Shown here: positions 1-45,177 of the stretch, piece by piece
Layout: each line of letters opens with the position of its first letter
Numbering within the stretch: position 1 is the first letter of the stretch
Position numbers and translations under genes: made by a program
Notes under the pieces: model-generated
What the model was told of the DNA's origin: nothing
Seen by the model: the letters and a program-made list of their open reading frames with translations, nothing else
The model's database searches: none
NCBI RefSeq assembly: GCF_004010195.1
Contig: NC_057754.1
Coordinates: 5,200,327 to 5,245,503 of the forward strand
Direction of reading: 5' to 3'
DNA: 45,177 nt
From: Chiloscyllium plagiosum
Lineage: Eukaryota

Positions 1-391
1 GAGGCTGAGGGGAGACCTTATAGAGATTTACAAAATTATGAGGGGCATGGATAGGATAAATAGACAAAGTCTTTTCCCTGCAGTGGGGAGGTCCAGTACT
101 AGAGGGCATAGGTTTAGGGTAAGAGGGGAAAGATATAAAAGAAACCTAAGGGGCAACTTTTTCACGCAGAGGGTGGTACGTGTATGGAATGAGCTGCCAG
201 AGGATGTGGTGGAGGCTGGTACAATTGCAATATTTAAGAGGCATCTGGATGGGTATATGAATAGCAAGGGTTTGGAGGGATATGGGCTGGGTGCTGGCAG
301 GTGGGACTAGATTGGGTTGGGATATCTGGTCGGCATGGACAGGTTGGACCGAAGGGTCTGTTTCCATGCTGTACTTCTCTATGACTCTATG
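1..391 (+). mobile_element. CR1-clade (HER1-like) LINE 3' end
   Basis: RLRGDLIEIYKIMRG...TRGHRFRV...RGNFFTQRVVRVWNELP is the CR1 ORF2 C-terminus; tail TCTATGACTCTATGA. Confidence 0.9.
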
Positions 392-421
392 AAGAAGAGA
401 GAGAAAGAGAAGAGAAAGAGA

Positions 422-511
422 GAAATCCACACATACAGTTGCCCGAGACTGGAACTGAACCCGGGTCCCTGGCACTGTGAGGCAGCGGTGCTAACCACTG
501 AGCTACCGTGC
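422..511 (-). mobile_element. HE1-type SINE head fragment
   Basis: Reverse complement of the tRNA-like head of 28139-28444. Confidence 0.7.
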
Positions 512-1639
512 AACCTATTCAAGCCACCATGGGGCAGGATGACAGATTTCCGGCCTTAAAGGACTACCTGATCGGTTATTTGTTCCAACAATCTGACAAT
601 GGTCCCCATTAATTCCACCAGCTGGCATGCTGGAATTTCAGACAAATCAGTCCAGAGCTCAAGGCTGGGCCTATGGATTATTAGCAAACAAAAACTGCTG
701 GAAAAGCTCAGCAGGCCCGGAATGCATCGATGGAGAGAAATCAGTTCCTCAGAACTGATGGTAGCTAGAAAATGGATAAAATGGGTAAGGAGTAAACAAT
801 AGTTGGAGATAGGGCCCAAAGCGAGAGAAGAATAGTTGGACAGACAAAGGAGTGGATAACATTCAGCCTGGGAGAATAAATAGCTGCTATCAGGGACAAT
901 TAGTGGCTAACAACGGGTGGTGTGCCCATGTGATAAGAAGACCTGCTGTGTGAGGGGGTTGGGGAGAAGTTGCCTGAAGCCCTAACATTGTTGAAATTGA
1001 GTCCAGAAGGCTGCAGACAAGTTCTTACTATGCCAGTTTTAGCCTTTGGGTTTTCCTAGCTTGTAAGGGTAACGAGACATTCACATTCCAGAACAGTCAA
1101 GATTAGGGAGCTGAGCTTCACAAATTCAAATCTGCTCAGTGTGGTATACGTGAGAATGTGTCAGGATTGTTCTATTATGTGCATATTCCACTCAGCTTAT
1201 TACATTACAAGTTCTTTTCCTATTGAGTATAAGTTTTGTTAAGAGTCTTCAATATAAACCAGAAACTCAGTTATGTACCATCCCATTGTGAAATACATGC
1301 AGCTTCCAGCCCTCAGGGTGAGAAGGAAGTACTGCCACACATTCCACAAGTGAACAAATGTTATCACCTTATCTACACCGATTGATGCTAAGAACAGATG
1401 TCCTTAATTCTACTGAACAAATGCCACCCCCCCCCATGGTCGAGCACTTTCCTGTATCTCCTGTAGCGGATGTGTTAGGCTACAAGCTTTCCCAGAGGTC
1501 CTTTGCTGAAGAACGTTAGTGAACCAGGTATTTTGTAAATGATAGTTGGCAATAGTTTCATAGCACCATTGCTGAAATGGGTTTTACATTCTTAGAGTTA
1601 TTAATTTAATTAAGAATTCCGTAAGCTGCCTTTCTTAAA

Positions 1640-2220
1640 AATGGAATTTGTGGGATGTGTGTGTCGCTGGCTGGGCCCAGCATTTCTTGCCTGTCTCTAG
1701 TTGCCCCTTGAGAAGGTGGGAGCGAGCTGCCTTCTTGAACCGCTGCATTCCATGTGCTATGGGTAGACCCACAATGTCGTTAGGGAGAGAGTTCTAAGAT
1801 TCTGACCCAGCGACACTGAAGGAAGGGCCGATGCATTTCCAAGTCCAGATGGTGAGTGGCTGGGAGGGGACTCGCAGGGGTTGGTGTTCTCAATTATCCA
1901 CTGCCCCTGTCCTTTGAGAAGAAAGTGGTCGTGAGTTTGGAAGGAGCTGTGAGGATATTTGGTGGATTTCTGCAGTGCACCTTGTAGATGGTACATGCTG
2001 CTGAGCGTCGGTGGTGGAGGGAGCAGATACTTGTGGGTGTGGTGTCAATCAAGCGGGGGCTGCTTTGTCCTGGATGGTGTCGAGCTTCTTGAATGTTGTT
2101 GGAGCTGTACCCATCTAGGGGCAAGTGGGGAGTATTCCCTCACACTCCTGACTTGTAGATGGTGGACAGGCTTTGGGGAGTCTGGCAGTGAGTTACTTAC
2201 CACAGTATTCCTAGTTCTCT
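1640..2220 (-). mobile_element. Second CR1/L2-group LINE family 3' end
   Basis: Colinear with 40090-40670. Confidence 0.8.
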
Positions 2221-4190
2221 GAGGAGTTTTTTTAAAAAACCATGGATCCACTGTGTATACTAGCTCCTTTTCCAATCCTTCACTTCCTTTCCTTTAGATG
2301 CAACTGAACACGCTCATGTCCCCACCAACCTGACCAGTGCTAATATTGCACGTAAAATTTATGTATAGGGACATGTTGTAGAAACATAGCAGGCCTAGAA
2401 TTAATGTGTAAAGCCTGATACGACTCTTCTTCAGAACTGAAGAGCTCTTCAGAAAAAGTGTCATATCTCTCTCCACAGTTGCTGGCAGACCTGATGAGTT
2501 TCTCCTGCTTTTTTGTGTTTATTTTACATTCCCAACATCCACAGTAGTTTGCTTTTATATGTATGTAAGGTATTTTATTAAATTTGTTCCTTGCCATTCT
2601 GAAAAGGAGTCCTCTTTTTCACTGTCTCTCCCTCCACATCCTCAAACATTTTCATTCAGCGTATTTTTTTTAAAATGTCCCTTCTGGGTTTTATTCCCCA
2701 TTATCCATTCCTTATCCTCCAGCCCGTGGAATTTTCTCAGTTGACAGGCTTCTGCAAAACTGCAGGAATCAATGAGCCGGGAACTCCATTATCCGTGATT
2801 AGGCTCTTAAACTTGACGATAACAAAAGCCCAGTGTGTGATGAATGGGAACTGATTGTATTTACAGTGGAGGGATGGTGGGTGGGTATGATTATTGGCAT
2901 GGCAAGCTCACCCAGGAGTTCAAATGGTGCTCATAAAACTGTCAGTGAATCAAAACATGAGTGGTTTATTGTCTTCTGTGCCCGATGACGAATCAACCAC
3001 TTGCACCCCAACACACATTTGTGACTGATTATGATCTGATTAAACATTAAATCTAAATTGCCAGTGCCATCTGTGGAAGCCCTTTTTTATTAAAAACCTC
3101 TTTTCCTGTCCCCCCACTCCTTTCCTCTCTGCCCAGCATACAATACAGTTGTAAAGTCCCACCATTTGTGAATTTGCTTAACTGCTCCAAAATAATGTAC
3201 ACCACCTTCCCCCCCTCCCCCATTATGCAACCAATCTTCACTTATTATTGATTTGATTTGTTATTGTCACACGTACCTAAGGACGGTGAAAGGTTTTGTT
3301 TTGCGTGCAGTATCAGCAGATCATAACATACAAGGACATGCAAATCACAGGGTGATTGAATAAGTGATGCACACAAAAAGTTATGGCTACACTGGAGGTA
3401 CTTAGGATCGAGTTTCAATCGTTCTGCACTTTTGAACGACATGTGAGAATAAGATCTGCTGTAGGGAGCGTGCAAAGAGTCCACCTGTATTGGCACCATC
3501 TTGAGCAACACAACTTTCAGGAGAGAGAGAAATCTGAGACGATCAACAACTAGATAAAAATTAAGATACAGAAGACGCTTGCATGTGTGCATCGTCTGTC
3601 ATGTTTATTGGAATGTTTGTATGTGGGTAGACTTTGCTGGAGAGCCCTTGGTAGGGATTTGAGACTAATTTTATATTTCCTCTTTTATTGAGCAGTTTTT
3701 CCAGCAGGATGTCTTTGTATTTATTGGAAGCGTTTTTCTTCCTGTGTCAAATTTTGGGACATTATGGGGAGACAGTGACATGTTGTTTATGCCAGTGGGC
3801 TAGTAAGCCAGTAATCCACCACTTCAACACACCACTGTGTTCCCTGGCCAACATCTCAGGCTTGCTGCAGCGCTCCAGCGTAGCTCAGCACACGCTGGAA
3901 GAGCATCACCTCAATTGGCCTGGCTGGATCAAGGGTGTCCCACTTGGATGTGCATGTAGCTTAGTTAGTCAAGCGTACACAGACCTGTCAGTCAGTCAGT
4001 TTCTCTTCCTCTGCAAACCTTTGCCATTTTATTGCTTCTTATCGGATGAAGGACATGTGGCGTTTTTGTAATTTTAATCCCAAACTCTGTATACAGACAG
4101 CAGCAATAGGGGAGCAGCCTGAGAGAGCTCTGAGGGGGTAAGAGCTGATGCTGCTCCTCTGCTAAAGCCTGACTTGTAGGAACGTACAAG

Positions 4191-4340
4191 GCAAAAGTGA
4201 GGACTGCAGATGCTGGCAACCAGAGTTTCGATCAAAGTGGTGTTGGAAAAGCACAGCAGGTCAGGCAGCATCGACGTTACGGGCAAAAGCCCTTCATCAG
4301 GAATAGAGGGAGGAAGCCTCCAGGGTGGAGAGATGAATAG
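4191..4340 (-). mobile_element. Penelope-like pLTR fragment, mutated hammerhead
   Basis: Same family as 16448-16638. Minus strand CTGATGAAGGGCTTTTGCCCGTAACGTC (GAAA>GTAA). Confidence 0.75.
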
Positions 4341-5079
4341 CATTTTTGTTTTTCTTTTTTTTTTGTTCTCTCTCTCTCTCTCTCCTTTGATCTAAAACCT
4401 TGTAGGTATCTAGTTTAAATTATTACCTTTATTTAACCAATAAACTGTGGCCACCACAGAGCACAATCTCCAGGATGAACCAAGAGAGGCTACAGTTCGA
4501 GTCCATCAGGGATTCCCTGAGCTGTCTCGAACAGGTACTTTAAACACATCTGCTGCCTGTATACAGTCTGACGGCTCTACAGCAAATGTGGTTTACTCTT
4601 AATTGCCTCCTGAAATGGTCAGCCAAGCCAATGAAAGATGGCCAACAGGGATTGGCAAGGTGCTCATACCTCATAAAAGGATGAATACTCAAGATCTTTG
4701 CAAGCTTCAACAACTCTGAGCGCACAAAACAAAAACTATTACTGTTATATTAAGCAAAAAATTGCAGCTGTTGGAAATCTGAAACAGAGAGAACGCACTG
4801 TAGAAATTCAGCAGGTCTGGCAGCAACCGTGGAGAGAAAGAGAGTGTGTTAATGTTTCGGGTCCAGTGACTCTCCACCTGACTGTGACCTCTTACAGAAT
4901 TAGCAAGTACACTCTGACAGCTTGTGCAGTAAATGTAATTTTGGGCCCAAAGGAAACATTTTTGGAGGTTGAAATTGACGTACACACACCTCTATACAGC
5001 CCAGGGGAGAGAAATCGTGGGCCTTAGTGCTTTTATTGTTTGCAGGGCCCCTTCCACCTGCTAACCCCAACCTTTAACT

Positions 5080-5530
5080 CTGAAAGCAAAATCTGCTGGA
5101 GATTACAGCAGGTCAGGCAGTATCCAGAGACAGAAAGCAAAGTAACGACTTAAGTCTAGATGACTCTTCATCAGAGCTCTGACAAAGCATTATCTCAACT
5201 CAAAACGGTAGCTTGCTTTCGTAGAAATCATAGAATCCCTATGGTATGGAAGCAGGCCATTCAGCCCCTCGAGTCCACACCAACCCTCCAAAGAGCACCC
5301 CACCCAGACAGAGACTCTCTTCCTATCCCTGTAACTCCGCATTTCCTATGACTAACCCACATAGCCTGCACATCCCTGGACACTATGGGCAATTCAGCAT
5401 GACCAATCCACCCTAACCTGCACATCTCTGGGCTTTCTCTCCATGGATGTTGCCTGGTCCGCTGTGATTTCCAGCACTTTGTGTTTTCAGTACAGATTCT
5501 AGCATCTGCAGTAATTTACTGCAACCTTTA
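5080..5530. mobile_element. Old inverted Penelope-like pLTR pair interrupted by an HE1 SINE tail (5222-5430)
   Basis: Palindromic centre TCAGAGCTCTGA. Degenerate arms resemble the 16448 family; related remnants at 688-1020, 2395-2552 and 4755-4880. Confidence 0.55.
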
Positions 5531-6463
5531 ACTCTCCTCCTCACATTCTTCATAATTGGGAACTGGGATCCTCCCTCCCCCCAACATTATGTAATGCCGT
5601 CAGAAAACAAGGGTCTTCTGTAATGTGTTAACATTGGGGTATTTGGGCTCACACAGAAGAGCCTATGGAAAAACATTAATACCCTTTGCAATTGTTAACC
5701 TTCTATTACATTGAAAGTCCCAGCCTTTTGAAATAATTCATTCTTTAGTCTTCCTGGCATTTAAATTGCACGAGAAACAGGCAAATAAACCTGCTTTCTT
5801 CTAACGAAATAACCAACTCCCTTCTACATATGAAAGCCATCATCCAAGATACAATTTCCACAGACTGATGTGATGACAATGCATTAAATGTGACATGTGC
5901 AAAGTTACTACCATTCCCAACACATCTCTGATTTAACTTAAATAACTGACAGTGTCTATGGAGACACCTATAATGAATAGTCCCTGAACAATCACAGCAT
6001 TAAGCTTGAGATTCCACATTTTTTCGTAACAAATACACTACCTCAGAAATACCCAATTTTCCTAGTTACGTAGCTAAGTATTCCTTTGTTGTCAGATTTA
6101 AAACTGCTCAATTTTTTTGCAGTCTCATTCTCTTCACCCGTTGCAACCTACCCGTTTTCTCTATCAATGCTTGTAATTTGCCCCCAACTCTCCCCACTCC
6201 GTTTGCAGCATCGCTTTCTCACTCTACCCTTTGATGCAGCTTCCCCATCTCCCCTCCCCAACCTACTCATCCCAGTTCTTGATTATTTCCCCATCTCCCT
6301 TCCACAACCCAACTACTGGGTCTCCCCCTCCCCCCTCTCCCCTCTCCCGCTGCAGTATCTTATGCTTCTCCTGCCTCACCCTCCACAAACAGGTACCTCT
6401 TAGGCCCAGTCCTGCTACAACCACCCCCCATCCCCACCATGTATCTCCACAGGCTGGACAGGT

Positions 6464-6840
6464 TCACAGTCCCTGGAGTATCAGAGGCTAAGGGATGACC
6501 TTACAACGTCATGAGGGGTGAAGATAGGGTGAATGACCAAGATCTTTTCCCCGGGGTGGGGGAGTCCAAACTAGAGGGCATAGGTTTAAGGTGAGAGGGG
6601 AGAAATTTAAAAAGATAGGCAACAATGTTTTCACACAGAGGATGGTGCATGACTGGAATGAACTACCAGAGGAAGTAGTGGGGGCTGGTATAATTACAAC
6701 ATTTAGAAGGCATCTGGATGAGTCCATGAATAGGAAGGGTTTAGAGGGATATGGGCCAAATTGATATATAATTATTTAGGATGTCTGACCAGGATGGACA
6801 AGTTGGACCAAAGGGCCTGTTTCCACGCTGTATGACTCTG
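6464..6840 (+). mobile_element. CR1 (HER1-like) LINE 3' end
   Basis: Homologous to 1-391. Confidence 0.85.
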
Positions 6841-8454
6841 TGGCTGAACCTACCAACAGCAAGCACAGGAGAAGACCACCCTATGACTGGAGGAGCAACA
6901 ATTCCCCCAGACACTTCCTCATACAATGCCCCAATGTATCTCTGGCATTTTGGGAGATTAATTTGCCCCTGCTCTAGCATACTTCGATGGACAATGCACC
7001 CAGGTTGCCCTAGAACCACAGCAAGCATGTAAACCCCTCTCCTGGGCCCTGCAGACACACACACACAAAAACAAATATCAACCTCAGCTTGGAGTACAAA
7101 CTCACTGAACATCCTTAGTGCTTGCTAGATGTCCGATCAGTGTCTCTTATTTGTCACATGCTCCAAACAATAACCCAGGAACTGCCAGTTTGTAGGAACC
7201 TTACAAAAATATTAACTCGCTCCCATGATGGAAAAGATTACCAGAATTCAGCTCAACATGGTCAACCACCTTCAATGGACCAGGAAGTAGCAGTTACTTT
7301 GCTCAGCAATTAAACGACGCAACTAGAAGGCTCTTGCAGCACAGTGGGTAGTGTCCCTACCTCAGGGCCAGTAAGGCCATTTCAGGACCCACCTGCCCCA
7401 GAGGTGTGTCATTTGGTGTCCAAACAAGTTTATTAAAAAGTATTAGCCACTCAACTAATTGTAATGATCCATTGTTCAGGGGTGTGTAGGTTAGGTGTAT
7501 TCATCAGGGAAAATAGAGTAATACGGTAAGGGAACTCGTCTGGGTGGATTACTCTTCGGAGGGTCGGCGGACTTGTTGGGCCAAATGGCCTGTTTGCACA
7601 CTGTAGGGATTCTATGATTATACCTCTGGCTATCAGTATCGAGTGTTGTCAAATTGCAGCCAAAGCCAGAAGTCCTAGTGATGAGACAGACACTTAGGAT
7701 CGAGGATGACCTGCTTCCTCATTGGCCAGTTGTGTCCAGAGGTCCAAGGCGCGAGCCACAGACTCTGCCCCATTCAGGACAGGCAGAAGATGGGGCAGAG
7801 ATTGGCGCACTCTCTCCAGCTCATCGACAGTGTGCTCCCAGAGTAGTCTCTCAATGGGTTTAGGTGCCTTCTCAAATGAATCTTGGTCAGTCACAAGCCC
7901 GGCACTCCCATAAGTTGGCAGAAACATTAAAGCTCTCCAGAGAGATGCTTTAGAGAGGGCACATCCACTCGAACAAACTCAGAGTAGGGCAAGTTGACTC
8001 AGGAGTCAGTCAATGTATGCTGCCCAGTGCAGTAATTCACCGCTCACCAACTGAGTAGCCATTCTTCATCGTAATCCAAAAAGCTGTTCAACTGGGGAGG
8101 CATGACAACGAACTGTGAATTCGATCAGCTAAATGGCCTGCTTCCATGCTCTAGGAATTTTATGAAAGAGTAGTTATGAGGTGTCATTGTGAATTGATTT
8201 AGAGCCAACCCAAACTGAGGGGCCAAAAGCCATGATCTTACTGAATGGCGGAGCAGGCTCGAGGGGCCAAATGGCCTACTCCTCTTCCTATTTTTGTATT
8301 GTCTAAGAAAACTGCATTGTTCTGTTAACTCCACAGCCGTACAAAGTTCACAGCCATTAGTTTCTTCATCAAAATGCTTTAATCCAAAACAAAGGCAGAG
8401 ATGCTGTGCAGGAGGTTCTGCACAAAACACAAGTGTCTTACAGGTCTACAGCAT

Positions 8455-8790
8455 GGAAACAGGTTCTTCGACCCAACTTATCCATACCACCCAGTTTTCA
8501 CAATTAACCTAGTCCAATTTGCCTGTGTTTGGTCCATTTCCCTCTATACCTATCCCATCCATCCACCTACCTATCCAAAATGTTTCTGAAATGACAAAAT
8601 TGTATTCGCCTCCACTACCACAACTGGTATGCACTCATCACCTTGTGTGTGAAAAATATTGGACCCATCTGTGTCTCTCCCCTCTCATCTGAAAACCGTC
8701 TACTTTTAGACTCCCCTTCCATGGGGAAAAGCTGTTGGCTATTCTACCTTACCTTTGATTTTATAAACCTTGAGAAGTTCACCCCTCAGA
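8455..8790 (-). mobile_element. Degraded CR1 3' end
   Basis: Reverse homology to 1-391, with deletions. Confidence 0.65.
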
Positions 8791-9400
8791 GTGTGAATGC
8801 AGGGAGTAAACTGCGGTTGATCCAGGTGGCAGACACGGAGAGCAGCCTTACAGCCACCACACCCTCCAGTGTAGCAAACAGTGCAAGTTGAAACCACAAA
8901 GTTTACTGGCTTGGCCGAGGCAATGGAAACACTCTGTGGTGATGCATTTCCACCCAGCTTCCTGTAAGCACTGGGAACTGACTTGCCAATTCAGCTTCTC
9001 CACAACAAACAGCCACTCGCTTCTCTAAAAAAAAAATTGCAGCTGCAGAAATCACATCGGAAGGCAGCTGGGGTAAAGAGGAAGTTAAAGAGTGTGGGTG
9101 AAAAGGAAGGCCACAAGAAGAACTACAGATCTGAAGAGGCATCAGTTTAGATGTCAACCCGGACAGAACACAGGAAGTGAGAGATTTCATTCATTCGAGT
9201 CAGAAAAATATTTTGATGGCCAGAGCGGTGTAGAGGATCATTTTCAGAACCCGGTCCCGAATCAAACGCAAGGAGATAGTTTCTGTGCAATATTCCAGGG
9301 GAGTGGCTGTGTAATGGCCTATCAGTATTATCGCTGGACTGTTAATTCAGATACTCAGGTAACACTCTGGGAACCTGGGTTCAAATCCCGCCATGGCAGA

Positions 9401-9932
9401 TAGAGTCATGGAGTCATAGAGATGTACAGCACCTCCGGTTCAACTCATCCATGCCGACCAGATATCCCAACCCAATCTAGTCCCACTTGCCAGCCCATAT
9501 CCCTCCAAACCTTTCCTATTCATATACCCATCCAGATGTCTTTTAACGGTTGTCATTGCACCAGCCTCCACCACTTCCTCTGGTAGCTCATTCCATACAT
9601 GCACCACCCTCTGCGTGAAAAAGTTGCCCCGTAGGTCTCTTTTATATCTTACCCCCCTCACCCTAAACCTATGCCTTCTAGTTCTGGACTCCCCCACCAC
9701 AGGGAATAGACCCTGTTTATTTACCCTATCCTCCCCCACCACAGGGAATAGACCCTGTTTATTTACCCTATCCATGCCCCTCGTGCTTTTATAAACGTCT
9801 ATAAAGTCACCCCTCAGCCTCCGACGCTCCAGAGAAAACAGCCCCAGCCTATTCAGCCTCTCCCTATAGCTCAAATGCAGCAACCTGGCAACATCCTTGT
9901 AAATCTTTTCTGAACTCTTTCAAGTTCCACTC
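9401..9932 (-). mobile_element. CR1 (HER1-like) LINE 3' end with 42-bp tandem duplication (9690-9773)
   Basis: LSYRERLNRLGLFSLERRRLRGD...; DRVNKQGLFPVVGE occurs twice. Confidence 0.9.
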
Positions 9933-9945
9933 TCCAGTAAACTAT

Positions 9946-10810
9946 TTGGTTCTCCAAATCATGACCACCATCGACAACACTAACTGCCGACCTAAAGTGG
10001 AGAGGATCTCCAAGGAGATCAAACATATCGACACAGACATCAAGTTTCCACAGAATTGCACTCAAGCAGGAAAGATCCCAAAAGGATTACGGATCACAAA
10101 CCCACTCAAGTCAACCTACACGGAGAGACTTTGCCACCACAGCTCTCGCAAACTCCTCAATCATCTTGTGCACCAACTCTACAACAGGCGCCACAACCTT
10201 GAAATTAAGATGGAGTCCACACTCTCAGCCTGCACTCAGGATACAGCAGTACAGTTATGGGACATTGCCAAACAGACAAGGCGACAAAACTACACCACGT
10301 ACACGCACACCAAGAAGAAGAAACGGGATAAACTTGGCATCACCAGCAGTAGCCAAGCCCACCCTGGCACCACAATGGATAATGTTATCACCACGGGGAA
10401 GTCAATTGTCAACTTATTGGACCACACCCTTCAACCGCAAGAGACTGAAGTTCTTAGCAGGGGTCTCAATTTCTGCCAAAATGGACCCCATGGTTCTTGC
10501 AGCAGACACGGAAGAATTCATCAGATGAACAAGACTCCAGGAATTCTTTCAAGATGCCAGCAGTGGTCCCAATGAGCCCACCGACAAACCAGAACAACCA
10601 TCACAGGAATCCGTAGAGAAGCGACCAAAGAAGGGGTGAACTTGGACCCCACTGGAAGACTGCTGCCCTGGGCTTGACAAGTACGCTCAAACTGTCAGGA
10701 AATATATAAATGCCAGATTCACCAGCCGTACCGAAAAAGTAGAGCAGAAGATCACCTGATCACAATGCTCTCAAAACCAATCACAACATTGTCATCAAAC
10801 CAGCAGAACC
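9946..10810 (+). mobile_element. Penelope-like element ORF N-terminal remnant (frameshifted)
   Basis: IPKGLRI, SIVNLLDHTLQPQETEVLSRGLNFC and terminal NIVIKPA resemble the region preceding the PLE reverse transcriptase. Confidence 0.75.
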
Positions 10811-11411
10811 AGCATCTCCAAATCCTGGGGTGAATGAATGAACGATTACTTTTATTGTCGCACATACCTTGAAGAAACAGTGAAAAGTGTTGTCGCCAAA
10901 ATCCGGTGCAATTGTGAGTTACGAAAAGAATAAAAAGAAATTATCTAAATAAGAGTTTTTATCTTCTGTGTAAGTTGGGTCTCAATCATGGCTTCTGCAA
11001 GGTCTCTCAAAAGTGTTCCAGTCCTCAAGGAGTCCCACTCCAGGAAGAGCAACAACAGTGCCACAGGCTTTACTGCCACCTAATTCCGCAAAGAGCCACC
11101 GCTCTGGGCACTACCACATCGGGCTCAGGCTCTGGGCCCAGCCACTGTCAAAAGTCCCGATCCATGCCACCAATGATGCAGCGACCGTCCCAAAGATGAA
11201 GAAAGAAAAGAAAAAGACAAAGATGAAATGTACATAGAGACACAGATGCTGCCGGCCTCGCGTGGGCGGGCTCTGACAAGCCCAGAAACTACCTACCATG
11301 CCACCATCTTGGATTTACCATCATCAATTATTTTACGAAAAAGAAATTTACAGCACAGCTAAGACAAGGCCCCACAGTTGAATCATGGCAAAACCTGCAT
11401 TTTGGCAATTA

Positions 11412-11620
11412 CAACGTATTAACTCTCTAATTTCAGTACAAGGGCACACAAAACAGAAGATGCCCCTCACTCTGCACAAAATGTTCAATGGCTGTGGTGT
11501 AAAATTATGTCCCAACACATGTGTGAATCATAATGTAACCAACGTATTAACTCTCTAATTTCAGTACAAGGGCACACAAAACAGAAGATGCCCCTCACTC
11601 TGCACAAAATGTTCAATGGC
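11412..11620. repeat. 81-bp perfect direct repeat with 47-bp spacer
   Basis: 11412-11492 is identical to 11540-11620. Confidence 0.9.
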
Positions 11621-11733
11621 CCATTGGAGACCACAAAGCAGGAGATGCTGTACCCTGTGTGAAACCATGTAACCGGTGGACACCACAGGACAATGTGCAC
11701 ACGCATTGTGACTCATGAAACTTATTGTGACAA

Positions 11734-12873
11734 TGTTATGACTTTGGAAGGTTATTTTTGCCCCTTGTTTTCTGAAGAGAGGCTGTAAGGCAGAGGTGTC
11801 GAGCAGCCTGGGGTATTGTAAACAGAGTGGGAGACCTTGTGTTTTGTTTAACAGCCTGAATGGGTGTGACCAGCTCGCCCAGATCCAGATTTCTGGGTTT
11901 TGGGTTTTATTTCCAGTAGCTTCAGAACCTATTGGGGTCTCAATGGGGTTGGAAGCTTCAGTGAATGTCTCCTGGCTGCTCCTCTCTCTAGGTTTTCTCT
12001 TGATGGGAGAACTGCATGTGAGTGTCTGAATTTGTCTTTTAGCCAACGGGTGTGCATATGGGATGTTACTATACTGGAACAGTTAGTTAGTAATGGTTAC
12101 TGTATCTATTATTGTTAACTTTTCCAATAGAGTTTTTATTCTAAATTCCTTTTCCTTTGGTTGTACTTTTAACTACAGTGTTTAAATAAATTGTGTTTTG
12201 CTTAACGCCAAATAGTTTAACTAGTTGCATTGCATCTGGAACATACGACATAGAAAAGTACAGCACAGAACAGGCCCTTTGGCCCACGATGTTGTGCCAA
12301 GACTTAATCCTGATGTAAAAAATAATAACTTAACCTACGGACCCCTCAACTCACTGCTATCCATGTGATGTCCAGCAGTCGCTTAAATGTCCCTAATGAC
12401 TCTGCTTCCACCACCACCGCCGGAACACATTCCATGCATTCACAACTCTCTACATAAAGAACCTACCTCTGACCTCTCCTCTATACCTTTCCCCTAATAT
12501 CTTAAAACTATGACCCCTCATACCTGTCAATCCTGCCCTGGGGAAAAGTCTCTGGTTATTGACTCTATCTATTCCTCTCATTATCTTGTATACCTCGATC
12601 AGGTCACCTCTCTTCCTCCTTCTCTCCAGGAGAGAAAAGTCTGAGCTTATTCAACCTTTCTTCATAATGCAAGCCCTCCAGTCCAGGCAGCATCCTGGTA
12701 AACCTGCTTTGCACCCTCTCCAAAGCCTCTGTATCTTTCCTATAGCAGGGCGACCAGAACTGGACACAATATTCCAAGTAATATTCACATTTGCCTTTTA
12801 AAAGTAAGTAAAGGTTAGAGTCGAGACTATCACCTTAAAATATTTTGAGGGGGCTTGGTCTGGTCCACGACCA
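11734..12873 (+). mobile_element. Probable solo LTR interrupted by a CR1 3' fragment (12250-12785, minus)
   Basis: Starts TGTTATG, internal AATAAA near 12185, ends GGTCTGGTCCACGACCA (degenerate complement of the start). No clean TSD. Confidence 0.4.
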
Positions 12874-13111
12874 TATTGGTGGTGCAGTCCTCCCATACTG
12901 GGTTCTGCACTGATGATTTCAGGCTCAGATCCCAGAACAACTCCAGCCATGCATTATGCGGTGTACCCACACCGGGAATACTGAAGCAGCAATGGCACCA
13001 TTCTCCAGCACATTTAATCAATCATTTTTTTTCCCCGTTTCTTTTATTAATTCTCTATATTCGACAAGCACGCTTTGGTCCCGAATACGTAACAGCAGAA
13101 GCGTCACTTAC

Positions 13112-13161
13112 AGCTTTTTGGCCATCTCGGGGAAATATTTTGCTTTCGTCTTGAAGACTAC
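13112..13161 (-). CDS. GPR137: GPR137 second coding exon (50 nt, VVFKTKAKYFPEMAKKL)
   Basis: Acceptor ttcattccag|GTAGTC and donor CT|GTAAGT. In frame with the preceding phase-0 exon. Peptide matches the VVFKAK...PEM segment that follows FAQ in GPR137. Too short for the ORF track. Confidence 0.92.
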
Positions 13162-13473
13162 CTGGAATGAAAGTTTTAAAAACGCGATCACTCAAAGCAA
13201 AACGTGGTAGAAATCACAGCAGGGAATGAACAGGATTGATATGGGGAGTGGGAGGAATGAGCAAACACCTCCTGCACCAGAAGCCGGCTGTGAAGAAGTC
13301 CCGCCTTTGACCACATTGCTGAATGCTCACCCTCCTAATTAAGAAGCAAAGCAATGGAAACAAGTTCCCCAGTAACGTATAGAATGGTAAAGTAACTTCG
13401 CTTTCTATCGTTTCTTTGGTGGCATTTGCTGGAACTAATTGCTGACTCGTATGCATTCGGCTGTTTAACTTCC

Positions 13474-14186
13474 GTAGAGTCAGAGATGTACAACAAGGAA
13501 ACAGACCCTTTGGTCCAACTCATCCAGATATCCTAAATTAATCTAGTCCCATTTGCCATCACTTGGCCCATATCCCTTTCAACCCTTCCTATTCATCCAT
13601 CCAGATGCCTTTTAAATGTTGTCATTGTACCAGCCTCCACCACCTCATTCCAGACACGCACCACCCTCTGCGTGAAAACGTTGCCTCTTACATCCCCTTT
13701 GTATCTCCCTGCTCCCCCTTCACCTTAAATTTATGCCCTCGAGTTTTGGACTCCCTTATCCTGGCTATTCACACTATCAGTGACCTTCATGATTTTCTAA
13801 ACCTCTATAAGGTCACTCCTCAGACTCCAGTGCTCAAGAGAAAGTAGCCCAGCCTATTCAGCCTCTCCCTATAGCTCAAACCCTCCAACCCTGGAAACAT
13901 TCTGGTAAATCTTTTCTGAACCCATTCGCAGCTTCATAACATCCTGCCTATAGCAGGGAGACCAGAATTGAACACAATATCCAAAAGTGGCCTCATCAAG
14001 GTCCTGGACAGCCACAACATGACCTCCCAACTCCTATACTCGATGCAATTGATTATAAAGGCAGGTGTACCAAACGTCTCTTTCACCACCTTGTCTGCCT
14101 ACGATTCCATTTTCAATTAAGTATGAACTCGTACTCCAAGGTCTTTGTTCAGCAAAACTCCCCAGGACCCTACATTAAGGGTATAA
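13474..14186 (-). mobile_element. CR1 (HER1-like) LINE 3' fragment
   Basis: Reverse homology to the CR1 ORF2 C-terminus. Confidence 0.85.
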
Positions 14187-14679
14187 GTGCACTCTGTGGT
14201 TTCTGACACAACGTATTGGAGTTTGCAATTATCAAATAGTTATGTTATGGAGGCAGTGTGCAACACTGGTGCTATGACAACAGGATACCTTTGCTCCAGT
14301 GTTACGATGAAAATAATTCTGCTGCGTGAAATGTTGAACGGGTTGGGCTTATATGCATTGGAGTTTAAAAGAATGAGAGGTGACCTCTTATTTAAATGTG
14401 AACTTGATGGGACTGGATATAGGGAGGATGGTTCCTCTTGTGTGGAAGCCTAGAACTTGGGGACCGTGTAAGGATAGGAGGTCTCGCTTTAAAGACAGGG
14501 ACTAGGGGAACTGTTTTCTCTGAAAGAGAGAATGAAGCTCGTTCTATACAAGCACCACCCTCTGCGTGACAAAGTTACTCCTCAGGATCTTTTTGCATCT
14601 TTCCCCTCTCACCTTAAACCTGTGCCATCTGGTTTTGGCCTCCCCTATCCTACCACCACCCTCCTTGCACCATCACAAA

Positions 14680-15170
14680 CCATGAGGGGACCCTATACAG
14701 ACAACAAGCAAAACTAATGTCATTTACAAAATACCATGCAAGGACTGTAACAAACACTACTTTGGACAAACAAGCAGAAAACTAGCCACCAGGATACATA
14801 AACATCAACTAGCCACAAAATGACATGACCCTCTCTCACTAGTATCCTGACATACAGATAAGGAAGGACACCATTTCGACTGGGACAACACATCCATCCT
14901 AGGACAAGCCAAACAGAGACACGCACGAGAATTCCTAGATTCATGGCATTCCAACCGGAACTCTATCAACAAACGCATCAAGTTAGACCCCATCTACCAC
15001 CCCCTGAGAAAAAAGAACAGGAAGTGACATCACCAACCCAAACATAAATAGAAAGCAGGAATCATCAACAGTGCTTCATCCGAAGGCCCACTGAAGATGT
15101 TACCTAGTAGGGTGACGAAACGTCTGGAAATGAACCTTCCAGCTCAGCGAGCAAACCGACATCCAGCAAT
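14680..15170 (+). mobile_element. Penelope-like element 3' end (GIY-YIG endonuclease remnant + pLTR)
   Basis: Translates as KTNVIYKIPCKDCNKHYFGQTSRKLATRIHKHQLA...HHFDWDNTSILGQAKQRHAREFL, with in-frame stops. Confidence 0.85.
15088..15127 (+). ncRNA. Minimal type I hammerhead ribozyme motif, intact core (second Penelope family)
   Basis: CCA-CTGAAGA-T-GTTACC(TAGTAG)GGTGAC-GAA-ACGT-C-TGG; stem I CCA/TGG; directly 3' of a GIY-YIG coding remnant. Confidence 0.75.
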
Positions 15171-15714
15171 ACACACTGCTTAGAGGAACCTTTGCATTTG
15201 AAATTGCCACAGATCCACTGGGCACTATTTTCAGACCAGTACTTTGCTTTCTTCCACCTCGCTTGCTGAACATGACAATTCCTTTCTGATCCACACGTGC
15301 CGCCTACCTTCAGAAAGCTCGTCTTAGCAAATGCACCTAGCCAGCAGCTTTTCAACGACAAGGTAACCAAAGGTCTTGATTAATGCAAACCTGTGGGCAT
15401 GCTTGCCAAGTGGTCACCAGGCAATGTTTAGAAGCAGGAACCCTGACTGAGCAGAGTGGGAATAAAGCCTGGCTGTCAATCTGAATGAGCTTTTCACTTT
15501 CGCACGCAGGAAGCCAATTTCTCTCCTGTCTGCAGCTGCAGCTCATCTCAGCATTGCACAATGACCTCCGAATTGACACACAACCATCAAACTGCCAGTC
15601 AGTCACGTCACAAAATCCTTGTAACACGCACAGAGCAGAACCAAAAAAGGCAAGGGGCCAGTCTGTTTTCTGACAACAATAAAATGCAAGTCAACTTCCC
15701 CAAAGCAAGGGGAA

Positions 15715-16433
15715 ACTAAACATTAGCTTTTATGATTCGAGGGATTAAGTTTCAGAGCTGCAGCTATACACAACTCTGGTGCAGCTGCATTTGGAGTATT
15801 GCATACAGTTCTAGTCACCGCATCATAGGAAGGATATGGAAGCTTTGGAAAGGGTTCAGAGATGATTTACCAGGATGTTGCCTGGTATGGAGGGAAGTTC
15901 TTATGAGGAAAACATTAGCTTTTATGATTCGAGGGATTAAGTTTCAGAGCTGCAGCTATACACAACTCTGGTGCAGCTGCATTTGGAGTATTGCATACAG
16001 TTCTAGTCACCGCATCACAGGAAGGATGTGGAAGCTTTGGAAAGGGTGCAGAGGTGATTTACCAGGATGTTGCCTGGTATGGAGGGAAGCTCTTATGAGG
16101 AAAGGCTGAGGGACTGGAGGCTGTTTTCATTAGAGAGGAGGTTGAGAGGTGACTTAATTGAGACATATAAAATGATCAGAGGGTTAGCTAGGATGGACAG
16201 GGAGAGCCTTTTTCCTCGGATAGTGATGTATAGCACAAGGGGGCATAGCTTTAAATTAAGGGGTGCTAGATATAGGACACATGTCAGAGGTAGTTTCTTT
16301 ACTCAGAGTATTGGGGCATGGAATGCCCTGCCTCCAACAGTAGTAGACTTGCCTTTAAGGGCACTTAAATGGTCATTGGATAAATATATGGTTGATAGTG
16401 GAATAGTGTAGGATAGATAGGCTTCAGATTGGT
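15715..16433 (+). mobile_element. CR1 LINE 3' fragment with 192-bp tandem duplication
   Basis: SYEERLRDWRLFSLERRLRGDLIETYKMIRG; CATTAGCTTTTATG at 15721 and 15913. Confidence 0.85.
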
Positions 16434-16447
16434 TCTATCTTCTATTA

Positions 16448-16638
16448 GGAGGAGAAAGTGAGGACTGCAGATACTGGAGATCAGAGCTGAAAATGTGTTG
16501 CTGGAAAAGCACAGCAGGTCAGGCAGCATCCAAGGAGCAGGATTCCTGAAGAAGGGCTCATGCCCGAAACGTCGATTCTCCTGCTCCTTGGATGCTGCCT
16601 GACCTGCTGCGCTTTTCCAGCAACACATTTTCAGCTCT
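16448..16638. mobile_element. Penelope-like pLTR-derived mini-element: inverted repeat enclosing a hammerhead motif, with 14-bp TSD
   Basis: Arms 16483-16542 and 16579-16638 are reverse complements (59/60). Flanking direct repeat TCTATCTTCTATTA at 16434-16447 and 16636-16649. Confidence 0.8.
16541..16578 (+). ncRNA. Minimal type I hammerhead ribozyme motif, intact core
   Basis: CTGAAGA-A-GGGC(TCAT)GCCC-GAA-ACGT-C; palindromic ACGT stem III; predicted cleavage after GUC at 16573. Confidence 0.75.
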
Positions 16639-17829
16639 ATCTTCTATTAAGCTAGAACTCTCCACCAGTTTAATCTCAATTTGTGTTCACAAAAATAATA
16701 AACTCTGTTCGGCTGATGATTGCTGGCTCGTGTGCATCGTTATCTGCAGTACATCAGTCATTTCAGGATCCAGACATACTGTAGGAGAGAGGGCGGTTTT
16801 AACCTTTGAACAGGAGTTTTCTGTAGCACCATTCAAGAGTTTGAAGGCAATGGTTCATGCTGCAGGACGGAGGAGCAGAGAGTGAACCAATGCATCTCAC
16901 CAAGTGACCGAGCACAAGAGAGATTGGGAATTGGAACTACCTGGAAGCAATTAATGGAAAGGCACAGAACAATAAAGTAGCCAAATGCAAACAGGGCAAC
17001 AGTGAGGGGTTCCAATCAACATTTCCTTTCTCAGCCAAACGTCAACAAACCATGTTAGCTGATAAAACAACTACATGGCATTTTGGGAGCTTTTTCTGTA
17101 CAAACTGGCAACCACAAATTGTTGACTATAAACCACTCTGCGGCCTCCCGAGATCACAAAGAGCACTGCAACAGAGGTCTTTATTTCTACATCTGAAGGA
17201 TCAGGGAGAGTTGATAAGTTAGCTCTTCTGTTGAGAATTAAGGAGGGCAAGCCACACCAGGAGCTTGATGATAGGGCAGCACAGTGGCTTAGCGGTTAGT
17301 ACTGCTGGGTGGAACGTCTTTCAGAGGGGCAGCATAGCCTCAGCGGGCCAAATGACCTGCTTCCACACTGTAGGGATTCTACATTCTGTGATTTGAACAA
17401 TGGAGGTGGCTGAATTGTCTTTGTATTTCTGGTCTGTCTAAGGTGCAAGGAAACATATAGCATTTACACATATCATACCTCCGAGAAACAGAGATTCCTG
17501 AAGCGCTGTCAATAGTGAGAGTTAACGTACATTCGACTAGACTCCAGGAAATAATAAATGGATTGAGTTTGTTTGTTTGCTTTACATTTTGGCATGTGTG
17601 CGAGCACGAGAGAACGTGCATGTGTACGCGGGAGTGAGAGCCTGTGTGGGTGTGTGTGTGTGGGGACACGGGTGGGCAGCGTAATTTTGGGGCTTTAACC
17701 TTTATTTGAACCCCACGTTACCTTCGCTTTTATCTCAAAGATGTCACCTCCAAGAAGGAGCACTGTCTCAAACTAAGCTCAAATGATCAGGAGCTGGATT
17801 TGAACATAACCTTTAGCTCTGGAGCAGAT

Positions 17830-18185
17830 GGGGAGCTGATGGCCTAGTGGTATTAATGCTAGACTTTTAATTTAGAGATCCTGGTAATGCTCTGGGAATC
17901 CAGGTTCATATCCTTCCATGGCAGAGGGCAGAACTTTAATTCAATAAACATCTGGAATTAGGGGTGTAATGATGACCACAAAACCATTGATTGTCAGAAA
18001 AACCCCATCTAGTTCACTAGTGCTCTTTAAGGAAGGCAAATGCGATCCTTACCCGGTCTGGTCGATATGAGACTCCAGACCCCAGAGCAATGTGGTTGAC
18101 ACTTAATTGCGCAGAGGACAGTTAGGGATGGGTAATAAATGCTGGCCTAGCCAGCAATGCCAACATCTTGTCACTGAATTTAAAA
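17830..18185 (+). mobile_element. Deu-domain SINE (SacSINE1-like)
   Basis: tRNA-like head; Deu-like core GTTCACTAGTGCTCTTTAAGGAAGG...CCTTACCCGGTCTGG...GACTCCAGACCC; tail AATAAATGCTGGCCTAGCCAGC. Confidence 0.7.
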
Positions 18186-18271
18186 ACTGAGGCACTTCCT
18201 GTTTGGCCCAGGTTTGAAGCTCTCTAAAACAAAGATTCCAGCTCAAAGAAAATCAAAAAGAGCACACACCT

Positions 18272-18825
18272 ATCATAGAGTCATAGAGACGTACAGCACA
18301 GAAACAGACCCTTCAGTCCAACCCATCCATGCCGACCAGATATCCTAACTCAATCTAATCCCACCTGCCAGCACCCAGCCCATATCCCTCCAAACCCTTC
18401 CCATTCATATACCCATACAAAAGTCTTTTAAATGTTGCAATTGTACCAGCCTCCACCACTTCCTCTGGCAGCTCATATACGTACCACATTCTGCGTGAAA
18501 AAGTAGACCCTTACGTCCCTCTTAAATCTTTCCCCTCTAACCCTAAACCTATGCCCTCTAGTTCTGGACTCCCCCACCCCAGGGAAAAGACTTTGCCTAT
18601 TTACCCTATCCATGCCCCTTCACGATTTTATAAACCTCTATAAGGTCACCTCTCAGCTTCCTACTCTCCAAGGAAAACAGCCCCAGCCTATTCAACCTCT
18701 CTCTAAAGCTCAAATCCTTCAACCCTGGCACCAGCCTTGTAAATCTTTTCTGAATCCTTTCAAGTTTCACAACATCCTACCAACATGAAGGAGACCAGAT
18801 TTGCACGCAATATTCCAAAAGTTAA
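18272..18825 (-). mobile_element. CR1 (HER1-like) LINE 3' end
   Basis: Close reverse-complement copy of 1-391, extending further 5'. Confidence 0.9.
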
Positions 18826-18940
18826 TATTAACAACCACAGCCTGAGGGAGATTTTCAATTTGCTACAATCATTCATCTGCCCAGGTCAGAAGACAAACAA
18901 AATCAGCCCTCCCAAGCTGCGAGAAGCTTATCACGATTAC

Positions 18941-19312
18941 CTGAGCAAAGTACATATTCATGAGACCGAGGGTGAAGAACTGCAGGCAGACCGGGAAGCA
19001 GTAGAGCAGCCAGAAGGAGAAAGGGCCCAGGGTGTTGGCTTTGATGGTGTCTCGGAAGTAAAATGAGAAGAGGGTAGTCCTCAGAGCAGCCCACAGGAGA
19101 CACAGGAAGAGGAAGACAGTCTGGTAGCTGAACTTCTTGTGCCTGTAATGCAGCACCAGCCAGAGCTGGATGTAGATAAGGAGGAAGAGGAGTCCATAAA
19201 GTGCAGTGTAGACAATGGTCAGTCCCAGCGTTACCGAGAGCGGAACAGCAGGTTGCAGGGGTTCAGGGCTCACTGTGTTCAACACGATATCCATAACTTG
19301 TGCATCTTCCAT
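18941..19312 (-). CDS. GPR137: GPR137 integral membrane protein, first main coding exon (124 codons, TM1-TM3)
   Basis: Translation MEDAQ...[17 protein letters not shown]...[41 protein letters not shown]...[18 protein letters not shown] matches the GPR137 family. [17 protein letters not shown] favours GPR137 over GPR137B/C. ATG at 19312 is in strong Kozak context (AAGATGG). Phase-0 donor CAG|GTAATC at 18941/18940; upstream acceptor ttctctcctggtag|G at 19366/19365. Confidence 0.93.
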
Positions 19313-19314
19313 CT

Positions 19315-19341
19315 TCAGGTCTGGAACCACGGTGGCACCAT
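19315..19341 (-). promoter_or_regulatory. Upstream ORF (MVPPWFQT*) ending 2 nt before the GPR137 ATG
   Basis: ATG GTG CCA CCG TGG TTC CAG ACC TGA AG ATG, within the exon bounded by the 19365 acceptor. Confidence 0.6.
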
Positions 19342-20429
19342 GCACTGGACTGATCTCAGAATAACCTACCAGGAGAGAAATTTAAATCAAGTTTAAACTT
19401 TAACTCTCTGTAATGATCAGTCAGCCAGCAGATAAACAGACAATCACCTCCAATGGAAGGGAGTATTGAATACATACACATGTGCAGCTCAACAACCCCG
19501 CTCTGACCAAAACTACTAGCGGACTTTCAAAACCAGCAGTTGCTGGGGTGGGAAGGGGAATTCAGAAGCCTGAATTCTGGTTAAGCAACAGATAGAGAGA
19601 GAGGGCTAGGGTTCATGGTCAGAGCACTGTGCAGTGATTTCTTTCTTCAAGCAGAAGACAGTTTGGGGATGTTAAGAGAGGGTTCAGCTGTAATGCTCCC
19701 CATTCAGCTTAAGACTCAGATGCGCAGAGTCGTGAGTTTGTAAAGATACTGGCCACTAACCAACACCAGGAGAATGGTGTCGAAGTGGGATTTGGCCTCA
19801 CTCAGAGCTGTAAGCCGAATCCACAACCCCCACCCCCTGGTCTTTAACCTTTCTGGGTAATTTATAACTTCAAGGTGATGCACTGAGCAATCGTAAAGAA
19901 ACAGAAATTCAGTCAACTTTTGTAAGCACAAGACTGATCCTTGGGGAGGTACTGTCAGCCATGAAAGCCAATATCTCAGAGGGAATCATTTGAGCTGCAG
20001 CATTACTGTTTTACCAGGGTCATGAACATCAGCTCTCACCACACCTTCGCTATCTGATTGGCAAATACACTCTTTAAACAAGAGGGAAAGCACCAGCTGG
20101 CTATTTTGGGCACCCTGCCATGGTACCCGATCCATTCCAGTGCACATACAGTGAAACTCTTGGCGAAAAGGGGATGGTAGCATGATATTATCCCACTACC
20201 AGCATCAGCGGTCCAAAGTGAAGCTGCTGAATCGGCACTGTTTGTGGTGGTGGTGGTGGGGGGAGAGATTTGTGGACAGCTTTGGCACTGTGGGAACGCA
20301 CAAACTCTGAAATGGATCCAGACGGCTGAAACCTCAACCGACAATTACCACGCGTGTCAGGGTTTCTCCAAAGAGGCGACATTTGGGTGATTTTGCAATT
20401 GAGAGGAAAAATGGGATTTCACATTTCTG

Positions 20430-20700
20430 GGCAGTGTGTTTTCCCTATGGTGGGGGAATTCAAGACTAGAGGGCATATTTACACTCAGAGTGGTTCACAT
20501 GTGGAACGAACTTCCAGACAAAGTGGTGGACGCGGGTACAGTTACAATGTTTAAAAGGTATTTGGATAAGGACATTAATAAGAGATGTTCAGAGGGATAT
20601 GGACCAGGAACAGGCAAGTGGGACTAATTTGGTGTGAGAATATGGTCCAGTCTGGACTGGCTGGACCGAACGGTCAGTGTCGGTGCTGTCTGACTCTAGG
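20430..20700 (+). mobile_element. CR1 3' end
   Basis: FTLRVVHMWNELPDKVVDAGT. Confidence 0.8.
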
Positions 20701-21589
20701 CGAGAATCAGATCCCACACAGTGGATAAAAACACAAAAGAAAGACAGTTTAACCTTTGCGAAAAGTGAAACAATAATATCAAACATCCACCCGATTGACT
20801 ATTTAAATGAGTTCCCAATTACTTATACTGTGCACAGATGAGTCTCCCAAAAAGGCGAATGTCGACCTGAAATGCTCAGCAGCAGTATTGAGAGTTTCCA
20901 GCACCCTTATCAAAGGGACGTGCAACAGGAGGCTGAGCACAGACAACAGCTCGAAGACTTGGAAGATGGAAAAGATCAGCCCGCTAGTTCCAGCTTTTCT
21001 TCCTCAAGTCAGCTGGCGCCAAACTGTGTTGGGAATCGGCCAGTGATATTAAACGTTTTGGCAAAGTTGGATGGTCTTTCTTCTTCACAGTTTAAATATG
21101 TCTCCAGTTTCGAACCTTTCTACACTTTTGGCCGCACTGAAAGGGCCACAACGTTTCTCCTTCGGTGGACTGCACCAATGTTAACAATGGGTAAGCTGGT
21201 CCCATTCCCACCGTTGAGAAACGGTCATTAACGCAGGACTGGATTAGTGTCCTCTTCCCCTCGAGTGCACAGCTTGGGTGAAAGTTGCCCAAAAGCCCCT
21301 CAAAGGCACTTGTCATCTACCCCGGCATGGCTCAATTTGATCCAGCACACTGTCAGTCTTTGGCAAGCAGCGGATGTACAGAACATTCTTCTTCCACCTG
21401 CTAAATAAGAGGAGAGGGTTTTTACACTTCTTCATAATCACCAAGTGCAATGCTCTCACATAATTCCACCATGCATCGTAACATCATGCACCATAATTAA
21501 GTCAAGACTGGGTTGCACCCAACCCAAGCAACTCAACTCAAGGAATCAATTTTGTTGCAAGTGACATGCAACACAAAGTACTTGCCACA

Positions 21590-21810
21590 GAATAGAGGAA
21601 GCTTTACTGTATCTAACCCTGTGCTGTCCCTGTCCTGGGGAGTGTTTGATGGGGACAGTGTAAATGGACCTTTACTTTGTATCTAGCCCAACGCTATTGC
21701 TGTCCTGGGAACATTTGATGGGGCAGGTATAGGGACATGTTTACTCTATATCTAATCCCGTGCTATACCTGTTCTTGGAATGATTGATGGAGACAGTTTA
21801 GAAAGCTTCA
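21590..21810. repeat. ~69-bp degenerate tandem repeat, ~3 copies
   Basis: TTTACT.TGTATCTA.CCC..GCT....CTGTCCTGGGA...TTTGATGGGG recurs. Confidence 0.8.
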
Positions 21811-22849
21811 CCATATCTGCTCTGGGAATTCTCAATATGGACACCGCATGACTGAAACACAAAACATTCCACTCCCTCACTGACAAGCTCAAACAAAAAA
21901 AAAGTCAGATGGATTAAAAAGCAGTGTGTCAAAGTGATCACAAAGGCATAATCTCATCACGTACAGCTTCAGATAAGGGATTGGTTCTGATAATGGCTTG
22001 AGATTGACAATGTTATCAGAACTGACTAGATCTTCTTCGAAACTATTTCAACTTACTTATTATCCCTTAAATAACGTACGTGTTGTTTCAAATAAACGTG
22101 TCAGAATTGGGACAGGAGGAACAACCAAACATTTTAGAGAGAAGCAGAATTGCTTCAACCTGTTCCAATCAAAATTTCACAATAAATTGTGACCACACAA
22201 ACAGGGAAGAGTGAGATGGTTGTAAAGTTCAGACTGACTCCTAACCACTATTCGGTTGGGAAGCGCTCACTTTGATCACATTCTGCTACAGTGTTCTCAT
22301 TTCCAAGCCTCCCTGGCCAGCCCCTCTCAAAGATTGGTCATTTTCCCACAAAAATCATAAACTCCGTCCCAATGATGCACACTTTGGAGTGCAGGAATTT
22401 AATGCAGGATTGCTGAGTGAGTAAAAAAAATAAATCTCACTTCAGCCGAATATCCGTTTGAGCTCTCGGAAACTGTGAGAAGCTGACAGGGAGAAAATGT
22501 CAAGCATTTAAGCCATGAGCTGCACCATAGCTCCCTTAACAAAAAGAGTATTCCTTTCTGTAACAAGAGCTATTACTGTTCATCGTACAAGAATGGAAGC
22601 TTTAAAAACCCCAAGCCACGCTACAGCAGACAGAAATCCGTCAACAACATAAAGACATTCATTAAAATGAATCTCAAGGAAAAAGAAATCACTGGCTGAT
22701 ATAACTGAAAATAAATGTGGCATGAAACTCTTAGTCACCTCAGGGATAAACATTTAAAACAAATTAGCTGCTGCTCATCTCATTCCTTCTTAAACGGAAG
22801 TAAAATCCTAAGCCATGTACTGAACTATGAGCAGATACCACTGCCTCTC

Positions 22850-23900
22850 CCCACTATCAGGTTTAGAATTGCTGAATGAACAAACATATACACCACTGAA
22901 TCCCCCATAATTAACATCCCATGGATGACCAGGACATGAACTGGATCAGGCTTATGAATAGCATGGCCACAACAGCAGGACAGAGATTGAGAACATTGCA
23001 ATGAGCAGCTCACTTCCTGACTCCCAATGCCTCTCCTTCATCTCAAGGCCATAGGAGCAGAATTACACCTTCCAGCACAGAGTCTGTTCTACCATCGCTG
23101 ATATGTTTCTCAACCCCGTTCTCCTGCCTTCACCCTTTAATCTCCTTACTAATCAAGAACCTACTTCTGTCTTACATTCACTGAATGACTTGGCTTCCAC
23201 AGCCTTCTGCAGCAATGGGTTCCACAGATTTACCACCCTCTGGCTGAAGAAATTAAAGAAACCCCCAAGGCACAAGTCAGGAGTGTGAGGGAATATTCCC
23301 CCCTTGTCTGGATAGATGCAGCTCCAACAACACAAAACGTTTGACACCCTTCAGAGCAGAAGAGCCTGCTTTTAACTGGAACTGTCTCACCACCAATACA
23401 CAATGGCCAAAACACGCACCATCTACAAGACACACTTCACTAACTCAGCAAAGCTTCTTCAGCAGCACCTTGCAAATCAGTAATCTCGAGGGTGTAGGTT
23501 TACTCGCTGAGCTGTAGGTTTGATATCCAGACGTTCATTACCTGGCTAGGTAACATCATCAGTGGCGACCTCCAAGTGAAGCGAAGCTGTTGTCTCCTGC
23601 TTTCTATTTATATCTTTCTCCTGGATGGGGTTCCGGGGTTTGTGGTGATGTCATTTCCTGTTCGTTTTTCTCTATATCCCAGGAGGACAAGGGACCACTC
23701 GCAGCTACAAAACCCTTCCAAGTCCAGACCAGCATAATATCAGACGCTCCTTCAGTGTCAATGGATCGAAGTCCTGGAGTCTTCTTCCAATCAACATTGT
23801 GGGTCCACAACACATGGACTTCAGCAGTTCAACAGGTTTACCACCATCTTCTCAACAGCAATGAAGGACAGGCAATAAATACTGGCCTAACTCACTTCCA
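22850..23900 (+). mobile_element. Second LINE family fragment with nested CR1 (23050-23255) and Penelope (23490-23670) pieces
   Basis: CAAGGCACAAGTCAGGAGTGTGAGGGAATATTCCCC matches the reverse complement of 40570-40605. Confidence 0.65.
23490..23670 (-). mobile_element. Penelope-like pLTR fragment, hammerhead with 1-nt core deletion
   Basis: Minus strand reads CCACTGATGATGTTACCTAGCCAGGTAATGAACGTCTGG. Confidence 0.75.
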
Positions 23901-24209
23901 ATGAACAAATCAAACACAAGGTCCTGAGGCTGCCACACTGCAACTGCTGAGTCCTATCATAAAAGGATTTCTGTAGACCTAATGGGAAGAAGCAGCAGAC
24001 AGAGAAACCTACTCAGTGAAAATAAATATCACTGGAACCACCCCCACAGTCAGTCAGATCTCTAATTGATTTCACAGCTCAAGACTATAAGTGACCTAGA
24101 GATACAGGGATTGTAGGCTGAGGGGTTACTGGACCTCAGACAGATCTGACCATAACTAGAATGTAGTGTCACCCCTAGAATCCCAGAAGCCCCCGCCCCT
24201 TTGACAACT

Positions 24210-24640
24210 ATGTCCAGAGGAAGCGCCCGACAAACAAGTCCAGAGGAAGACCTTACCCCCCTGATACCCCAGTCCTGAGGAAGCTCCTACCCCCCCCGAT
24301 ACCCCAGTCCTGAGGAAGCCCCTACCCCATCCCCCGATACCCCAGTCCTGAGGAAGCCCCGACCCCCTGATAACCCAGTACCCAGTCCTGAGGAAGCTCC
24401 TACCCCCGATAACCCAGTCCTGAGGAAGCCCCTACCCCCCTGATAACCCAGTCCTGAGGAAGCTCCTACCCCCCTGATAACCCAGTCCTGAGGAAGCCCC
24501 TACCCAGTGATAGCCCAGTCCTGAGGAAGCCCCTACCGCCCTGATTACCCAGTCCTGAGGAAGCCCCTAACCCCCTGATTACCCAGTCCTGAGGAAGCCC
24601 CTAACCCCCTGATTACCCAGTCCTGAGGAAGCCCCTACCC
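24210..24640. repeat. ~34-bp minisatellite, 11 good + 2 degenerate copies
   Basis: Unit CCCAGTCCTGAGGAAGCCCCTACCCCCCTGATAA. Confidence 0.95.
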
Positions 24641-24959
24641 CCTGGTAAGTGTGACCTGAGTATTCCCCTCTTTCCCCCCCCATTCCCCATTGATGATTGG
24701 CCCTTGCCTAGATTCCCCCACCCCTTCCCTCACTCTGGATGGTTTTGTGGGCACCACCTTCTGCACAGGATGGACCAGTCGAGACCATTGTGTGTTTGTG
24801 AGGGGGGGGGTGTCAAGGTGGTTCCATCCCGAGACCCCACCCCCGAGCTCTGCCTCAATGGAACATTCTGTCAAACCCCTCGTCTCTCTCCAAACTCCCC
24901 GTCAACTGGAAACCAAACTCCGCCGGCGGACCCCATTCTCACCTCCCATCTCATCCTTC

Positions 24960-25530
24960 CTGGTCACATTACCGCGCGATCGCCAGGCGGGTGAAAACTC
25001 CGTTTAGCGCCTCTCGCTTTGAATTTCACTCGGAGCGGAGCGGCTCAGCGGCGGACCCTTCAAATCCGTCAAGGGGAGACCTGCCGCGCCTGCGCGCCAG
25101 CCGGCCGCTCTTTATTTTCCCACACCCCGGATTGACTGCGCCTGCGGACCCGCCGCTGCCCACTGCGCCTGCTCACTCCTCCCCGTCAGTTGGCTGTGTG
25201 GAGACCGGCCGGCAGCCGCTCGCGTATCCCGCCGAATGCGCCTGCTCAGTCCCGTCAGTTCGCGGTGGTCAGCCGCCACCCGCGCGCGTACCTTGCCGAC
25301 TGCGCCTGCTCATTCCCGTCAATACACGATGGGGAGGGAGGCCGGCCGGCAGCGGCAGCAGCAGCGCGCGTAACCCGCCGACTGCGCCTGCTCATTCCCG
25401 TCAATACACAATGGGGAGGCCGGCCGACAGCCGCACGCGTATCCCGTCAATTGCGCCTGCTCACTCCCGTCGGTTCGCGGGAGTGCGCATAACGCCGACG
25501 CCGGGTGATGCACTTGCGCATGCGTGCATG
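24960..25530. promoter_or_regulatory. CpG island / probable GPR137 promoter with NRF1-like motifs
   Basis: Only CpG-dense stretch in the window. Contains TGCGCATGCG (25515-25524), GCGCCTGCGC (25086-25095) and repeated TGCGCCTGC units; about 5.6 kb upstream of the main coding exon. Confidence 0.8.
24973..25100 (-). other. GPR137: Probable non-coding first exon of GPR137 (5' end approximate)
   Basis: GC-rich, ATG-free segment at the edge of the CpG island, ending in donor GCG|GTAATG at 24973/24972. Confidence 0.55.
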
Positions 25531-25554
25531 CAATCCTGCTACACCCACTGCTTT

Positions 25555-26165
25555 GATTTTGGGGTCAAAAGTCAAACGACACCAGGTTGTAGTCCAACAG
25601 GTTTATTTAGAAGCACTAGCTTTCAAAGTGCTGCTCCTTAATCAGGTGGTTGAGGAGTATAAGATCATAAGACACAATTTATAGCAAAAAATTACAGTGT
25701 CATGCAACTGACATGATATATTGAAAACCTGGATTGTTGTTTAATCTTTTAGAATGGGTTGCAGGTTTTGGTTCATTAATATGTAAATCCCAGAACTTGT
25801 TTTAAGTCACCTTCTTGAGATAACGTATGGTTTTATAACAAAAGGTGACATCTCAGCTCAGGAAATGCTTTAAAGGTGTGAGTGAGGTCAGAGTCTGTCT
25901 ATATCCTGATCTTGAGTCAGACTGGTTCTGTTTCCAAAGTGGAATATTACACGTATTGACTGCCTGCAGGTTGTGCATTTTTGAGCAAGATAGAATGTAT
26001 CTGTAACTACAAATTCACCCCATGCTGTACATCTCTATGACTTCTATGTGTGTGCGCACATGAGAGAGTGTGTTTGCATGTGTGAATATTTGGTAAAGTG
26101 TATGTGGGTGTGATGGAGTATAAGCCTCAAGAGGGTGTGCGCGAGTATGAGTATGGGAAGTGTAT
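25555..26165 (-). mobile_element. Penelope-like element 3' region (third family), degraded hammerhead at 25614-25648
   Basis: Minus strand CACCTGATTAAGGAGCAGCACTTTGAAAGCTAGTG. Related fragments at 26860-27310 and 34540-34645. Confidence 0.65.
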
Positions 26166-26166
26166 A

Positions 26167-26464
26167 TTAGATTACTTACAATGTGGAAACAGGCCCTTTG
26201 GCCCAACAAGTCCACACCGACCCGCAACCCACCCAGACCCATTTCCCTCTTCACCTAACACTACGGCCAATTTAGCATGGCCAATTCACCTAACCTGCAC
26301 ATTTTTGGACTGTGGGAGGAAACTGGAGCACCTGGAGGAAACCTGCACAGACACAGGGAGAACATGCAAACTCCACACAGTCAGTCGCCTGTGGCGGGAA
26401 TTGAACCCGGGTCTCTGGCGCTGTAGGGGCAGCAGTGCTAACCACTGTGCCACCATGCCGCCCA
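26167..26464 (-). mobile_element. HE1-type SINE
   Basis: Close copy of 28139-28444. Confidence 0.85.
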
Positions 26465-26859
26465 CCAATGAGAGTTGAGCTGGACTGGCACAGAGAGGTT
26501 GCCGAAATGTGGTAATGGATGTTCAGAGTCTTGCATAGAAATCTTTTTTCGTGGTGCCCTATCAAGTGTCTTTTTGAAATACAAAAACACCGCATAGACC
26601 GTTTTCCCCTTAGTCCACCCTGCTTGATACATTCACAAAAAAACTCTGTGCAACTGTCAGAGCACAATTTTCTCTTTGACCAAACCAAAAGACACAGGAA
26701 TTTTAAGTAAGAAATATACCTGTCCTGCTCACTCTGTGACCCCACTGCCCAGGGACAGTCATCGTCTTCAAACTGACGAGAGTTGTCAAAGAAATACGAA
26801 CGGGAAGCAAAGCTCTGGCCATTAATTATCCCAGTCCCAGCCAGATCCTGAGCTGGTCT

Positions 26860-27310
26860 TATGTGTGTGAGAGAGAACGTGCGTATGAGAGGGGGTCTGT
26901 GTGAGTACGTAAGAATGTGTGTGTATGTGTGTGAGAGAGAGTGTATAGTGTAGTGGGGTCACCTGTAGTGTGACATAAACCCAAGATCCCAGTTGAGGCT
27001 ATTCTCATGGATACCAAACTTGGCAAGCTTTTGGAGCTCAGCTCCTTCCTCAGGTGTGGTATGATAGGGAGGTAGAAGACACAATATTTGTAAGCAAAAA
27101 GTTAACAGCTTTAAAACTAGCTGCCCTTGTTGAATCCTTTAATCAGAAGACCTCTGACTAAATTGCAAAATCCAGATTTCTTTCAAGTCTTTGTCCTTCA
27201 ATAATTAAAAGTTTTATCAATATACAAGAGGTCATATTTCAGGTTAGACAATGCGCTTCAAGTGTGAGATCTGGCTATGAATCTGTCAATATTTTAAACT
27301 GAGGTCCAGT
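26860..27310 (-). mobile_element. Penelope-like fragments (third family)
   Basis: Similar to 25620-25950. Hammerhead-like CACCTGAGGAAGGAGCTGAGCTCCAAAAGCTT on the minus strand. Confidence 0.55.
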
Positions 27311-27713
27311 TTTATTTTCTTGACATCCCACCCCCACCCCCACCCTCAACTTAAATTGCAATTAGAAAGAATTTCACCTTAAACGCTCGTCTTTGGCAAT
27401 GCATATAAGAGATGCAGCAAATTGCTCTCAATGTCAAGTTAGGCCCTGCCATGCTTCTCACTCAATCCTGTCACAAATCTAACGATGGCCCCGAAACCGG
27501 TCCCATTCGTTTCTGTACCATTCCTGTGTGCCCATTAACACTGTGCTGATTTTCTACAGGCCCTGAAATTAAGTCAAACCTAGAAAGAACTGAAAGTCAG
27601 ACTTCTAACTGTTCATGTGCAAGAAGCTAGGAAGTGTCCACAGATTTCAGTGGGATTTCAGATGATGGCTATAGGGTGGTGATGACTTTGTGTTATTATC
27701 GTTGGACTGTTAA

Positions 27714-28064
27714 GGGCTACATGGTGGCTTAGTGGTTAGCACTGCTGCCTTATAGCACCAGGGAGCTGGGTTCAATTCCAGCTTCTAGCGACCATCTGTG
27801 TGGAATTTGCACATTCTCCCCATGTCTGTGTGGCATTTCCTCTTGGTGCTCCGGTTTCCTTCTACGATCCAAAGATGTGTAGGTTTGGGTGGATTGGCCA
27901 TGGGATAATTGCCCATAGTGTTCTGTGATGTGTAGGTTAGGTGCGTTAGCCATGGGAAATACAGGGAAAGGGGAGGGGAATGGGTCTGGATGGTATGCTC
28001 TTTGGAAGGTGGGTGTGGACTTGTTGGGCTGAATGGCCCGTTTCTGCACTGAACGGATTCTATA
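27714..28064 (+). mobile_element. HE1-type SINE
   Basis: A/B boxes, central domain and tail; flanked by TTAA on both sides. Confidence 0.8.
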
Positions 28065-28138
28065 TTAATCCAGAGATCCAGGTAATGTTCTGCAGACCCT
28101 GGGTTGAATCTCACCATAACAGATGGTCAAATCTGAAT

Positions 28139-28444
28139 TAGATTACTTACAGTGTGGAAACAGGCCCTTCGGCCCAACAAGTCCACACCGCCCCGCCGAA
28201 GCGCAACCCACCCATACCCCTACATTACCCCTTACCTAACACTACGGGCAATTTAGCCTGGCCAATTCACCTGACCTGCACATCTTTGTGACTGTGGGAG
28301 GAAACCGGAGCACCCGGAGGAAACCCACGCAGACACGGGGAGAACGTGCAAACTCCACATAGTCAGTCGCCTGAGGCGGGAATTGAACCTGGGTCTCTGG
28401 CACTGTGAGGCAGCAGTGCTAACCACTGTGCCACCGTGCCGCCC
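28139..28444 (-). mobile_element. HE1-type tRNA-derived SINE, near full length
   Basis: Head GGGCGGCACGGTGGCACAGTGG (A box), GGTTCAATTCCC (B box), central TGTGGAGTTTGCACGTTCTCCCCGTGTCTGCGTGGGTTTCC, CR1-like tail GGGCCTGTTTCCACACTGTAAGTAATCTAA. Confidence 0.85.
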
Positions 28445-28689
28445 AGAATTCAATTTTAAAAAACTGGAAATAAGAGTCTGATGATGGCCACAAAGCCATT
28501 GTCAATTATTCGAAAAATCCATCAGGTTCACTAATATCCTTTCGGGAAGGAAACTGCCATCCTTACCCAGTCTGGCCTACATGTGACTCCAGGCCCACAG
28601 CAATGTGATCGACTCTTTATTGCCCTCTGGGCAGTGAGGGTTGGGCAATTAATGCTTGCCTAGCCAGCGATGCCTATGAGTAAATTAAT

Positions 28690-28765
28690 AATCACAGAGA
28701 TCGGGAGGGAATGAGAACATTGATGGATTTGAAAACCAGGTTGAGAATTTTGAGACCAACGGCAC
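28690..28765 (-). mobile_element. L2 LINE ORF2 C-terminal remnant
   Basis: LKILNLVFKSINVLIPS resembles the L2 FKILLLVFKSLHGLAP motif. Confidence 0.45.
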
Positions 28766-29171
28766 AACTTGACTGGGAGCTGGATTGGCAAGTGGTGTTG
28801 ATCCTTTTTTTCAAGATGGCGGCACAGCAGCAGCCCAATGTGCAGGCTTCTCGGCCCAGGAGCCCAGAGCTCATCTACTCCATCCGCTTCAGCGTTCTTT
28901 TTCTTTCTATGCTTCTCTTTGAATGTTTCCATTTATTATGATACCTTACCTTCTTTTAAAGGTGACATTGGCAGAATGCATCTTTAGGCCTGGCGCTGAG
29001 GAGGGTTCCAAAGGCCTGGCACGGCAGTACAGGCTTGGTGGCTTCCCAGTATTCCAGTAGTCCAGCGTACCCCAAACCCAGTAGCGTTTAATTGAACTGT
29101 GATGTTATTTTACTTTCTTTTTCTTCGTAATGATCATTTCTGTCATTAACTTCGGAGCTGTGGTATGGCGA

Positions 29172-29910
29172 CTTAGAGTCATAGAGAAATATAGCACGGA
29201 AATACAGACCCCAGCGGTCCGACCTGTCCATGCTGACCAGATATCCTAAATTAATCCAGTCCCATTTGCCAGCATTTAGCCCATATCCCTCTAAACCTTT
29301 CCAATTCATGGACCCATCCAGATGCCTTTTAAATGTTGTAATTGTGCCAGCCTCCACCACATCCTCTGGCAGCTTGTTCTATACACACATCACCCTCTGC
29401 GTGTAAAAATTGCCCCTTAGATTCCTTTTAAATCTTTCCCCCTCACTTTAAACCTATGTCCTCTAGTTTTGGACTTCCCTACCCTGGGGCAAACACAGTG
29501 CCCATTCACCCTACCCAACCTCCCTCATGATTTTATAAAGCTCTATAAGATCACCCCTCAGCCTCCAATGCTCCAAGGAAAACAACCCCAGCCTATTCAG
29601 CCTCTCCCAAGAGCTCAAACCACCCAATGCCTGCTACATCCTTGTAATTTTTTTTTCTGAATCCATTCAGTTTCACAACATCTTTCCTTTGGCAGGGAGA
29701 CCAGAATTGAACACANAAGGAGACCAGAATTGCACGCCATATTCCAAAAGTGGCCTAACCAATGTCCTGTACAGTCACAACATGGCCTCCCAACTCCTGT
29801 ACTCAATGCACTGACCAATAAAGGCAAGCATACCAAATGCCTTCTTCACTATCCTGTCTACATGCGACTCCACTTTCAAGGAGCTATTAACTTGCACATC
29901 AAGGTCTCTT
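29172..29910 (-). mobile_element. CR1 (HER1-like) LINE 3' fragment
   Basis: ERDLDVQVNSSLKVESHVDRIVKKAFGMLAFIGQCIEYRS and downstream CR1 motifs. Confidence 0.85.
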
Positions 29911-29911
29911 T

Positions 29912-30340
29912 CATAGAAACATAGAATCTCTATAATGTGGTTGCAGCCTACTGGGTCCACACTAACTCTCTAAACAGCATCCCACCTAGTTCCATCCCCC
30001 CACCCTATCCCTGTAACCTTGTTCTTTCCATGGCTAATCCACCTAACATGCACATCCCTGATCACTATGGGCAATTTAGCATGGCCAATCCACCTATCAT
30101 AGCCAATCCACCTATCCTAGGCAAAAGTGAGGACTGCAGATGCTGGAAACCAGAGTTTCCTCATTTCCCCTCCCCCCACCTTACCTCAGTTCCAACCTTC
30201 CAGTTCAGCACTGTCCTCATGACCTGTCCTACCTTGCCGATTTTCCTACTCCTCGGATGCTGCCTGACTTGCTGTGCTTTTCCAGCGCCACTCTGATCTA
30301 AACCCAATCCACCTATCCTGCACATCTTTGGACTTTGTTT
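29912..30340 (-). mobile_element. HE1-type SINE 3' portion
   Basis: GGCTAATCCACCTAAC / GCAATTTAGCATGGCCAATCCACC motifs shared with other copies. Confidence 0.7.
30119..30303. mobile_element. Penelope-like pLTR-derived insertion in an HE1 SINE, 16-bp TSD
   Basis: CCAATCCACCTATCCT at 30103-30118 and 30304-30319. Inverted pLTR tip followed by a forward pLTR lacking the hammerhead segment. Confidence 0.7.
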
Positions 30341-30954
30341 GGCAATAATCCCCCAGGACTTTACCATGAACTGTATTTCTGGGGAAGAGAGAGAGAGAGA
30401 GAGAGAGAGAGAAAATAGGAAAATTATTGACATGGATAAACGTACAAACCCGTGGTACAATCATTCTTTATTAGAGTAAATCAGATAGTTCCAAGATAGT
30501 TCGCCAAGAGAATATTCTCAGAGATTAGTTTATATTCAAGCACACTCTGAAGGAGGATTAAACACGCTTGGATCATGGATTCTTTTAGTCAAGTTGAAAG
30601 ATCTAGGAATTAAAAACAGAAGAAGTAAAGGCTAGTTCATAAATATCCAAAAAGCACTTCCCATAATTGTTCACGAAATGAGAAAATGCAGCAACCATTC
30701 AGAAAAAAATGGAAAAAAGACAGCTCTCTAATTACTTTCCAATAGGGGTCATTAGATCTTTTATGCTTTCCTTGTGTTTAGAGCTCCCACCTTCCTTGCT
30801 GTTAACCTCTTTAAACAAAATTACCCTAAATGTTTCAGTGCAATAGACTTCAACTGCATTTATCTTATGTCCTAGAGTTAAACATAATTCCCAATCTAAA
30901 AGCTATAGGTTGAAACTGGAATACCTGGACCATGAAATACATACTGATGACAAG

Positions 30955-31150
30955 GTGGTTGTCATAGTCTTACCAGACCGTAGGGATTACCCTCTTATTA
31001 GAGAGAAGCAAGTGGTGGTGATTTAACCTGAGAGCCACCAAACATCAGGTGAGAGAAGAGGAAAGCCCTTCGTGGTAACAAGAATTGAACCCATGCTATT
31101 GGGATCACACGATTCTGCAAACCAATGCTCCAGCCAACTGAGCTAAACCA
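30955..31150 (-). mobile_element. tRNA-derived SINE remnant, different family
   Basis: Minus strand GGTTAGCTCAGTTGG (A box) ... GGGTTCAATTC (B box). Confidence 0.5.
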
Positions 31151-31359
31151 ATTCCCTAAGAAGCTAGTGATGAGCATGAACATGACAAAGGTTTCACGAG
31201 CAAGTGAGTTGAGACGGGGACAAAGTAATGGAGGTGGAAATAGGTAAACTTAATGAAGACATATGTCAAATAAGCTACCTGATAAATTAGCAACAGGAGA
31301 ATCAACAGAATTGATGGTGTCATCAGAGAACATGTGATAATTTATGCCTTCCGTAATGA

Positions 31360-32152
31360 AATCATAGAATCCCCAAAGTCAGAAAAAGGCCAAGTGGCCC
31401 ATCGATTCTGCAACAACTCTCTGAGACGCATTTCAGCTGTACCCAACCCTGTAACTCTGCATCTATCATGGCTAATGACATAGGCTATAAATTACAGGCA
31501 ATTTAGCACGGCCAATCCACCCTAACCTGCACATCCCTGGAGACTATGAGGCAATTCAACACGACCAATCCACCATAACGTGCACATCCCAGGACACTAT
31601 GGGACAATTTAGCACAGCCAATCCACCCTAACCTGCACATTCCTGGACACTATAGGACAATTCAATGCGGCCAGTCCACCTGAACCTGCACATGTTTGGA
31701 TTGTGGGAGAAAACCAGAGCACACAAAGGAAACCCACGCAGATATAAGGAGAAAATTAAAACTCTACATAGAAAGTCACGAACCCAGGTCCCTGGTCCCT
31801 ACTACTGAGCCACTGTGCTACTATGGGGTAACAACACAGCCAATCCACCCCAACCAGCACATCTCACAACACTATGGGACAATTTAGCACGGCCAATCCA
31901 CCCTAACCTGCACATCCCTGGACTCTAAGGGACAATTTAGCACGGCCAATCCACCCTAACCTGCACATCAATGGGCACTATGGGACAATTTAGCACGGCC
32001 AATCCACCCTAACCTGCACATCCCTGGACTCAATGGGACAATTTAGCACGGCTAATCCACCCTAACCTGCACATGGCTTGGACACTATGGGTCAATTTAG
32101 CACGGCCAATCCACCCTAACCTACACATCCCTGAACACTGTGGGACAATTTA
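31360..32152 (-). repeat. HE1 SINE with a 53-bp internal segment amplified in tandem (~4 + ~6 copies)
   Basis: Unit GGGACAATTTAGCACGGCCAATCCACCCTAACCTGCACATCCCTGGACACTAT starts at 31876, 31929, 31982, 32035, 32089 and 32142. Confidence 0.85.
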
Positions 32153-32894
32153 CCCAATTGAACAGGGGAAGCCATCTTGAATTGTAACATTCAGAGCACA
32201 CTCAATTCTAAGAGTTTCCAGGAGATAGCATTCAATCCTATACAGCACCAGGTCAGGGCAAGGTTTATAGGAGATTACCCAGGACAGTGCGGGAGTCACT
32301 AAGGAGCAGTTCCAAGGTTACCGCACTTGTGAGAGTCTGTGAGTATTGGAGACAGAAAAGTTGACGTCATGTTAGGCAGGGTTGTTGTTAGAGGCACTGC
32401 TGAATACGCAACTGACCTGCACTGAGTTTTTGTACTGGGGAACCCACTGAGAAATCCATGACTAGTTGATGGTAGAGGTTTGAGGCAACACATTGTTGGA
32501 GTTAGGGCTCAGGAAACGTCTTGGGGGCTGTGCAGCTCAGGAGAAGTCATAGTGACTTCACTCGTAGTTCAGTGAAGCTGTGCTAACAGTGAAGGGAATC
32601 CACGTGCAGGATTAATGCAAGTGAGCAAGGTTAGAGCTCAGAAAAAAAAATACAAGTGCAGTTCTCACTCAGTGAAAAGCTGGAGCTGTGCCTGAGAGAC
32701 AGTGCAGTTTCTGGAGTCCAGATAAGTAGAGACAGAGGAAAGGACGCTGGTTGGCCACAATGGGGGTAATTGACGGGGTGACTCATCAGAGGGAATTACA
32801 AGTCCAGGTTGGCCAATGTTAAGAATTGTGATGCCATTGTGAAGATTAATAAAATTGATGACCCACTATGTCATTAATGTCTGCAGGGGTGTGG

Positions 32895-33242
32895 ATTGGA
32901 TGAGGGGCATGGAGAGGCTGGATAGTTTAGGTCTTTTTCCCCAGGGTAGGGGAGTCCAAAACTAGAGGGCATAGGTTTAAGGTGAGAGGGGAAGGGTATA
33001 AAAGGGACCTAAGGGGCAACCTTTTCACGCAAGGGGTGGTACGTGTATGGAATGAGCTGCCGGAGGAAGTGGTGGAGGCTGGTACAATGACAACATTTAA
33101 AAGGCATCTGGATGGGTATATGAATAGGAAGGGTTTAGAGGGATATGGGCCAAATGCTGGCAAATGGAACAAGATTAATTTAGGATATCTGGACGAGTTG
33201 GACCTAAGGGTCTGTATTTCTGTGCTGTACAACACTATGAAT
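32895..33242 (+). mobile_element. CR1 (HER1-like) 3' end
   Basis: RGNLFTQGVVRVWNELPEEVVEAG. Confidence 0.85.
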
Positions 33243-34825
33243 GACAGTGGAAAGATGCTGGAAGAATGGTGAACTGTGTGAAAGACACCAGATAGCTAGA
33301 GAAGAATGACGAGGGGAAATTTACCTTTGGTCACATTCACACATAGCAGTCATGAAAATGGAGCTGGTGTAAGAGGTCAGAAATTGGTGCAGTGTCGAAA
33401 GATCTTGGGGTTCGGATTGAGGTTTCGGCTGGAGGAGGTTGCGGAGATAGGGTGCGGGAGCTGTGAGGAGGGAAGGGGGTAACGGGGAAGAAGAGGCTCT
33501 GTGGGGGCATTTGAAAGAAAGCTTAAGAAGATGAAAACTGGAACAGGGGAAGTAAGCAAACAGAGGAGATGATGGATGAACATGTAAGATGGGACACGGG
33601 GTAGCAGAAAATTACAGTAATCTCATGTTTATGGAGGCTGATTGGTCAGGGATGCGCTGAGTTAGTCAGACCGAACGTTGGCCAATGGGCTGAGGCGAAG
33701 GCAGACTGGTCAATGTTGCAGACGTGGAGTGAACGTCCAGCGGAAGTGGTGGACATGAGCACGGTTACAATGTTTAAAAGACACTTAGACTAGTAGGTGA
33801 ATAGGAAAGGAGAGATCTGGGCCAGGAGTAGGCAGGTGTGACTAATCTAGCTCAGAATTATGTTCGGCATGGACTGGTTGGTTTCGAAGGGTCTGTTTCC
33901 GTGCTGTATGAGACTGTTATGTTACAGAGAGTGGAGCTTTGGATAAGCCCAGGCTGAGAAAAGGGAGAGAGATCAACCAGATGGAATCGCCCGAAGGCAA
34001 GGGTTTCAGTGAAGTCGGAAGCTGAAACATTGAACCCTTTGGCTTCTAACCGTAAAGCCTCGCCTAAGTGGGAAATGAAGAGGAATCTTGGGCTAAGGGT
34101 GGATCACCAGCAATGAATTCCTGAATGTCCTCTGCACAATTGAGAAGTCCCCAGCCAAGGATGAAGGAGGGATGGCTTGCTTCTCCCTCTGGTGAGTACA
34201 AGTTGTGTTTTTAAAGATGCGTATTTGTTCAGGGTCTGAGTGGTGCACCCTCAGTGTACAATGATGTACCCTCCACATGACACGTGAATCTCTGGAGCAC
34301 GAGTCATCATTATCACGTACTGCACTGACCAGGGAAGATCACCCGAGAGCCAAGAATTGATGTGTGTGCTCCCTCTGGTGACCCAAGTGGGTCATCACCA
34401 CAACACATACTTGAAAATCACACAAACACAATACCTCCATTCTGAGCGAGAGGATTAGACAGTGGATTTGGATCAGGTCAGGCTTGGAGAGCCGAATGGC
34501 CTGTTTCTGGACTGTAAATTTTCTTTGTTCTTTGTTCTTAACACCAGGTTATGGTCCAACAGGTTTATTTGGAGCACTAGCTTCCAAATACAGTAAACCT
34601 GTCGGACTGTAACCTGACGTTGTGTCCAACACCGGCATCTCCAAATCACCACAACACATACAGTACTCCAGTGCCTACTGTGAGGGAGTGGGGAGGACTT
34701 TTGCCCTAAGCCAGAAAGTTGAAGGTTGAAGTCCCATTCCCGGCCCTTGGAGACAAACATAACGCCGAGTCAGCACGGTTTCGTCACAGGTAGGTTACCC
34801 CTGACAATCTGTTAGAATTCTTTGA

Positions 34826-35165
34826 GTGGTGGCACAGTGGCTAGCACTGTTGCCTCACAGCACAGGGACCTGGGTTTGATTCCACCCTCAGGCAACTGTC
34901 TGTGTGGAGTTTGCACAGTCTCCCCGTGTCTGCATGGGATTTAATCCAGGTGCTCCGGTTTCCTCCCACTGTCCAAAGACACGCAGGTTAGGGAAGATTG
35001 GCCATGCTAAATTCCCAATAGTGACCATGGATGTGTTCGCTAAGTGGATTAGCCATGGGGAATGCAGTGTTATGAGGGATTGGTCCAGATGAGATGCTCT
35101 TCAGAGGGTCGATGTGGACTCGATGGGCCAAATGGCCTGCTTCCACACTGTAGGGAATCTTTGAT
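34826..35165 (+). mobile_element. HE1-type SINE
   Basis: Homologous to the other HE1 copies. Confidence 0.8.
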
Positions 35166-35169
35166 CTAA

Positions 35170-35779
35170 GTAGCATGGAGCGTTTGAGTTGTAAGGAGGG
35201 ATTGAATATGCTGCAACCTTTTCCTATGGAGCGTCGAGGCTGAGTGGTGATCATATAGAGGTTTATAAAATCATGAGGGGCGTGGATAGAGTAAATAGTT
35301 AAGGTCTTCTCCCCCAGGCCAGGGGAGTCCAAAACCAGAGGGCATAGATTTATGGTGAGAGGAGAAAGATGTAAAAGGAACCTAAGGGGCTGTTTTGTCA
35401 CACAGAGGGTGGTGCATGTATGGAATGAGCTGCCAATGGAGTTGGGTCCAATTACACATTTAAAAGGCATCTGGGTGGGTATATGGATAGGAAGGGTTTA
35501 GAGGGATATGGGCCAAATGCTGGCAGATGGGACTAGATCAGTTTAGGATATCTGATCGGTGTAGACAGGTTGGACCGAAGGGTCTGTTTCCGTGCTATAC
35601 AGTTCTATGATGCTGTAAGCAAGTTAGACAAAGGAGAGACAATGGGTGTGTTCTATTTGGATTTCCAGAAGATCTTTGACAAGGTGCTGCCTGGTTGGCT
35701 GCTAAATAACAGCCCAGGATGTTCAGGGCAAGGGACTGGCCTGGATAGAGGATTGGCTGACTGGCAGATGGCAGACAGT
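35170..35779 (+). mobile_element. CR1 3' end followed by an older CR1 RT fragment
   Basis: Homology to 1-391, then LDKGETMGVFYLDFQKIFDKV (RT motif). Confidence 0.8.
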
Positions 35780-36279
35780 NNNNNNNNNNNNNNNNNNNNN
35801 NNNNNNNNNNNNNNNNNNNNNNNNNNNNNNNNNNNNNNNNNNNNNNNNNNNNNNNNNNNNNNNNNNNNNNNNNNNNNNNNNNNNNNNNNNNNNNNNNNNN
35901 NNNNNNNNNNNNNNNNNNNNNNNNNNNNNNNNNNNNNNNNNNNNNNNNNNNNNNNNNNNNNNNNNNNNNNNNNNNNNNNNNNNNNNNNNNNNNNNNNNNN
36001 NNNNNNNNNNNNNNNNNNNNNNNNNNNNNNNNNNNNNNNNNNNNNNNNNNNNNNNNNNNNNNNNNNNNNNNNNNNNNNNNNNNNNNNNNNNNNNNNNNNN
36101 NNNNNNNNNNNNNNNNNNNNNNNNNNNNNNNNNNNNNNNNNNNNNNNNNNNNNNNNNNNNNNNNNNNNNNNNNNNNNNNNNNNNNNNNNNNNNNNNNNNN
36201 NNNNNNNNNNNNNNNNNNNNNNNNNNNNNNNNNNNNNNNNNNNNNNNNNNNNNNNNNNNNNNNNNNNNNNNNNNNNNNN
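35780..36279. other. Assembly gap (500 N)
   Basis: Run of N. Confidence 1.
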
Positions 36280-36740
36280 TTAAGCCAATCTCTCCTCACA
36301 TTACAGTCTTGCCATCCTGGGTATCAACTTTGGTGATCATCTGCTACGCTTTAATGGCGGGTGTATCCTCTCTCTCTCTCTCTCTCGAGGCTGGGCGACC
36401 AGAGTTGCACACAGCCTACTCCAGGCTGTGGTCTCACCAAGACCAACTGCAGTAAAGACATGTCTACTTCTGAACTCTTTGTCCCTGTGACCGCTCGCTG
36501 CACCTGCCTGTTTGCTTGGATTGACTGGTGTGCACCCGCAAATTCTGGTGTGCAACCATCAAAAGAATACTCTCCATTCTCACAGTGAAGTGTATAAATG
36601 CACCCTCCATACTCCCACCCAGTGTTTGGGTCATCAGCAAACTTGGAAAAGTAGCGCTGGGTTCTCTCCTCCGGGACACCTATAAATAGCCAGGGCCCCA
36701 AGCTTGGATACTCGTCCTATCCCACTCGTCATTGCCTCTA

Positions 36741-37050
36741 GGGAAGCACTAGTGGCCCAGTGGTTAGCACTGCTACCTCACAGCACCAGGCACCCGGGTT
36801 CGATTCCAGCCTCGGGCAATTGTCTGTGTGGAGTTTGCACGTTCTCTCTGCGTGGGTTTCGGTTTCCTCCCACAATCCAAAAAGATGTGCAGGGTAGGAT
36901 GGATTGGTTAAAGTGCTAAATTGCCCGTGGTGTTAGGTGCATTAGTCAGGGGTAAATATAGGGTAGGGGGAATGGGTCTGGGTGGGTTACTCTTCGGAGG
37001 GTCGGTGTTGGGCTGGGAGGGCCTGTTTCCACACTGTAGGGAATCTAATC
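36741..37050 (+). mobile_element. HE1-type SINE
   Basis: Homologous to the other HE1 copies; GGTTCGATTCC B box. Confidence 0.8.
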
Positions 37051-37149
37051 TCCTGCTCAGAAACACAACCCATTTATCCCCCACTCTGTTTCCTGTCTGT
37101 CAGCCAATTCCCCCATCCCATGTGCTTCAATTTTACCCACGAACCACAT

Positions 37150-37790
37150 CTCGAAATCTTCCTGCAGAGATTCCTGGACGTGTCCAGCCACTCTACCCTC
37201 CATCAAAGACATCTCAGAAATGACTGCCAGACCGTTCAGACCTCTTGGCATCGTGTTAGCTCACAAACCCACCAAAACAGCAGCTAATGAACTTGAAGGA
37301 CCCCATACAGACAACAAGCAAAACTAATGTCATTTACAAAATACCGTGCAAGAACTGTTGACAAACAGGCAGAAAACTAGCCACCAGGATACATGAACAT
37401 CAACTAGCCACAAAAAGACGTGACCCTCTCTCACTAGTATCTTTACATACAGATGAGGAAGGTCACCATTTTGACTGGGACAACACATCCATCCCAGGAC
37501 AAGCCGAACAGAGACATGCATGAGAATTCCTAGAGGCATAGCATTCCAACCAGAACTCTACCAACAAAAGCATTGACTTGGATCCCATTTACCACCCCCT
37601 GAGAAACAAAGAGCAGGAAATGGCTCACTACAGGAAATGACATCGCCAACCCAAGGCAACCTAAACACATAAATAGAAAGAGGGTCAGACCACCAGTGCT
37701 TCATCCAGGGGCTTACCTGATGATATTACCTAGTATGGTGACGAAACGTCTGAACACGAACCTTCCAGCTCAGTGAGCATGCATCCAATA
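37150..37790 (+). mobile_element. Penelope-like element 3' end (GIY-YIG remnant + pLTR, hammerhead motif at ~37714-37753)
   Basis: Homologous to 14680-15170. CTGATGA...GAAACGTC core present, stems weakened. Confidence 0.85.
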
Positions 37791-37799
37791 TCTCCAGCG

Positions 37800-40075
37800 C
37801 ATTCCAACCGGAACTCTATCAAATCCAAATGTACTGGATCTCCCTTCTCTAACCTCCTCGTTCCATCGTCCAGTAACTCCAGCCGGTTTGTTAAACATAG
37901 TTTACTTTTCGGAGACCCCTGCTGGCTTTCTCTCATGTCCTGTCCTCACCTCTGTCACGATAGAATCTAGGATTGTCTCCACATGTGAGGCTCCGATAGC
38001 TCAGTAAGCCATCTGTTTCCTCCTTCCCGTTTTTAACGGTTAGAGTGACATTCGCCCGCCTCCAATCTGCCTGAACAGCCCTACAGTCTCTTGAATTTTG
38101 GAAGGGGACCACCAACGCATCCAATATTTCCAGCGCCACTTCCTGGTAAATCCCCTCCGAACCCATGTTGGCTGCAAGTTTACTCTCATACCCTCTGGAT
38201 CAATCGTTTTGACCTCCTTTTGCAGAATTCTAAAATGCTCCCAGTCCTCAGGTTAGCTGCTTTTTCTGGAAACCTTACATGTCTCTTTATCCAATACCAG
38301 CCCAAATTGACTTTGTAAGGCATGGTGGAGATGATCAGGCCCCGAGGATTTATCAACCTTTAACCCCTGTAGATCTCACCAGCACCGTTCTCCAACTGAG
38401 ACCGGTTTCTGCCCTCGGTTCCCGAACATTTCCGGGAGGTTACTTGTGAAGACGGAACCCGAGTATGTGATTCAATTCTACCGTCATTTCTTTGCCCTCG
38501 TTATAATTTCCCCCTTTCTGGCTGTTCTTCTTCCCTTCCCACATCTATGGAAGCTTTCACAATCAGTTTTTAAGTTAAGAGTCATACAGCACGGAAACTG
38601 ACCCTTCGGTCCAACCAGTCTCTGCCGACCCTAATCCCAAATTGAACTAGTCCCCACCTATCTGCTCCTGGCCCATATCCCTCTAAACCTTTCCTATTCA
38701 TGTAGTTACTCAAATGTCTAATCAACATTATAATTGTACCCACATCCAGCACTTCCTCAGAACGTGGACCAGCCCCTGTATAAAAATATTGTCCCTCGTG
38801 TCTTTTTAAAATCTCTCTGCTATCACCTTAAAAATGTTCTTGAAATACTCCCACCCTAGGGAAAAGACACCTGCCACTCACCTTATCTATACCCCTCATA
38901 ACATTATAAACCTCTATAAGGTCGGCCCTTAACTGCCTCCTGTTGTTACAGTGAAGAAAGTCCCAACCTATCCAGCCTCTCCTTATAACTCAAACCCTCT
39001 ATTCCCCCCAGCATCCTGGTAAATCTCTTCTGAACCCATGTTGGCTGCAAGTTTACTCTCATACACTCTGATTCAATAGTTTTGACCTCCTTTTGCAGAA
39101 TTCTAAAATGCTCCCAGTCCTCAGGTTAGCTGCTTTTTCTGGAAACTTTACATGTCTCCTCTTTATCCAATACCAGCCCAAATTTACTTTGTAAGCCATG
39201 GTGGAGCCACTTTTCAGCTTGTGGTTGTACACCAGTCCGGAGTGAATCAGTGTTGAAAACTATGTACACGTTCCTCAAATATTAGCCATTGCCTGTCCAC
39301 TGTTAACCCTTTTAATAAAGTTCCCCAATCAATCATTGCCAACTCACGCCTCATGCCCTTGTACTCTCCTATATTTAGATTCAGGACTTCTGTCGTAGAG
39401 TCATACAGTACGGAAATAGACCCTTTGGACCAACCAGTCCATGCTGAACATGATCTCAAACTAAGCAAGTCCCAACTGCCTGCTTCTGGACCATATCCTT
39501 CCCTGTTCATGCAATTATCCAAATGTCTTTTAAGCGTACTCACATTGACCACTTCCTCATTCCACATACAAACCACTGTGTAAAAGAAAATTGCCCCTCA
39601 TCTATCTTAAAATCTCTCTCCCCTCACCTTAATAATGTGCCCTGTGGTCTTGAAATCCCCTACCCTAGAGGAAAGACAGCTCCCATTCACCTTATCTACG
39701 CCCCTCATGATTGTATAAACCTCTATAAGGTCGCCCCTCACCCTCCTGCGCTCCAGTCTCTCCTTGTAACACAAACCCTCCATTTCTGACAGCATCCTGG
39801 TAAATCTCTTCTGAACCCTCACCAGCTTAATAATATCCGTCCTGTAACAGGGCGATGGGGACTGGACACGGTGCTCCAGACGAAGCCTCACCAACGTCCT
39901 GTACAACCTCAACATGACGTCCCCAGCTCCTGTTACTCAAAGATCTGAGCGATGAAGGATACAGTGCTAAACGCCTTCTTAACCACGCTGTCTACCTGTG
40001 ACGCAGACTTCAAAGAATGATGTACCTGAACCCCTAGGTCTCTCTGTTCTATAACAATACTTTAGGCCCTACTTA
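37800..40075 (-). mobile_element. Cluster of nested CR1 fragments
   Basis: ALEILDALVVPFQNS...WRRANVT (CR1 ORF2). Younger 3' ends at ~38575-39030 and ~39395-40075 (LYRTLVRLRLEH...VQKRFTRM). Confidence 0.8.
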
Positions 40076-40089
40076 TAATTATTTTTTAT

Positions 40090-40670
40090 TCACTTGTGGG
40101 CCTTTGATGTCACTGGGCCCAGCGTTGAGTGCCCGTCCCTATTTGCCCCATGAGAAGGTGGGAGTGAGCTGCCTTCTTGAATCACTGCAGTCCCCTTGCT
40201 GTGGGATGACTCAATGCCGGTAGGGAGGGAATTCCAGGATTTTGACCCAACGACCGTGAAGGGACAGCGGAAATATTTCCAGGTCAGGGTGGTGAGTGGC
40301 TCGGAGGGGAACTTGCAGGGGGCTGGTGTTCCCATGTACCTGCTGCCCTTGTCCCTGCGGATGGAAGCAGTCGTGGGTTTGGAAGGTGCTGTCTGAGGGT
40401 CTTTGGTGGATTTCTGCAGTGCATCTTGTAGATGGTTCTCACTGCTGCTCCTGAGCGCTGGTGGTGGAGGGATTGAATGTTTGTGGATGTGCCGTTCAAG
40501 TGGGTTGCTTTGCCCTGGATGGTGTCGAGCTTCTTGAGTGTTGTTGGAGCTGCCCCCATCCAGGCAAGTGGGGAGTATTCCATCACACTCCTGACTTGTG
40601 CCTTGTAGATGGTGGCTAGACTTTGGGATGTCAGGAGGTGAACTCCTCGCCGGAGTATCCCTCGTCTATG
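40090..40670 (-). mobile_element. Second CR1/L2-group LINE family 3' end
   Basis: LATIYKAQVRSVMEYSPLAWMGAAPTTLKKLDTIQ. Copies at 1640-2220, 43190-43480 and (plus strand, fragmented) 22850-23900. Confidence 0.8.
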
Positions 40671-40785
40671 ACCTTTTAATTGTAAAAGTCCTGCCCTTAA
40701 AATGCAATGCCTCACATATACCCAGATTAAACTCCATCTGCCCCTCCTTAGCCCATTGACCCAACTGATCAAGATTATTTGCAAT

Positions 40786-41168
40786 GAGTGGGTTTTGAGA
40801 AGATTTGAAGCTCAGCTTGAGGTTCTGGACGTGGGTTTGCTCGCTGAGCTGGAAGGTTCATTTCCAGACGTTTCGTCACCTTACTGGGTAACATCAGCAG
40901 TGAGACTCCGGATAAAGCACTGGTGGGTATGGCCCGCTTCCTGTTTACGAACTCTATCAAGAAACACATCCACTCGGATCCCATTTACCACCCCCTGAGA
41001 AAAAGAACAGGAAATGACGTCACCGCAGGAAATGGCATCACCAACCCGAGGAAACCTAAACCCATAAATCGAAAGCGGGTCATAACACCAGTGCTTCACC
41101 TGAGGCCTAGTACGGTGATGAAACGTCTGAAACTGAACCTTCCAGCTCAGTGAGCAAACCTACATCCA
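40786..41168. mobile_element. Two inverted Penelope-like pLTR fragments inserted in a CR1 remnant
   Basis: Minus copy ~40790-40945 and plus copy ~40950-41168 of the 15000-15170 family. Imperfect TSD ATTATTTGCAAT / ATTCTTTGTAAT. Confidence 0.75.
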
Positions 41169-41655
41169 TTCTTTGTAATCTTAGATAACCTTCCACTTCA
41201 CCACCAATCTTGGTGTCATCCATGACTGTACCAACCATATTCTCATCTATTCAACTTCAGGCTGGTCGCTAAAAGCGTGCTCATATCAAATTCCCACGCC
41301 TGTCCCATATCCTTCAAGGTTATGTCCTTTGAAGAGCTCGTCCAAGTATTTTGTAAGGTTTCCGGCCTCCCCGAATCCAGATTCTCACCACCCGCTGAGA
41401 GAAGAAGGTTTTTTTTCTCCCCAAAGCCCCTCGGACTCCCCTGCCCCTTACCCGAAAACAATACCCTCTCGCGACTGACCCCTCAACCCAGGGGGAGTGG
41501 CTACTGTCAATCCACCATGGCTGTAACCCCTCATAACCTCAATCGTGTGCCCCCTCAATCCTCTCTGCTCTAAACAAAGAAGTCCAAGCCCATCCAGTCT
41601 CTGCCTGTTGCTATCTCATCTCTCCCTCAATCATCACATAAAATTCTGTCACATA

Positions 41656-41782
41656 GTGTGTCTCTCTCTCCCTCTCTTTCTCTGTCTTCCTTTGTTTCTC
41701 TCTGTCGGGGTCTCTCACTCTGTTTCTCTCTCTCTCTGTCTCTATCTCAGTCTGTCTGTCTCTCTTTCACTCGCTCACTCAC
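41656..41782. repeat. Degenerate (CT)n microsatellite
   Basis: Direct inspection. Confidence 0.85.
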
Positions 41783-41906
41783 TGTCCGTGCCACTGTTCC
41801 CATGGATATTGCCAATGACGGCAGGAGCTTCCAACTGATAAACATCGGAAGGATTGGTCTGACAGTGTTTCAGCATTATCTGAATTCCTGCGTCCCTCAG
41901 TGACAT
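41783..41906 (-). CDS. Candidate distal alternative first coding exon (MSLRDAGIQIMLKHCQTNPSDVYQLEAPAVIGNIHGNSGTD)
   Basis: 41 open codons plus 1 nt in non-repetitive sequence, ending at donor CA|GTGAGT. The phase fits the GPR137 acceptor at 19365. No homology recognised. Confidence 0.35.
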
Positions 41907-42517
41907 GGACACTCTGAAGATGAAGCTCTCATCTCCAGTCTGTTGATCTCTCCCATCAGATATTTGATTCTTCCCCCCCCCACCCCCCCGATCCCAGAAT
42001 AATTACTTCCTGCATTTTGCAAACCCAGCCCTTCCCTTGTTTATCGAGGCTTGGTAGTTTGCCTGAAATTATCCTCGGCTTTGTGCAGTGAGGCGCGAAA
42101 GATCAGAGAGTGGAACACACTGCGTGAACCAAATGCTCTACATCTCTCCTTGGTCTTGTGGGTGATGGCTGGCCTCTGGGTTTCAGCGGGGAATACGGAA
42201 CGGGGGTGTAAAAGTGGGGTGGGGGGGGTTTACGCTGGAATTGCATGAACGGTTCTGGGGCCACGTATCTAGTCAGGGACAGACCGACACGGGAGGCAGT
42301 TCGGAGAAAATTCCCCCTGGCCGATCCCGGGGATGGAGGGAGTGCTTTATGAGGAGAGGGGGACGTCGGTCAGGCCTGTACTCGGGGTTTAGAAGAACGA
42401 GAGAGGACCTTATTGAAACAGACAAGGGGAGGGGTGGGGAACTGACAGGGGGAGATGTGGAGAGGTTGACCCCCTTGTGTGGGACAGTCTAGGACCAGAG
42501 TGGGGGGAGGCATCATC

Positions 42518-42917
42518 NNNNNNNNNNNNNNNNNNNNNNNNNNNNNNNNNNNNNNNNNNNNNNNNNNNNNNNNNNNNNNNNNNNNNNNNNNNNNNNNNNN
42601 NNNNNNNNNNNNNNNNNNNNNNNNNNNNNNNNNNNNNNNNNNNNNNNNNNNNNNNNNNNNNNNNNNNNNNNNNNNNNNNNNNNNNNNNNNNNNNNNNNNN
42701 NNNNNNNNNNNNNNNNNNNNNNNNNNNNNNNNNNNNNNNNNNNNNNNNNNNNNNNNNNNNNNNNNNNNNNNNNNNNNNNNNNNNNNNNNNNNNNNNNNNN
42801 NNNNNNNNNNNNNNNNNNNNNNNNNNNNNNNNNNNNNNNNNNNNNNNNNNNNNNNNNNNNNNNNNNNNNNNNNNNNNNNNNNNNNNNNNNNNNNNNNNNN
42901 NNNNNNNNNNNNNNNNN
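42518..42917. other. Assembly gap (400 N)
   Basis: Run of N. Confidence 1.
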
Positions 42918-43052
42918 GACAGAGAGAGATTTAACCAGGAAGGGGAATGGAGGGCTGGGGCATTGAGGGTATTCAAGGCTGAGACAGAGAGAGATTTAAC
43001 CAGGAAGGGGAATGGAGGGCTGGGGCATTGAGGGTAGACAAGGCTGAGACAG
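42918..43052. repeat. 65-bp tandem repeat (CR1-derived) abutting a gap
   Basis: GACAGAGAGAGATTTAACCAGGAAGGGGAATGG at 42918 and 42983. Confidence 0.8.
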
Positions 43053-43696
43053 TCAGGAAGGGATTTGAGGGGAACAGAGCAGGATAGTGGGAGTGGAGGA
43101 TCATCAGATCAGCTCATCGAGTGGAAGGCCTGAGGGAGGGCGCAGAGGGGGTCTGGGTTTCACTGAAACGATTCTGGACAATTTTCATTTAAATTGCCCC
43201 CTTGTACCACTGCAGTCCACGTGCTGTGGGGTAGACCCACAATGCCCCTCAGGGAGGGGGAACCCCAGGAAGGAACGGCCGATAGATTCCGGGACGGGGG
43301 GGTGTTCCCCGTGTATCTGCTGCCCCCACCCCCACCTTCTAGATGCTAGGTGGGTTTGGGAAGGTGCTGTCTGAGGAGCCCCCTCGGTGAGGTTCTGCAG
43401 TGGGTCTTGTGGACGGTACACACTGCTGCGACTGAGCGTGTGGGGTGGAGGGGGTCTTTTTGGGTGTGGGGCCAATCGAGCGATCATTCCCCAACCCTGC
43501 CATGGTGATTTACTCCTGCCTTAGAAATACTTAGAATTAGTCTTTATTATCACCCAAACTGAAGTGCAGTGAGAAGTTTTCAAAGTTGCCACACATGGGT
43601 ACAGAAACATAAGGACAAGGTACAAAAATTAAGCAGCAAAGTTAAACGCCGCAGAATTTTTTGTATTTAAGTTGAAAAAGAAATTAAGAAAGAATC

Positions 43697-44155
43697 AAAC
43701 CGTGTTGAAACAGGCCATTCAGCCCGACAAATCCACACCGACCCTCCGTAGAGTAACCCATTCAGACTCATTTCTCCCCTACCTCATTACTCTCCATTTA
43801 CCCCTGACGAATGCTGAAAAATGTGTTGCTGGAAAAGCACAGCAGGTCAGGCAGCATCAAAGGAGCAGGACAATCGACGTTTCGGGCATAAGCCCTTCTT
43901 CGGGACAAATGCACCTAACCCACACATCCCTGGGCACTATGGGTAATTTAGCACGGCCAATCCACCCTAACCTGCACGTCCGTGGGCACTATGGGTAATT
44001 TAGCATGGCCGATCCACCCTCACCTGCACTTCTTTGGATTGTGGGAGGAAACCTGAGCACCCTGAGAAACCCACACAGACACAGGAAGGGGATGGAACAT
44101 GCAAACTCCACACATACAGTTGCCCCGAGAGCAGTACTAACCACTGAGCCACCCT
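43697..44155 (-). mobile_element. HE1-type SINE with nested insertion and internal duplication
   Basis: Tail, central domain and partial head are recognisable. Confidence 0.75.
43815..43903 (-). mobile_element. Penelope-like pLTR fragment inserted in an HE1 SINE, mutated hammerhead
   Basis: Minus strand CCGAAGAAGGGCTTATGCCCGAAACGTC. Flanks GACGAATGC / GACAAATGC. Confidence 0.75.
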
Positions 44156-44424
44156 ACCAGCCCTCCAGGTTCAGCCATTGCAGTCTTTCTGTATGTGTTT
44201 GGCCACCCTGGGACCACACTTCCTGTAAGGGCTTGACCTCCTCCGCTTTGGTGCACTTTCCCCGCGTTGACTCAGTCTCCCCTGCTCGTCATCACTGCAG
44301 ACGTTGGGGGAGTCCTCCATCGCTGCTTATTGGGAACTCACTGGCCTGTCCAGGGTCAGGCCCCCTCCATCCTCCCTATCTCTGCTGACCAGCGAATTCA
44401 ATCGCCCTGTTTACCTCCGCAGCC

Positions 44425-44730
44425 TCTTTTTCTCTCTCTCCCCATCTCTTTCTTTCTCTCTCTGTGTCTCTTTCTCTCTCCCTCTCTCTCTCTGTCTGTC
44501 TCTCTTTCATTTTCTTGTCTCTCTCTCTCTCGTTCTGTCTCCCTCTCTCTCTGTGTGTCTCTTTCTCTCTCCCTCTCTCTGTCTGTCTCTCTTTCATTTT
44601 CTTGTCTCTCTCTCTCTCTCGTTCTGTCTCTCTCTCTCTCTGTGTGTCTCTTTCTCTCTCCCTCTCTCTGTCTGTCTCTCTTTCATTTTCTTGTCTCTCT
44701 CTCTCTCGTTCTGTCTCCCTCTCTCCCTCC
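44425..44730. repeat. Compound (CT)n microsatellite with ~90-bp higher-order period
   Basis: TTTCATTTTCTTGTCTCTCTC...CGTTCTGTCTC recurs three times. Confidence 0.9.
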
Positions 44731-45019
44731 AGAAGGGGTCGGTTAGTAGAAAAACATCTGAGCAAAAACTCGAAAACTTAAAAAGGAGGAAAATTAAATA
44801 CGAGAAAAGGAAAGGGGAATTAACCCAACCTTCTTGCCAATTTGCAGAAAATATCCGTAACTGCCGACCCCACCTCCAACCCCGAGGCAGGGAATTGCAG
44901 TCATACAAGCCTCCATGAGAAAATGTCATTCTCCACCCCTGAAAAGATGTGCCCAGATTTAATATCCTTCCGACATCCACCTTGTCAACTGAAGTAGATA
45001 AGATCTTAAAGAGCAGTCA

Positions 45020-45177
45020 AGCCATCAGATGGAGTTTAATTCCGATAAACGCGAGGTGCTGCATTTCGGGAAAGCAAATCTTAGCAGGACTTATACACTT
45101 AATGGTTAGGTCCGAGGGAGTGTTGCTGAACAAAGAGACCTTGGAGTGCAGGTTCATAGCTCCTTGAAAGCAGAGTC
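45020..45177 (+). mobile_element. CR1 ORF2 fragment running off the window
   Basis: QMEFNSDKREVLHFGK...EQRDLGVQVHSSLK. Confidence 0.8.

What the first reader, a model, noticed from the sequence alone, without database searches (positions are those of the whole stretch)
16434..16649. TSD-flanked ~190-bp hairpin element whose loop is an intact hammerhead ribozyme
Seen: a 60-bp inverted repeat (16483-16542 / 16579-16638, one mismatch) encloses CTGAAGA-A-GGGC(TCAT)GCCC-GAA-ACGT-C. The unit is flanked by a perfect 14-bp duplication, TCTATCTTCTATTA. Established: Penelope-like elements carry minimal type I hammerheads with palindromic stem III in their pLTRs, and often insert with an inverted pLTR piece. 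Inference: this is a young, separately inserted non-coding unit in which the long arms extend hammerhead stem I. That could stabilise an otherwise weak ribozyme and make it a non-autonomous, retrozyme-like mobile RNA. The hairpin would also form in the GPR137 pre-mRNA on the opposite strand.
Basis: partly seen in the sequence, partly recalled or inferred. Interest (0 to 1): 0.72.

Follow-up and report, generated by a model that had tools for sequence, protein, structure and literature searches.

The report
Mirror-image Penelope retrotransposon stub
This 190-base hairpin is a real insertion made of two head-to-head pieces of a very common repeat laid out like the end of a Penelope-type jumping gene; it was likely stitched together from two short DNA copies at the landing site, and its hammerhead motif is predicted not to cut as a single molecule, so it is likely an ordinary leftover rather than a new mobile RNA.

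Summary
In detail: 60-bp inverted repeat, hammerhead core, 14-bp duplication. The unit is a forward end-piece of an abundant repeat (16542-16635) joined head-to-head to an inverted piece that carries a 35-nt one-sided extension. That is the published Penelope-like layout: inverted pLTR, 30-40-bp tail, TSD. Three other copies lie in the window, one a second inverted insertion with another junction. Contigs from three species show over 800 different joints. The junction is not unique (24 look-alike contigs listed), but 14 of 24 are shifted by 1-3 bases and it sits on a shared GA overlap, which fits repeated formation. The retrozyme reading fails: one hammerhead, no tandem, stem III has no loop, the active dimer needs the arms opened, and the host gene reads the other strand. 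Likely mechanism: reverse transcription from both target nicks, one copy running to the capped RNA start. No link to a Penelope ORF was shown and cleavage is untested. The scan found this before on other DNA (180 notes, at least 21 genomes). Ordinary; interest 0.18.

The parts
16434..16447 (.). left copy of the 14-bp target site duplication (79% A+T), at the end of a LINE-like repeat
   Evidence: flank is repeated in the window and in contigs
16448..16482 (-). 35-nt one-sided 'tail' of the pLTR
   Evidence: outside the inverted repeat; family ends pile up at 16450 and joints go back from 16482 to 16447/16450 in 4 of 4 runs; shared with copies at 4194 and 30124
16483..16542 (-). inverted pLTR piece (left arm); stops 5 nt short of the hammerhead cut site
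   Evidence: native continuation seen as loose ends behind 16542
16541..16542 (.). junction: GA shared by the end of the left arm and the likely capped start (G+A) of the forward piece
   Evidence: loose ends before 16541; native base before A16542 is C (130 RNA reads); cap origin inferred
16542..16635 (+). forward pLTR piece, from the likely RNA start to the inner end (no tail)
   Evidence: 93% match to 43813-43905, which ends at the same base
16546..16573 (+). minimal type I hammerhead core; stem II 16554-16557/16562-16565; palindromic ACGT 16569-16572; predicted cut after C16573
   Evidence: features as in PMC4209133
16579..16638 (+). right arm of the hairpin; last 3 nt are shared with the duplication (microhomology with the tail start)
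16636..16649 (.). right copy of the target site duplication
   Evidence: organism C's flank contig matches from exactly 16636 (record 16)
43813..43905 (-). second copy of the same subfamily: forward piece only, hammerhead core kept, 9-nt duplication with one mismatch
30103..30319 (.). independent insertion with the same layout (16-bp duplication 30103-30118/30304-30319, inverted tail piece, forward piece ending at the tail boundary), other junction, hammerhead absent
4190..4330 (-). older copy of a sister subfamily with tail, native upstream sequence and a damaged hammerhead

Best explanation
The unit is an insertion of two head-to-head end pieces of an abundant hammerhead-bearing repeat that is likely the pLTR of a Penelope-like retrotransposon, and it was likely built at the landing site and is likely a dead end. 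Inferred steps: the element's endonuclease nicks both strands of an A+T-rich site 14 bp apart; each freed 3' end primes reverse transcription on uncut element RNA, one at the inner start (right side, helped by a 3-nt TCT match) and one at the outer start 35 nt further on (left side, giving the tail); the right cDNA runs to the RNA's 5' end at A16542 and copies the cap as an extra base; the left cDNA stops at CAGGA and the two 3' ends join through a 2-nt GA overlap; fill-in gives the duplication. The hammerhead is a passenger: it is native to the repeat, needs a partner, and lies antisense to the host gene. Identity as a Penelope-type stub about 0.9; the two-primer route about 0.6.
For: Layout equals the published one: inverted 5'-truncated copy plus one-sided 30-40-bp tail (PMC8557442), inverted pLTR with 31-bp tail and 9-bp TSD (PMC3846280). 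In vitro a Penelope protein cuts and extends both strands at A+T-rich DNA, starts at two sites that bound the tail, and uses mainly uncut RNA (PMC11167929). Three insertions in the window (16.4, 30.2, 43.8 kb) end their forward piece at the same boundary. 80,765-148,412 contigs per run lie on 16150-17250, summed depth about 10^7 on the unit against 8-22 on the unique flank; 15 joints shown and 800 more not shown. Host-like flanks join most often just before G16541 (11, 21, 25 contigs in X1, X11, X10; before A16542: not in the shown rows, 10, 13) although the native base there is C. CAGGA occurs at two places on the antisense strand: the outer one gives the full palindrome (41, 38, 27 contigs loose before 16538), the inner one gives this locus. 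Stem III pairing probability 0; active dimer +2.7 kcal/mol against two hairpins, and freeing one arm costs about 109 kcal/mol.
Against: No RT or GIY-YIG frame was tied to this family, so Penelope membership rests on layout and hammerhead. The cap reading rests on contig counts in capped tables, and chance matches to the reference's GGA can shift loose ends by 1-3 bases. PMC11167929 found priming sites not homologous to the cut DNA, so the TCT match may be incidental. PMC3846280 explains head-to-head junctions by self-priming on an antisense template instead.
Confidence: 0.65

Rival explanations
1. Same origin, but the insertion was first a full palindrome with a hammerhead in each arm and then lost the 35 nt between the two CAGGA repeats by slippage or repair.
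For: CAGGA at antisense positions 95 and 130, 35 nt apart; full palindromes are the top loose-end class in the DNA runs and one X10 contig holds 35 letters between 16542 and 16542. Central deletions in long palindromes are established knowledge (recalled, not searched).
Against: 14 of 24 listed junction contigs are shifted by 1-3 bases, which a 5-nt repeat does not predict; joints into 16541-16543 also come from 16469, 16472, 16481, 16489 and 16494.
Confidence: 0.13
2. The inverted arm arose by fold-back self-priming (on an antisense template, as proposed in PMC3846280), not by a second primer at the other nick.
For: Published proposal for head-to-head junctions with palindromes; the junction here is the near-palindrome CAGGA-T-TCCTG.
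Against: A fold-back copy of the right cDNA would end at the right-hand boundary and lack the tail; the left arm has it. The arms differ at 16511 and both letters occur among the window's copies, although CpG decay could also give this.
Confidence: 0.08
3. The left arm was copied from a hammerhead-cut RNA (5' end at G16574), so the junction records cleavage in the living animal.
For: The arm stops 5 nt short of the cut site and look-alike junctions cluster within 3 bases.
Against: Stem I strands and the GA overlap favour this place without cleavage; 178 of 334 RNA reads in listed joints cross the cut site uncut (strand not resolved); uncut RNA is the main template in vitro.
Confidence: 0.07
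4. One reading: the hairpin is a non-autonomous, retrozyme-like unit that is transcribed and re-inserted whole.
For: Own TSD; junction look-alikes in three species, some above single-copy depth; pLTRs suffice in cis for mobilisation in trans (PMC3846280); retrozymes derive from pLTRs (bioRxiv 10.64898/2026.07.22.740005).
Against: One hammerhead and no tandem units, so cutting cannot release a unit-length RNA; monomer stem III impossible and dimer blocked by the arms; listed junction contigs sum to depths 74, 281 and 214 against 1.5-4.1 million on either side (lower bounds); at most 47 of 334 RNA reads fit without a loose part; a transcript of the unit has a priming site only at its inner end, since the tail is inverted.
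Confidence: 0.07

Closest known systems
Complex insertions of endonuclease-bearing Penelope-like elements (Adineta Pen2a/Pen2 in PMC3846280; Fig. 2 legend and text of PMC8557442; passages read)
   Same: Head-to-head inverted pLTR piece, one-sided 30-40-bp tail, TSD, strong 5' truncation, hammerhead in the pLTR.
   Different: No ORF at all between the inverted pieces; TSD 14 bp against 8-10 bp there; clade (Neptune or Poseidon) not determined.
Anolis Poseidon element PAc in vitro (PMC11167929; parts 1-2 of 4 read)
   Same: Two ends that bound a tail, A+T-rich target, both strands primed, hammerhead kept uncut in the copied RNA.
   Different: That paper does not describe joining of the two cDNAs or a cap-derived base in the parts read; here a 3-nt match at one priming end; no ORF start was tied to the hammerhead here.
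Minimal hammerheads of metazoan PLE pLTRs (PMC4209133; parts 1-2 of 4 read)
   Same: Type I core, extra base between 9 and 10.1, G10.1-C11.1, palindromic 15.2-16.2 with no loop 3; mostly single motifs in truncated copies, some pairs on opposite strands.
   Different: Stem II is 4 bp rather than the 7-8 bp of the Schistosoma motifs; stem I is closed by a 60-bp accidental helix.
Non-LTR retrozymes (PMC7229834 passages; bioRxiv 10.64898/2026.07.22.740005 parts 1-3 of 5)
   Same: Non-coding, type I hammerhead, related to pLTRs.
   Different: Retrozymes are head-to-tail tandem units with a hammerhead in each, giving linear and circular monomers; this is one head-to-head unit with one hammerhead.

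Membership tests
EN+ Penelope-like element insertion | Inverted 5'-truncated piece next to the forward piece (head-to-head) | tested here: met
   native continuations on both sides of 16542
EN+ Penelope-like element insertion | 30-40-bp tail at one end only | tested here: met
   35 nt, 16448-16482; boundaries recur in window copies and in joints of 4 of 4 runs
EN+ Penelope-like element insertion | Target site duplication with an empty site elsewhere | tested here: inconclusive
   14-bp duplication present; organism C's contig matches from 16636 and goes on with 28 letters that the tool did not show, consistent with but not proof of an empty site
EN+ Penelope-like element insertion | Hammerhead motif in the pLTR | tested here: met
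   native to the repeat (copies at 43903 and 4300)
EN+ Penelope-like element insertion | Parent element with telomerase-like RT and GIY-YIG ORF | tested here: inconclusive
   peptide from the pLTR found no such protein; no genome held; a different hammerhead family in the window follows a GIY-YIG remnant (E 0.0043, below cut-off)
Minimal type I hammerhead | Core CUGANGA, GAAA, UH; stem II with G10.1-C11.1; extra base after A9; palindromic stem III | tested here: met
   9 of 9 listed family differences in 16543-16572 fall at N7, loop II or are C>T in stem II (filtered table)
Minimal type I hammerhead | Self-cleavage (as dimer or with protein help) | not testable with these tools
   needs an in vitro assay; folding predicts no monomer activity
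Non-LTR retrozyme | At least two consecutive head-to-tail units, each with a hammerhead | tested here: not met
   one sense hammerhead in the unit, none on the minus strand; nearest other motif is another family 1.45 kb away
Non-LTR retrozyme | Expressed as unit-length linear and circular RNA | tested here: inconclusive
   poly(A) single-cell reads (2% of one run) show mostly native repeat RNA; such a library would miss small circles
Self-copying non-autonomous hairpin family | Many copies with one fixed junction, both outer ends and different TSDs | tested here: inconclusive

The most novel reading that the evidence does not exclude
The gap-free junction seen at several-fold single-copy depth in two related species marks a small self-copying family: an ORF-less hairpin RNA with the hammerhead in its loop, transcribed whole and re-inserted by the Penelope enzyme, a head-to-head counterpart of the tandem retrozymes.
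Probability: 0.07. Interest if true: 0.62.

Novelty: new member of a known kind. Interest (0 to 1): 0.18.

Why it matters
As one locus it matters little: it is one of a very large number of stubs. As a class, the stubs record how Penelope-like elements insert, a step that PMC8557442 and PMC11167929 call unresolved: which start site is used on which strand, where the RNA begins, and how the two cDNAs are joined. The two-primer, cap-overlap model can be tested in the existing in vitro system. I found no paper on it in the held library, but many subscription papers are not held and the scan's own notes already state it many times. A side effect: if the host intron is transcribed, the unit gives a 60-bp double-stranded stretch, a possible RNA-editing target (inferred, untested).

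Tried and rejected
Rfam: nothing at gathering score, only generic microRNA-hairpin hits below it; rejected as shape matches. The pattern found 0 because its gap was one base too short; the scan found 4 motifs. Exact-pattern scans of viral contigs and metagenome contigs gave 0. Search for the parent ORF with a pLTR-derived peptide: 1 hit of 39 candidates, a bamboo-shark gene model that has absorbed the repeat; 4 hits in 1.84 billion, the same model and three repetitive proteins. No RNA holder listed for 14500-18500; not used as evidence. No further host exon was found by motif or open-stretch scan, so 'intron 1' is inferred. The cut site lay 1 base outside the stretch, so RNA ends there were not examined. 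The paper on dimeric PLE hammerheads (PMC5785218) is not held; it is known here only through the review PMC6765202 (passages). Supplements of the retrozyme preprint could not be seen and may list shark families. Earlier-findings look-up by sequence gave nothing.

Full report
Observation. The sequence is as described. One search gives arms 16483-16542 and 16579-16638 (60 nt, 98%) and a perfect 14-nt direct repeat at 16434-16447 and 16636-16649. The RNA fold has z = -16.7, with 0 of 200 shuffles as stable. Every hammerhead core position is present, from C3 at 16546 to C17 at 16573. Two details change the reading: 35 nt (16448-16482) lie outside the inverted repeat on the left only, and the last three bases of the right arm are also the first three of the duplication.

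What the pieces are. The window holds other copies of the same repeat. A forward-only copy at 43813-43905 (93% alike) starts 2-3 bases from where our forward piece starts and ends at the same base. An older copy at 4190-4330 carries the 35-nt extension and native upstream sequence. At 30103-30319 a separate insertion has the same plan, with a 16-bp duplication, an inverted extension piece and a forward piece ending at the same boundary, but another junction and no hammerhead. So the hammerhead is native to the repeat, and the unit is an inverted piece with the extension joined head-to-head to a forward piece without it. A scan of both strands finds 4 such hammerhead motifs in 45 kb; the one at 15091 belongs to another family and follows a decayed GIY-YIG frame (Pfam E 0.0043, below the curated cut-off).

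Abundance and junctions. No genome is held, so I laid public contigs on the locus. Of 24 runs listed I used 5. On 16150-17250, 80,765 to 148,412 contigs per run were laid; summed depth is about 10^7 on the unit and 8-22 on the unique right flank. The tool warns that this is no copy number, and overlapping contigs inflate it, so I take it only as 'very many'. The joint table shows 15 rows and hides 800 more; shown rows include inverted arms ending at 16469, 16472, 16481, 16489 and 16494 and joining at 16541-16543, and the tail doubled on itself (16482 back to 16447 or 16450, 4 of 4 runs). Family ends pile up before 16450 (272-696 contigs per run).

Is this junction shared? On 16513-16572 the tool listed 8 junction-crossing contigs for each of three DNA runs, its cap. 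Of these 24, 10 have no gap and 14 have 1-3 gapped bases; none is an exact match. My stretch was too short for the tool's own 31-letter bridging rule, but each record has 15 or more letters on both sides of a point where the native sequence parts from the reference. Two gap-free records in organism B stand at about 11 and 4 times the flank's depth and one in organism C at about 3 times. Against a family: the listed depths sum to 74, 281 and 214 (lower bounds) beside 1.5-4.1 million on each side, the shifted variants outnumber the exact register, and there is a local reason for recurrence. CAGGA occurs twice on the antisense strand, 35 nt apart. Joining at the outer one gives the full palindrome, the top loose-end class in the DNA runs (41, 38, 27 contigs); joining at the inner one gives this locus.

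Where the forward piece starts. Earlier scan notes say that such stubs start at the element's RNA start with an extra G. I checked this in part. In 130 RNA reads the native base before A16542 is C. Yet unrelated long flanks join more often just before G16541 (11, 21, 25 contigs) than before A16542 (not among shown rows, 10, 13). The native context fits an initiator pattern (recalled consensus YYANWYY), Drosophila Penelope has an Inr/DPE promoter in its pLTR (PMC2377424, passages), and an extra G from copying the cap is reported for LINE-1-related copying (PMC4038843, passages). With that G, the two pieces share GA at 16541-16542. The tables are capped and chance matches can shift ends, so this step is likely, not shown.

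Age. Contigs from the right flank run 20-21 nt into the unit in two samples of organism A and in organism B (19 substitutions in 635 nt). In organism C (30 substitutions) the match starts exactly at 16636 and 28 further letters do not fit. That suggests an empty site in C and an insertion older than the A-B split; the 28 letters were not shown.

The ribozyme. Stem II is predicted at probability near 1. Stem I's two closing pairs are at 0.18, and a hammerhead-compatible fold without stem III holds about 13% of the ensemble. The native repeat offers only two pairs, a U-U mismatch and one more pair, so the arms do extend stem I. But stem III is ACGU with no loop and cannot form in one molecule. 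Minimal motifs of this kind showed no monomer cleavage and low dimer cleavage (PMC4209133, parts 1-2 of 4), and the Anolis motif cut only with protein and was not needed for insertion (PMC11167929, parts 1-2 of 4). The active dimer needs strand exchange: it scores +2.7 kcal/mol against two hairpins, and freeing one arm costs about 109 kcal/mol (a kissing form is not modelled). The arms therefore likely lock the motif. The host exon reads the minus strand, which has no hammerhead core. In the RNA run, 178 of 334 reads lie in listed joints that cross the cut site uncut, and at most 47 fit without a loose part; these are family reads, strand unresolved, from 2% of one poly(A) run.

Mechanism. Shown: layout, boundaries shared among copies, many junctions. 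From the literature: Penelope protein nicks and extends both strands at A+T-rich DNA and starts at two sites that bound the tail; the duplication here is 79% A+T. Inferred: the right nick primed at the inner start and ran to the capped RNA start; the left nick primed at the outer start and stopped at CAGGA; the two ends joined through GA. Rivals are later deletion from a full palindrome, fold-back self-priming (PMC3846280, passages), copying of a cut RNA, and a self-copying hairpin.

Comparison and novelty. It works like, and by layout belongs with, the inverted-pLTR-plus-tail insertions of endonuclease-bearing Penelope-like elements (PMC8557442, passages; PMC8969392, passages). Very short PLE insertions are normal (median 128 bp in Chlamydomonas; PMC9977147, passages). 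The parent ORF was not found, so membership lacks that test. It fails the retrozyme definition of tandem units with a hammerhead each (PMC7229834, passages; bioRxiv 10.64898/2026.07.22.740005, parts 1-3 of 5; supplements not seen). Searches found no paper on shark Penelope hairpin stubs or on two-primer formation in PLEs, judged from listings only. The scan itself has 180 notes on such units in at least 21 genomes, and 2410 of 3832 notes in this genome fit the words Penelope, hammerhead, pLTR; these are unchecked and are not counted as support. Verdict: real, ordinary, new member of a known kind; interest 0.18.

Noticed in passing
window 14683-15165 (+), with copies at 37298-37779 and 40825-41168: 3' end of a second Penelope-like family: decayed GIY-YIG frame followed by its own minimal hammerhead at 15091 with a 7-bp stem II and the same ACGT stem III.
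   Followed up: partly
window 30103-30319: Inverted-tail insertion whose forward piece jumps from upstream sequence to about the hammerhead cut site, so the ribozyme is missing; could be a microhomology deletion or a copy of cut RNA.
   Followed up: partly
window 16448-16482 (joints): The 35-nt tail occurs doubled head-to-tail in other loci of all 4 runs (joints going back 33-36 nt).
   Followed up: no
window 15718-16101: Exact-spaced 192-bp tandem duplication (97%) inside the LINE-like repeat left of the unit.
   Followed up: no
window 696-735, 4809-4834, 5105-5126: Short, more distant relatives of the pLTR core motif, probably older families.
   Followed up: no
protein P0002 residues 286-312: A public bamboo-shark gene model has absorbed this repeat as a false or exonised coding exon.
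   Followed up: no
window 18941-19312 (-): First coding exon of the likely GPR137 gene; no later exon found in the window, so the first intron is probably over 18 kb.
   Followed up: partly
window 31497-32152: Array of about 53-bp units from a SINE-like repeat, also seen once at 43904-44125.
   Followed up: no
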